Origin: an uncultured virus (IMG/VR IMGVR_UViG_3300037466_002408) | Lineage: Duplodnaviria; Heunggongvirae; Uroviricota; Caudoviricetes | Length of the DNA stretch: 36,293 nt | Direction: 5' to 3' (one strand) | IMG/VR virus record: IMGVR_UViG_3300037466_002408 | Shown: positions 1 through 36,293 of the stretch, in pieces | Layout of the letters: the number at the start of each line of letters is the position of its first letter | Position numbering within the stretch: position 1 is the first letter of the stretch | Translations under genes and position numbers: made by a program | The notes under the pieces: model-generated | Databases searched by the model: none | The model's input: the letters and a program-made list of their open reading frames with translations, nothing else | What the model was told of the DNA's origin: nothing

Positions 1-2
1 TT

Positions 3-821
3 GAGGACTACCAACGCACCCTCAAGTTTGCGTACCTCTATGCTAAGACGGTGACTTTGGGCAAGACTCACTGGCCCGAGACTAACCGTGTTATGCTGCG
101 AAATCGCCGCATTGGAACCTCTCAGTCTGGTATTGCCCAATTCATTGCTAAGCGTGGCATTAGCGAATACATTCATTGGTGTGAGGACGGTTACAACACT
201 ATTCAGTATTACGACAAGGTGTATTCTGATTGGTTTGCTGTTCCTCTTTCAATCAAAACAACCTCAATCAAGCCTTCTGGCACCGTTAGCCTTCTAGCTG
301 GCGCTACCCCTGGTATGCATTTCCCTGAGTCGGATTTCTACATTCGCCGCATTCGCCTTGCCAAGAATTCGCCGCTACTAAAGCCCCTGCTTGACGCTGG
401 TTATCATGTTGAGCCCGCATTCGGTTCAGAGGATTCAACTGTTGTTGTTGAGATTCCTGTTGCTATTGGTGACGGTGTTCGTACAGTTGCTCAAGTCTCA
501 ATGTGGGAGCAATTGTCTCTCGCTGCATTGATTCAAAAGCATTGGGCTGACAATCAGGTTTCTTGCACTGTGACCTTTGACCCCAAGACCGAAGGTGATC
601 AGATTGCTCACGCGCTGAACTACTTCCAGTACCAGCTAAAGGGTGTCAGTTTCCTCCCTCGTCTAGAGAAGGGTGCTTATCGTCAGATGCCTTACGAGGC
701 CATTGATGATGCTACCTACTACGCTATGATGATGAAGCTGAAGCCGCTGGACTTCCAGGCTGTGATGGGTCAAGAGAACGAGCCCGAACGCGGTTGCAAC
801 AACGACTCTTGCGCTCTATAG
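3..821 (+). CDS. nrdJ: Class II (B12-dependent, monomeric RTPR-type) ribonucleotide reductase, C-terminal part; 5' end outside window
   Basis: Frame open from window start (EDYQRTLKFAYLYAKTVTL); RNRRIG, TSIKPSGTVSLLAG, WADNQVSCTVTF, YRQMPYE and C-terminal CxxxxC tail. Confidence 0.95.
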   Translation, partial: EDYQRTLKFAYLYAKTVTLGKTHWPETNRVMLRNRRIGTSQSGIAQFIAKRGISEYIHWCEDGYNTIQYYDKVYSDWFAVPLSIKTTSIKPSGTVSLLAGATPGMHFPESDFYIRRIRLAKNSPLLKPLLDAGYHVEPAFGSEDSTVVVEIPVAIGDGVRTVAQVSMWEQLSLAALIQKHWADNQVSCTVTFDPKTEGDQIAHALNYFQYQLKGVSFLPRLEKGAYRQMPYEAIDDATYYAMMMKLKPLDFQAVMGQENEPERGCNNDSCAL

Positions 822-828
822 GTGAAAT

Positions 829-1101
829 ATGAAGTTAGTTGATTTTTATGCAACTTGGTGCCCGTATTGTATGGAGTTGATGCCAGAGATTGATGCTCTG
901 GCTCACGCCAACCCGCGCAAGGTTGAAGTTCAAAAGATTAACGTTGGTAGTAGAGAAACTGCCAAGGCTTATAAGCAAGTTATGAATTTGAATTGTCTTC
1001 CAACTGTCATCCTTTACGACGAAGACGACGAAGAGATTGACCGCTGGGATGCCGATATGGAAATGTCGTTCCAAGCTTTCATTGACGGATACGTAAAGTA
1101 G
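829..1101 (+). CDS. trxA: Thioredoxin (probable RNR reductant)
   Basis: DFYATWCPYC active site, LPT cis-Pro motif; directly follows nrdJ. Confidence 0.9.
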   Translation: MKLVDFYATWCPYCMELMPEIDALAHANPRKVEVQKINVGSRETAKAYKQVMNLNCLPTVILYDEDDEEIDRWDADMEMSFQAFIDGYVK

Positions 1102-1106
1102 ACACT

Positions 1107-1132
1107 GAGCCCCTTCGGGGGCTCTTTTTTTT
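1107..1132 (+). terminator. Intrinsic terminator
   Basis: GAGCCCC-TTCG-GGGGCTC followed by T8. Confidence 0.95.
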
Positions 1133-1142
1133 GCCCCAAAAC

Positions 1143-1196
1143 GTTACAAAGCGTTACAAACTCTCGCTTGGCCGGGACTCTTCGTTTGGCTACTAT
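1143..1196 (+). promoter_or_regulatory. Sigma70-like promoter with upstream tandem GTTACAAA box
   Basis: GTTACAAA-GC-GTTACAAA (1143-1160), TTGGCC (1168)-17 nt-TACTAT (1191). Confidence 0.7.
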
Positions 1197-1218
1197 AGAT
1201 ACAGAAAGAGAGGGCGAA

Positions 1219-1401
1219 ATGCTTACGTTTCTGACGGTCATGGGTATTGGCTTGGTTGTTTTTGCTTTAGCTGTTCTATTTGGTTTTTTGGTAGAAAAAA
1301 CTAACGGATTTATTTTATTTACTCTAATTGTGCTTATGGCTATCTTTGCATTTGGTATTGCCGGATACTCTCTTGTGTTCGGTCATGCGCCTCAATTTTA
1401 G
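1219..1401 (+). CDS. Small two-TM membrane protein
   Basis: ATG 1219 after GAGGG; two hydrophobic segments. Confidence 0.75.
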   Translation: MLTFLTVMGIGLVVFALAVLFGFLVEKTNGFILFTLIVLMAIFAFGIAGYSLVFGHAPQF

Positions 1402-1409
1402 GAGAGAAG

Positions 1410-1571
1410 ATGTTTAAAATCGGTGATTACGTTTATATCACTACCGACAACAAAAATGGTCGAGTGAGTGGTATTTCCGCCAACTTTAAAACTGGCGAAA
1501 CCAATTACGAAGTTAATATTGGCGAAGGTACGTTTTTGTATTCAGAGAAGGAATTGAAGAGTGTCGTTTGA
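1410..1571 (+). CDS. 53-aa hypothetical protein, SH3/KOW-like (MFKIGDYVY...)
   Basis: Read manually; GGAG RBS, fills gap between neighbours. Confidence 0.75.
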   Translation: MFKIGDYVYITTDNKNGRVSGISANFKTGETNYEVNIGEGTFLYSEKELKSVV

Positions 1572-2166
1572 AGTTGGCAATAACGTTCGTCTTTATAGCG
1601 TGGAATTTCCAGAACTAAATATGGTTGATGGTGTGGTCAAAGAAGTGGTGGATAACGATGCCTCTGGTTGGTCAAACCCTTATCTAGTTCATGATCACGA
1701 CGGTAATTATCTTGGTTATTTTGAATATTGGGATATGACTGAATCGCCGGAGCTAACCGTCGAGCTAGTCCGCGAAAATGCCAAGGTGCCAACTTACGGT
1801 GACGGCTATGCTGCCGGAATGGATATTTACGCCACCGAGTCTTTCACCATTCCCCCTCGTTCCAAGGTGAACGTCCCGAGTGGTATCAAGTGTGTAATTC
1901 CCAATGGTCACTATCTAATCATTCAGTCTCGTTCTGGTACTGCCTGGAAGAATGCAATCGAGGCGAGCAATGCTGGTGTTATCGACCAGAATTACCGCAA
2001 GGAAATTGGTGTAATTCTCTACAACAACTCAGATGTACCCTACCACGTTGTTCAAGGCGACCGCATTGCTCAGATGATTCTTCAGAAGTTTGAGCGAGCC
2101 AACATCATTCAGGGCACCGTTGAGGACACCACCCAGAGGGGCGGTTTTGGGAGTACAGGTAAGTAA
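1561..2166 (+). CDS. dut: Trimeric dUTPase with ~60-aa N-terminal extra domain
   Basis: Motifs AGMDI, SRSG, GVIDQNYR, GDRIAQ, RGGFGSTG. Confidence 0.95.
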   Translation: MSFEVGNNVRLYSVEFPELNMVDGVVKEVVDNDASGWSNPYLVHDHDGNYLGYFEYWDMTESPELTVELVRENAKVPTYGDGYAAGMDIYATESFTIPPRSKVNVPSGIKCVIPNGHYLIIQSRSGTAWKNAIEASNAGVIDQNYRKEIGVILYNNSDVPYHVVQGDRIAQMILQKFERANIIQGTVEDTTQRGGFGSTGK

Positions 2167-2167
2167 A

Positions 2168-2443
2168 ATGCCAGAAATCAAACTACCCAAGGAAGTAATG
2201 CTGGACATTCTCAATGGCGATTCCGACGATGGCGAACTTATCAAGGATAAGATTTACGACACCACACGCTGGTCGGAGTTGCACGAAATTGTCTTCAAGT
2301 ATAAGGACAAGTTCTATTTGGCGACTTACTCCAAGGGTTTGACTGAATATCAAAACGAATACCCTTGGGACTACGACAATGAAGTTGAATGCGCTGAGGT
2401 AGTCCAAAAGGAAGTTGTTGTTAAGAAGTGGGTGAAGGCGTGA
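2168..2443 (+). CDS. Hypothetical phage protein
   Basis: ATG 2168 right after dut stop; RWS..E.VF and G.TEYQ pattern. Confidence 0.75.
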   Translation: MPEIKLPKEVMLDILNGDSDDGELIKDKIYDTTRWSELHEIVFKYKDKFYLATYSKGLTEYQNEYPWDYDNEVECAEVVQKEVVVKKWVKA

Positions 2444-2703
2444 CGGAAACTAAAGTCTATAAAATCCGCCGAAAGTCAGATGGCTTTTTCTCAGGTGGCG
2501 GCATGCATCCAAGTTTCTCTAAAAAGGGAAAGGTTTGGAGCAATCTTCAGGCTCTCCGCTCCCACATCACTCTTGTTAAAAAGAACAATGGTCTTGATGT
2601 GAAATATTGGAGTAATCTTTGGGGTCCACCGCCCGAGTATCCCTACAAGAATTGTGAATTGATTGAATATATCGGCCAAGAAAATATTATTGAGGAACTG
2701 TAA
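2440..2703 (+). CDS. Hypothetical phage protein
   Basis: GTGA overlap with upstream gene. Confidence 0.7.
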   Translation: MTETKVYKIRRKSDGFFSGGGMHPSFSKKGKVWSNLQALRSHITLVKKNNGLDVKYWSNLWGPPPEYPYKNCELIEYIGQENIIEEL

Positions 2704-2825
2704 TGCTTGAGCAATTTCTAAATTACTGGCTTGGTCCAAACATCACTCAAGTTGTGACTATTTTTACAGTATTTTTTCTTATCGCTGTATTTCTAGTACA
2801 TATGGTTAAGGCGGCTGTGAAGTAA
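2703..2825 (+). CDS. 40-aa single-TM protein
   Basis: TAATG coupling at both ends; MLEQFLNYWLGPNITQVVTIFTVFFLIAVFLVHMVKAAVK. Confidence 0.65.
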   Translation: MLEQFLNYWLGPNITQVVTIFTVFFLIAVFLVHMVKAAVK

Positions 2826-3475
2826 TGATTATTGCAATTACTGGCCCTGCCGGAAGCGGCAAAGATACGCTCGCTGAAAACATTGTCAAGAATCTCGGTT
2901 ATGTTCAATCCTCGTTCGCTGGTCCGCTAAAAGAGTTTTGCGAGAAGGTGCTTGGCCGTCCTCTGGACAAGGGGACCGAGAGAGATTTGCTAATTTATGT
3001 TGGCGAATATCTCAAGGGCCATAAAGCCCCGTTCCCCGAGATTCTGAAGAACAACAATCAAATTCTTCTAGAGCTAAGCATTCAAATTGCTCTGCTTGTT
3101 GAGACTCAGAAGAATTACTACAAAAACAAACCTTTTCAAGATTCTTTCTGGGCTGAAATTTGGGCACAAGAAACCGAAGCGGGGATTGATACTGTGATTT
3201 CCGACATTCGCTTTCCTGCTGAATTTAAGTACCTACGTAATCAACAGAACGACGAGGTTGTTTTTGTCGAGTTAGTTTCCAGCCGAGAGAATTGCGAGAA
3301 GCGCCTTTTGCAGCGCGACGGCAAGATTCCCGAGGGTCTTTGGGAGAGCCGAGCGGAGAACGCTTGGAAGTCAGAGCGCAAAGACTTGTTTATTGATGTA
3401 GATATCTGCAAAACTCCAGATAAAGTGTTTTTTGAACTACATAAATTTCTAGTTGAGAAGGGTTATAATGTCTAA
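2825..3475 (+). CDS. Deoxynucleoside monophosphate kinase
   Basis: P-loop GPAGSGKDT, SFAGPLKE, ISDIRFPAE typical of phage dNMP kinases. Confidence 0.88.
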   Translation: MIIAITGPAGSGKDTLAENIVKNLGYVQSSFAGPLKEFCEKVLGRPLDKGTERDLLIYVGEYLKGHKAPFPEILKNNNQILLELSIQIALLVETQKNYYKNKPFQDSFWAEIWAQETEAGIDTVISDIRFPAEFKYLRNQQNDEVVFVELVSSRENCEKRLLQRDGKIPEGLWESRAENAWKSERKDLFIDVDICKTPDKVFFELHKFLVEKGYNV

Positions 3476-4682
3476 GAAATTTGACAAGAATTGGCTAATC
3501 CGCGCACTAATCACGCGCATTCTAACGGACAAGATTATTCCTGAACTCAAGTACAAGCCTGAGTTTTTTGGCGATTATCAGCGCCTTATCCAAAAGATTG
3601 TTGAGCGTCGAACTGATCTGCCATCTTTGGAGTATGTCTGTAAGACTTACACTTTTGAGGCGACCGACACCGAGCTAACTCTAACCGATCTAACGACTGA
3701 GCTTAACAAATTTTATTTCGAAGAGGGTGCAGCTTCAACCATTCAAAAGCTAGTTGAAGAAGCCAAGCGTCAAAACATTGACCCCATTGAAATGCTGGAC
3801 CGCACCACCAAGGAATTCAATGGAATTCGCCATGCAATCAGCCGTGCTTACTCCATCAACCTCACTGATGACGTGGACAAGATTGGCGAAGAGTATGTGC
3901 GCGTGTCCGAGGGCGGCTCATTCGTTAAGACTGGTTTTAAACCTTTTGACGACATTGTTTGCCCTAAGACTGGAAATCTTGTGATTCTTTGCGCCCCAAC
4001 AAAGGGCGGCAAAACAACCACAATGGTTAAAATGCTTACCAATTGTCTTGAACAGGGTGTTGATTCTCTCTATTTCAGCCTTGAAATGGGATTGATTGAG
4101 ATTACCAATCGCATTTTGACCAACACTTCTGAATACAATTTCCGCCAATTGCACTTCGGCAAGGTTCCCGTTGAGGATTACAAGGCAGAGATTAAGAAAT
4201 ATAAGGGTAAGGCCAAGGTTGATATCGTCACCAAGCAATCTGAGGCCCGCATTGATATTCCCACTATTGAGCGGTACATCATCGAGAAAAAGCCCAAGAT
4301 TGTTTTCATTGACTATTTGAGCCTCATTGATGGCGCTAACCAAGCCTGGGACGCTGCCGTTTCTCCCCCGGCTGAGTTGAAGTCAATCGCCCTACGAGAA
4401 GACGTACTAATCATTCTCGCCGCTCAGGCTGACACTGAGACAATGAAGGGCTCTGAGGTTCCCAAGATGACGAACCTTCGCGGTAACAAGGGTCATGCTT
4501 TCGATTGTGATGTGTTCCTCGGCGTTCGCGGTATGCCTTACCTCCTGAACGATGGCGATGATTCGTTCCGCTATGCCTTTGAGGTTTCAGGCTCCCGAAA
4601 CGGTGGTATGCCAGAGTGGACAATGCGCGTGAAGCCTAATCGTGGCGATTGGCAGTACGACGACGAAAATGGAGATAACTAA
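3468..4682 (+). CDS. dnaB: DnaB-like replicative helicase
   Basis: Walker A APTKGGKTT, FSLEM, FIDYL, AAQ motifs. Confidence 0.9.
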   Translation: MSKKFDKNWLIRALITRILTDKIIPELKYKPEFFGDYQRLIQKIVERRTDLPSLEYVCKTYTFEATDTELTLTDLTTELNKFYFEEGAASTIQKLVEEAKRQNIDPIEMLDRTTKEFNGIRHAISRAYSINLTDDVDKIGEEYVRVSEGGSFVKTGFKPFDDIVCPKTGNLVILCAPTKGGKTTTMVKMLTNCLEQGVDSLYFSLEMGLIEITNRILTNTSEYNFRQLHFGKVPVEDYKAEIKKYKGKAKVDIVTKQSEARIDIPTIERYIIEKKPKIVFIDYLSLIDGANQAWDAAVSPPAELKSIALREDVLIILAAQADTETMKGSEVPKMTNLRGNKGHAFDCDVFLGVRGMPYLLNDGDDSFRYAFEVSGSRNGGMPEWTMRVKPNRGDWQYDDENGDN

Positions 4683-4684
4683 AA

Positions 4685-5215
4685 GTGCCTAAGCTTGAAT
4701 ACGGTAAGACATATACTACTTATAATGGAACTAGATATCTTATGGTTCCTGACGACCAACTGCACAATTATGTCTTTTGCTATAGCGGCAATAAAGTTGA
4801 TCGTAGAGACAATAAAGGAATGGTTCGACCCTTCGTTGGCCTTGAAATTAAGGGCGACGGAAAGGTTGTTGGCTGGCAGGACTTCTCCGAAGACGGCATT
4901 GCTGGTTCTGGCAAATACGCGCAGCTTAACATTAAGTTTGAGCCTATTGTTGAGCCAGAACTCAAACAAAACCGAGGTGTTTACGGTCAATTCTCTAAGC
5001 TTGAGGAAGAATTTGCCGAAATGAAGGAAGCATATGAAAACTCGGATTCAATTGCTCTCCTAACAGAGTCATCTGATTTCATTGGTGCCCTTGAAGAATT
5101 CATTGAGAAGCAATTTCCTCCGCTAACTCTCAATGATCTAATTCTTCACTCTAACAACAAGAAGAAGGCGTATGCAGAAGGAAAGCTTGTCAACCGTGAC
5201 GGAACTGCTCGGTAA
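4685..5215 (+). CDS. Hypothetical protein with C-terminal MazG-like (all-alpha NTP pyrophosphatase) domain
   Basis: KLEEEFAEMKEA...E..D acidic pattern. Confidence 0.55.
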   Translation: MPKLEYGKTYTTYNGTRYLMVPDDQLHNYVFCYSGNKVDRRDNKGMVRPFVGLEIKGDGKVVGWQDFSEDGIAGSGKYAQLNIKFEPIVEPELKQNRGVYGQFSKLEEEFAEMKEAYENSDSIALLTESSDFIGALEEFIEKQFPPLTLNDLILHSNNKKKAYAEGKLVNRDGTAR

Positions 5216-5549
5216 AAGAGTTTACGTCTACCGTAATCTGCACAAGAATTGTTTCAGTGTGATGTTGGGCGGCAAAGTCGTCGCCCACGTCAACGAAATT
5301 CACCTGAAAGATGTTGAATTCAGAGTGCGAGAAAATGGCCGACAAAAAGTTCTCCGAGAGGGGAAGAAAAATGTTCATGCTTTTGTTATTGGCACAGTAA
5401 TTGAGCAGCCTGAGAATAACGACTTCCCGTTTGAAGTGACTTATAATCCATACAAAAACAAATCTTTTATGATGGAAGATTATGATGGTTTGTGGGCAAT
5501 TAAAAAAGAAGCTTATGTTCATTTAAGAAATAATAAGGTGTACGTATGA
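5196..5549 (+). CDS. Conserved hypothetical phage protein
   Basis: YRNLHK..FSV, KNVHAFV.G, YNPYK pattern recognisable from many phages. Confidence 0.75.
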   Translation: MTELLGKRVYVYRNLHKNCFSVMLGGKVVAHVNEIHLKDVEFRVRENGRQKVLREGKKNVHAFVIGTVIEQPENNDFPFEVTYNPYKNKSFMMEDYDGLWAIKKEAYVHLRNNKVYV

Positions 5550-5986
5550 CAGAGCGGGATAAGTTAATCGCCAAAATCAAAGACGACATTGATAAAGGAA
5601 TGCAAAAGTTTGTTGAGCGAAAATTCACCAAACCTACCAAAGAAGAAGTCTCTGAATATGTCAGCAAAACTCTTGAGAGATACCTTGGGTATTGCAAAGC
5701 TGAATTACCCGACCCGCCAGAGGAATTAGCCACTATCGGCCCCAATGGAAACATTGTAATCAATGTTCGCGCAATGGCCGCAATGCTTTACTGGTACGAG
5801 TCTAATGAACAAACCCGAGCAGAGCTAATGTTCAAGAAGATGTATGGGCAAAACGCATTAGAGAACGTTCAGTCTGTGGGTTTTTCGCCAGAGGGAGATT
5901 GGCAAGTTAAATTCTTGCATCCAGTTGAATACTTCCTCGTTACCCTTGAGACTTCAAAAGATGGAGTGAAAATTGTCGAAAACTAA
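5546..5986 (+). CDS. Hypothetical protein
   Basis: Overlap-coupled 146-aa ORF. Confidence 0.7.
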   Translation: MTERDKLIAKIKDDIDKGMQKFVERKFTKPTKEEVSEYVSKTLERYLGYCKAELPDPPEELATIGPNGNIVINVRAMAAMLYWYESNEQTRAELMFKKMYGQNALENVQSVGFSPEGDWQVKFLHPVEYFLVTLETSKDGVKIVEN

Positions 5987-6776
5987 CGTAAATCGAACCA
6001 GCACCCCTATTAAATGGGCGGGCGGTAAAAGCTGGATGGCTGATGAGGTCAACGAAATTTACCAGAATCACCGAGAGAAAACTTTCGTTGAGTTGTTTGC
6101 TGGCGGATTAGGTGTCAGCTTTGCCATCAAGCCTGAGCGCGTTCTAGCTGTCGATAAGAATTTCGATCTGATTCGTTTCTATAAGCGGCTCCAAGAGAAG
6201 CCTGTTTTTGATTTGGAAATGAAGAATGACGAAGAGACTTATTATCAGCATCGCCAACTCTTCAACGATATTCGCAAGAAGTTCACGCTTGAGAATGAGC
6301 AGTTAAAGGCTGAATTGTTCTATTACCTCAATCGCTGTGGGTACAACGGCTTATATCGCGTCAACAAGAAGAACGAATTCAACGTTCCTTACGGCAAATA
6401 CAAGTATTCAAACGCCAAGAACGACTTGACTGAGTATTCGGAAATCATCAAGCACTGGGAATTCATTTGCGGTGACTTTGAGCGTGTCCGTTTGCTAGAG
6501 GATGACTTTTTGTTCATTGACAGCCCATATGACACGGAGTTTACGGCCTATACTGACGATGGCTTTACCTACGATGATCAAGTCAGACTTCAAGATTGGT
6601 TGGTAACAAAGAAGAACCCCATGATTTCTACAAATCAGGCTACTCCGCGAATGATTGAGTTGTATGAAAAGTACGGCTGGAATATCGAGTATCTTTCACG
6701 CCCCCGCAATTTCCGCCGAGGTAAAGACCGCACTGAGGAAGGGAAGCGCGAGATCTTCGCCACCAAGAACCTATGA
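5973..6776 (+). CDS. dam: Dam-family (D12 class) DNA adenine methyltransferase
   Basis: KWAGGK, ELFAGG, YNGLYRVN..FNVPYG, motif IV DSPY. Confidence 0.9.
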   Translation: MSKTNVNRTSTPIKWAGGKSWMADEVNEIYQNHREKTFVELFAGGLGVSFAIKPERVLAVDKNFDLIRFYKRLQEKPVFDLEMKNDEETYYQHRQLFNDIRKKFTLENEQLKAELFYYLNRCGYNGLYRVNKKNEFNVPYGKYKYSNAKNDLTEYSEIIKHWEFICGDFERVRLLEDDFLFIDSPYDTEFTAYTDDGFTYDDQVRLQDWLVTKKNPMISTNQATPRMIELYEKYGWNIEYLSRPRNFRRGKDRTEEGKREIFATKNL

Positions 6777-7357
6777 AGTTTGACGTTATTACCCTCGACA
6801 CTCCATGGCCCTACTCTAAACCAGGGCCAGCAATGGGGAAGGCAGCAGAATCTCACTACAAGACAATGAAGCGAAAAGATATTCTGGAATTCACAGAAAT
6901 GCTTCATCTTGTTTGTGCCGATAACTGCGCCATCTTTACCTGGGAAGTTAATCCCAAGCGAAAACTCGCCAACGAAATGTTGACAATTATGGAGAAGCAC
7001 GGTTTCCATTATGCAACTAAAGCCTTCACCTGGATTAAGCTCGATAACAGCGGAAAACCCTATCGAAATATGGGTAACTACACCGCGTCCAACGAGGAGC
7101 CCTGCTACTTGTGGGTACGGGGCTCAATGCCCCCCGTTGCTAAGGTGGTTGATTCAGTCATCTTCACGCGAGGTAGAATGCCGCATTCGGCAAAGCCTGA
7201 GGAAGCTCAGGACCGCATAGAGCTTATGTATCCGCTCGATCGTTACAAACATTTAGAATTATTTGCCAGACGACAACGACCGGGCTGGACCGTAGCGGGG
7301 TATGGTATTGATGGCAAGGACATTCGCGATGCAATTAAAGAACTTTCTCAGCTTTGA
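6773..7357 (+). CDS. MT-A70 family adenine methyltransferase
   Basis: DTPW motif IV, HY.TM, FTWIK, HSAKPE, LELFARR..PGW. Confidence 0.9.
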   Translation: MKFDVITLDTPWPYSKPGPAMGKAAESHYKTMKRKDILEFTEMLHLVCADNCAIFTWEVNPKRKLANEMLTIMEKHGFHYATKAFTWIKLDNSGKPYRNMGNYTASNEEPCYLWVRGSMPPVAKVVDSVIFTRGRMPHSAKPEEAQDRIELMYPLDRYKHLELFARRQRPGWTVAGYGIDGKDIRDAIKELSQL

Positions 7358-7358
7358 C

Positions 7359-7387
7359 TTGTCCGGGACTCTTCAGACTGTTACGAT
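7359..7387 (+). promoter_or_regulatory. Sigma70-like promoter sharing spacer sequence with the 1168 promoter
   Basis: TTGTCC-GGGACTCTTCAGACTGT-TACGAT (17-nt spacer). Confidence 0.65.
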
Positions 7388-7436
7388 TGGTTGTGCGCTA
7401 GGGACTTTGGTTTTTCTGGCGATATGGAGAGGATAA

Positions 7437-7538
7437 ATGGTAGATTCTTCGATTTTTGTTTTTGGGTGTACAGTCTCATTCCTGATTGGCTATATTCTTT
7501 CAGGCTTACTTATTTTTGCTCTTGGGGCGCGATTTTAA
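7437..7538 (+). CDS. 33-aa membrane peptide
   Basis: GGAGAGG RBS; hydrophobic; stop abuts next ATG. Confidence 0.6.
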   Translation: MVDSSIFVFGCTVSFLIGYILSGLLIFALGARF

Positions 7539-7889
7539 ATGGCAAACGCTAACAACCTAATTAAAGCACGACAAAGAATTTTACAATATATCAAATTGAG
7601 CGGCGATGATGGTGTGGGATTTTATGAACTAGCGTCAATGCTTGGTATGAAATCTCACGGAGTTTTGAGTCATCTTGGTGCTTTGATTAAGCAAGGCTCC
7701 ATTCGCCGCCACCCTCAATACAATCATTACTTCTACATTGATGTACCATCACCGTACCTCACCAGCAATTCGCCAAACGTAACAGCAGTAGATCCAAATA
7801 CAGGTGTTAAATTCTCTAACGAATTCTCCCCATATGAGGAACACCTTTTCAATAAGTTCCTCGCACGTCTAGGATTACAGGTAAAGTGA
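7539..7889 (+). CDS. Winged-HTH DNA-binding protein (LexA N-domain-like)
   Basis: RQRILQYIK...ELASMLGMKSHGVLSHLGALIKQGSIRR. Confidence 0.7.
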   Translation: MANANNLIKARQRILQYIKLSGDDGVGFYELASMLGMKSHGVLSHLGALIKQGSIRRHPQYNHYFYIDVPSPYLTSNSPNVTAVDPNTGVKFSNEFSPYEEHLFNKFLARLGLQVK

Positions 7890-8782
7890 GCGAGCTTCTA
7901 ACTACCTTAAATGAATTGGGATTCAGGGGCAGAGCTAGTCGCTCTGGCGAAATGTCTCTAGCCTTCTGCCCGTTTCACGAACATTCGTATAGAAGCCCGT
8001 CCCTTCACATTAACGTAGAGAAGAAAGTTTTTAATTGCTTCTCCTGTGGTGAGAAGGGTCACATCAACAAAATCCTGAAACACTTTGGGATTTCGATGTT
8101 CGACAACATCAAATCTCATGAACAATTTGTTGATAAGCTTCAATCACTTCTTCTATTCAAAGATGAAGAAATCGCCCAAGAAGAATACCAACTTCCTGAT
8201 GTTAGTGAATTAAAGCAATTCCGTTACCTTCACCCCTACCTTCTAAAAAGGGGATTCTCACGGGAGATTTTGATTCAAAATCAGGTGGGATTCGACAAGC
8301 AAGCTTGTGCTGCGACAATTCCCGTTTTCCACAACGACACCTATTATGGTGTCATTCGTAGAACGGTCTTATCAGATGTACTCCCGAAGTACACCTATCC
8401 CCCCGGCTTCCCTAAACAGCGACTTTTGTATAGCCCAAAAGTAATTTCCGTTAGGGAAGCCGATGTTAAGCTTTATGGCGAGGGTAGCCTTGATGCCTTA
8501 AACGGTGCTGATAAAGGGTATTATACGGATGCGATCCTTGGTGCTCGGTTCTCAGATTCCCAAATTCAGGAGTTCGAAAGAGAGCCGCGCCGAAAGTTCC
8601 TCGCTCTGGACAACGACCCCGCAGGCCGCGCAGGAATCCAGGACATTTTAAGGAAAACCACTCTTTGGGATATTTGGATTTTTAATTTTCCCGAGGGGAA
8701 GAAAGACCTGGGAGAACTAACGGCAGACGAGATTTCCTGGGGCGTGGCAAATGCAAAACACCGATTTGATTTTGACCTGTAA
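7886..8782 (+). CDS. dnaG: DNA primase (CHC2 Zn finger + TOPRIM)
   Basis: CPFH...CFSC, EG..D, LDND..G, KD..E. Confidence 0.93.
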   Translation: MSELLTTLNELGFRGRASRSGEMSLAFCPFHEHSYRSPSLHINVEKKVFNCFSCGEKGHINKILKHFGISMFDNIKSHEQFVDKLQSLLLFKDEEIAQEEYQLPDVSELKQFRYLHPYLLKRGFSREILIQNQVGFDKQACAATIPVFHNDTYYGVIRRTVLSDVLPKYTYPPGFPKQRLLYSPKVISVREADVKLYGEGSLDALNGADKGYYTDAILGARFSDSQIQEFEREPRRKFLALDNDPAGRAGIQDILRKTTLWDIWIFNFPEGKKDLGELTADEISWGVANAKHRFDFDL

Positions 8783-8827
8783 AGGATTGTAACAAACGCT
8801 TGCATATGCTTGTCTGTTAGGTATAAT
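8776..8827 (+). promoter_or_regulatory. Sigma70-like promoter with reverse-oriented tandem box
   Basis: TTGCAT (8800)-16 nt-TATAAT (8822); minus strand GTTACAAT-CC-TTTACAGG at 8776-8793. Confidence 0.65.
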
Positions 8828-8853
8828 GGAAACATCAAGGGAGCAAACGAGAA

Positions 8854-9078
8854 ATGCCAAAGAAAAAGAAGAGTATCGAGGATGATATTCTGGGGCTGTA
8901 CAAGCAGGTACGAACCCGCCAGCGACCCCGTTCCACAACATTCGCAGACGGCGTGGATAAGTGGGAGAAGCGACAAAATCGCCGTCAAAACGATAAAGAT
9001 TTCATCAATGATGAAATTGAGTTATTCGAAGAACTTGATGAAGAGTTCGGCTTATTTGAAGAGGCTTGGAATGAGTAA
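8854..9078 (+). CDS. Hypothetical protein, basic N-terminus and acidic C-terminus
   Basis: ATG after GGGAG downstream of promoter. Confidence 0.7.
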   Translation: MPKKKKSIEDDILGLYKQVRTRQRPRSTTFADGVDKWEKRQNRRQNDKDFINDEIELFEELDEEFGLFEEAWNE

Positions 9079-9433
9079 GAAGGCACTTGAAGTTGGTAAG
9101 AAGTACAAGCTGCGTAACGACAACGTTTTTCTTTGCTTGTACACCGATATGGGCGGCGATTATCCCATTTTAATGGTTAATACCAAGAAGGACCATCAAG
9201 GTGTTCGCAACTCTGAGGAATTCACCGAAGATGGCAAATACCTTAAGGGTATTAACGTTGAACATGAATACGATGTTATTGGTGAGTCGCGTGAAGTAGA
9301 AGTAATGGTTTACGCGGTGGTTTTGCCCGATGGAACCATTCACGCTCGTCGCGATAAGGGTCACGCAGAATACTTGGTTCGCATGAACGAAGGCGCAAAG
9401 TTGGTAGAGTTTTCTAAGACTGTGGAGGTCTAA
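9071..9433 (+). CDS. Hypothetical protein (VGKKYK.RN repeat family)
   Basis: ATG 9071 after GAGG; N-terminal motif shared with other local ORFs. Confidence 0.75.
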   Translation: MSKKALEVGKKYKLRNDNVFLCLYTDMGGDYPILMVNTKKDHQGVRNSEEFTEDGKYLKGINVEHEYDVIGESREVEVMVYAVVLPDGTIHARRDKGHAEYLVRMNEGAKLVEFSKTVEV

Positions 9434-9441
9434 CAAAAGTT

Positions 9442-10278
9442 ATGAATCTAGATTCAATTTTTAACAACAACAGCAACAACGAAGATCAGGGCGAGCGTCG
9501 AGAGAATCCGACCATCAAGATTGCTTACGCCGACAAGGATAAGCAGGTTATTCGATTCCGCTTCCTTGAGGATCTTAACAAGCTTGAGGTGATGATTCGT
9601 CACTTCGTTCCCGAGATTAACCGTTATGTGGCTTGTAACCAGAAGCCCGGTCAAAAGCAGGTGAAGGACAGCGCGGGCAATAAGATTCCCGGCAAGTTTG
9701 AGCCTACTCTTTGGTCGCATTCCTGGGAGAACAACGTCAAGACCCCTCATTGCGAATTGTGCGAAGAGAAGGCCAAGCTAAAGCGCGAGCTAACCGACAA
9801 GGCTCTTGCTGAGGGCCGCGCTCAATTGACCAAGGAAGAGGGCACGCTAGTTCAGAAGGTCTACAAGCGTCAGCTAGTTCTCAAGGCCCCTGTTGAGGCC
9901 GAGGTTAAGGAAGGTAATAAGGTCGTTCGCCCGATGGGTCCTGGCGCTCTGCTTTTCCAGGTCTACGATCTCTTCTTCCCTCAGTTCAAGGCTCAGTACA
10001 AGCAGTTGAAGTCTAAGTTCGACAGCAAGAAGACCCTTCTTGATCACTGGTTCATCATGAATGGTGAAGGCACCATTGACCTTGATGACAAGCTCACCAA
10101 GGAAGAGAAGGCCGTGACCCCAGAGGTTGATCTTGCTTACTATGACGCTCAAACTCTCTCTTACGCTGAGGGCATCAAGCGCCTGGCTGAGAAGAAGGCT
10201 GCTGCTGATAAGGCTGAGCCGATGGATGACGATAACATTGAGGAAGTCCCGGCTGTGGACGAAGAGATCCCGTTCTAG
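9442..10278 (+). CDS. Probable single-stranded DNA-binding protein (gp32-like)
   Basis: IRFRFL, CxxC, acidic tail ending DEEIPF; replication context; strong codon bias. Confidence 0.75.
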   Translation: MNLDSIFNNNSNNEDQGERRENPTIKIAYADKDKQVIRFRFLEDLNKLEVMIRHFVPEINRYVACNQKPGQKQVKDSAGNKIPGKFEPTLWSHSWENNVKTPHCELCEEKAKLKRELTDKALAEGRAQLTKEEGTLVQKVYKRQLVLKAPVEAEVKEGNKVVRPMGPGALLFQVYDLFFPQFKAQYKQLKSKFDSKKTLLDHWFIMNGEGTIDLDDKLTKEEKAVTPEVDLAYYDAQTLSYAEGIKRLAEKKAAADKAEPMDDDNIEEVPAVDEEIPF

Positions 10279-10301
10279 CCACCAATAACAGTTGACGCTT
10301 T

Positions 10302-10327
10302 GAGGGGGAGCCTAAAAATTCCCCCTC
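10302..10327 (+). terminator. Hairpin after SSB (terminator or processing site)
   Basis: GAGGGGGA...TCCCCCTC. Confidence 0.55.
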
Positions 10328-10351
10328 TTCAAAAAGGAACCTAGAAAATAA

Positions 10352-10765
10352 ATGTCGGAAGTCAAATGCGCTTACCACAAATGTAAAGAGACTTTCATTC
10401 CTGTTCGATGCGACCAAAAGTATCACTCGCCTCAATGCAAAAAGCGAGACTTCCGATTCAAGAATCCAGATTCTAAGAAAGTATACATCGGCAATTGCAT
10501 TATTTGCAATACCTTGATGGAAAATGTGGGCCGTAATCCTGGCGAATATTGCTACGATTGCCGCGAAGAAATCCGCCAAGCCGTAAACGAGAAATACGAA
10601 GATGATGACGGTGGCGAAGAATTAGAGTTTACCAGAGATTGCTCTAATTGTAAATTCGGCAAATACAACCCCGTTGCCGATAGCAAATATGAATGCCTCG
10701 CCCGAAAGGGCTGGGAGTGCAAACCGTATTTACTACAACAACCTAAATATTGGGAGGCTAAATAA
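10352..10765 (+). CDS. Cys-rich Zn-binding hypothetical protein
   Basis: Multiple CxxC/CxxxC motifs. Confidence 0.7.
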   Translation: MSEVKCAYHKCKETFIPVRCDQKYHSPQCKKRDFRFKNPDSKKVYIGNCIICNTLMENVGRNPGEYCYDCREEIRQAVNEKYEDDDGGEELEFTRDCSNCKFGKYNPVADSKYECLARKGWECKPYLLQQPKYWEAK

Positions 10766-10912
10766 TGCACGAACATACCAATTCATCCGAGATTCCCGAG
10801 TTGGTGAAGCGCACTAATGACAAATTCTCAGAAACCCTTAAGGTGTTGGGTGAGCTATACATTAGCCCTGATTGGTATATTGAGCGAAAGCCTTGGAGGC
10901 CGGGGGAGAATC

Positions 10913-11290
10913 ATGGCTCGCGATCGTAGATGGATTAACCTCGCCAGAAAAATTGCCGAACAGAATAACTTCCCTAAGTATAAGATGGCTTGCGTAGTTG
11001 TAAGAGGTGGAAGAGTTTTGGCAATCGGCATTAACCGAATCACCCCTGGAATTCTCAAGCACCCTGCGTACTGCAACAAGGCGATGCACGCCGAGCTAGA
11101 TGCGATTCTGCAAATCAACAGGGCAGCACTTCATAATTCCACTGTGTATGTAGCGGGAGTTTCCAAGGGCAAAAACCTCATCAAGAGCAAGCCCTGCCCG
11201 TCGTGCCAACAAATGCTTCGCGAATTCGGAATTCATTCTGTTGTTTGGCACACCCCCGAAGATGAATTAATTAGAGAAAGAGTTGTATGA
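10913..11290 (+). CDS. Cytidine/dCMP deaminase-family Zn enzyme
   Basis: HAE and PCxxC motifs; ATG 10913 after GGGGAG. Confidence 0.88.
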   Translation: MARDRRWINLARKIAEQNNFPKYKMACVVVRGGRVLAIGINRITPGILKHPAYCNKAMHAELDAILQINRAALHNSTVYVAGVSKGKNLIKSKPCPSCQQMLREFGIHSVVWHTPEDELIRERVV

Positions 11291-11832
11291 AGAAGAACTT
11301 TAAAGAGATTGAAATCGGCAAAAAGTACAAGGCCCGCAATGGTGCTATTTACCTCGCTGAATGTGCAAGCCCCTCTATGCCTGGCAAAATTAGGATGCGG
11401 AACCAAGGGCCTACTGCAACCTACATTGATGTTTTGCCCGATGGTCAAGATTACAAAGACGGCAATTCTTCTTGGGATATGCTAGAAGAGATCAAACCTT
11501 TGATTCTTGAAGTTGGTAAGAGCTATAAGGTTAAAAATGGCAAGAAGGCTGATGTTGTTCACAAGATTGATGCGGATACGTTTGTCGCAGTGATTGACAA
11601 TTTTGCATACAACTTCCATGTTGATGGCTTGGATTGCAACTACGGCTCTTCAATTGTCAGCGAGTGGCCCAAGAAGATCGTGTTTGATAAGTGGGCCAAC
11701 ATTTATCCCGAGACTGTTGCACGTGGAACGATCGAGATTACAACTTTGCACAGTACCAAAGAGCAAGCTGATCACTATGCTACTGCTGGGCGAATTGCTT
11801 GTGTTAACATCAAGGAAGAGTTTGAGGTCTAA
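11287..11832 (+). CDS. Hypothetical protein with two EIGKKYK.RNG-type repeats
   Basis: EIGKKYKARNG and EVGKSYKVKNG. Confidence 0.75.
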   Translation: MKKNFKEIEIGKKYKARNGAIYLAECASPSMPGKIRMRNQGPTATYIDVLPDGQDYKDGNSSWDMLEEIKPLILEVGKSYKVKNGKKADVVHKIDADTFVAVIDNFAYNFHVDGLDCNYGSSIVSEWPKKIVFDKWANIYPETVARGTIEITTLHSTKEQADHYATAGRIACVNIKEEFEV

Positions 11833-12219
11833 ATGTCCACAATCTTCAAGTATATGAACATTGGTGAGAAGATTGGTGTTTCGATGCGTGATTTTCTCAT
11901 CAACCTCCAATCGGGGGATTCCAAGCTGAAGCCGTATGAGAAGCTAAAGACTTACGACGAGATCAGCAAAATGGACCTGCTTGGAACCCTGGAAGCGTTT
12001 GTGGAATCGGGATTCAATATCACCGAGACAACCAAGATTCTTGGTTTTGCCCGAGGCACCATCAAGTACCGCCTGGACCGCATTAACGAAATCAGCGGCA
12101 TTGACATTAAAATCGCCAACAACGCACTTCTCATCTACCTCGCTCGAAAGTGCGATGAGATTCTAGAAAATCCGCCAGAGAAATTCAATCAATTTGGAGT
12201 TAAAATTGCAACCCGGTAA
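11833..12219 (+). CDS. PucR C-terminal HTH domain protein
   Basis: LLGTLEAFVESGFNITETTKIL...TIKYRLDRINEISGID matches the PucR/CdaR HTH pattern. Confidence 0.8.
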   Translation: MSTIFKYMNIGEKIGVSMRDFLINLQSGDSKLKPYEKLKTYDEISKMDLLGTLEAFVESGFNITETTKILGFARGTIKYRLDRINEISGIDIKIANNALLIYLARKCDEILENPPEKFNQFGVKIATR

Positions 12220-12394
12220 ATATAGAACTCGCGGAGATCACATCGTTCAATTGATGTATTTTAATGAGAAGGCACATCTATTTCCAGGTAAAGTCAAGCG
12301 AGAGGATAATGTTTTTTACACCGTTACTTTCGCCGGAAAACGCTTGATTAATGTTGATGACGAATGGGACCTACAGGAGAGAATCAGTGACTAA
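12206..12394 (+). CDS. Hypothetical protein (PGKYRTR family)
   Basis: TTG after GGAG. Confidence 0.65.
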   Translation: MQPGKYRTRGDHIVQLMYFNEKAHLFPGKVKREDNVFYTVTFAGKRLINVDDEWDLQERISD

Positions 12395-12770
12395 CGAATT
12401 TAAACTCGGACAGGTTTGGCAAGCAGCTAACGGCTTCAAATACAAGCTTGTGACGGTTGATGAGTTGAATAATGCCATCAACACAACTTTAAATCCACGG
12501 GATTACAAAAATAGCCTTATTGGTCTAAACCTTACTACAAAAGGTGGCTGGAATAGTTTTGGTCTTGATGGTTCTTCAGGAAACAATCTTAGCCTAGTTG
12601 AGCTAATTGAAGATGTTGTTGAAAAAGAGGAAGTTAAAGTGACCCGAGATTACTACAAGATTGCAGTTGACATTCTTAAGACTATTTATATCACCGGAAA
12701 AACTTCTGCTGATTACTCAAAAGACGTTGAGAATATCGTCAAGGTTCTGAAGGTGGCTGATAATGCTTAA
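12387..12770 (+). CDS. Hypothetical protein
   Basis: GTG after AGGAG; FKLGQVW N-terminus. Confidence 0.7.
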   Translation: MTNEFKLGQVWQAANGFKYKLVTVDELNNAINTTLNPRDYKNSLIGLNLTTKGGWNSFGLDGSSGNNLSLVELIEDVVEKEEVKVTRDYYKIAVDILKTIYITGKTSADYSKDVENIVKVLKVADNA

Positions 12771-13155
12771 GGTTGGTCAAGTTTGGGAGAGTGACGACGG
12801 CAGAAAAGTTGAACTCATGACATGGGATCAGCTTCGCAAGCGTCGTCCCGGAAATTATGATAACTACGAGCGGTACGCTGAATTTGCCGCTCTAGTGGAT
12901 GATAGTGGTTTTGACGCCTATTGTTCAGATGGTCATCCTATCAGCAGTCTGGGTAAGAAGTATTACGAGTACAGTCTTGTTAGATTAATTCAAGATGTGG
13001 AGGATACCGAAGTGAAGATTCAAAAACTATCTGCCGTTGAGCATGCTGTCAACATTCTTGAGTTGTCCGAGAATCTATACCAAGACATCGAGGTTACAGC
13101 TGTTGACCAAATTCGCTCGATTGCGAAGTACCTAGAGGATAACAAACTTGTTTAA
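12763..13155 (+). CDS. Hypothetical protein, likely paralog of the preceding gene
   Basis: LKVGQVW start; SLV.LI.DV.E and AV.IL shared. Confidence 0.7.
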   Translation: MLKVGQVWESDDGRKVELMTWDQLRKRRPGNYDNYERYAEFAALVDDSGFDAYCSDGHPISSLGKKYYEYSLVRLIQDVEDTEVKIQKLSAVEHAVNILELSENLYQDIEVTAVDQIRSIAKYLEDNKLV

Positions 13156-13375
13156 GCTTGTTGGTAACGTCATTAAATACAAAGAGACTACCGTACTGGT
13201 GTTGACTGAGGGGCTGGCGAATAGGTTTTTCGCCGCCTCAATCGTCGGCTTGCTCAATCGCTCGTTATTTAGCGAACGCCAATTCCGAGGTAAGGTGATT
13301 GAGTACCAACAACTAATGGATCGCATTTACGACAATGCTGCCCTGTTGGACACTTATGGTAAGCAAGAAGATTAA
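13148..13375 (+). CDS. Hypothetical protein
   Basis: Overlap-coupled ORF. Confidence 0.6.
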   Translation: MFKLVGNVIKYKETTVLVLTEGLANRFFAASIVGLLNRSLFSERQFRGKVIEYQQLMDRIYDNAALLDTYGKQED

Positions 13376-13416
13376 GCTTCGTAAGCGTCGTAGACTTTTA
13401 GCGAGAGATAATAAAA

Positions 13417-13845
13417 ATGTGGCCTGTTTATGCAGTAATAGGTTTTATTGTTTACTTTTTTCTGATGGAATTCCCTCTGACGCTGCTTGCATCAAATCAT
13501 GCATTCAAGCAAGAAAATTGGAGGTTTTGGGCCGACAGGATTAGAATGTGGCCCTTAAGGCCAGCTTGGCTATATTGGTTGCAGGTTGTTTATTACAACT
13601 CTAAATTTTATCGCAACAAACAAGTCAAAATCGAAGCTCTTGAGCATTTTGAATTCGGCAAAAAGTCATTTGACCAACAGCTTTCAAAACTTGAAGCCGA
13701 ATTCAAACAGGCCGTCATTGACGGAGCAGAAGAAAACCGCTTGATGGATTTGGCCGTCAAGATGGTGCGTGTTGAGAGCGAGCTAGAGGACTACAGGAGA
13801 AAGGTCTTTGCCCAAGCTAAAAGTCAAACTAAAGACGGTCATTGA
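13417..13845 (+). CDS. Membrane-anchored coiled-coil protein
   Basis: Hydrophobic N-terminus, heptad-rich C-terminus. Confidence 0.65.
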   Translation: MWPVYAVIGFIVYFFLMEFPLTLLASNHAFKQENWRFWADRIRMWPLRPAWLYWLQVVYYNSKFYRNKQVKIEALEHFEFGKKSFDQQLSKLEAEFKQAVIDGAEENRLMDLAVKMVRVESELEDYRRKVFAQAKSQTKDGH

Positions 13846-14149
13846 AGAGTACCTTGTGCGCTTCCCTGATGTGAAGTATGTTGATGTAGAGGTAAAAACT
13901 TTCAGCAAGAGAATTCCCGCTCCATTGACTTGGGCGGGATTCTACATCAAAAACGAATATAATTTGAAATTCTCCATTGCTTCCGACTATCAAAGTGATT
14001 ACGAATTATTGATGAAGGAAATAAATAAGAATCGTTATATTCGCCAACAACAGCAGAACATCATTGGAATGATTGGCCGAGGCAGAATCTTCCGTTATTT
14101 AAATCCGTTGCTAGCTGATACAGAGAAGGAAAAATGCAGGAAACTCTAA
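13808..14149 (+). CDS. Hypothetical protein
   Basis: 113-aa ORF in operon. Confidence 0.6.
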   Translation: MPKLKVKLKTVIEEYLVRFPDVKYVDVEVKTFSKRIPAPLTWAGFYIKNEYNLKFSIASDYQSDYELLMKEINKNRYIRQQQQNIIGMIGRGRIFRYLNPLLADTEKEKCRKL

Positions 14150-14205
14150 TTTCGTTTCACTCCCACATAAACAATGCAGCATTACGGACACATTTACGTT
14201 ATTAA
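14134..14205 (+). pseudogene. Orphaned dnaE 5' end (MQETLISFHSH plus 12 unrelated residues)
   Basis: AGAAGGA RBS; 10 residues after Met identical to DnaE residues 3-12 at 14827-14856. Confidence 0.85.
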
Positions 14206-14824
14206 AAACGCCATCACTGGAATGCAATACGTAGGTCAAACAACTCAAGATATCTACGTAAGGTGGCGAAATCACAACAGCGATCATTCTAGATGCCCAT
14301 ATTTATTTTCGGCATTGAAAAAATATGGACGCGAAAGCTTCATATTGACAATTGTTGATTATGCTGAAAACAAAGAAGAGTTGGATGACGCGGAAATTTA
14401 TTGGGTTCGTAAATTGAACACTATGGCCCCAAATGGGTACAATGTAAAAGAACCAGGCGGCACCAGGGGCAAGCTACAGCAAGAATCTAAAGATAAAGTT
14501 GCTAAATCAAAACGCGCCACACTGAGCCGCAAGGAATTTAAAACATCGAAATATAAAGGTGTTGGATACTCAAAACAAAAAGGCAAATTCAGGTGCGCTC
14601 TTTGGATTGGTAAAAAGATTGTTGTCGAATTATATTTTGAATCTGAAGAAGTTGCAGCTAAAGTTTATGACTATTTTGCTTTTACGAACGATTCAGATTC
14701 CTATTTGAACTTTCCAAATGAAGTTTTAAGTGGCTATCAAGTTACAGAAATAATTAACAACGAATACAAAGACAAAAAGATAAAGCCTAAAATTCTTGAA
14801 AAGCTAATTGGAGAATTCTTTTGA
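14174..14824 (+). mobile_element. Free-standing GIY-YIG homing endonuclease with C-terminal AP2-like DNA-binding domain
   Basis: HIY-10aa-YVG, R..NH, E..W, NGYN; SKYKGV...FESEEVAAKVYD. Confidence 0.9.
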
Positions 14825-17800
14825 GTCAAGAAACTTTAATTTCCTTCCATTCGCATACTTCGTTGTCTTATCAAGATGCCCTCTCAACGCCAGAGGATCT
14901 AATTCATTATGCGAAACTGTACAACGCCCCTAGTCTCGCTGTCAGCGATCACCATAACCTTTGCGCGTGGCCGAAATTCTACAATCTAGCTAAAAAGGCA
15001 GGTATCAAGCCCATCGCATCTTGCGAAATGTATTTCCAATGGCACGATAAGCGTGATTCTGACAAGTCCTCCTACCATCTTCTTCTCACCGTAAAGAACG
15101 AGGCCGGTTGGCGTAATCTGCTCAAGCTGATGTATCTCTCCAACATTCCGGTGGCTGATGGCGGCGGTTTTTATTATCGCCCCCGAATCACCGAGAAGAT
15201 GTTGTACGCGCACAAAGAAGGACTTATTGTGTCCTCAGCCTGCGTGTCTGGTCCCATCGCCAAGCCTTTGTTAGCTGGCAATGAAATGGAAGCCCGCATG
15301 ATTGCTGAGGACTTCCGCAATAACCTCGATGATTTCTTTATTGAGATTATGCCTCACCGCTTGGAGATCCAGAGCAAGGTTAATTCTAAGTTGGTCAAGC
15401 TTGGTAAAGATATGGGCATTCCTGTTATCACCACGCTGGACATTCACTTTGCCGATTCCAGTTATGAGGATGCTTACCTTTGCAATGGCGATATTCGCCG
15501 CAATCGAACTATCACTGAGCGCAATAACCCTCAATCTGATTGTCTGCGTGACCCTGATTTCTATTATAAGTCAATCGCGGAAATCTATGATGTGTTTGAT
15601 GGTCACGGCATTACTAAGAGTGACATTCGTGAGTCAATCGCTAACACTGTGCTGATTGATAACATGATTGACTTCTCTTGGCAGAATAACCATTTTGCCC
15701 AACCTAAATACTCAGATGATGCCGACCGCCAACTAGAACTACTTCTCGCCAAAAAGATTCGTGAGAAGTTCGGCTCAAGCATTCCTCAAGAATATAAGGA
15801 TCGTACTCGCTATGAATTCAACGTTATTCGTGATATGGGATTTTCTAACTACTTCCTTATCCTTAATGATGCAATTGATTTCTGTGGCCGTGAGCGTATT
15901 AATGTTGGCCCTGGTCGCGGTTCTGCCGCTTCTTCCCTTCTGCTTTGGTTGCTCGGAATCACGAACCTAGACCCGCTTAAGTACAATTTGCCGTTTGAGC
16001 GATTCTTGAATAAGGACCGCACCGGTACCGTTCCTGATGTTGACGTTGACCTTGATTCTGATGGTCGTGAAAAACTAATCACTTACCTCAAGTCCCGTTG
16101 GGGCGAGAAGCATGTTGTGCAGTTGATTAACTACTCTCAGATGAAGCCCAAAGCGGCAATTTCCGATGCCGGTAAGTGGCTTGAGGTTGACTTCAAGGAA
16201 GTTAAGAACATCACTGCTGCTATTCCTGCCAAGGGTTATGACGAGGATGGTAATGCCTTTGAGCTGCCTTGGGATGACGTAATTAAGGTGCCTCAGGTTC
16301 AGAAATACATTGACCAGTACCCGCGACTGTTTGAGGTTGCTGGCAAGTTGGTGGGCTCATATCGCCAGCCCAACGTCCATGCTGGTGCCGTCTGTATCCT
16401 CCCTGAGCCTGCTGACGAGATTATTCCCGTTATGCAGAAGCGAGGCGACCAAGGTGCTGATTGCCTTATCTCCCAGTGGGATAAGAAAATGTCGGAGTTG
16501 GTTGGCGTCCACAAGTATGACTTCCTCGGCCTTTCAACTCTCAAGGTGCTGAAGGAATGCGAGGATATGACTGGCGTGGGCCTGCATACCATTGACTTAG
16601 AGAACCCGGCCACTTGGCGTTACTTCCAAGAGGGTAAGCACATGCTGGGTATTTTCCAGTTCATGGAGGATAAGACTCGCTCTTTCCTGCGGCAAATTAA
16701 GCCTGAGCGCCTACAAGATTTGTCGGACGTTAACACCCTGATTCGTCCCGGTGCTGACTCTGACTTGTATTTGAAGAATCGCAAATCCAAAATGATTGAA
16801 TACAAGTTTGATTTGCCGGAAGTCAAAGAGGAATTGAAGAATTCATACGGCGCTATTATTTACCAAGAGAACATCATGAACCTGGCTAACAAACTGGCTG
16901 ATTTCACGTTGGGCGAAGGCGATATGTTGCGTCGTGCATTGGAGAAAAACGATGCTGGCAAAATCGCCAAGTACAAAGAGAAATTCGTCTCGACTTGCAA
17001 ATACCCTGATATTGCTAATGACCTATTTGATTGGATTGGCGCTAACGCCGCTTATCTGTTTAATAAGTCACATGCACTTACTTACTCGCTAATTGGTTTC
17101 TGGTGCGCTTACTACAAGGCGAATTTCCCTCATCAATTCCTTGTGGCTAATTTGCGCCACCCCAAGTCCAGCCAAAAGTTATCCGAGCCTGAGTACATCG
17201 CCAACTTCATCCAGGAGGCGAAAGAAATGGGCATCAGCGTAGAATTACCTCGTCTGGGTAAGGCGTATGCTCTTCCGACTTATGACCCTATCTCCGAGAC
17301 TGTTTACTATGGCCTCGTTGGCATTAAGGGTATTTCTGAGAATTCTGCATACCCCCTGTCGCTCAATTCTGAGACTAACTTCGCGGATTTTGTGACAAAA
17401 TCTCTGGAAATCAAAAAGGAATACATCAACAACGGCAAAACCTCACTGCGGCCTGTTATTAACAAGGGTCACATCAAACGGCTTTGTCTGCTTGGATTCT
17501 TTGGAGATCCCGGCGAATACCTCAAAAAATACGAGGAGTATTTCAAGGAAAAAGAAGAAATTGAATTCACGGATTACGAAGACGCAGTTAATGACGCTGT
17601 TGGTTTCAGTTGGTTTTCGCCGCTAACAAAATACGAAGCGAGACTTCCTGAAAAATACAACGAAAAAGACCGCTATGTTATTATGAAAATCACGTATGTT
17701 AAAAAGGGAAATACAAGAGGACGTGATTGGACAATGATTAAAGGGGCCACAAACCACATGGGAGATACAACGGCTTTTCTCTCTCTTTTGGCGGATATTA

Positions 17801-17886
17801 AAAAGGGCGATGTTATTCTGTGCAAATACAAGAGGGGTCGAAACGCGGACTCCATCAGCATTGAGGACTGGAAGCTCCTGGACTGA
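14821..17886 (+). CDS. dnaE: DNA polymerase III alpha subunit (family C) with PHP domain
   Basis: PHP HSH, SDH, SAC..G, DIH; GPGRGSAA, FERFLN, PDVDVD, KYDFLGL, YQE, FNKSH. Confidence 0.97.
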   Translation: MSQETLISFHSHTSLSYQDALSTPEDLIHYAKLYNAPSLAVSDHHNLCAWPKFYNLAKKAGIKPIASCEMYFQWHDKRDSDKSSYHLLLTVKNEAGWRNLLKLMYLSNIPVADGGGFYYRPRITEKMLYAHKEGLIVSSACVSGPIAKPLLAGNEMEARMIAEDFRNNLDDFFIEIMPHRLEIQSKVNSKLVKLGKDMGIPVITTLDIHFADSSYEDAYLCNGDIRRNRTITERNNPQSDCLRDPDFYYKSIAEIYDVFDGHGITKSDIRESIANTVLIDNMIDFSWQNNHFAQPKYSDDADRQLELLLAKKIREKFGSSIPQEYKDRTRYEFNVIRDMGFSNYFLILNDAIDFCGRERINVGPGRGSAASSLLLWLLGITNLDPLKYNLPFERFLNKDRTGTVPDVDVDLDSDGREKLITYLKSRWGEKHVVQLINYSQMKPKAAISDAGKWLEVDFKEVKNITAAIPAKGYDEDGNAFELPWDDVIKVPQVQKYIDQYPRLFEVAGKLVGSYRQPNVHAGAVCILPEPADEIIPVMQKRGDQGADCLISQWDKKMSELVGVHKYDFLGLSTLKVLKECEDMTGVGLHTIDLENPATWRYFQEGKHMLGIFQFMEDKTRSFLRQIKPERLQDLSDVNTLIRPGADSDLYLKNRKSKMIEYKFDLPEVKEELKNSYGAIIYQENIMNLANKLADFTLGEGDMLRRALEKNDAGKIAKYKEKFVSTCKYPDIANDLFDWIGANAAYLFNKSHALTYSLIGFWCAYYKANFPHQFLVANLRHPKSSQKLSEPEYIANFIQEAKEMGISVELPRLGKAYALPTYDPISETVYYGLVGIKGISENSAYPLSLNSETNFADFVTKSLEIKKEYINNGKTSLRPVINKGHIKRLCLLGFFGDPGEYLKKYEEYFKEKEEIEFTDYEDAVNDAVGFSWFSPLTKYEARLPEKYNEKDRYVIMKITYVKKGNTRGRDWTMIKGATNHMGDTTAFLSLLADIKKGDVILCKYKRGRNADSISIEDWKLLD

Positions 17887-17935
17887 TTCTAGTGTCGGCT
17901 TCTTCACAAAACTTCACATTCCAGATAACAAGAAA

Positions 17936-17954
17936 GCCCCGGCTTTGCCGGGGC
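17936..17954. terminator. Terminator between convergent genes
   Basis: GCCCCGGC-TTT-GCCGGGGC; T-rich tail on minus strand. Confidence 0.8.
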
Positions 17955-17968
17955 CTCTTGCTTAAGGT

Positions 17969-18256
17969 CTATTTGTTCAACAGGTGCCGAAGGATGAGCT
18001 TCCTGCGCTCCACCTTGTCCGCCTCACCGTTGATAATCTGCCAGGCGAAAACCGCCAGGGCCTTGTCCTCAGCAGGGATGCGAAGAGGGGGAATGCGTGG
18101 GGCCAGAAGGTACGACTTGTAAATTTTCGCCAATTCGGAAAAAGCTTTCTTCTCAGTGATTACGTTATTCTGCAAGTCTCGCTTAACGTTCCGAATCTTG
18201 CCGATAACCGTCTGAGTGGTGGTGATTTGGGAATTCTTCTCCATCGTTGCAGGCAT
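17969..18256 (-). CDS. Hypothetical protein
   Basis: ATG after GAGG; own promoter TTGACA (18329)-18 nt-TACGAT and terminator. Confidence 0.7.
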   Translation of the reverse strand: MPATMEKNSQITTTQTVIGKIRNVKRDLQNNVITEKKAFSELAKIYKSYLLAPRIPPLRIPAEDKALAVFAWQIINGEADKVERRKLILRHLLNK

Positions 18257-18452
18257 TAAGTCCTCACTTTCTTGTAACAATGTGTTGCGTGTGTAACGTA
18301 TCGTAAAAGATATTATGGTTGACTGTCAATTAGAAATTTTACCGCAATCACCGTCATTATGCCGAATAGCGGGCCGTCAGCCTCAGTAGAACACGATTAT
18401 ACGAGCAAGCACAAACTTTACATTCGAAATTCCGTTCGACCAGATCAGGGCA

Positions 18453-18492
18453 AAAGAAAAAGGGTCAGGGATTGCTCCCTGACCCCGTTTTT
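18453..18492. terminator. Bidirectional intrinsic terminator
   Basis: A-tract, GGGTCAGGGA-TTGC-TCCCTGACCC, T-tract. Confidence 0.88.
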
Positions 18493-18979
18493 ACCGCTTC
18501 TTGCGGCGAACGTCCCGTTTGTTACGAATTGTGCCCCAATTGCCTGCCAAGGTGCCGCGCTCAGCGCCTTTCTTGAGCAGGTATGTGATTGCATGGTCCT
18601 GCGCCTCTTCGAACGTCTGACCATTAGCAACCGCAAACTCTGTGTACTCCTTGATTCTGGTTTCGGTGGTCTTGCGATCATCGTCCAGAATGTCAGAGCC
18701 AGTGCTGTGATTCAGCCGGTACATGTCCCGCATTTGGGCGCGAACGTCCTCAGCGGTGACTTCTCCGTTCTGATAAGCCTCAAGAAGCGCGTCAAAACCT
18801 AGATCCTGGTATTGAACCTTTTCTTTCCGAGTGAAGGGATCGCGCCTTACCTTTTTGATTTCAGACGGCGCTTTCGCCAGTTCAATCGCCGCCTCTTCAT
18901 CAGAGAGAAACCGGGTGTAAGCGATGCCCTCCGTTTTGGTTTCCTGAGCCTGATCAGGCTTGTGCTTGGCTTCTGCCAT
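18491..18979 (-). CDS. Hypothetical protein
   Basis: GGAGGA RBS before ATG 18979; ends at terminator. Confidence 0.8.
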   Translation of the reverse strand: MAEAKHKPDQAQETKTEGIAYTRFLSDEEAAIELAKAPSEIKKVRRDPFTRKEKVQYQDLGFDALLEAYQNGEVTAEDVRAQMRDMYRLNHSTGSDILDDDRKTTETRIKEYTEFAVANGQTFEEAQDHAITYLLKKGAERGTLAGNWGTIRNKRDVRRKKR

Positions 18980-18993
18980 AGCTTTCCTCCTAT

Positions 18994-19158
18994 TCACTTA
19001 CCAAGGTACCTCGGTGGCCTCTCAGCCACGTTTTCAGGGTATAATGAGGCAGGACGCAAGTGATCGGCCAAATCCGCCGAAGAACACCTTGGTAGCTGTG
19101 CGAAACCTCCAAACGCAGTAATGACGATGATAATGATGATAATAACAATGTTGCTCAT
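18994..19158 (-). CDS. 54-aa Ile-run peptide (small membrane protein or leader peptide)
   Basis: MSNIVIIIIIIVITAFGG...; TGA lies 2 nt before the next gene's AGGAGG RBS. Confidence 0.5.
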   Translation of the reverse strand: MSNIVIIIIIIVITAFGGFAQLPRCSSADLADHLRPASLYPENVAERPPRYLGK

Positions 19159-19224
19159 GTACGTGCCCGCGTTCTCTGTTCATCATGCGTATGAAGGGAA
19201 GTTAAAAATTTTCCAGATTCCCTA

Positions 19225-19253
19225 TTGACATTAACGTTATCGACTGTTATTCT
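19225..19253 (+). promoter_or_regulatory. Sigma70 promoter
   Basis: TTGACA-17 nt-TATTCT. Confidence 0.8.
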
Positions 19254-19287
19254 GAAAAAGTCGCCGGACAGAAAGCGAGGAAATTGA

Positions 19288-19602
19288 TTGCCGCCCCGCA
19301 AGGTCACTAACGTTTACAAGTACATTTGCAAAAATTGCCACGACGAAGCCAATACAATCATTGACGAATTATGTCCAATGTGTTATCGTTACAAACAAGA
19401 ACACGGACGACACAGGCCGCGATACAAAAAGGAACAGTTGGCAGAAATCCAAGATTGGCTGACGTACATCACCAACGACACCAAGCGCCTTAAGAAAGAA
19501 TTCAAAGGCGATAGCGAGTTGATTCGATTGGTTGAAGGTATGGAATTCGCCCAACAACAATTGAGTAAGGCGCTTAGAGAGCGCAGAAAGGAATCTAAGT
19601 AA
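19288..19602 (+). CDS. Zn-finger plus coiled-coil hypothetical protein
   Basis: CKNC...CPMC; GAGG RBS. Confidence 0.7.
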   Translation: MPPRKVTNVYKYICKNCHDEANTIIDELCPMCYRYKQEHGRHRPRYKKEQLAEIQDWLTYITNDTKRLKKEFKGDSELIRLVEGMEFAQQQLSKALRERRKESK

Positions 19603-19853
19603 TGACAGCACGTTTTGCGAATCCCAGTCTGATTGAATTGATTCAAAAGGCATCATGGTCACACACCATCAACTTTAACTATCTCACTTCCAAAGGTGAA
19701 GTTAAGCCTTATCATGTGGAGGTGTACGAAATGAAGGACAGTATTTTCTTTGGCTATGATTTGGCCGAAAACAAGACCAAAACCTTTAAGTATGATATGA
19801 TATACAGTGCATCCCTCGGTGTCCCGTTCACCCCGCGATTTGAAAGGAAGTAA
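19602..19853 (+). CDS. Stand-alone WYL-like domain protein
   Basis: I.F.Y...KGE....VE.Y......F.GYD......KTFK.D.I pattern. Confidence 0.65.
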   Translation: MTARFANPSLIELIQKASWSHTINFNYLTSKGEVKPYHVEVYEMKDSIFFGYDLAENKTKTFKYDMIYSASLGVPFTPRFERK

Positions 19854-19999
19854 AAATGTCGCCGCTGTATTGTTCTGAATGTAATGCTCTTATGGGGTCT
19901 TTCAGCACCGGGAATTTTTTGCCCTACATCATCTGTGTGGCTTGTAGTGTAGAAATCGACACCGACGCCTGCAATCACAAATAGAAATGAAGCAGGGGT

Positions 20000-20212
20000 A
20001 TGTATTTCTCCAAAGCTGAACACAACAGGGGCGATTTGAAGTTGACAAATTGGTGCAATAGTGTTATTATGGACGAAGACGACATTAATGACGCCATTCA
20101 ATTTTTCAACAGTTATAAAGAGGCCCGACAATTCACACACCACCAACAAGCATTGGATTACGCACTCAGTATGTTCAATTTGTACAAGAAAGGAAATAAC
20201 CCTCATGACTAG
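20000..20212 (+). CDS. Hypothetical protein
   Basis: GGGG RBS, coupled to downstream gene. Confidence 0.6.
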   Translation: MYFSKAEHNRGDLKLTNWCNSVIMDEDDINDAIQFFNSYKEARQFTHHQQALDYALSMFNLYKKGNNPHD

Positions 20213-20339
20213 TTTTTTCACGTCCCTGGCGGCCATTGCCATTTCCCTGTTTATCCTTGCCGCCGTTGTGGCCGTCTGCGTGGCTCCGTTCGCATTCCTT
20301 ATGTGGGCCATCAAGCAGTTTCGAGGGAGTAAGAGCTAA
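20205..20339 (+). CDS. Small membrane protein
   Basis: ATG after AAGGA; long hydrophobic stretch. Confidence 0.65.
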   Translation: MTSFFTSLAAIAISLFILAAVVAVCVAPFAFLMWAIKQFRGSKS

Positions 20340-20650
20340 TGAAAGCGCCGGAATGTAACTGGCCTGAATGCAAATTTCTCGCCACACATAAAGCTATAGA
20401 TTGTGACGGCGAACACCCTGTTTGTGATATTCACGCCAATTTATCGAAAGAGTATGGTAATGACGTGATCCCAATTAACGAATGGAATAAAATGCAAGAG
20501 GACGGCATGCCAACGTATGACGAAATTCTTGCGGAAGCACGCAAACTAAAATCAGCGTTAGAGGAAATTTCAAAAATGACGTACTCCGATTTTATCGAAG
20601 ATGCGTCCGAGAGAGCCCTTGAAGTGCTGAGAGAATCTAAATGGATCTAA
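20339..20650 (+). CDS. Hypothetical Zn-binding protein
   Basis: C....C...VC..H; TAATG coupling. Confidence 0.65.
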   Translation: MKAPECNWPECKFLATHKAIDCDGEHPVCDIHANLSKEYGNDVIPINEWNKMQEDGMPTYDEILAEARKLKSALEEISKMTYSDFIEDASERALEVLRESKWI

Positions 20651-22056
20651 CAAAATACAACTTCCTATTTGAACATCAAAAAAAGGGCGTTGAATTTCTA
20701 ATCGCCCAAATCAAAATGGGCCGCATCCTCGCTGATGACATGGGCCTTGGTAAGACACGACAATCCACAATTGCTGCTGACATTCTAAGGAAAGGAGGCA
20801 AAGTCCTCATTGTTTGCCCAGCGACATTAAAACTCGGCTGGCGTGATGAAATTCTAAAAGTGCTTCCAGACGCCAAGGTGTTCGTGTTCAGAACCCTCAA
20901 GCCAAAAGAGGAATTGGACACCAAGGCATTTGAAGCCGCCGAATGGGTTATCATCAGCTTCAAGCTGACCAAGAAATACGAGAGTCTACTGTTGGCCTAT
21001 GATTACGCCGTTTTCATTGGCGATGAGGCGCATGCCTTCAAGAATCCGACCGCTCAACGCACCAAGATCGCCTTTGGCTTCTCCAAGCGCAACAAGGTGG
21101 AGCATGTCGGCCTCGTTAGCAAATGCCGCTACACGTTCCTTCTAACAGGCACTCCGATCGTTTCCAGGCCCTTAGACCTGTTCCCTCTTTTGGAGGCCGT
21201 AAAGCACCCTCTAGGGGCCAACAAATACACGTATGGCATGCGGTTCTGTAATGGATACCGCACACGCTTCGGCCTCGACTTCACTGGAGCAAGTAATTTG
21301 CATATTCTGAATCGCGAAATCCAGAATGTGTATTTACGCCGAATGAAAAAAGACTGTCTGGATTTGCCTGCAAAGACAAGGCGAATTCTCCCGGTTGAAA
21401 TTGATTTGAATGAATACAACAAATATTGGGATGACTATTTCAAGGCTGTAATTATCGCCAATTCTAAATTGCCGCCAGCAAAGCGAAAGAATTACGCCAA
21501 TCAACATTTGGTGGAAACAATTAAGCTGTGTCAATCGGCAGCAATTAAAAAGGCTGAGCCCACAATTGAATTGGCAAAAGGTATTATTGAAGCTGGCGAA
21601 AAAGTCATCATCTTCACTAACTACACAGACGTTGCTGACGCTCTTAGTTCGTACTTTGGTGAGCAAGCTGTTTGCGTGGTTGGTGGAATGTCTGACAAGG
21701 CTAAACATGAGGCCGTCAGCCAATTCCAGAACAACGATAAAATCCGCGTCTTTGTGGGTAATTTGAGGGCAGCAGGAACCGGCTTGACCCTTACAGCGGC
21801 AACGCAAGTCATCATGAATGATTTCAGCTTTGTGCCTGCCGAACACCTACAAGCTGAGGACCGGGCTATGCGAATCGGCCAAAACAATAACGTCACCATT
21901 ACCTATATGATTGCCGAGGGCACAATTGATACATGGGCCTCTGGTCTAATGGTTGATAAGCTTGAAGTAATCTCACAGGCGGCCGATGGATTGTCGATTG
22001 GCGATAATGATGTAATTAACGACCTGTATGAAATGCTAGGAGGACAAATTAAGTGA
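20641..22056 (+). CDS. SNF2-family (SMARCAL1/HARP-like) helicase/ATPase
   Basis: ADDMGLGKT, DEAH, LTGTP, GTGLTLT, QAEDRAMRIGQ. Confidence 0.93.
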   Translation: MDLTKYNFLFEHQKKGVEFLIAQIKMGRILADDMGLGKTRQSTIAADILRKGGKVLIVCPATLKLGWRDEILKVLPDAKVFVFRTLKPKEELDTKAFEAAEWVIISFKLTKKYESLLLAYDYAVFIGDEAHAFKNPTAQRTKIAFGFSKRNKVEHVGLVSKCRYTFLLTGTPIVSRPLDLFPLLEAVKHPLGANKYTYGMRFCNGYRTRFGLDFTGASNLHILNREIQNVYLRRMKKDCLDLPAKTRRILPVEIDLNEYNKYWDDYFKAVIIANSKLPPAKRKNYANQHLVETIKLCQSAAIKKAEPTIELAKGIIEAGEKVIIFTNYTDVADALSSYFGEQAVCVVGGMSDKAKHEAVSQFQNNDKIRVFVGNLRAAGTGLTLTAATQVIMNDFSFVPAEHLQAEDRAMRIGQNNNVTITYMIAEGTIDTWASGLMVDKLEVISQAADGLSIGDNDVINDLYEMLGGQIK

Positions 22057-22230
22057 TAGAAATTAGGACCGCAAGCAATTTGTATTTTGAGATTGAAAAA
22101 GAAAACTGGAATGGTTCGATATTTAGTCTAGGTGCTGTAATTAACGAATACTGCGCCTTGTACAATTTTACTTTTATTCAATTTCAAGATTACAAAGGCG
22201 AATTGCATATTGTGTTCAGGACGGTGTAAT

Positions 22231-22515
22231 ATGTTTGTAAGTGATCACGCAGTACAAAGGTACAAAGAGCGAACATCATGTTCGGGCAAAATCAGCAACG
22301 ATCAGGTTCGGCAGTTTCTTGAATATGCCGTGAAGCGTTGTAACCAGCTTCTCTCTCGCCTAAAAAAGAAAGAGGGGCTTTATCGCTGGCATTACTACGT
22401 TCCGGCACGGAGCGAGACAGGAGAAGAAATTTATATCTGTGTTTCCGAGGATAAAGAAGTCGTGAAAAGTGTTATCACGGCGAAAATGTTTAAGAACCTC
22501 AAGGGCCGACTTTGA
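22231..22515 (+). CDS. Hypothetical phage protein (S.HA..RY.ER type)
   Basis: MFVSDHAVQRYKER start. Confidence 0.7.
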   Translation: MFVSDHAVQRYKERTSCSGKISNDQVRQFLEYAVKRCNQLLSRLKKKEGLYRWHYYVPARSETGEEIYICVSEDKEVVKSVITAKMFKNLKGRL

Positions 22516-22527
22516 TCGGCCTTTTTT
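22504..22527 (+). terminator. Intrinsic terminator
   Basis: GGCCGA-6 nt-TCGGCC-T6. Confidence 0.85.
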
Positions 22528-22542
22528 CTTGCCAACAACAAC

Positions 22543-22596
22543 TTTACAATCGTTAACAGAAATCAGGTTGACATTCATTTTGGGATTTGCTATTCT
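22543..22596 (+). promoter_or_regulatory. Sigma70 promoter with upstream tandem box
   Basis: TTTACAAT-CG-TTAACAGA; TTGACA (22568)-17 nt-TATTCT. Confidence 0.85.
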
Positions 22597-22666
22597 AAGA
22601 TTGTTCGCAGCCAAACCCGCTCAAGATTGGCGGTCGCTGAGGGGCGAACAAAGAAAGTAGGTTAAA

Positions 22667-22849
22667 ATGTTTACTAATTTTTTTGCTGGAAAAACTGTAG
22701 CTAGAATTGATGTTGTTGGCAACCAATTTCAAATTTGGTTTACTGATGACTCCTGGATCTATCTAGAATCTGTTGGTGAAAACTCCGTTTTGGAAGTTGA
22801 TTACGATATTAAAAGTACGCAGCTTGACACCAACAACAAAAACTGGTAA
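22667..22849 (+). CDS. Hypothetical protein
   Basis: TAGGT RBS; first gene after promoter. Confidence 0.65.
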   Translation: MFTNFFAGKTVARIDVVGNQFQIWFTDDSWIYLESVGENSVLEVDYDIKSTQLDTNNKNW

Positions 22850-23042
22850 GATGAATGACATCAAAGAAAGCGAGGTTATAAAAAATGAAAGGGGTCAAAT
22901 GGATTGTGATCTACAGGACTGGCGGTGGATTTACCAAAACAGTAAATATTGTTGGCGACCTCTACGATGTTCAAAATTTCCTTGATGATGAAGATATCCC
23001 TTACAAGTTAGTTATATCCATTACTTTCGTGGAGGAATAGAA

Positions 23043-23396
23043 ATGAACAAAACGCAAGAATTCATTTCCACCGGCTTTATGCTTGGTCAGAATCGAGCAA
23101 TGGGCGCTCACACTGTTACCAACACCATGGGACGCACCGCATACGTCCATCACGGTACCACCTGTATCATCTACAATCCGAGTGAAAATTCGGTGAAGTT
23201 GTACAACGGCGGGCATTTTTCTACCACCACCAAACAGATGATGAATGCCTGTCTAAAGGTTATTGGGTTCCCCCAGATCGAACAAAAAAATGGTGTCTGG
23301 ATTGTCAATGGTCATGTTTTTAGCGAAGGTATGAAGATTGCAAAACATGGTGACATTGTTAATACTGGTCTAGCACCAGAAATCGGAGGAAAATAA
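23043..23396 (+). CDS. Conserved hypothetical phage protein
   Basis: GGAGG RBS; H.T.I...GG..S.TTK..MN pattern. Confidence 0.8.
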   Translation: MNKTQEFISTGFMLGQNRAMGAHTVTNTMGRTAYVHHGTTCIIYNPSENSVKLYNGGHFSTTTKQMMNACLKVIGFPQIEQKNGVWIVNGHVFSEGMKIAKHGDIVNTGLAPEIGGK

Positions 23397-23572
23397 TGAA
23401 TTGGAAATTTGATTGTTATCGCAAAGAGTGGATTTGCGAACATGGTGTCGGCCATTATGATCCATTCCTCAATAAATACACCACTCATGGCTGTGAGGGT
23501 TGTTGTGGTCATGATGACTTCCCCGGCAATGTTCCACTGGAAAATCGCGACACCAACTTTTACAAACGGTAA
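23396..23572 (+). CDS. 58-aa Cys/His metal-binding protein
   Basis: CEHGVGH...HGCEGCC; GGAGG RBS, TAATG coupling. Confidence 0.75.
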   Translation: MNWKFDCYRKEWICEHGVGHYDPFLNKYTTHGCEGCCGHDDFPGNVPLENRDTNFYKR

Positions 23573-23622
23573 CAAAAGACTTTCAAAAAGTAGTTGACAC
23601 TAACAACAACACCTGATAGTAT
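23559..23622 (+). promoter_or_regulatory. Sigma70 promoter with upstream tandem box
   Basis: TTTACAAA-CG-GTAACAAA; TTGACA (23594)-17 nt-TAGTAT. Confidence 0.8.
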
Positions 23623-23678
23623 AAAAGAGTCAAGACAAACAAGCCGCTCCAAAAGAGCGAGAAAAGAGGAAAATTAAA

Positions 23679-24224
23679 ATGACTACCAAGACCAACAAGA
23701 CCAGCACTGTTAACACCAACAAGGGCAAGGGTAAGGACGACAACACCTTCCAGGCCAACATGCCCTCTGAGGATGATATGGTCAACATGCTCAAGACCCT
23801 TATCGCCAACGCCGAGAAGGAAATCACCGAGAGTGTGAAAACTCTTGAGGGCATCACCGCTGAGATTGACGAGAAGCAGGCCGAGATCAAGACGCTGCGC
23901 ACTCAGCAGGACGATCTCACCGCTCAGGTTCGCCCCACGCAGCGCAAGATCAATAACTGGAAGGCTGCGCTTGCTGACCTTGAGAAGCCGACTGATGTGG
24001 GCACGACTGGCGGCAACCGTGCTGGTGCTGGCCGTCCTCCTGTCACCACGCTGCCTAACTGGCTCACTGGCCTGCCAGATGAGTTCACGGCTGATGACGT
24101 TGCCAACACTCACAACATGCCCCGTTCGTCGGTTCTCACGTACCTGTCTCGTTACTCCAAGGATGGCCGCTTCATCGAGCGTGTCAGCACCGGCACCTAT
24201 CGCCTTCTGGCTGCCAACAGCTAA
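23679..24224 (+). CDS. Coiled-coil plus winged-HTH DNA-binding protein
   Basis: Long heptad region, GGNRAGAGRP linker, FTADDVA...IERVSTGTYRL wing. Confidence 0.75.
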   Translation: MTTKTNKTSTVNTNKGKGKDDNTFQANMPSEDDMVNMLKTLIANAEKEITESVKTLEGITAEIDEKQAEIKTLRTQQDDLTAQVRPTQRKINNWKAALADLEKPTDVGTTGGNRAGAGRPPVTTLPNWLTGLPDEFTADDVANTHNMPRSSVLTYLSRYSKDGRFIERVSTGTYRLLAANS

Positions 24225-24291
24225 CCCTCAGAGGTTCGGGGGAGTCTAAATGGCTCCCCTGCTCTAATTAACGAGAAGTAGAGGTATCAGT

Positions 24292-24429
24292 ATGACCACC
24301 GAAGAACTGGCAAACGAGATTCTGGCCGTCGTCGCGGATTATTTCGCTGGCGAAACGGACAAGGATGCCGAGGACACGCTGCACCAGATTGCCGCCATCG
24401 TTGCCGATGTTGGCGTAACCAACGAGTAG
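24292..24429 (+). CDS. 45-aa acidic protein
   Basis: GAGGT RBS; MTTEELANEILAVVADYFAG... Confidence 0.7.
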   Translation: MTTEELANEILAVVADYFAGETDKDAEDTLHQIAAIVADVGVTNE

Positions 24430-24641
24430 AGAAGAACTACGCGATGAGAGCCCAATGCCAGGCCAAGTTGATCGGCTGGAATAACAAGCCCGCCAGCCTG
24501 TGAATGGCGGGTCGAAAACGAGGCTTACCCTGATGGGCGCGTGGTTTGCCGTGCGCACCTCGGCAACTACCTCGCCAACCGATGCCCCAACACGGTGACA
24601 TACCTTCACGTCATCGCCAGCGAATAGAGGAGATCATCGGC

Positions 24642-24782
24642 GTGATGATTAATAACCCGTCAACGACGAATTGCGACAAGTGCCGCGATAGATACTGTGT
24701 TTGGGGTTTACTTGAGAGGCCCCGCCCCTGGCGCTGTGAGCCTTGCACGAAGAAGCACGGCCCCATCAGCGAGAAGAAGTAA
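24642..24782 (+). CDS. Small Zn-finger protein
   Basis: GAGGAG RBS; CDKC...CEPC. Confidence 0.6.
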   Translation: MMINNPSTTNCDKCRDRYCVWGLLERPRPWRCEPCTKKHGPISEKK

Positions 24783-24832
24783 AATCAGCTGCCAGATAAC
24801 CCTTCTTATCTGGCGTACACAGGAGTATACAG

Positions 24833-25045
24833 ATGGCCCAAAACCCCAAGCCGACTAGGCGAGAACGCAAGCGAAACAGTCACCAGACCCGCATCGCCAA
24901 GCGGCTCATCCGTGAGGTTGTGAACGAGGACTGGGAGTACCGAAGCGACCGCACCAAGCGCAAGCGTCGGGAATGGCGGAAGAACGCAAACAGGCGGCTG
25001 GCTGAAATGCGGGTCATGCGCGCCACCAAGATGAAAGCCAGATAA
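24833..25045 (+). CDS. Very basic Arg-rich protein
   Basis: AGGAG RBS; K/R-rich. Confidence 0.7.
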   Translation: MAQNPKPTRRERKRNSHQTRIAKRLIREVVNEDWEYRSDRTKRKRREWRKNANRRLAEMRVMRATKMKAR

Positions 25046-25221
25046 TCGACGTTATATTTACATTGGAGGAAGTATATGACTCTGGATGAAGTAAAAAGTT
25101 TGATTAAGTCAAATGCCAGCCATTACGCTATTGCATATGCCATTACATACCTTGGGTTTCAAATTGGAAAAATTGCCGAACTCGAAATCCAGAAATGGAA
25201 CTACCAGCTTGGTACTCGATA

Positions 25222-25398
25222 ATGGGAGTAGTAAAAGAATTCACTACCCTCGTTGATGAAACCACAGAGGGCCTAAAGCAAATCATGAAAATAATGGCCG
25301 AATGCGGCTTTGACATGACAGACGAGACAATGCAGGACTTGAATAAAGCCTGGATACGGCTTTATAACATTAAGAGAGAAATGGGGTCGGGTGAATAA
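25222..25398 (+). CDS. Hypothetical protein (preceded by a 48-aa ORF at 25076-25222)
   Basis: TAATG coupling; ends in terminator hairpin 25385-25410. Confidence 0.6.
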   Translation: MGVVKEFTTLVDETTEGLKQIMKIMAECGFDMTDETMQDLNKAWIRLYNIKREMGSGE

Positions 25399-25422
25399 CC
25401 TGGCCTTTTTCTTTGGCGAAAT

Positions 25423-25476
25423 TTTACAATCCGTAATCTAAAAACCCTTGACTGTAATCATAGAATTTGGTAATCT
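25423..25476 (+). promoter_or_regulatory. Sigma70 promoter with upstream tandem box
   Basis: TTTACAAT-CC-GTAATCTA; TTGACT (25448)-17 nt-TAATCT. Confidence 0.75.
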
Positions 25477-25503
25477 GTAAATGTAAGCAAGGGAGACAAC
25501 GAA

Positions 25504-25710
25504 ATGCTCAGAACGAAACAATTTTATCGCAAGAGTGTTCGCGCACTTCTTGACGAAATTAAGTACCACCGAAAGCATGGCGATAGGCGTGCTGTAAAGC
25601 ATTTGCAATGCGTATTGTGGGATTTACGCACACACTGGCAACAAGTCATTAAAGTTGAACGCCTGGAAAACAAAAAGCGAGGTAGAAATGGTCGCCGGAA
25701 TCACAAATAA
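25504..25710 (+). CDS. Basic hypothetical protein
   Basis: GGGAG RBS after promoter. Confidence 0.7.
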   Translation: MLRTKQFYRKSVRALLDEIKYHRKHGDRRAVKHLQCVLWDLRTHWQQVIKVERLENKKRGRNGRRNHK

Positions 25711-25817
25711 AGGTATTTTGTACGCTGGCGGAATCGCCGGATTCAAAGTTTGGATCAACACCCTGATCAAAGTCTGTGGTCCAACAACAAAAATTTCCGA
25801 AATCAACAAAATACTAC

Positions 25818-25846
25818 TTGACAAGTAAAACGAGAAACGGTATTAT
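25818..25846 (+). promoter_or_regulatory. Sigma70 promoter
   Basis: TTGACA-17 nt-TATTAT. Confidence 0.8.
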
Positions 25847-25894
25847 AGAAGAACAAACAAGGCACCCCCAACGATAAGAAAGAGAGAATTCCAT

Positions 25895-27025
25895 ATGGCT
25901 CAGAGTGGCAAGTTTAAGATGGACATTCCCACACTTCAGACCATCATCAAGATGGACACCAAGGCGCTCTACACCTGGCTTCAGATCTTCCTTAAGGAAA
26001 ATGGTTATGAGGTCAAGGGGGATGCCGATAACTGGATTATCGGCAAGCCTACTCATAACCCCTCCCGCATCTGCCTGGTGTCGCACATTGACACCCTCCG
26101 CACCCCTGGTAAGGCCGTCCGTCTGCAAATGGTGCAAGAGTACATGGTCAACCTGAATGGTGTCCTCGGCGCTGATGATCGCGCCGGTGTTTTCGGAATC
26201 TGCCAGGTCATCCTGCACAGTGAGAAGAAGCCTTACGTCATCTTCACTAACTACGAAGAGAGCGGCGGTAAGGGTGTCAAGAAGCTTTGCAATGCCAACG
26301 CTTTCGGTGATTACGCTGACGACGTGGATCTCTTCATCGAGTTGGATCGCCAGGACAAGGATCAGTACGTCTACTATTCGCTGGATTGCCCCAAGTCGGT
26401 GCGTCAATTTGCCGAGAAGTACGGGTACAACGAGAACGTAGGCACCTACTCGGACGTTGCCGATCTCACCGACACCTATATGATCCCTCACCTGAATCTC
26501 TCGATCGGTTATTACAACCAGCACTCCAAGGCCGAGTTCTTGAATGTGTTGGAAATGTATAACACCATCTATTGCGTTGTTGATATGGTCAATGACCCTG
26601 AGATTCCCGCCGAGAAGATTGAATTCGATTACGGCTGGGTGTATGACAACTACATCAGCGTTTACGAGGCCAAAAAGAAGGGCGGTGGTTATCAGTCCTG
26701 GAACACGTTCAACAACGGCGTAAAAACCGCCACCAATAACACCACTGTTCCCGCCCAAAAGCAAGCTGATGGCTCGATTCTCATCAGCGGTAATTCCGTA
26801 GGGCAAGGCCAAGATTACAATCACGGTGGAGCCTCGGAAATCGAAGAAGAAATCTTCGACGACGACGAAACGAGTGAAGCGTTCATCCCCAATTATGTAG
26901 TGGTCGATGGCACCAAGATTTATCAGGCTGACTACGAATACTGGTTTGGTCCTGGTGCCTGGGAGGTGGACTATATGAGCGGTACCCTGATGGAGAATGC
27001 TGGTCAGACTCTTTCGCCGCTCTAA
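25895..27025 (+). CDS. M20/M28-family zinc metallopeptidase-like protein with acidic C-terminal extension
   Basis: SHIDT, GADDRAG, EE.GG, ELDR, YSD, GYYNQH...E. Confidence 0.88.
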   Translation: MAQSGKFKMDIPTLQTIIKMDTKALYTWLQIFLKENGYEVKGDADNWIIGKPTHNPSRICLVSHIDTLRTPGKAVRLQMVQEYMVNLNGVLGADDRAGVFGICQVILHSEKKPYVIFTNYEESGGKGVKKLCNANAFGDYADDVDLFIELDRQDKDQYVYYSLDCPKSVRQFAEKYGYNENVGTYSDVADLTDTYMIPHLNLSIGYYNQHSKAEFLNVLEMYNTIYCVVDMVNDPEIPAEKIEFDYGWVYDNYISVYEAKKKGGGYQSWNTFNNGVKTATNNTTVPAQKQADGSILISGNSVGQGQDYNHGGASEIEEEIFDDDETSEAFIPNYVVVDGTKIYQADYEYWFGPGAWEVDYMSGTLMENAGQTLSPL

Positions 27026-27044
27026 AAAAAGAATCCCAAAAAGC

Positions 27045-27073
27045 TTGACAACCTAAATTCAATTTGGTATTCT
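27045..27073 (+). promoter_or_regulatory. Sigma70 promoter
   Basis: TTGACA-17 nt-TATTCT with upstream A-tracts. Confidence 0.8.
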
Positions 27074-27125
27074 GGAATAGTTGAGACACACGCACCCCCT
27101 CCGAGGGGAGAAAGAGAGAGATTGA

Positions 27126-27290
27126 ATGAATACCAAGGGCGAGTTCATGTATATTTACCGGCATTGGACTGACGAGACTCTTCAAAAGATTGCCGAAGAC
27201 AAAGGTATCGGCAGTGGCGGCCGTTGCTATCCCGCCGAAATCGCCGCAGCAAAACAAATTCTCGCCAATCGCGAATCCGCTTCCAAGTAA
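27126..27290 (+). CDS. 54-aa hypothetical protein
   Basis: Read manually; follows promoter and purine-rich RBS. Confidence 0.65.
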   Translation: MNTKGEFMYIYRHWTDETLQKIAEDKGIGSGGRCYPAEIAAAKQILANRESASK

Positions 27291-27320
27291 CCCACAATAA
27301 AAGAAAGAGAGTGAATAACA

Positions 27321-28325
27321 ATGAGTCACGCAATCGAAACGATGGTCAGCGGTAACGGTCTGACCCCTTGGCACAAGCTCGGAAAGGTGGTGGCTGGCGC
27401 AATGACCGCCGATGAAGCCCTCAAGTTGGGTGGCCTGGATTGGTCGGTTCGCAAAGTTCCCCTGGTCACGGCTGGCGAAACGATTGGCGGTGAATTTGCC
27501 ATGTTTGACGTGCCTGATAACTACGCAATGGTTCGTTCCTCGGATAACAAGGTTCTCGGCGTGGTTGGTTCCCGGTACACTCCCTTTCAGAATCACGAAG
27601 CGTTTGAATTCTTCGATCAGATTGTCAGCCGCAAGGAAGCCATCTATGAAACCGCTGGCGCTTTGAATGGTGGCCGACAGGTTTGGATTTTGGCGAAACT
27701 CCCCGGTGAAATTCGTGTTCTCGGTGAAGATATTACTAACAAGTATGTCCTTCTTACCAATTCCCACGACGGCTCTGGTACTGTCCAAGCCAAGGTCACA
27801 GGGATCAGGGTGGTGTGTTGGAATACATTGTCGGCTGCACTAACGGGACGAGGCGCTTCTCACTCTATTCGCCACACTGAAAACGTTGTTGACGCTGTGC
27901 GTGAGGCCGCTGAAACCATGGGGTTTGTCAACAAGATGTACGAAAACCTCAACGAAGTTTTTCAACGAATGTCTGAAACTAAATTGTCCTCCAAAAAGTC
28001 TGACGAGTATATTCTTAGCGTTCTAAAGGCCGCCAAGCAAACTCAGAAAGCGACGTTGCTGGACGATGGCCGGGATAACGAAGAAGAGGACGAAAAGAAC
28101 CCCAGAGCTTTCGCTAAAATCAAAGAATTGGCCGAAACCGGACTCGGAACCGACATTAAGGGAGTTCGCGGAACACTATGGGGCACATATAATGCCATCA
28201 CTGAATATATTGATCATAAAAAATACCGTAGCGATGATTCCCGTTTGGATTCTGTATGGTTCAATGGAAGCGGGCAGCGCGTTAAATTGGCCGCTCAGCG
28301 CCAAGCAATTACGCTTCTTAAATAA
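27321..28325 (+). CDS. DUF932/DUF945-family phage/plasmid protein
   Basis: PWHKLG, GLDW.V, ETAGAL.GG, NSHDGS, RVVCWNT, GTLW..YNAITEY.DH. Confidence 0.9.
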   Translation: MSHAIETMVSGNGLTPWHKLGKVVAGAMTADEALKLGGLDWSVRKVPLVTAGETIGGEFAMFDVPDNYAMVRSSDNKVLGVVGSRYTPFQNHEAFEFFDQIVSRKEAIYETAGALNGGRQVWILAKLPGEIRVLGEDITNKYVLLTNSHDGSGTVQAKVTGIRVVCWNTLSAALTGRGASHSIRHTENVVDAVREAAETMGFVNKMYENLNEVFQRMSETKLSSKKSDEYILSVLKAAKQTQKATLLDDGRDNEEEDEKNPRAFAKIKELAETGLGTDIKGVRGTLWGTYNAITEYIDHKKYRSDDSRLDSVWFNGSGQRVKLAAQRQAITLLK

Positions 28326-28330
28326 TAAAA

Positions 28331-28351
28331 TCGGGGGCTTTATGCCCCCGA
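28331..28351. terminator. Hairpin between convergent genes, overlapping the HNH stop
   Basis: TCGGGGGC-TTTAT-GCCCCCGA. Confidence 0.75.
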
Positions 28352-28957
28352 AACCTTATAACCTTTTTTCTCTAAAAACATTTTAGCAATTGATTCAAAT
28401 ACATCTTCACCGAATTCATTCATTGCAATATTGATGTGGGTACAAACGAGTCGCGTGTTATCTTTAGTGTACCCTTTTGACGAGTCAATCTTATCAAGTG
28501 ATGGAGAATAAGGCTGGTAACGTCTAGATGAATCATCGTTGCTTTTAAATTCTAGTTTTACGCCAGTTAAAGCACAACACCCATCCTGCTTTTCGTATTC
28601 ATCTAGCAGCCAATCAAGAGTCAGATTGTATTCAAGATTGTTTTTTGTTGCTCTAGTTTTGGCGCTATACAGAAGGGTGTTAAATCGGCCAGGCAGAGAG
28701 TTACCATATCGCCTCTTGAACTCAAGGTATCTGTCTCGGTACTTTTGATAACGCTCTTTATTTAGGTGCTTGGTTGCTTTATATTTCTCGCGACCTTTTT
28801 CTTTGAAGTAGTTCGGGTGTGTCTCTCTGTACTTAAGGGACTGTCCTTTTTGACATTCTTTACAATAAGTTTGCAACCCATCTTTTTTGTGTTTATCTTT
28901 GCTAAAAAGGTCGCAAGCTTTTTCAACCTTACAACCTGGACATACTTTGGTTTTCAT
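28340..28957 (-). mobile_element. HNH-like (His-Me finger) homing endonuclease, inverted
   Basis: N-terminal CxxC..CxxC; CALTG...SLDKIDSSKGYTKDNTRLVC...N; AGGAG RBS. Confidence 0.8.
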
Positions 28958-29048
28958 ACATACTCCTGTAGTGTGTGTAAAAATACTCTCAACAAGAATA
29001 GTTTTAGTTTTTTATAGAGTCCCGGTCCAACGGGCAGAAAGGAAACAT

Positions 29049-29291
29049 ATGCACGACAATCAAAAGCTTTGGGTTTGTTGGTGTAAGAAGGATGATTACG
29101 ACAAGGTGTATGAAATTGTGCGCCCTGTCCCAAATCGCCGCTACGCAACCGACAAGATTGAGAGAGAGGCTGAAAATTATCAAGCCGACTACAACATCAA
29201 GCTTCAAAAGCGAACCGAGCTAAGGTACGATCATCCCACGGAAGATAAGATGCTGGTCTTCATGGCTGGTAAGGTAGAGGTCAATTGCTAA
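29049..29291 (+). CDS. Hypothetical protein
   Basis: AAGGA RBS before ATG 29049. Confidence 0.7.
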   Translation: MHDNQKLWVCWCKKDDYDKVYEIVRPVPNRRYATDKIEREAENYQADYNIKLQKRTELRYDHPTEDKMLVFMAGKVEVNC

Positions 29292-29393
29292 GGCTACAAT
29301 AGCCTAGAAGGCATTCGTAATAGGTCAGGAGGGGGATTACACCTGATGAATAAATCAGGCCCCTTCCTGAGCCGTATATAAAGGAATCGAGCA

Positions 29394-29540
29394 ATGCAAA
29401 AATATCTAGCCGTATGCACAGACGGCGGCAATGTATACAACACAGAGTTTGAAGCCCAGGATGACGCTGATGCCACGCTCTTAGCTGCCGCATTGCCGGA
29501 TAGAGTATTGAGTTTGTATAGAATCGAGCAGTTATTCTAA
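29394..29540 (+). CDS. 48-aa protein, paralog A
   Basis: MQKYLAVCT...EFEA...LYRIEQLF; AAGGA RBS. Confidence 0.7.
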   Translation: MQKYLAVCTDGGNVYNTEFEAQDDADATLLAAALPDRVLSLYRIEQLF

Positions 29541-29692
29541 TGACTAATATCCCTCGTCTGCTACAATCCGCCAAGATAAACCTAGAGTGGCTAGAGAAAC
29601 GCATCAGCGAAAACAACGACACCGAGGCATACAAAATTACTCAATTGATAATCCGCAATATGGAAACCATACAGAAAGGGCTTGATGTATAA
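29540..29692 (+). CDS. 50-aa helical protein
   Basis: TAATG coupling on both sides. Confidence 0.65.
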   Translation: MTNIPRLLQSAKINLEWLEKRISENNDTEAYKITQLIIRNMETIQKGLDV

Positions 29693-29859
29693 TGCCTAAG
29701 TACCTAGCAGTACATACACAATTTGATTGGCAGAGTTTTTCTACTCACAGATACACTGTCGAATTCTCGGCAGAAAATAATGAGGTCGCACTAACAAAAG
29801 CCAACAATATGATGGGCGACTTGCAAAATCTATATAAGATCGAAGCGGTTTTGTACTAA
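29692..29859 (+). CDS. 55-aa protein, paralog B
   Basis: MPKYLAVHT...EFSA...LYKIEAVLY. Confidence 0.7.
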   Translation: MPKYLAVHTQFDWQSFSTHRYTVEFSAENNEVALTKANNMMGDLQNLYKIEAVLY

Positions 29860-30370
29860 TACCCCCTAGGCCCTAAATTGTGCGCATGACCCGCACTATT
29901 GGATCGAAATTTGAGAAAAAAGATTGGAGCGATTGTGTTAAATATCAAAATGTACAACAGAAAGAATGTGCCAGAATTAGTAAATGAAATGACTGTTGAT
30001 ATGTCAATGGACGAAATCTATAATTTATTGGTTGCAACTTATAAAGCAGAGAATAGGCTTGAATGGTCACACAGAGGATTTAACAACTGTGCAATTGTCA
30101 CCGCAGGGCTTACGATTTCTCTCAACAAAATATTTAACTGACAAACCACAATCTTTTTAAGGCCAATGGGAATTTTCCTAACGGCCTTTTTCTTTTTTTA
30201 TTGGCGGCTTTCCAAAACCAACCGGCTTTCTTATACGGGAAAACTTTCGAACTCTTTTAAAATCCGCCCTGACACTACAACACGCACACTGCTTTACGAG
30301 AGAATTTTGTTGGGCCGGTTTTTTCTGCGCAATTCCCCATGCGGGGGTGCCAGTTCGGCCTACGTAGTTG

Positions 30371-30553
30371 TAAACAATTGTAACATGTTACAAAACTTCA
30401 TAAACAAATGTGAAGCTTCACAGAACTTTACAAAGAAATGTTAAGCGTTATAAAACTTCATTACAGATTATGAACCGTTACAAAACTTAATGATGAATTG
30501 TTAAGCGTTACTTTCCGTAATGAAGAAATGTAACGGGCAATAGAACTTTACAT
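30371..30553. repeat. Six degenerate 30-bp tandem repeats with 10-bp sub-period
   Basis: Units align without gaps; approximate consensus taaagaaatg-ttaagcgtta-caaaacttca. Confidence 0.85.
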
Positions 30554-30671
30554 TTACGTAGCTGCATCTACATAGGCGCATTCTGCCCCGGCCGAATTAC
30601 TTTGGTATGCAAAATATTCGCCGTGCTAAAGGTTTGTGCCAAGTGTAATTGGAGCGGTTACAGATACAGAC

Positions 30672-30700
30672 AAAAAAATGACCCCTCTTGCGAGGGGTCA
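30672..30700 (-). terminator. Intrinsic terminator
   Basis: TGACCCCTC-GCAA-GAGGGGTCA followed by T7 on minus strand. Confidence 0.92.
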
Positions 30701-30706
30701 ATCGTT

Positions 30707-30934
30707 CTACCCGTTGGGCACTAGGCGCATGGCCTGCTCCCATTCGTCCATGTCACCGCGCATGGTCCCGTCATCACGCCAGATCGCCGCCTGGTATCGG
30801 CCCGGTTCGATCTGGTAGATCCCGACGATCGATTGCTTGCGACCTGTGAACTCACAGGCCCTAGCGTCATCCAAAATACGGATGATCTCAATCGCCATGC
30901 CGTTGACCGTTTGCGTCATTCCAATTTTGAACAT
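30707..30934 (-). CDS. 75-aa hypothetical protein (monocistronic)
   Basis: GGAGGT RBS, own promoter and terminator. Confidence 0.8.
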   Translation of the reverse strand: MFKIGMTQTVNGMAIEIIRILDDARACEFTGRKQSIVGIYQIEPGRYQAAIWRDDGTMRGDMDEWEQAMRLVPNG

Positions 30935-30970
30935 TTGTTACCTCCAAATGTCGTTAGTGGATGGGCGAGC

Positions 30971-31038
30971 TATTCAGTTTTCAATGTGCGTTCCTTTGAG
31001 TACACAACTATTATCTCATGACACATAACATGTGTCAA
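30971..31038 (-). promoter_or_regulatory. Leftward promoter with overlapping palindrome and boxA-like element
   Basis: TTGACA-17 nt-GATAAT; palindrome TGACACAT-N3-ATGTGTCA; GCACATTGAAAACTGAATA downstream. Confidence 0.75.
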
Positions 31039-31596
31039 CCGATTTGATGTCATACGATGACATTTTTATTAGTCGATTTTTGTTACTTCATATGAGTGCA
31101 TGACACTCAATTACGAGCCGGTCATGCACTGACGTTAAAATCCCGGCGCATCAAAGAGTCATCATGCCTGTAGCTAAAAACGAACCGAACAGAAAAATAT
31201 CATTAATGCATGAGTGTCATCATGTCGGTTCATGCCGTGCGAATTACTCATGCATGCGAATTAACACACTAGTCGATTTTTACATATAAGCTGATTAACA
31301 CCACTCACTAAAAGTAAGCGCCCAAACGTCCTATTCATACCGATTTCGCCTAGAATGCCTGTTAATCAAGGGGGGTAGGGTGGTAGGACGTTGGATATCT
31401 ATCAGCTGTTATTTGCCCTCCTAGGGGCCTTAAACGCGATATTCCAAGATAACCGATTGGTTGATTTCTGGATTTTGCCTCTTAACAGGTTTGAACTACG
31501 TTCAAACGACATGCGACGCCCATACATGACACGCGCGCATGTACATGCGTACATGCGCCCTGCATTGCCTCGCCAACAAAAACCCTGATCTGGCAT

Positions 31597-31706
31597 TTGT
31601 AACGAATTGTTTAGATAATGTTGTTAGAGGCATTTTTTTTCGGAATCGTGGTATAACTAACTAGGGTTAAATTTTCGAGCCCCAAACGAACTTTCCCAAC
31701 TGAATA
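31597..31706 (+). promoter_or_regulatory. Rightward extended -10 promoter with boxA-like element
   Basis: TGGTATAAC at ~31649-31657; GAACTTTCCCAACTGAATA at 31688-31706; reverse tandem box at ~31597-31614. Confidence 0.6.
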
Positions 31707-31723
31707 ACACCGCTCAAAACACA

Positions 31724-32067
31724 CGGTTAGGGACTTTCCGATAAACAAGCCGTATCGCCTAGCAAATTGGGGGCAATCCTCCAAAAGCACTGATAGACGG
31801 ATAACCAATGTTTCCCTAGCTTGCGATTCAGTCGCTACGGTCATTTGAGGGCGCTTGAAACGATACCCCTCTGATGGATTGCCATCAGAGCATGGTCGAG
31901 TCCCTAAGGGATAGCAAGCTCAAAAGGCAGACAGAATCAAAGGTTAGAGGATAGGAATGAGGTCATTTGTCCGGCCGATTCTACTGTGTGCTTTGAGCAA
32001 ACGGATTAAAGCGTGTTACCTTGACGCTTTTGGGAAACTGAAAGCGTCAAATGTAGCACACTAGCCG
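31724..32067 (+). ncRNA. Candidate large structured RNA or leader, family unknown
   Basis: Multiple nested helices including 31727-35/31899-907, 31869-90, 31918-38/31977-98 and 32013-59 with GAAA loop. Confidence 0.7.
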
Positions 32068-32085
32068 ATTAGAGGAGACTAACAC

Positions 32086-32313
32086 ATGTTGCTTCCCTTG
32101 TTTGGTTCTAACCATCCGATTGCGCGCTCGATTAGCGCGATTCTGGCGATCCTGTTGATGACGCTTGCTATCTATCAAGTGTCTGTCATTCCGCCCGATG
32201 CGCCGATCTTCGCCTCCATCCCTAATATCCTGTTGGGCGGATCGTACCTGCTTATGTCGTTCCTGATTCCGTTTCCCTTTGCTTACCACGCTCTGAAAGG
32301 ACGGATTGTTTAA
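32086..32313 (+). CDS. Two-TM membrane protein
   Basis: GAGGAG RBS; hydrophobic helices. Confidence 0.75.
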   Translation: MLLPLFGSNHPIARSISAILAILLMTLAIYQVSVIPPDAPIFASIPNILLGGSYLLMSFLIPFPFAYHALKGRIV

Positions 32314-32442
32314 ATGCCGCGTCGCTACATTATCAGCGGGAACACTGCCCGCTAGAAACGAGGTTAATTCAATGATTCAAATCGTGCTTACCTGCATCGC
32401 CGTTACTGTCTCGTTTATCGCTCGCTGAAAGGCTGGAATCCC

Positions 32443-34071
32443 ATGAACTGGAAAGCTAATTACCCCGCTCTGATTTCTGAGGCCGCACACTTCGTCGATC
32501 TGATTTCGGCCCTTGAAAACACCAATGACAACAAGAGCGAAAAATTCAGCTCGCTTGATAACGTGGTGAACATTCCCGAAGAGTTTGACATCGACATGGA
32601 TCAGTTTCAACGTCTGTTCAATCGCGCCTGGGAAGCCAAAAAACTCATGGCGCATGCGCTTGGCTTGGGCGCTGATTATCGCCGGTTCATGACTGTGGAA
32701 GATCCCGACATGATCAAATCCGAGATGCTTTTTCAGAATGTGCGCGCAGCTTATTGCCGTGCTTTGAATTGGGATGCGGATTTGACGCCCGTTGACGTTG
32801 TGACTGGCACGATCAAGGACAAGCATGGTCGCGATGTTCGCTTGTCCCGTGTTTTGTCTCGCACCTTGCCCGATGGCATCCCGTGCGGCTGGCACTCTCC
32901 GACCTATGCCGATGGCTGCAACGATTGTCTTAAGAAGGACAAAGCGATTTCGGATTTGTTCGATCTGGCGAAAAATGCCAAGCGGACGATCATGATTTCC
33001 TGCAATCCATTCGATATCTGGACTCAGAGTTTTAATGCCGGTTTCCGTTCTTGCCATGCGCCCAATGGCATTCATGCGGCTGGCTCTTTGGCCTACTCGA
33101 TCGACGGTGTTTCGTTCGTTTGCGCCGTGGTGGACACGGATCGCCAGTTTGGTCACATCCCTTACAAGCATGGTCGCCGCATGGGCTTCCTGTCCGAATG
33201 CCGCATGCATCTGGTGATCGGCCGTAAATACGGCAATTTCCATGACACGCTCTGTAAGCCGATCACAGGCGCTCTCACTTCCTCGATCACTGTTACTATG
33301 GGCTTCGGCGCCAAGGAATGGATCGGCACTTCCAAGAATTTCCCTAATTTGAATGTTCGCGGTGAAGGCCCGGTTTACTTTGACTACGGGATCGGGCGCT
33401 ATTCTCGCATCAGCACTCGAAAGAAGGGCGATTTCACGATCAAGCTTGCAGCCGAGGTTCCCTGTCTTTCGTGCGGTAAGGACCATTCCACCGAAGACGC
33501 TTGGGTGTGTGAAGATTGCCATGATGATTCCGATTCTTGGCACTGTGCCGACTGTGGCGAACGCCGCACCGATGATCCTGATAATTACTCGAACGATAGC
33601 GGCGATCCCGTTTGCTATCACTGCGCGCGCAATTATCACAATTGTGAAGAATGCAACGAACGCATGCATGAAAACAATTCGTTCTATGTCACCAACATGG
33701 GTAATCTGTGCCGTTCCTGTTATGACGACTTGCCGACTTGTGACCGTTGCGGTGATCATCGGATGGAAGGTGACTTGCGCGATATGCCCGATGATCAGTC
33801 ATGGTGCAATTCGTGCGAACGTCGCTATTGGGTGGATTGTCATGATTGCGGCGAAGATGGGGCCGGGGATTCGCAACACATGAACCGGGTACGTGTTCCT
33901 GTCATTGGTCGCTATGGCTCTGTAACCGTTTACGTTTGCGATTGCTGTAACAACAAGCGGATCGAGGCGGAAAGGGAACGACAAGAGCGGATCGAAGCGG
34001 ATCGGATCTCTCAAGAAATCGCCGAAATCCACGCATCCATCATGCCAACCGAATTGGCCGTCTATCGATAG
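32443..34071 (+). CDS. 542-aa hypothetical protein with C-terminal tandem CxxC zinc-ribbon repeats
   Basis: About 10 CxxC pairs in the C-terminal third; SCH motif in the N-terminal domain. Confidence 0.85.
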   Translation: MNWKANYPALISEAAHFVDLISALENTNDNKSEKFSSLDNVVNIPEEFDIDMDQFQRLFNRAWEAKKLMAHALGLGADYRRFMTVEDPDMIKSEMLFQNVRAAYCRALNWDADLTPVDVVTGTIKDKHGRDVRLSRVLSRTLPDGIPCGWHSPTYADGCNDCLKKDKAISDLFDLAKNAKRTIMISCNPFDIWTQSFNAGFRSCHAPNGIHAAGSLAYSIDGVSFVCAVVDTDRQFGHIPYKHGRRMGFLSECRMHLVIGRKYGNFHDTLCKPITGALTSSITVTMGFGAKEWIGTSKNFPNLNVRGEGPVYFDYGIGRYSRISTRKKGDFTIKLAAEVPCLSCGKDHSTEDAWVCEDCHDDSDSWHCADCGERRTDDPDNYSNDSGDPVCYHCARNYHNCEECNERMHENNSFYVTNMGNLCRSCYDDLPTCDRCGDHRMEGDLRDMPDDQSWCNSCERRYWVDCHDCGEDGAGDSQHMNRVRVPVIGRYGSVTVYVCDCCNNKRIEAERERQERIEADRISQEIAEIHASIMPTELAVYR

Positions 34072-34322
34072 CTCATTCTAGGTACATAGGAAGCCCATAG
34101 AGGCCAGTTGATCAGTTGCCCTGTGTGATTGGTCAATTGGCCTCATTTGAAAGCGATGGAACTCTATATGCGATTGCTCAAATTGTCTGGTGTTTGCATC
34201 GAACGTCACAACAAAGGATTTGCCATGCTTGGCACTAACAACCATGGCCGATGGATTGGGCGTTTCTTTATCGTTGTTCGTCAGTGTCCCATTGTTCGTT
34301 TGTCAAAGGACTGGAGTTAGTC

Positions 34323-34568
34323 ATGCGTTTCATTCTGTTTCCGATCATTTTGGCCGCTCTTGTTGGCTTCAATCTGGATACCATCAAGGCCCAATCATTC
34401 CGCGCCATTGTCGCGAGCTTGCCGACCATTCACGCTGGAAAAAATGCCGACTTGAAAATCGAGACAGACACGATCCAGGTATACCGAGACAATCGAACCG
34501 GCGATCCCTTCTATGCCTTTGAAATTAATGGGCGCTGGATTGACGCCCAAACAGGCGAGGAATTTTAG
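34323..34568 (+). CDS. Exported or membrane-anchored small protein
   Basis: GGAG RBS; MRFILFPIILAALVGF signal-like start. Confidence 0.7.
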   Translation: MRFILFPIILAALVGFNLDTIKAQSFRAIVASLPTIHAGKNADLKIETDTIQVYRDNRTGDPFYAFEINGRWIDAQTGEEF

Positions 34569-34570
34569 AC

Positions 34571-34876
34571 ATGCCGGGAGTTTTGTTTTTGCGATTTGTT
34601 GGCGTTTTCAATACCGGCATAGATCGGCATGTGTTCCCTATTTGTGACGCTTTCAGTTTTTCGGCAAGTTACAAAGGTAAGCAAGTAATTATTCCTGTGT
34701 CATCCGTTAATCCAAACTCGCAACAATGGGTTTTTGCCGATTTAGATACATATGCCAAATTGCCCATTTGCTCATTTGCCGGATGGCTGGATCATCCTTA
34801 TGGCACGTCATACCCCGATCCCCAATCGGTTTTAGAGGCTGACAAACGCATGCGTCAATTCAAAGAAGGGAGATAA
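34571..34876 (+). CDS. Hypothetical protein
   Basis: GAGGA RBS. Confidence 0.7.
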   Translation: MPGVLFLRFVGVFNTGIDRHVFPICDAFSFSASYKGKQVIIPVSSVNPNSQQWVFADLDTYAKLPICSFAGWLDHPYGTSYPDPQSVLEADKRMRQFKEGR

Positions 34877-34878
34877 CC

Positions 34879-35013
34879 ATGCGCAACTTCTACATTCCGA
34901 CCTCTTATTCCCCGAACATCTTTGGAATCCGTTTTTGCTGGAAGGTTATACAGGTTCATACTCTTTCCGCATGCATTTGTACGTTTAAGCTCAACGCTCC
35001 AAAGAGGAATTAG
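34879..35013 (+). CDS. Mini-gene cassette 1 (44 aa, MRNFYIP...)
   Basis: Read manually; AGGGAG RBS. Confidence 0.65.
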   Translation: MRNFYIPTSYSPNIFGIRFCWKVIQVHTLSACICTFKLNAPKRN

Positions 35014-35015
35014 CC

Positions 35016-35150
35016 ATGCGCCGTACCTACATTATTCCTGTTAACTCAAACAAGGAAATTAAAGGTTCTCATTTGCTCGAAAACATTATCGTTGCTAAGT
35101 ATCTTAATGTAGCAATATGGCTTGTAAAAGCATCTATCAAAAGGTCATAA
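35016..35150 (+). CDS. Mini-gene cassette 2 (44 aa, MRRTYIIP...)
   Basis: Read manually; GAGGA RBS. Confidence 0.65.
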   Translation: MRRTYIIPVNSNKEIKGSHLLENIIVAKYLNVAIWLVKASIKRS

Positions 35151-35152
35151 CC

Positions 35153-35290
35153 ATGCGCCGATACTACATTCCCCTATCGCCTGAATTAGAATTCATTGTT
35201 TGGCTACATGGTAGTAAATTTGGAAAGAACTACATGGCAAACATTGGTGTTCGTGGTGCAATGGCCGTCATTCTCTTTCCGTTGCCGTAA
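35153..35290 (+). CDS. Mini-gene cassette 3 (45 aa, MRRYYIP...)
   Basis: Read manually; AAGGT RBS. Confidence 0.65.
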   Translation: MRRYYIPLSPELEFIVWLHGSKFGKNYMANIGVRGAMAVILFPLP

Positions 35291-35977
35291 AGCTAAGTCA
35301 CACTAATAAATCGCCCTAAAGCAAAGGCAATCAATCAATGAATACAAGCTGAATATATCAATCAATAGAGGGAGAGTATAGAGAATGAATATAGATACAA
35401 GCTGAAACCAAATACAGACATAGGAAACAAGGAAGGAATGAAACAAGAATGTGTTTACTCGTTTGTGTGCCCTGTGCCTCTGGTTTTCTTGGGTAGTTCC
35501 TGCCCACCAACAACAATCAAAACCGACAACAACAATCCCCAATAACATCTTCAATTCTAATGTCATACGACACTACAACGACAACAACAAATAACATCAA
35601 TATGCCCCCCTGGTTAACAAAAGTTTAACTTGGCTGTTGGGGAGTGGCGAGGCACCCAAAGGATATATATCAAAATTCATAACCGCATCACATTAACTGC
35701 AAACGCCCACCACAACTGTATAAACAGCAATATCTGAAACAGAAGATTAGAAACAAGAGAGTCTGAAACAGCAGCCTTGGCGATTTTATGCTCACAAAAC
35801 AAAACAACCTCAAATAAAGGCTATAGTGGGTTTACGAGATTTCACCCCCAAATAACTGCCCATAAAAATCATGAAAAGGGAATTCTCAACCGTATCACAT
35901 AAAATAAAACCCGCTCTACAAGCGGTTTAGATACCTCTCGGACCCCTATAAAATACAAATGATTTTGATGTTTGTAC

Positions 35978-36006
35978 AAAAAAAACGCCCCCTAATAAGG
36001 GAGCGT
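35978..36006 (-). terminator. Intrinsic terminator
   Basis: ACGCTCCCT...GGGGGCGT followed by T8 on minus strand. Confidence 0.75.
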
Positions 36007-36010
36007 GTGT

Positions 36011-36241
36011 TTACCAGTTGGTTATTGCTTGTAGTAGTTTTCTCTTAATGGCTGACTTGAGTTGTTTGTGTCTTGGGCGAATATCTCTCACGTCTTCTCG
36101 TATTGTGTATCCTGTTAATCCTTGACATACAAATATGTAACGAGGGTATCCTATTTCATCAAAGATGTTGTCGTCTATGGCGATTTCCTTACCTCTAAAG
36201 TCTGGGTATTCCTCGCCCGTATATACTGCTTGTATAATCAT
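36011..36241 (-). CDS. Hypothetical protein
   Basis: GGAGGA RBS; ends at terminator. Confidence 0.75.
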   Translation of the reverse strand: MIIQAVYTGEEYPDFRGKEIAIDDNIFDEIGYPRYIFVCQGLTGYTIREDVRDIRPRHKQLKSAIKRKLLQAITNW

Positions 36242-36293
36242 ACTTCCTCCCCTTAATTAAGAGGGACACTATCTCGTTAACACCTACTGGCGT

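Follow-up and report, generated by a model that had tools for sequence, protein, structure and literature searches.

A free-standing GIY-YIG endonuclease gene between a short stub and a respelled start of dnaE in an uncultured soil phage

The polymerase gene dnaE of an uncultured soil phage begins twice. Within the 36,293-nt stretch of DNA that we analyzed (hereafter the window), a dnaE stub, a free-standing GIY-YIG endonuclease gene and a complete dnaE succeed one another, all on the plus strand. The polymerase is whole without splicing, because the endonuclease gene is succeeded by a differently spelled copy of the codons that it interrupts. We favor an origin in which a diverged donor phage carried the endonuclease gene just ahead of its dnaE and the gene entered by double-strand-break repair, to which we assign a probability of about 0.65. 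The locus illustrates how an essential replication gene can harbor a homing endonuclease without the help of an intron or intein, by way of a spare gene start.

As shown in Table 1, the features of the locus are tightly packed. The stop codon of the upstream gene (TAA at 14147-14149) lies 16 nt within the stub ORF, a natural overlap that is typical of this operon and was kept by the stub. We take the AGGA at 14127-14130 as the original dnaE ribosome-binding site (RBS). After its ATG, the stub reads CAG GAA ACT CTA ATT TCG TTT CAC TCC CAC and ends at 14166, past which the frame continues through unrelated codons (INNAALRTHLRY) to a TAA at 14203-14205. The stub ORF is composed of 11 dnaE codons and 12 out-of-frame codons that run across the endonuclease start, and its last 32 nt lie within the endonuclease ORF. 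The left junction reads TAA in the endonuclease frame and carries no Shine-Dalgarno (SD)-like motif.

Table 1. Coordinates of the features of the dnaE locus and of the contigs that bridge its junctions.
Feature	Position	Strand	Basis
Upstream phage gene, 113 aa, no family match	13808..14149	+	ORF list, Pfam
SD-like AGGA, 3 nt 5' of ATG 14134	14127..14130	+	DNA read; putative function
Stranded, presumably original dnaE start, ATG and 10 codons (MQETLISFHSH)	14134..14166	+	DNA read
Stub ORF, 23 codons	14134..14205	+	DNA read
Left junction, 7 nt (ATAAACA)	14167..14173	+	DNA read; putative joint
Free-standing GIY-YIG homing endonuclease gene, 216 aa	14174..14824	+	Pfam, PHROG
GGAG within the endonuclease 3' coding end, 7 nt 5' of the dnaE TTG	14810..14813	+	DNA read
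Complete dnaE, 1021 aa (PHP, Pol III alpha, finger)	14821..17886	+	ORF list, Pfam
Replacement copy of 10 codons (QETLISFHSH)	14827..14856	+	DNA read
Left-junction contig	X5: 13898-14287		0 differences
Right-junction contigs	X4: 14773-15358; X7: 14715-14865		0 differences

On the right side, the dnaE start TTG at 14821 overlaps the endonuclease stop TGA at 14822-14824 (TTGA), and the gene opens with TTG AGT CAA GAA ACT TTA ATT TCC TTC CAT TCG CAT (MSQETLISFHSH). The original prediction had described the TTG, the GGAG and the codon set correctly but had missed an extra Ser codon, such that the protein begins M-S-Q rather than M-Q; the GGAG lies one base to the left of the position that might be assumed for it. 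Because of an in-frame TGA at 14797, TTG 14821 is the only start that takes in the invariant HxH motif, which upholds the view of the downstream copy as a replacement N-terminus. The copy 3' of the endonuclease is the one that completes dnaE. On its own, the dnaE ORF aligns with full-length relatives from residue 1, and the stub merely repeats 10 residues. We also considered a split of the gene into two working polypeptides, of the Aeh1 nrdA type, and rejected it: the downstream ORF is full-length alone and the stub is redundant. The public gene call for this DnaE begins at Leu14 and therefore excludes the invariant HxH motif. Automatic annotation misreads such loci.

The two 10-codon copies (14137-14166 and 14827-14856) are identical at 23 of 30 bases. 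Their seven differences fall in seven of the ten codons and are all synonymous, in agreement with what had been claimed of them. In 200,000 simulations, seven random differences preserved the peptide at a rate of 5e-6 when all changes were equally frequent and 1.5e-5 under a transition bias of 4. Since every difference is silent, the copies appear to have diverged under selection at the protein level. No identical run between them exceeds 7 nt, and a DNA repeat finder using 8-nt seeds did not detect the pair. As peptides, they make up the only 8-residue repeat within 4 kb in the six frames of the 36-kb window. The replacement copy is the more AT-rich, having 10 G+C versus 13 in the stub copy. 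The break had been placed at the conserved HxH motif of the PHP domain, and it falls directly after the second His, with H10 and H12 invariant in 9/9 and 5/5 aligned relatives. Relatives vary at five of the ten positions of the duplicated peptide.

The simulation and the window-wide scan for peptide repeats leave a negligible probability that the pattern is a chance resemblance or an assembly chimera, and independent contigs point the same way. Over 1801 aligned bases, an IMG/VR contig matches the window at 100% identity; the nearest virus record (G001), which is likewise identical, and L001 represent one and the same 18-kb IMG/VR contig. Contigs from four other soil or rhizosphere runs bridge both junctions without a single difference. 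With patchy coverage at a depth of 1-6, every junction-reaching contig from these four runs had the endonuclease form and none joined across the endonuclease, although an allele free of it could have been missed at such coverage. Hence, we regard it as confirmed that the stub, the endonuclease gene and the respelled dnaE start are a real arrangement.

A self-splicing intron or an intein would offer a different account of the pair, wherein the two copies are exon ends and RNA or protein splicing restores dnaE. Joining 14166 to 14857 does yield an intact DnaE reading frame, and both kinds of element occur in this dnaE family. However, a search of Rfam across 13000-16000 returned no match at E-values up to 1, while the same search recovered the positive control, the group I intron that interrupts dnaE in relative L004, at 96.8 bits. 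RNA folds at both junctions were no more stable than those of shuffled sequences (z = +1.4 and +1.2). In group I splicing, U ends the 5' exon and G ends the insert; by eye, no position in the repeat satisfies this rule while preserving the peptide. Non-coding DNA makes up just 7 nt of the insert, all of it to the left of the endonuclease ORF (0 nt to the right). An intein is contradicted because the endonuclease has an ORF of its own in a different frame, and the Hint domain is absent, with GIY-YIG being the sole endonuclease Pfam match at E ≤ 0.01. Furthermore, an element that splices would gain nothing from a second copy equipped with an RBS and a start codon. Splicing of either type is consequently very improbable, and the original prediction of an intron-less and intein-less element is sustained by the Rfam result with its L004 control, the separate frame and the 7-nt and 0-nt spacers.

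The endonuclease has a GIY-YIG domain at residues 5-90 (Pfam PF01541, E = 3.8e-12) and is matched by PHROG homing-endonuclease families down to E = 6e-24. The catalytic domain of I-TevI (1mk0/1ln0) aligns to residues 7-93 at an E-value of about 5e-5, including the conserved blocks GIY, YVG, RW..H, E and NGYN. At two positions that are Ala in two mutant I-TevI PDB chains, which we take to be R27 and E75, the endonuclease has Arg and Glu; the 1mk0 and 1ln0 chains differ from each other at exactly these aligned positions. Scanning the C-terminal part at E ≤ 1 gave just a weak AP2 match (PF00847, E = 0.0096, 16.6 bits versus a cut-off of 33.3 bits) at about residues 125-172, and PHROG 99 matches residues 123-184. 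Identity to P0129, which has both GIY-YIG and AP2 matches, is 32% over 201 residues. The best relative is 46% identical over half of the length, with 13 matches at E ≤ 1e-5. As the endonuclease has no close relative, no dnaE-associated endonuclease lineage could be traced. Its GC content is 36% versus 46.6% in neighboring genes, and its third-position GC content (GC3) is 0.34 versus 0.52 in dnaE.

Searches for relatives of the locus covered several kinds of sequence collection. Positions 13400-15600 had no blastn match among 50,697 phage records, and a metagenome scan with a single protein confirmed 0 of 103 candidate stretches. Among the matches listed, profile scans of viral, metagenome and genome contigs gave none above 49% identity with flanking DNA, and the closest DnaE proteins (P0002 to P0005) were 57, 55, 55 and 54% identical. 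Only two relatives above 40% came with flanking DNA among the matches listed, L003 (46%) and L004 (49%), and both have different upstream genes. A close relative free of the endonuclease was found neither among the phage records nor among the matches listed from viral, metagenome and genome contigs.

Under the donor origin that we favor, the endonuclease gene would have immediately preceded dnaE in the donor phage, the endonuclease stop and the dnaE start sharing bases. A double-strand break in the 5' end of the resident dnaE would then have been repaired by copying in the endonuclease gene and the first codons of the donor dnaE. Repair on the right side would have proceeded through dnaE homology. 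On the left side, the resident end (dnaE codon 11, after the HxH codons) would have been joined 7 nt before the endonuclease ATG, presumably by a non-homologous route because that side has no homology. The resident RBS, ATG and 10 codons would thereby survive as the stub while dnaE restarts on the donor copy, and the silent differences would mainly represent divergence between two functional dnaE alleles. One-sided, microhomology-mediated illegitimate repair of breaks is described for intron homing in phage T4 (PMC2988022, available part).

The two joints differ in character. The right one is a co-adapted overlap, with TTGA shared by the two genes and GGAG inside the endonuclease ORF, and the left one is abrupt, consisting of 7 nt with no SD motif. 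In the first 30 dnaE codons, GC3 is 10/30. A search for a change-point in composition places it at dnaE codon 30, not at the gene boundary, and gains just 1.8 log-likelihood units. Third positions are equally AT-rich in 6.8% of the 30-codon windows of other genes, and 3 of 27 genes begin in this manner. AT-rich composition is a weak hint that the inserted dnaE end is foreign. Codon usage fails to separate the two copies (log-likelihood of -10.76 versus -11.30).

Polarity could in principle be the reverse, with the downstream copy and the rest of dnaE being resident and the upstream genes, stub and endonuclease gene being imported. No relative fixes which copy is resident, and codon usage does not decide. 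However, the endonuclease stop and the RBS are interlocked with the downstream dnaE start, the stub joint is abrupt, and the first 30 dnaE codons are weakly similar to the endonuclease gene in third-position composition. We therefore consider reversed polarity quite improbable.

The absence of amino acid changes bears on a further alternative. With seven of ten codons changed, a rough estimate leads us to expect about 1-3 amino acid changes, and zero were seen, which counts against reading the differences as donor divergence and fits selection for spelling differences mildly better. Silent changes may have been selected to stop self-cutting, as the original prediction had it, or recombination between the copies, with the cassette moving as a unit. 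It is consistent with such recoding that the peptide is the same despite the variability of these positions among relatives, that identical runs stop at 7 nt, and that the break lies at the invariant HxH codons. Against it, no second carrier lineage was found for a cassette travelling as a unit, and the changes lean toward AT like the endonuclease gene, which fits a shared AT-rich origin. Fungal cases in the available part of PMC3630166 are equally mostly silent and are explained by a foreign donor. Divergence of donor and recipient dnaE genes that were both under purifying selection may account for the silent differences equally well, and we judge selected recoding to be unlikely.

The closest known design is that of the "gene hybrids" made by mobile endonuclease ORFs (mORFs) in fungal mitochondria, and the likeness to fungal endonucleases with duplicated gene ends that had been drawn beforehand is apt (PMC3630166, available part). 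Such hybrids are described for atp6, atp9, cox2 and nad3 of Glomus sp. and atp6 of Allomyces macrogynus (PMC3630166), and partial duplications of atp6 and cob lie beside endonuclease ORFs (PMC6279837, available part). In the fungal hybrids, the inserted gene end is foreign and the native end is stranded (PMC3630166). As in the phage, an endonuclease ORF, there of the LAGLIDADG or GIY-YIG type, sits within the end of a protein gene, the replacement end is read together with the rest of the gene, the native end persists as a duplicate, no splicing is needed, and the copies differ far more in DNA than in protein. Unlike the fungal hybrids, in which the C-terminal end is replaced, the phage element replaces the N-terminal end, so it has to come with an RBS and a start codon as well; moreover, it leaves the old RBS and start, presumably still active, upstream of itself. 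Its host is a phage replication gene rather than mitochondrial DNA, and its duplicate is only 10 codons long. Mobility and expression have been shown for some of the fungal cases, whereas the phage element is known from its sequence alone. Since it involves the N-terminal end of a phage dnaE, we class it as working like an mORF hybrid and not as a member of that group.

Among phage systems, the element resembles the "intronless homing" of the T4 Seg (GIY-YIG) and Mob (HNH) endonucleases, in that a GIY-YIG gene outside any intron or intein adjoins an essential replication gene (PMC2988022, available part, as for the following points on T4). Overlaps of 11-24 bp with the upstream ORF are described for free-standing T4 endonuclease genes that lack a translation initiation region, and the phage gene is similar to segC, segF, mobA and mobC in having no RBS of its own and overlapping the upstream ORF. 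The likeness extends to flanking sequence, which is expected to be co-converted, and to one-sided illegitimate break repair, which is documented in T4. The seg and mob genes of T4 are either intergenic or divide a gene so that it yields two working polypeptides, as in Aeh1 nrdA, T4 gene 60/39 and gene 43 of phage 25. In contrast to the phage element, none of those described in this part of PMC2988022 has a duplicate of the neighbor's start and a stub. A literature search found no published phage endonuclease with a duplicated host-gene start.

Endonuclease-linked elements have also invaded this dnaE family at a conserved catalytic motif by other means. The dnaE of L004 has a group I intron with a LAGLIDADG ORF, and precomputed Pfam matches place inteins in the DnaE relatives P0008, P0009 and P0012. 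These elements rely on RNA or protein splicing, whereas the phage element restores the gene with a spare start.

In a carrier, the presumed target is split and altered and therefore should not be cut. Likewise, as the copies share no run longer than 7 nt, recombination should not easily delete the endonuclease gene. Having no RBS of its own, the endonuclease is probably made in small amounts, by ribosomes that initiated on the stub, and translation of DnaE may be coupled to the endonuclease stop and use the GGAG that lies within the endonuclease gene. The stub stop comes 29 nt after the endonuclease ATG, which exceeds the re-initiation window of seven codons quoted in the available part of PMC2988022 and counts against coupling via the stub. 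Scans for promoters and terminators gave counts not above those of shuffled sequences (7 versus 4.6±1.8 and 3 versus 2.2±1.6, respectively).

It is a tentative and rather doubtful proposition that the endonuclease gene and the respelled start are a self-contained, start-replacing homing cassette that spreads among phages as a unit. If this were true, the peptide-level repeat would confer immunity, with the target both split and respelled, and would also act as a lock against deletion, with no homology left through which recombination could remove the element. An essential gene's stranded RBS and ATG would have been taken over to translate the endonuclease, and DnaE synthesis would depend on translation through the endonuclease gene, entrenching the parasite in an essential operon. 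Such cassettes would give endonucleases a third general means of residing inside essential phage genes, in addition to introns and inteins.

Should the design be common in phages, it would be an overlooked route by which gene ends are exchanged between them, and would generate "recoded" gene ends liable to be misread as the outcome of selection on codon usage. Short stubs of this kind naturally record earlier endonuclease invasions and the sites of break repair. From 245 records, 153 had a recognizable dnaE N-terminus and at least 600 nt upstream; a look-alike of the dnaE start was present upstream in 4 of the 153, namely the window, L001 and L162, which are all this phage, and L112. The look-alike in L112 is an unrelated bacterial case.

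The window represents the replication module of an uncultured phage, encoding a ribonucleotide reductase fragment, a dUTPase, a dNMP kinase-like protein, a DnaB-type helicase, two adenine methyltransferases, a primase, a dCMP deaminase, DnaE, and an SNF2 helicase. Reading the sequence directly recovered the full layout given in the original prediction: a stub consisting of an ATG and ten dnaE codons, then a GIY-YIG endonuclease, then a TTG-started dnaE preceded by GGAG. Together with Pfam and Rfam searches, this bore out the anatomical part of that interpretation. The endonuclease starts seven bases past the eleventh stub codon, and the N-terminal sequence of DnaE from its TTG is MSQETLISFHSH.

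Features of the dnaE locus, with positions in the window
Feature	Position	Description
SD-like AGGA	14127-14130	before the stub ATG at 14134
Stub ATG	14134	within the last codons of the 113-codon upstream gene; opens MQETLISFHSH, to 14166
Upstream gene	stop TAA 14147-14149	113 codons; read from sequence
Stub frame continuation	after 14166, to TAA 14203-14205	twelve unrelated codons
GIY-YIG ORF	ATG 14174 to TGA 14822-14824	216 codons; frame different from stub
TGA in frame with dnaE	14797	upstream of TTG 14821
GGAG	14810-14813	5' of the dnaE TTG
dnaE start	TTG 14821	overlaps the endonuclease stop
dnaE product		1021 codons; PHP, Pol III alpha, and finger domains (domain search)

The arrangement is real. 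An IMG/VR contig was identical to the window across all 1801 bases aligned, and low-depth contigs from four further runs matched it without a difference across both junctions, the left one at 13898-14287 and the right one at 14773-15358 and 14715-14865. Runs containing this stretch came from soil and rhizosphere metagenomes, and the same DnaE occurs on a 98 kb contig in a public collection. The further-run contigs confirm the arrangement but do not count as evidence of spread, because the studies may belong to one campaign. No contig among the four further runs joined across the endonuclease, although their cover is thin and still compatible with an empty allele. One contig from metagenome run X6 differed from the window at 7 positions in 257 nt (15091-15347) and therefore represents a slightly diverged strain of this phage in that sample.

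We compared the stub with the copy at the start of dnaE codon by codon. The two share 23 of 30 bases over ten codons, and all seven base differences are synonymous, as had been claimed. The longest identical run is only 7 nt, and a DNA repeat finder did not report the pair. Were seven differences placed at random, the peptide would be left unchanged with a frequency of 5e-6 to 1.5e-5. Apart from the dnaE-start pair, no 8-residue peptide recurs within 4 kb in any frame across the whole window. A usable dnaE N-terminus was available in 153 of 245 records, wherein an upstream look-alike of the start was found only in this phage (three records) and at one unrelated bacterial locus. The silent rate, the uniqueness within the window, and this rarity exclude a chance origin of the peptide repeat.

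The bacterial locus lies on a high-GC contig (L112:2848-4005), where a duplication of about 55 bp takes in the leader of dnaE and its opening codons as far as the PHP-motif histidines. Its copies are identical for 36 nt and diverge thereafter, flanking a 1.1-kb insert that carries two ORFs on the minus strand, one of them encoding a DUF5674 protein (E 1.1e-32). It represents an independent, endonuclease-free insertion at the same spot in dnaE.

The downstream copy is the working dnaE start, and the stub is a remnant retaining its ribosome binding site (RBS) and ATG. This follows from three observations. First, both histidines of the metal-binding HxH motif in the downstream copy (H10 and H12) did not vary among the aligned relatives (9 of 9 and 5 of 5), and the HxH block falls within the first 25 residues of all 30 homologues inspected except P0012, which is a shorter gene call. 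Second, owing to the in-frame stop, the TTG at 14821 is the sole start that includes HxH. Third, the stub by itself encodes just eleven residues and can add nothing to the enzyme. In the public annotation, this DnaE (P0001, 1007 aa) is started at the Leu14 TTG and so lacks the invariant HxH (window:14821-14862); the stub ORF is uncalled.

The original prediction described the element as neither intron nor intein, and this was upheld. A permissive Rfam scan of 13000-16000 gave no match, while the same kind of scan found a complete group I intron (RF00028, 96.8 bits) in the dnaE of L004, a relative whose DnaE is 49% identical, which shows that such a scan can detect introns in this gene family. 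In that record a 280-aa LAGLIDADG ORF (5270-6112), followed by the intron core (6077-6364), interrupts the gene (L004:4004-8299) at its PD|VDVD catalytic motif. The non-coding part of the window's insert is only 7 bases, and neither junction showed significant RNA structure; we therefore rejected a group I intron. An intein was rejected on the absence of a Hint domain from the insert and on the ORF lying in another frame.

Pfam placed a GIY-YIG catalytic domain in the inserted ORF (E 3.8e-12), and PHROG searches linked the ORF to homing-endonuclease families with E values as low as 6e-24. In an alignment with the catalytic domain of I-TevI, its conserved blocks are retained. Its C-terminal half matched AP2 weakly (E 0.0096, below the cut-off), and a metagenomic GIY-YIG protein with AP2 hits shared 32% identity over 201 residues. 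None of the 13 hits at E<=1e-5 was a close relative, the best non-self hit having 46% identity over half of the protein. The best full-length tblastn matches (28.6% identity, 86% cover) were in Vibrio phages K469 and others (H41-H47, about 988-1548), under features annotated 'terminase large subunit', suggesting that an endonuclease in or next to the terminase gene has escaped annotation there.

The two joints of the insert differ in character. On the right, endonuclease and dnaE are co-adapted: stop and start overlap as TTGA, and the dnaE RBS lies within the endonuclease's last codons. Free-standing endonuclease genes located immediately 5' of a neighbour typically look like this. On the left the transition is abrupt, with seven bases and no SD-like motif between dnaE codon 11 and the endonuclease ATG, while the stub retains its natural overlap with the upstream gene. 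The simplest and most likely history is import of the endonuclease together with a donor dnaE start by break repair. The endonuclease gene would have stood directly before dnaE in a diverged donor phage, and its enzyme would have cut an endonuclease-free dnaE near the HxH codons. Repair would then have copied the endonuclease and donor dnaE start through homology on the dnaE side, and on the other side, lacking homology, the broken resident end would have been joined non-homologously. One-sided illegitimate repair at microhomologies, exactly this sort of event, is reported for T4 intron homing in the review PMC2988022. The silent differences would represent the divergence of two dnaE alleles, and on the import reading none of the seven alters the peptide, even in the useless stub, because both alleles were under selection before they met.

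Base composition agrees weakly with an imported dnaE start. The endonuclease gene has 36% GC and a GC3 of 0.34, as compared to 46.6% GC in neighbouring genes and a GC3 of 0.52 in dnaE. The downstream copy has 10 G+C versus 13 in the stub, and GC3 is 10/30 in the first 30 dnaE codons. The best change-point falls at dnaE codon 30 rather than at the gene boundary; it improves the log-likelihood by just 1.8 units, and an equally AT-rich composition is seen in 6.8% of windows elsewhere. Codon usage did not discriminate between the stub and the downstream copy.

Selection may also have shaped the spelling of the copies. Relatives vary at 5 of the 10 positions, so that by a rough estimate seven silent and zero replacement changes are somewhat more conservative than simple drift. 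Respelling would alter the half of the presumed target left beside intact dnaE, and would remove homology through which the endonuclease could be recombined out. The proposal that the respelled copy is a cleavage-resistant 5' end is unproven.

No RBS precedes the endonuclease, whose ATG falls inside the stub ORF at a distance of 29 nt from the stop of that ORF. As reported in the review PMC2988022, 5 of 12 T4 free-standing endonuclease genes overlap the upstream ORF without an initiation region (by 11-24 bp for segC, segF, mobA, and mobC), and their low expression is ascribed to ribosome re-initiation near a stop. The distance here slightly exceeds the seven-codon window quoted there. Judging from the layout, DnaE translation probably relies both on the GGAG and on coupling to termination of the endonuclease; the translational coupling originally proposed is unproven. 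No promoter-like or terminator-like signals stood out in a signal scan.

The nearest DnaE proteins are 57-54% identical, and the two relatives with flanking DNA have different upstream genes. Presence or absence among close relatives is the usual sign of mobility. The likeness drawn to fungal mitochondrial endonucleases with duplicated gene ends holds: as outlined in PMC3630166 and PMC6279837, those mobile ORFs bring along a foreign C-terminal end for the gene they enter, and the native end persists as a duplicate, with DNA far more diverged than protein. The dnaE locus matches this design, although the phage element replaces the gene start and must therefore also supply translation signals, leaving the old ones upstream. 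T4 Seg endonucleases share its enzyme family and lifestyle, but according to PMC2988022 they are intergenic or divide a gene into two functional pieces. Our literature search found no published phage endonuclease with a duplicated host-gene end, and this locus clearly and compactly exemplifies, in a phage, an endonuclease cassette that replaces a gene start.

Other interruptions occur in this phage dnaE family. Precomputed Pfam lists for three DnaE relatives (P0008, P0009, and P0012) contain the intein splicing domain PF14890, so the family hosts inteins as well as a group I intron and a free-standing endonuclease, each at different conserved sites. Rossellomorea phage phiT1 (H1) and Staphylococcus phage MVC_VPHSA2 (H9) have further interrupted dnaE genes, with the DnaE match in two pieces under two polymerase features and, in phiT1, an additional hypothetical protein among the features under the split match.

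Follow-up and report, generated by a model that had tools for sequence, protein, structure and literature searches.

A promoter-less tandem array of promoter boxes in an uncultured tailed phage, a possible docking platform for an OmpR/PhoB-type regulator

The 36,293 nt of IMG/VR record IMGVR_UViG_3300037466_002408, referred to here as the window, carry an array of six contiguous 30-bp units at 30371–30553. The array is made of the same tandem-octamer box that stands beside promoters elsewhere in the window, its half-sites keep one helical register, and no promoter follows it at the offsets seen at those other boxes. Our tentative reading, which we hold with somewhat less than even confidence, is that the array would act as a docking platform, silent and lacking a promoter, for a regulator of the OmpR/PhoB type, probably that of the host, and that it may serve as a sink or a buffer for this protein.

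Genomic Context

Family matches of the window ORFs indicate that the region comes from a tailed phage and carries its module for replication and nucleotide metabolism. The genes recognized were as follows.

Nucleotide genes: ribonucleotide reductase (C-terminal part), thioredoxin, dUTPase, dNMP kinase and dCMP deaminase.
Replication genes: DnaB-like helicase, primase, Pol III alpha and SNF2 helicase.
Other genes: Dam-type and MT-A70 methyltransferases, GIY-YIG endonuclease, DUF932 protein and endonuclease VII.
Small protein with a PucR-type HTH, encoded in the window.

Genes run rightward to about 30.1 kb and in mixed directions beyond. DNA of the window was found in seven rhizosphere or soil metagenome runs, and the sequence pieces from four of these runs were all identical; coverage was fragmented and in the form of contigs only. 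The M20-like peptidase P0125 has an identical copy on a 98,293-bp contig, and the nearest virus record, 18,293 bp long and estimated by CheckV at 18% completeness, is a fragment in which the array region is missing. Taken together, these two observations suggest a genome of about 98 kb, of which the window represents approximately one third. Rfam and tRNA scans of the whole window gave no match.

Two arrangements among the coding sequences were observed in passing. The gene for the GIY-YIG homing-type endonuclease (14174–14824) abuts the start of Pol III alpha with a 4-nt overlap, and two long ORFs overlap in antisense at 32443–34071 (plus strand) and 32377–33759 (minus strand). The 542-aa protein of the plus-strand ORF has a C-terminal region rich in CxxC pairs and received no name from Pfam, PHROG or NCBIfam beyond a weak match to phrog_18912. 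A protein atlas places it nearest to viral hypothetical clusters (feature score 0.96, the first match possibly being its own cluster), and on this placement the 542-aa ORF is probably the real gene of the pair.

Repeat Structure of the Array

The initial annotation described six ungapped 30-bp units starting at 30371, 30401, 30431, 30461, 30491 and 30521, and the sequence agrees with that description; the box pairs it quoted were located at 30387, 30417, 30447 and 30477, and the palindrome TGTAAC-AT-GTTACA at 30379–30392. Tandem Repeats Finder recovered the array with a period of 30, 4.2 copies, 69% matches and a score of 115, the only row with a period above 12 among the 18 reported for the window. 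A repeat-family search grouped five of the six units, with 67–100% identity to unit 1 and spacings of 30, 30, 30 and 60; unit 5 (30491) is the most diverged and fell under the threshold of that search. No second copy of the array was seen in the window by repeat search.

Pairwise identity of the six units averages 63.8% (range 15–22 of 30 positions), as opposed to 30% expected by chance at the composition of the array, with no indels and with 9 of the 30 columns invariant. Autocorrelation within the array reached 0.627 at lag 30 and 0.40–0.43 at lag 10, making it the top-ranked window at both lags. The background, taken from all 183-bp windows, had means of 0.278 (sd 0.043) and 0.256 (sd 0.036), respectively, so that the array lies about 8 sd above the mean at lag 30 and about 4 sd at lag 10. 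A CRISPR array or the repeat unit of an RNA anti-CRISPR was considered and rejected, as no spacers separate the units and their likeness is limited to 50–73%.

The array and its flanking features are listed below.

30371..30553, no strand: array of six 30-bp units, from repeat finding, autocorrelation and the outside-array matrix.
30367..30384, minus strand: complete outward-facing box at the left array edge, GTTACAAT-TG-TTTACAAC, 15/16 to consensus.
30360..30370, no strand: left flank CTACGTAGTTG, a direct repeat with the right flank.
30555..30564, no strand: right flank TACGTAGCTG, a direct repeat with the left flank.
30679..30700, minus strand: intrinsic terminator of the leftward 75-aa gene (30707–30934), with 9 pairs, 6 of them GC, and a T run, found by terminator scan.
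30159..30203, plus strand: imperfect hairpin (30159–30188) followed by a T run, our own reading, missed by the terminator scan.

With the minus-strand box at its edge, the array reaches slightly further left than first described. It is bracketed by TACGTAG(T/C)TG, found at 30361 and 30555. The hairpin and T run at 30159..30203 probably end the rightward unit that contains an 80-aa ORF (29899–30141). The earlier claim that the array lies between two convergent terminators therefore stands for the minus-strand terminator, which the scan called, and for the plus-strand one depends on our own reading, uncalled by the scan.

The neighbouring 75-aa and 80-aa genes gave no family match, and neither did ORF 30166–30444, the sole ORF overlapping the array. 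No relative of the 75-aa protein appeared among 5.8 billion proteins, and its single-sequence structure model was poor (pLDDT 60.7). Beyond the 75-aa gene, which ends at the array, lies a 456-bp intergenic region (30935–31390) that is dense in CATGAC/GTCATG-type inverted repeats, including three perfect 10-nt pairs. It also contains an exact 12-nt direct repeat, TAGTCGATTTTT, whose copies are 200 bp apart, and a near-consensus promoter for the 75-aa gene (TTGACA-17-GATAAT with an upstream TG, 11/12). From its sequence this region looks like a second operator cluster, different from the array.

The Box Inside and Outside the Array

Each unit consists of a reverse half-site followed by two forward half-sites, F1 and F2, all of the TTNACA type. 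The reverse half-site occurs as TGTAAC, TGTGAA, TGTTAA or TATGAA; F1 (KTYACA) lies 8 bp from it, centre to centre, and F2 lies 10 bp beyond F1. F1-NN-F2 forms the tandem-octamer box and fits the HLR1 consensus (G/T)TTACA(T/A)(T/A)-N2-(G/T)TTACA(T/A)(T/A), a consensus from cyanobacteria. HLR1 is described, in the excerpt of the source available, as two imperfect 8-nt direct repeats (G/T)TTACA(T/A)(T/A) set 2 nt apart and bound by the OmpR-type protein RpaB (PMC6525291).

To count boxes we used this literature consensus, KTTACAWW-NN-KTTACAWW (PMC6525291), which is independent of the array. Eleven sites in the window match at 14/16 or better, as opposed to 1.3 ± 1.1 in 200 Markov shuffles (maximum 5); four of the eleven are in the array or at its edge and seven are elsewhere. 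Units 1 to 6 score 14, 14, 11, 13, 12 and 12 of 16, the value of unit 3 being counted by eye, as the scan listed only sites of at least 12/16. Outside the array there is one box of 16/16 (1143), two of 15/16 (7242 and 23559) and five of 14/16. As a control, 671 kb of metagenome loci anchored on DUF932 contained 26 boxes where 26.5 were expected. No clear enrichment at 14/16 was seen in 24 viral loci anchored on SNF2, in a viral locus anchored on DUF932, or in L002, a contig returned by a degenerate two-box search.

The boxes outside the array for which a position relative to a promoter can be given are listed here.

1143..1196, plus strand: box 16/16, GTTACAAA-GC-GTTACAAA; 7 nt; TTGGCC; 17 nt; TACTAT; upstream of a 60-aa membrane-protein ORF with its ATG at 1219.
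22543..22596, plus strand: box 14/16; 7 nt; TTGACA; 17 nt; TATTCT.
23559..23622, plus strand: box 15/16; 17 nt; TTGACA; 17 nt; TAGTAT; upstream of gene 23679–24224.
25423..25476, plus strand: box 13/16; 7 nt; TTGACT; 17 nt; TAATCT; upstream of ORF 25504–25710.
18290..18307, minus strand: box 14/16 directly after a -10-like TAATAT, followed at a distance of about 25 nt by a ribosome-binding site and ATG.
31596..31613, minus strand: box 14/16 directly after a -10-like CATTAT.
17903..17920, plus strand: orphan box 14/16 with no promoter after it, flanked by the stop codon of Pol III alpha on one side and a hairpin terminator on the other.

Each of the first four boxes is followed by a sigma-70-like promoter, and the gap to the -35 element is fixed, at 7 nt in three cases and 17 nt in one. 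Promoters and start sites are predictions, with the start assumed about 7 nt after the -10, and relative to these predicted starts the boxes span approximately -60..-43 or -70..-53. The available part of a study on RpaB gives an activating window of -66..-45 and one validated activating site at -70..-53 (bioRxiv 10.1101/2023.12.07.570523). Judged by the predicted -10 elements, the four promoter-linked boxes occupy the position of an activator. The array has no promoter and hence is not in the RpaB activating position. By our own reading of their position, a factor bound at the boxes 18290 (minus) and 31596 (minus) would repress. Strong or consensus promoters near 25860 and 27045 appear by eye to be without a box. 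At 17903–17960, a GC-rich hairpin is shared with the convergent minus-strand unit, so that, like the array, the orphan box lies where two units converge and has no promoter.

With direct half-sites 10 bp apart and boxes that end 7 or 17 nt before a -35 element, the predicted class of the box is clear, and we assign it to the OmpR/PhoB family type. To compare the array with these boxes, a matrix was built from 12 half-sites, all taken from boxes outside the array, and was used to scan 30361–30564 at a cut-off of 6 bits. It found 14 matches, as opposed to 2.77 ± 1.57 in composition-matched shuffles (maximum 8, with none of 2000 reaching 14) and to at most 6 in each of 16 AT-matched windows. Since the score exceeds the AT-matched background, the promoter box is indeed the building block of the array, as the initial annotation had claimed. 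All 14 matches fall in a single 10-bp register, which bears out the helical phasing proposed there.

The reverse half-site sets the array apart from the other boxes. Together with F1 it forms palindromes of 14–16 bp, an arrangement confined to the array: the inverted reverse/F1 pattern has 10 matches in the window, of which 5 are in the array and the other 5 correspond to the chance level. Units 1 and 2 carry different yet perfect palindromes, TTGTAACATGTTACAA and TGTGAAGCTTCACA, with matched changes in both arms, and the palindromes degrade in units 3–6. The invariant columns lie mostly on the TTNACA hexamer core, and position 3 of the hexamer varies freely.

Candidate Regulators and Host

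The box alone does not allow the regulator to be named, since the TTACA-N5-TTACA core is also recognized by BfmR of Acinetobacter; in the excerpt available this protein is described as binding as a phosphorylated head-to-tail dimer at sites just upstream of the -35 (PMC11806355). We therefore file the box under the OmpR/PhoB type. By analogy, RpaB would fit if the host is a cyanobacterium, and BfmR or an OmpR-like protein otherwise. The perfect-consensus box, the activator spacing and the weak use of Shine-Dalgarno sequences speak for RpaB. The last of these, a core at 13 of 31 gene starts, is compatible with a cyanobacterial host and is a weak indicator. The soil and rhizosphere source of the DNA is against RpaB or neutral, as are the lack of cyanophage marker genes in the window and the closest phage proteins, which are at most 45% identical and belong to actinophages and phages of the Bacillus group. 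HIP1 was found 0 times with 0.36 expected, a count too low to inform, and the window contains no taxon-specific NCBIfam family.

No Trans_reg_C (OmpR-type DNA-binding) domain was found in window ORFs of at least 60 aa, which is consistent with a binding factor encoded elsewhere. A host-encoded factor is plausible on this evidence, and a phage-encoded binder outside the window may also exist, as only about a third of the ~98-kb genome is visible.

Proposed Function

In the docking reading, the factor that reads the TTACA tandem-octamer boxes of the phage would also bind the array, and this factor would most likely be a response regulator of the OmpR/PhoB family supplied by the host. Within roughly 190 bp the array would offer about 18–20 half-sites at intervals of 10 bp, and with this number of phased half-sites many regulator dimers could load side by side. 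Earlier it had been said that the array has no gene to regulate. This holds in one sense only, namely that neither outward-facing end box is followed by a -35/-10 pair at an offset of 7 or 17 nt. As the array drives no gene in that sense, sequestration would be the likely effect of binding. The capacity of such a sink would rise with the copy number of the phage genome, and the regulator would be pulled from host promoters and from the box-dependent promoters of the phage itself. Two features of the units speak against the docking reading: the reverse/F1 palindromes are atypical of head-to-tail response-regulator sites, and the F2 half-sites are weak in units 3–5.

A bolder form of the docking reading seems to us unlikely, though worth stating. 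The array could be a dedicated DNA sponge for a global response regulator of the host (RpaB-, BfmR- or OmpR-like), in which replication would add hundreds of sites per cell, drain the regulator and rewire the host regulon, and would act as a copy-number timer that shuts the box-dependent middle promoters of the phage.

Phages are known to place sites for host regulators at their own promoters. A long, phased and promoter-less array would be a device distinct from these, one that would manipulate the regulator itself, or buffer against it, and whose capacity would increase with the number of phage genome copies. Should a response regulator indeed bind, this phage would offer a compact test system in which boxes in the activator position, boxes in the repressor position and a silent array occur together, and such sequences could help to predict the hosts of uncultured phages and their regulatory coupling.

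Alternative Explanations

The initial annotation had interpreted the array as a phased multi-site landing pad for a protein, either a decoy for a host transcription factor or a replication or DNA-entry element. Its promoter-box makeup and helical phasing were upheld; of the features of an origin, neither a DnaA box nor an evident unwinding element nor an initiator gene was found nearby. Iterons for a phage-encoded DNA-binding protein nonetheless keep a low but real probability. They could belong to an origin, to copy control or handcuffing of the P1 incA type, or to a partition centromere, and the same protein would then activate the box promoters. The array is long and consists of contiguous half-sites that are phased and in part palindromic; it occupies a transcription-free island between terminators and adjoins the replication module. 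The cumulative GC skew also turns nearby, with a peak at 29.6–30 kb; this is the point where gene orientation changes, so the turn is not independent evidence. Against iterons, phased repeats are present but no DnaA-like box was found within 1 kb of the array (the nearest are at 8325 and 28974), and no distinct AT-rich unwinding element was seen apart from the T runs of the terminators. Searches for initiator and Rep families, and for ParA, ParB, ParM and TubZ as partners of a partition centromere, gave no match in any window ORF of at least 60 aa, and the neighbouring genes, as noted above, have no family match.

We consider it rather improbable that the array is a cis element of an unannotated transcript, such as a small or antisense RNA, or a roadblock or insulator between the convergent units. 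The same box does adjoin promoters elsewhere in the window, the boxes 18290 (minus) and 31596 (minus) are at positions that would block transcription, and the orphan box at 17903 is likewise at a convergent junction. A promoter-like site on the minus strand (30642–30613) points into the array, but it is weak (9/12), and promoter-like matches in the array region are at the chance level, with 5 found and 5.6 expected. The end boxes, moreover, have no -35/-10 pair at the 7- or 17-nt offset, Rfam gave no match, and both flanking units already own terminators.

Neutral descent is also improbable. Here slippage or unequal recombination would have duplicated a box upstream of a promoter in tandem, and its copies would now be drifting without a function. 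The F1-F2 spacer AAC-TT is kept within the array and not among the boxes outside, from which we conclude that the units share descent by duplication, and the decay of F2 in units 3–5 agrees with drift. Simple drift is hard to reconcile, however, with the lack of indels at 64% mean identity, with a single register for 14 of 14 matrix matches, with invariant columns that follow the half-site core and leave position 3 of the hexamer free, and with the matched two-arm changes that give units 1 and 2 different perfect palindromes.

A role in nucleic-acid structure is very unlikely, whether as a series of hairpins formed by RNA or single-stranded DNA or as a MITE-like insertion with inverted ends. 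Both strands of the array give more stable folds than shuffled sequences do (z = -3.6 and -4.5; 0 of 200 shuffles reached the same stability), but inverted half-sites would produce such stability anyway. TACGTAG is present on both flanks, and the left flank with the adjoining GTAAAC matches the right end in inverted orientation at 13/16 positions (counted by eye) and forms the terminal stem in the folds. The palindromes nevertheless decay in units 3–6, no target-site duplication was seen, the array is single-copy in the window, and neither the phage collection nor Rfam gave a match. Finally, it is scarcely credible that a small terminase or an ejection protein recognizes the array as a signal for packaging (pac/cos) or DNA entry: some pac sites do contain phased repeats, but the window has no terminase or structural gene, and the array lies in the replication/early region and shares its boxes with promoters.

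Comparison with Known Systems and Other Contigs

Of the systems compared with the docking array, the HLR1/RpaB regulon is alike in its box architecture, in the 16/16 match at 1143 and in promoter boxes that, judged by predicted starts, would lie at the published activating window. As far as the available portions of that literature describe them, its sites are single or double and at promoters, whereas the phage array has 6–7 boxes and 6 reverse half-sites and no promoter. The occurrence of HLR1 in cyanophage genomes is mentioned briefly in the excerpts of the HLR1 literature, and a full-text literature search turned up no publication that describes phages with RpaB-box arrays. BfmR of Acinetobacter is alike in its TTACA direct repeats with a 5-bp spacer just upstream of the -35. 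Its sites, as described in the available excerpt, are chromosomal promoter sites; that excerpt mentions no array, and its binding model has no reverse half-site palindromic with F1 (PMC11806355).

P1 incA and E. coli datA are gene-less clusters of binding sites that titrate a DNA-binding protein, a replication initiator, and lie near its gene or origin. The phage array is likewise a gene-less cluster, but its box is that of a transcription activator, and neither initiator nor origin features turned up. Sites for host regulators also occur in phages at promoters or origins, such as the Spo0A boxes of phi29 and the Pho boxes and NtcA sites of cyanophages. These are alike in that sites for a global regulator of the host tie infection to the state of the host; the array is instead a promoter-less 30-bp tandem. 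As far as its sequence indicates, the array would represent host-type regulator sites on phage DNA in a promoter-less tandem arrangement.

Searches for relatives covered DNA and four protein anchors, and found none closer than 47% protein identity beyond identical fragments. A blastn search of 29500–31500 against the phage collection gave no match, and an exact 27-mer from the array had 0 matches in viral contigs. The DUF932 anchor returned one distant viral locus and 80 metagenome loci, none of them above 47% identity; the SNF2 anchor returned 24 viral loci, one of them a 100% identical fragment without the array and the other 23 at 35–42%. Pol III alpha returned one locus in genome contigs at 30% identity, and the 542-aa protein returned no relatives. 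No comparable non-coding array was found in the anchored loci.

L002 was rejected as a homologue of the array: it is an unrelated contig that carries GTTACAAAAC at other spacings and has no protein similarity to the window by tblastx. The contig has features of its own. Within about 4 kb (2800–7000 of IMGVR_UViG_3300006484_002890), GTTACAAAAC occurs in 50 copies on one strand and 1 on the other, in tandem runs with a period of 12, 15 or 17. Inverted pairs of GTTACAAAA..TTTTGTAAC are found upstream of small minus-strand genes, beside (AG)n runs.

TTACA-N5-TTACA pairs at a 30-bp spacing were found at no fewer than 121 viral-contig loci, mostly simple tandem repeats of 5 or 10 bp, and a permuted control pentamer gave at least 119. 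Among these pattern matches (at least 121, with at least 119 for the permuted control, so that no enrichment is claimed), four viral contigs, L190, L213, L139 and L156, resemble arrays of regulator boxes more than simple satellites, with imperfect 10-bp arrays of the (G/T)TTACA type at a GC content of 0.35–0.47.

Follow-up and report, generated by a model that had tools for sequence, protein, structure and literature searches.

A strongly folding phage RNA element of no known class, tentatively a structured 5' leader

Positions 31660-32085 of a phage DNA contain an element that folds as + strand RNA much better than shuffled sequence. The observation holds up and has strong statistical support, and the element matches no known RNA class. 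It possibly serves a new rightward transcription unit as a structured 5' leader with a role in RNA stability, processing or translation, and this is the explanation that we favor, tentatively and with less than even confidence. The window, meaning the whole 36,293-nt stretch that was analyzed (IMG/VR record IMGVR_UViG_3300037466_002408), is from a soil or rhizosphere phage. The stretch occurs in public sequencing runs of soil and rhizosphere metagenomes. One contig that carries it has a length of 98,194 nt, so the window belongs to a contig of at least 98 kb. Pfam searches on 12 window ORFs between 25895 and 36241 and PHROGs searches on 40 window ORFs identify a section of a phage replication module. 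The module encodes a ribonucleotide reductase, a dUTPase, a DnaB-like helicase, a primase, a dCMP deaminase, an SNF2-type helicase and a DUF932 protein along with the DnaE-type polymerase. The coordinates of the features are collected in Table 1.

Table 1. Positions of genes, signals and helices in the window.
Feature	Position	Strand	Remarks
DnaE-type polymerase	14821-17886		Window replication module
Six 30-bp tandem iterons	30371-30550		Five listed by the tool plus the unit 30491-30520
Terminator of the 75-aa gene	30700-30679	-	9 bp; scan
75-aa gene	30707-30934	-	Good RBS; divergent from the next unit
Promoter of the 75-aa gene, TTGACA-17-GATAAT	31038-31010	-	Consensus scan
Sigma-70-like promoter candidate, CTGGCA-18-GATAAT	31590-31619	+	9/12 in consensus scan
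Extended -10-like TGGTATAAC	31649-31657	+	Sole exact copy in the window
Long-range closing helix	31712-27/31983-98	+	14/15 positions paired, 1 G-U; P ~0.72
CGGTTAG/CTAGCCG pair	31724-30/32061-67	+	Sequence
9-bp helix of the initial annotation, TTAGGGACT/AGTCCCTAA	31727-35/31899-907	+	Perfect complement
Hairpin TTGGGGG-CAAT-CCTCCAA	31767-84	+	7 bp, CAAU loop; P 0.96; alone z -1.74
Hairpin CTCTGATGG-ATTG-CCATCAGAG	31869-90	+	9 perfect bp, AUUG loop; P 0.99
35-aa ORF	31957-32064	+	GAGGA 5 nt before ATG; overlaps the 3' third of the element
Extended GAAA-tetraloop (terminal) hairpin	32002-67	+	~25 bp (3+2+7+13); -30.7 kcal/mol; z -6.04
Hairpin GTGTTAC...GAAA...GTAGCAC	32013-59	+	P >=0.98
SD GAGGAG and first gene (75 aa, ATG 32086)	32072-77; gene to 32313	+	Two hydrophobic stretches
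542-aa Cys-rich protein	32443-34071	+	Downstream gene in the unit led by ATG 32086

The element is preceded by a boundary between transcription units. The upstream + strand operon ends in a terminator-like hairpin (30159-30188) followed by the U tract UUUUUCUUUUUUU, the two together covering about 30159-30200. The iteron array that comes after it is likely an origin or a regulator-binding array. Each iteron contains a small palindrome and then AAACTTYA, and TACGTAGYTG flanks the array; the iteron words TTAAGCGTTA and GTTACAAA also occur near 38.4-38.6 kb in G002, a related phage genome. The - strand 75-aa gene had no match in Pfam or PHROG. It looks like an autoregulated small regulator, and the palindrome TGACACAT-AAC-ATGTGTCA (31019-37) overlaps the -35 of its promoter. 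The upstream operon's terminator-like hairpin, together with the divergent gene's own promoter and terminator, indicates that a new unit begins here. The roughly 1 kb after the - strand gene has no ORFs except short ones (41 and 65 aa), and it carries several perfect palindromes, including GTTTGAAC-TAC-GTTCAAAC (31489-507) and GCGCATGTAC-ATGC-GTACATGCGC (31535-58). The palindromes at 31400-31560 may be operators or a further portion of a longer leader. A 17-nt direct repeat (15/17 identical) is found at 31262-31278 and 32054-32070, and its second copy forms the terminal hairpin's 3' flank. The word TAGYCGATT, also present at 31070-31078, occurs 3 times compared to 0.46 expected, and 3 occurrences were reached in 1/100 shuffles. 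A promoter-like site detected by eye, TTAACA-18-TATAAG, spans the first copy of the 17-nt repeat.

Folding energies were compared to those of shuffled sequences. The initial annotation reported dense + strand pairing in 31660-32085, and the comparison agrees: the + strand RNA has an MFE of -137.6 kcal/mol (z -3.85) with 0/100 shuffles as good. The corresponding - strand RNA has an MFE of -129.7 kcal/mol (z -1.90) with 6/100 shuffles as good. The values for 31712-32072 are -129.4 kcal/mol (z -5.57) for the + strand RNA, -115.6 kcal/mol (z -3.88) for the - strand RNA, and -59.7 kcal/mol (z -4.30) for + ssDNA, each with 0/100 shuffles as good. The energy of this segment is 30.8 kcal/mol under the shuffle mean on the + strand compared to 20.6 kcal/mol on the - strand. 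Its z is the lowest among the segments tested within the window. The genome background was estimated from 50 grid windows of 360 nt with 20 shuffles each and has a mean z of -0.78 (sd 1.64). The most extreme grid window (start 7921) moved from z -5.28 with 20 shuffles to -3.76 with 100. The unoptimized grid window at 31681 has a z of just -2.88, the fourth lowest of the 50, which indicates that part of the 31712-32072 score is due to boundaries picked after the fold was seen. A 150-nt sliding scan of the + strand places the signal at 31800-32150 (z -3.1 to -4.3), with a weak local signal across 31550-31899 (starts 31550-31750, z +0.7 to -1.0). A separate + strand peak occurs at 31400-31549 (z -4.0, 150-nt window).

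The fold is organized around a closing helix and a terminal hairpin. All of the literal helices in the initial annotation are present in the sequence where it had placed them, and the 15-bp closing helix (31712-26/31983-98), which was absent from its list, appears in both the MFE and the centroid structures. This helix bounds a domain of ~290 nt. By our own estimate, a helix with 13 Watson-Crick pairs and 1 G-U pair in 15 positions is expected ~0.02 times by chance in 426 nt. The hairpin at 31869-90 is a perfect inverted repeat that gives z -4.17 alone with its flanks. The two internal hairpins have apical 8-nt segments (GGCAAUCC, 31772-31779; GGAUUGCC, 31876-31883) that are exact reverse complements. 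These tips could form a loop-loop (kissing) contact or an alternative pairing, and we estimate the chance of two complementary tetraloops as about 1 in 256. The remaining interior helices have a P of 0.4-0.55, so the interior of the domain is ambiguous. The 9-bp helix proposed earlier has a low ensemble probability, yet it is compatible with the closing helix, on which it stacks; forcing it gives -131.4 compared to the MFE of -137.6, a cost of 6.2 kcal. The 80-nt irregular hairpin of the initial annotation can be located at its coordinates, but forcing its closing 7 bp (31919-25/31992-98) alone costs 15 kcal, and this pairing competes with the closing helix for 31984-98. The long-range alternative between 31724 and 32061 likewise exists in the sequence, but the constrained fold costs 9 kcal. 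The terminal hairpin folded alone was matched by 0/200 shuffles. Its 7+13-bp core has a P >=0.98 and it contains 3 G-U pairs on the + strand. Its 3' end stops 5 nt short of the SD, without a subsequent U tract. The well-defined helices contain 5 G-U pairs among 44 bp, all on the + strand. Perfect hairpin-type inverted repeats with arms of >=8 and loops of 3-12 number 14 in the 36.3-kb window; 2 of these are inside the element, and 6/14 fall within 30679-32050.

The element follows the promoter-like sites at 31590-31619 and 31649-57, as the initial annotation had it. The count of promoter-like sites in the region is not above that of shuffles, and the site at 31590-31619 is therefore a promoter candidate only. 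The sequence TGGTATAAC matches the TGnTATAAT consensus, and its use as a -10 would put the RNA start near 31664. A simple scan, whose reach does not extend to Rho-dependent sites, detected no + strand intrinsic terminator in 31000-36293, and no terminator follows any hairpin of the element. Attenuation or antitermination would thus be without its usual platform. The boxA-like word lies in the 5' strand of the closing helix (31712-31727), and only its CGCTC core agrees with the boxA consensus. The GAAA hairpin is ~300 nt away from this word, which is not a nut-like arrangement.

The SD at 32072-77 has a mean unpaired value of 0.17-0.33 across seven modeled 5' ends (31080, 31627, 31664, 31700, 31900, 32000 and 32060). 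The SDs of 24 other genes have a median of 0.40 (range 0.08-0.80), and the SD at 32072-77 falls inside this range. Leader-dependent masking of the SD is therefore not supported; removing the leader leaves the SD just as paired. These data speak against one half of the original proposal, which was a novel phage ncRNA or an antitermination or switch leader. The element is + strand-biased, strongly folding and apparently non-coding, and it has no Rfam match. The antitermination or switch function is not supported; the simple scan gave no + strand terminator in 31000-36293, the boxA-like word is inside the closing helix, and SD occlusion is independent of the leader. The earlier statement that the region has no convincing ORF holds for ~290 nt (31665-31956), which lack a + strand ORF of >=30 aa, with a caveat for the 3' portion, where the 35-aa ORF exists.

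The first gene of the new unit (ATG 32086) had no match in Pfam or PHROG. The 542-aa protein has 345 distant homologues at E<=1e-3 by full HMMER, the best of which is 34% identical. It had no Pfam match, none in IMG/VR, and none by word-indexed search. The family is unnamed and mostly viral, with a conserved SxNPxD...SCH...NGN motif. The AF2 model of the protein has a pLDDT of 79.7, and its C-terminus consists of tandem CxxC zinc fingers. Comparison of the model to the PDB with Foldseek gave a LIM-like zinc-finger likeness alone, which was weak (E 4e-3), and the N-terminal domain had no PDB match at E<=0.001.

The element was compared to known RNA classes. Rfam 15 (4227 models) gave 0 matches at the gathering threshold across the whole window. 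At E<=10, the region 31400-32300 gave just 3 chance-level matches (mir-2002, eiav_FSE and CbSR2), far below gathering, and ARAGORN found 0 tRNA or tmRNA genes in the window. These searches agree with the initial annotation, which did not recognize the element as a tRNA, a tmRNA, RNase P, an intron or a known riboswitch. As a positive control, the Rfam library detected a group I intron (96.8 bits) and 23 tRNAs in G002, which shows that the method works on this lineage. The group I intron class was rejected for the element based on the lack of an RF00028 match and on an in-frame TAA at 32080-82 before the 32086 ATG, which precludes exon continuity. A lambda-type nut site, in which a short hairpin with a GNRA-like loop comes within about 10 nt of boxA, was rejected based on the presence of the boxA core only, a hairpin ~300 nt off, and no downstream terminators found. 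A terminator-type attenuator or riboswitch was rejected because neither a terminator with a U tract nor leader-dependent SD sequestration was found. A retron msr-msd would have flanking inverted repeats and a reverse transcriptase gene beside it; the element has a long-range helix, but no neighbor matches a reverse transcriptase (Pfam on 12 ORFs, PHROGs on 40 ORFs). The - strand word GGAAAGUCC, which resembles the RNase P CR-I motif, was dismissed because it is in the wrong position and has no Rfam match. An RNase III-type leader has an irregular hairpin of at least ~20 bp beside a cistron, and the hairpin at 32002-67 (~25 bp) is of this kind.

Relatives of the element were sought in several collections. 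The RNA element had no blastn match in 50,697 phage records (GenBank phages), and an exact 31-nt pattern from the element was not found in IMG/VR. Five public DNA runs contain the stretch, and no RNA run is among the listed holders. In the four runs examined, all pieces that span the element match the window exactly (0 other letters), which leaves no usable variation for covariation; two short pieces (35-40 nt, 6-7 differences) continue into unlike sequence. The sole true relative found is G002, a complete IMG/VR phage genome of 100,704 bp that has terminal repeats. Identity to the window proteins is 49% for its DnaE and 43% for its helicase, and the replication module is syntenic. The DnaE of G002 is interrupted by the group I intron (RF00028) at 23834-24121; the window DnaE (14174-17886 region) is uninterrupted and has a GIY-YIG homing-endonuclease gene (14174-14824) directly upstream. 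Apart from the iteron words, G002 had no counterpart of 31640-32090 by blastn, nor by nhmmer or a 287-nt covariance model (R1), which finds only itself. None of the 15 ORF-free gaps of >=250 nt in G002 has a comparable + strand-biased run. G002 holds two paralogues of the 542-aa gene, each with a short upstream gap, which indicates that the element does not travel with this gene. The neighboring genes differ as well, so the absence of the element from G002 is weak evidence against function.

G002 has a non-coding fold of its own, ~400 nt long and very strong, between RNase H and transglycosylase-like genes (41150-41700). The - strand gives z -7.33 and the + strand z -6.99. The fold includes an interrupted 42-bp long hairpin and terminates, on the - strand, in a 13-bp hairpin with a U tract. 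Neither Rfam nor a blastn search of phages gave a match to this fold, and it shows no similarity to the window.

Other genes of the window were used to look for further related loci. A DnaE alignment recovered only the window's own fragment, G002, and two matches of <=30% identity from IMG/VR, and DnaE and P0007 searches of the genome collection returned nothing. Among GenBank phages, DUF932 is at most 37% and DnaE about 31% identical. A metagenome scan with the DUF932 alignment gave 80 loci, none with any further gene in common with the window, and an iteron-pair pattern gave 7 IMG/VR loci, none related. Alignments of the 542-aa homologues are too divergent for finding loci. The best homologue of this protein (P0122) is not in IMG/VR, and an Enterococcus phage homologue is without an upstream non-coding region. 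For P0122 and for P0004, a DUF932 homologue (54% identical), the longest listed contig is 3,243 nt (Logan), and the two genes may be neighbors in a closer relative. In that case, most of the 4.1 kb that separates their counterparts in the window, with the element in it, would be an insertion.

The favored explanation proposes the following sequence of events. The next unit would be transcribed from a promoter within ~31590-31660, or further upstream. In the RNA, the 15-bp helix would close the ~290-nt domain, whose two hairpins are very stable and whose interior is ill-defined, and the ~25-bp GAAA-capped hairpin after the domain would abut the SD of the gene at 32086. The leader would compact and protect a long untranslated 5' region. 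Judged by its length and by nothing else, the two-turn terminal hairpin may be a processing or stability element of the RNase III substrate type. It would set the 5' end and the translation of the first cistron. We do not think that the leader acts through terminator read-through.

The location of the element between promoter-like sites and a strong SD and ATG, with short ORFs alone in between, argues for the leader. So do the + strand bias of the fold and of its G-U pairs, the low z set against the grid windows, the upstream signs that a new unit begins here, the strong terminal hairpin that lacks a U tract, and the failure of the scan to detect a + strand terminator in 31000-36293. Against it, the - strand and the ssDNA also fold significantly, the grid window reaches only z -2.88, the interior helices have a P of 0.4-0.55, and no homologue was found. 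The SD is occluded independently of the leader, and the 3' third is overlapped by a 35-aa ORF that has its own SD. Shuffles beaten by both strands and by the ssDNA are also what a DNA-level signal would give, with the inverted repeats as protein-binding or replication sites beside the iterons and the RNA fold as a by-product. The 6/14 perfect inverted repeats in 30679-32050, beside the iterons at 30371-30550, fit such a signal, and the palindromes at 31019-37 and 31535-58 resemble operators, one of them overlapping the -35 of the - strand promoter. We consider a DNA-level origin quite unlikely, however, given that the energy gain favors the + strand (30.8 compared to 20.6 kcal/mol) and that G-U pairs lengthen the perfect repeats on this strand only. 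No half-site is common to the two perfect repeats in the element, nor do they share one with the palindromes upstream, and RNA hairpins therefore fit them better than repeated operators of one protein. The long-range 15-bp helix has no obvious meaning in double-stranded DNA.

The 35-aa ORF and its good SD also raise the idea of a spacer with one or more tiny genes and no dedicated RNA function, whose fold would be a few chance or locally selected hairpins plus the choice of boundaries. The grid-window z of just -2.88 set beside coding windows that reach -3.76, the three hairpins that hold most of the signal, and the absence of the element from G002 are consistent with a spacer. It is nevertheless unlikely in view of the z of -5.57 (0/100 shuffles), the z of -6.04 for the terminal hairpin, a closing helix expected ~0.02 times by chance in 426 nt (own estimate), and the ~290 nt (31665-31956) without a + strand ORF of >=30 aa. 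The element could instead be a free-standing structured ncRNA of a new family (a ribozyme, a protein scaffold or a trans-acting regulator) that is processed from the primary transcript at or near the terminal hairpin and functions independently of the downstream genes. The size and the 15-bp-closed domain are typical of autonomous structured RNAs, and the GAAA tetraloop on the terminal hairpin, the exactly complementary apical 8 nt of the best two hairpins, and the lack of a match among known families point in the same direction. We regard this reading as unlikely; no terminator or other defined 3' end came to light, the interior pairing is poorly defined, and the element is not conserved in G002, the only relative, and is a singleton in every searched collection. 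A bolder version takes the closed domain with complementary tips and the GAAA hairpin as the first known case of a new class of large, structured RNAs in phages, catalytic or protein-scaffolding rather than a passive leader. It would be known from one soil-phage lineage because its relatives are barely sampled, and we see it as a long shot.

The structured leader remains the preferred explanation. The evidence is thermodynamic and positional, and a structured phage leader would not surprise a specialist. If real, this leader RNA would be long and highly ordered, and it would come from a soil-phage lineage that has hardly been sampled. It would sit at the switch point from the replication module to the next transcription unit and offer a handle on how such phages time or stabilize expression. 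The element is now a singleton and would become a new RNA-family entry once relatives are sequenced.

The proposed leader has partial counterparts in known phages. The lambda pL-N leader carries nutL and an RNase III-sensitive hairpin ahead of the N ribosome-binding site. The element resembles it as a long, structured, untranslated leader that heads an early or regulatory operon, with a large hairpin right before the first SD. It differs in that there is no boxA-boxB in nut geometry, no N-like gene was recognized, and no downstream terminators were found. The leader is also about twice as long as that of lambda and forms a closed multi-helix domain, and RNase III cleavage is putative here. The T7 early region has RNase III processing hairpins (R0.3, R1.1 and others) that, like the terminal hairpin, are irregular, extend over about two helical turns without a U tract, and are located just before a cistron. 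The T7 sites are single intergenic hairpins, whereas the hairpin described here belongs to a ~360-nt folded domain and has no sequence or Rfam match to them. The HK022 put RNA, about 70 nt long, has two stem-loops, and it is the terminators downstream on which it acts. The element shares with put and other cis-acting processive antiterminator RNAs a promoter-proximal structured RNA in a phage operon, but no + strand terminator was seen in the rest of the window. The large RNAs GOLLD and ROOL, as well as group I introns, are in the same size class and also occur in phages with a replication module; the element differs from them in lacking an Rfam match at gathering or a meaningful match at E<=10.
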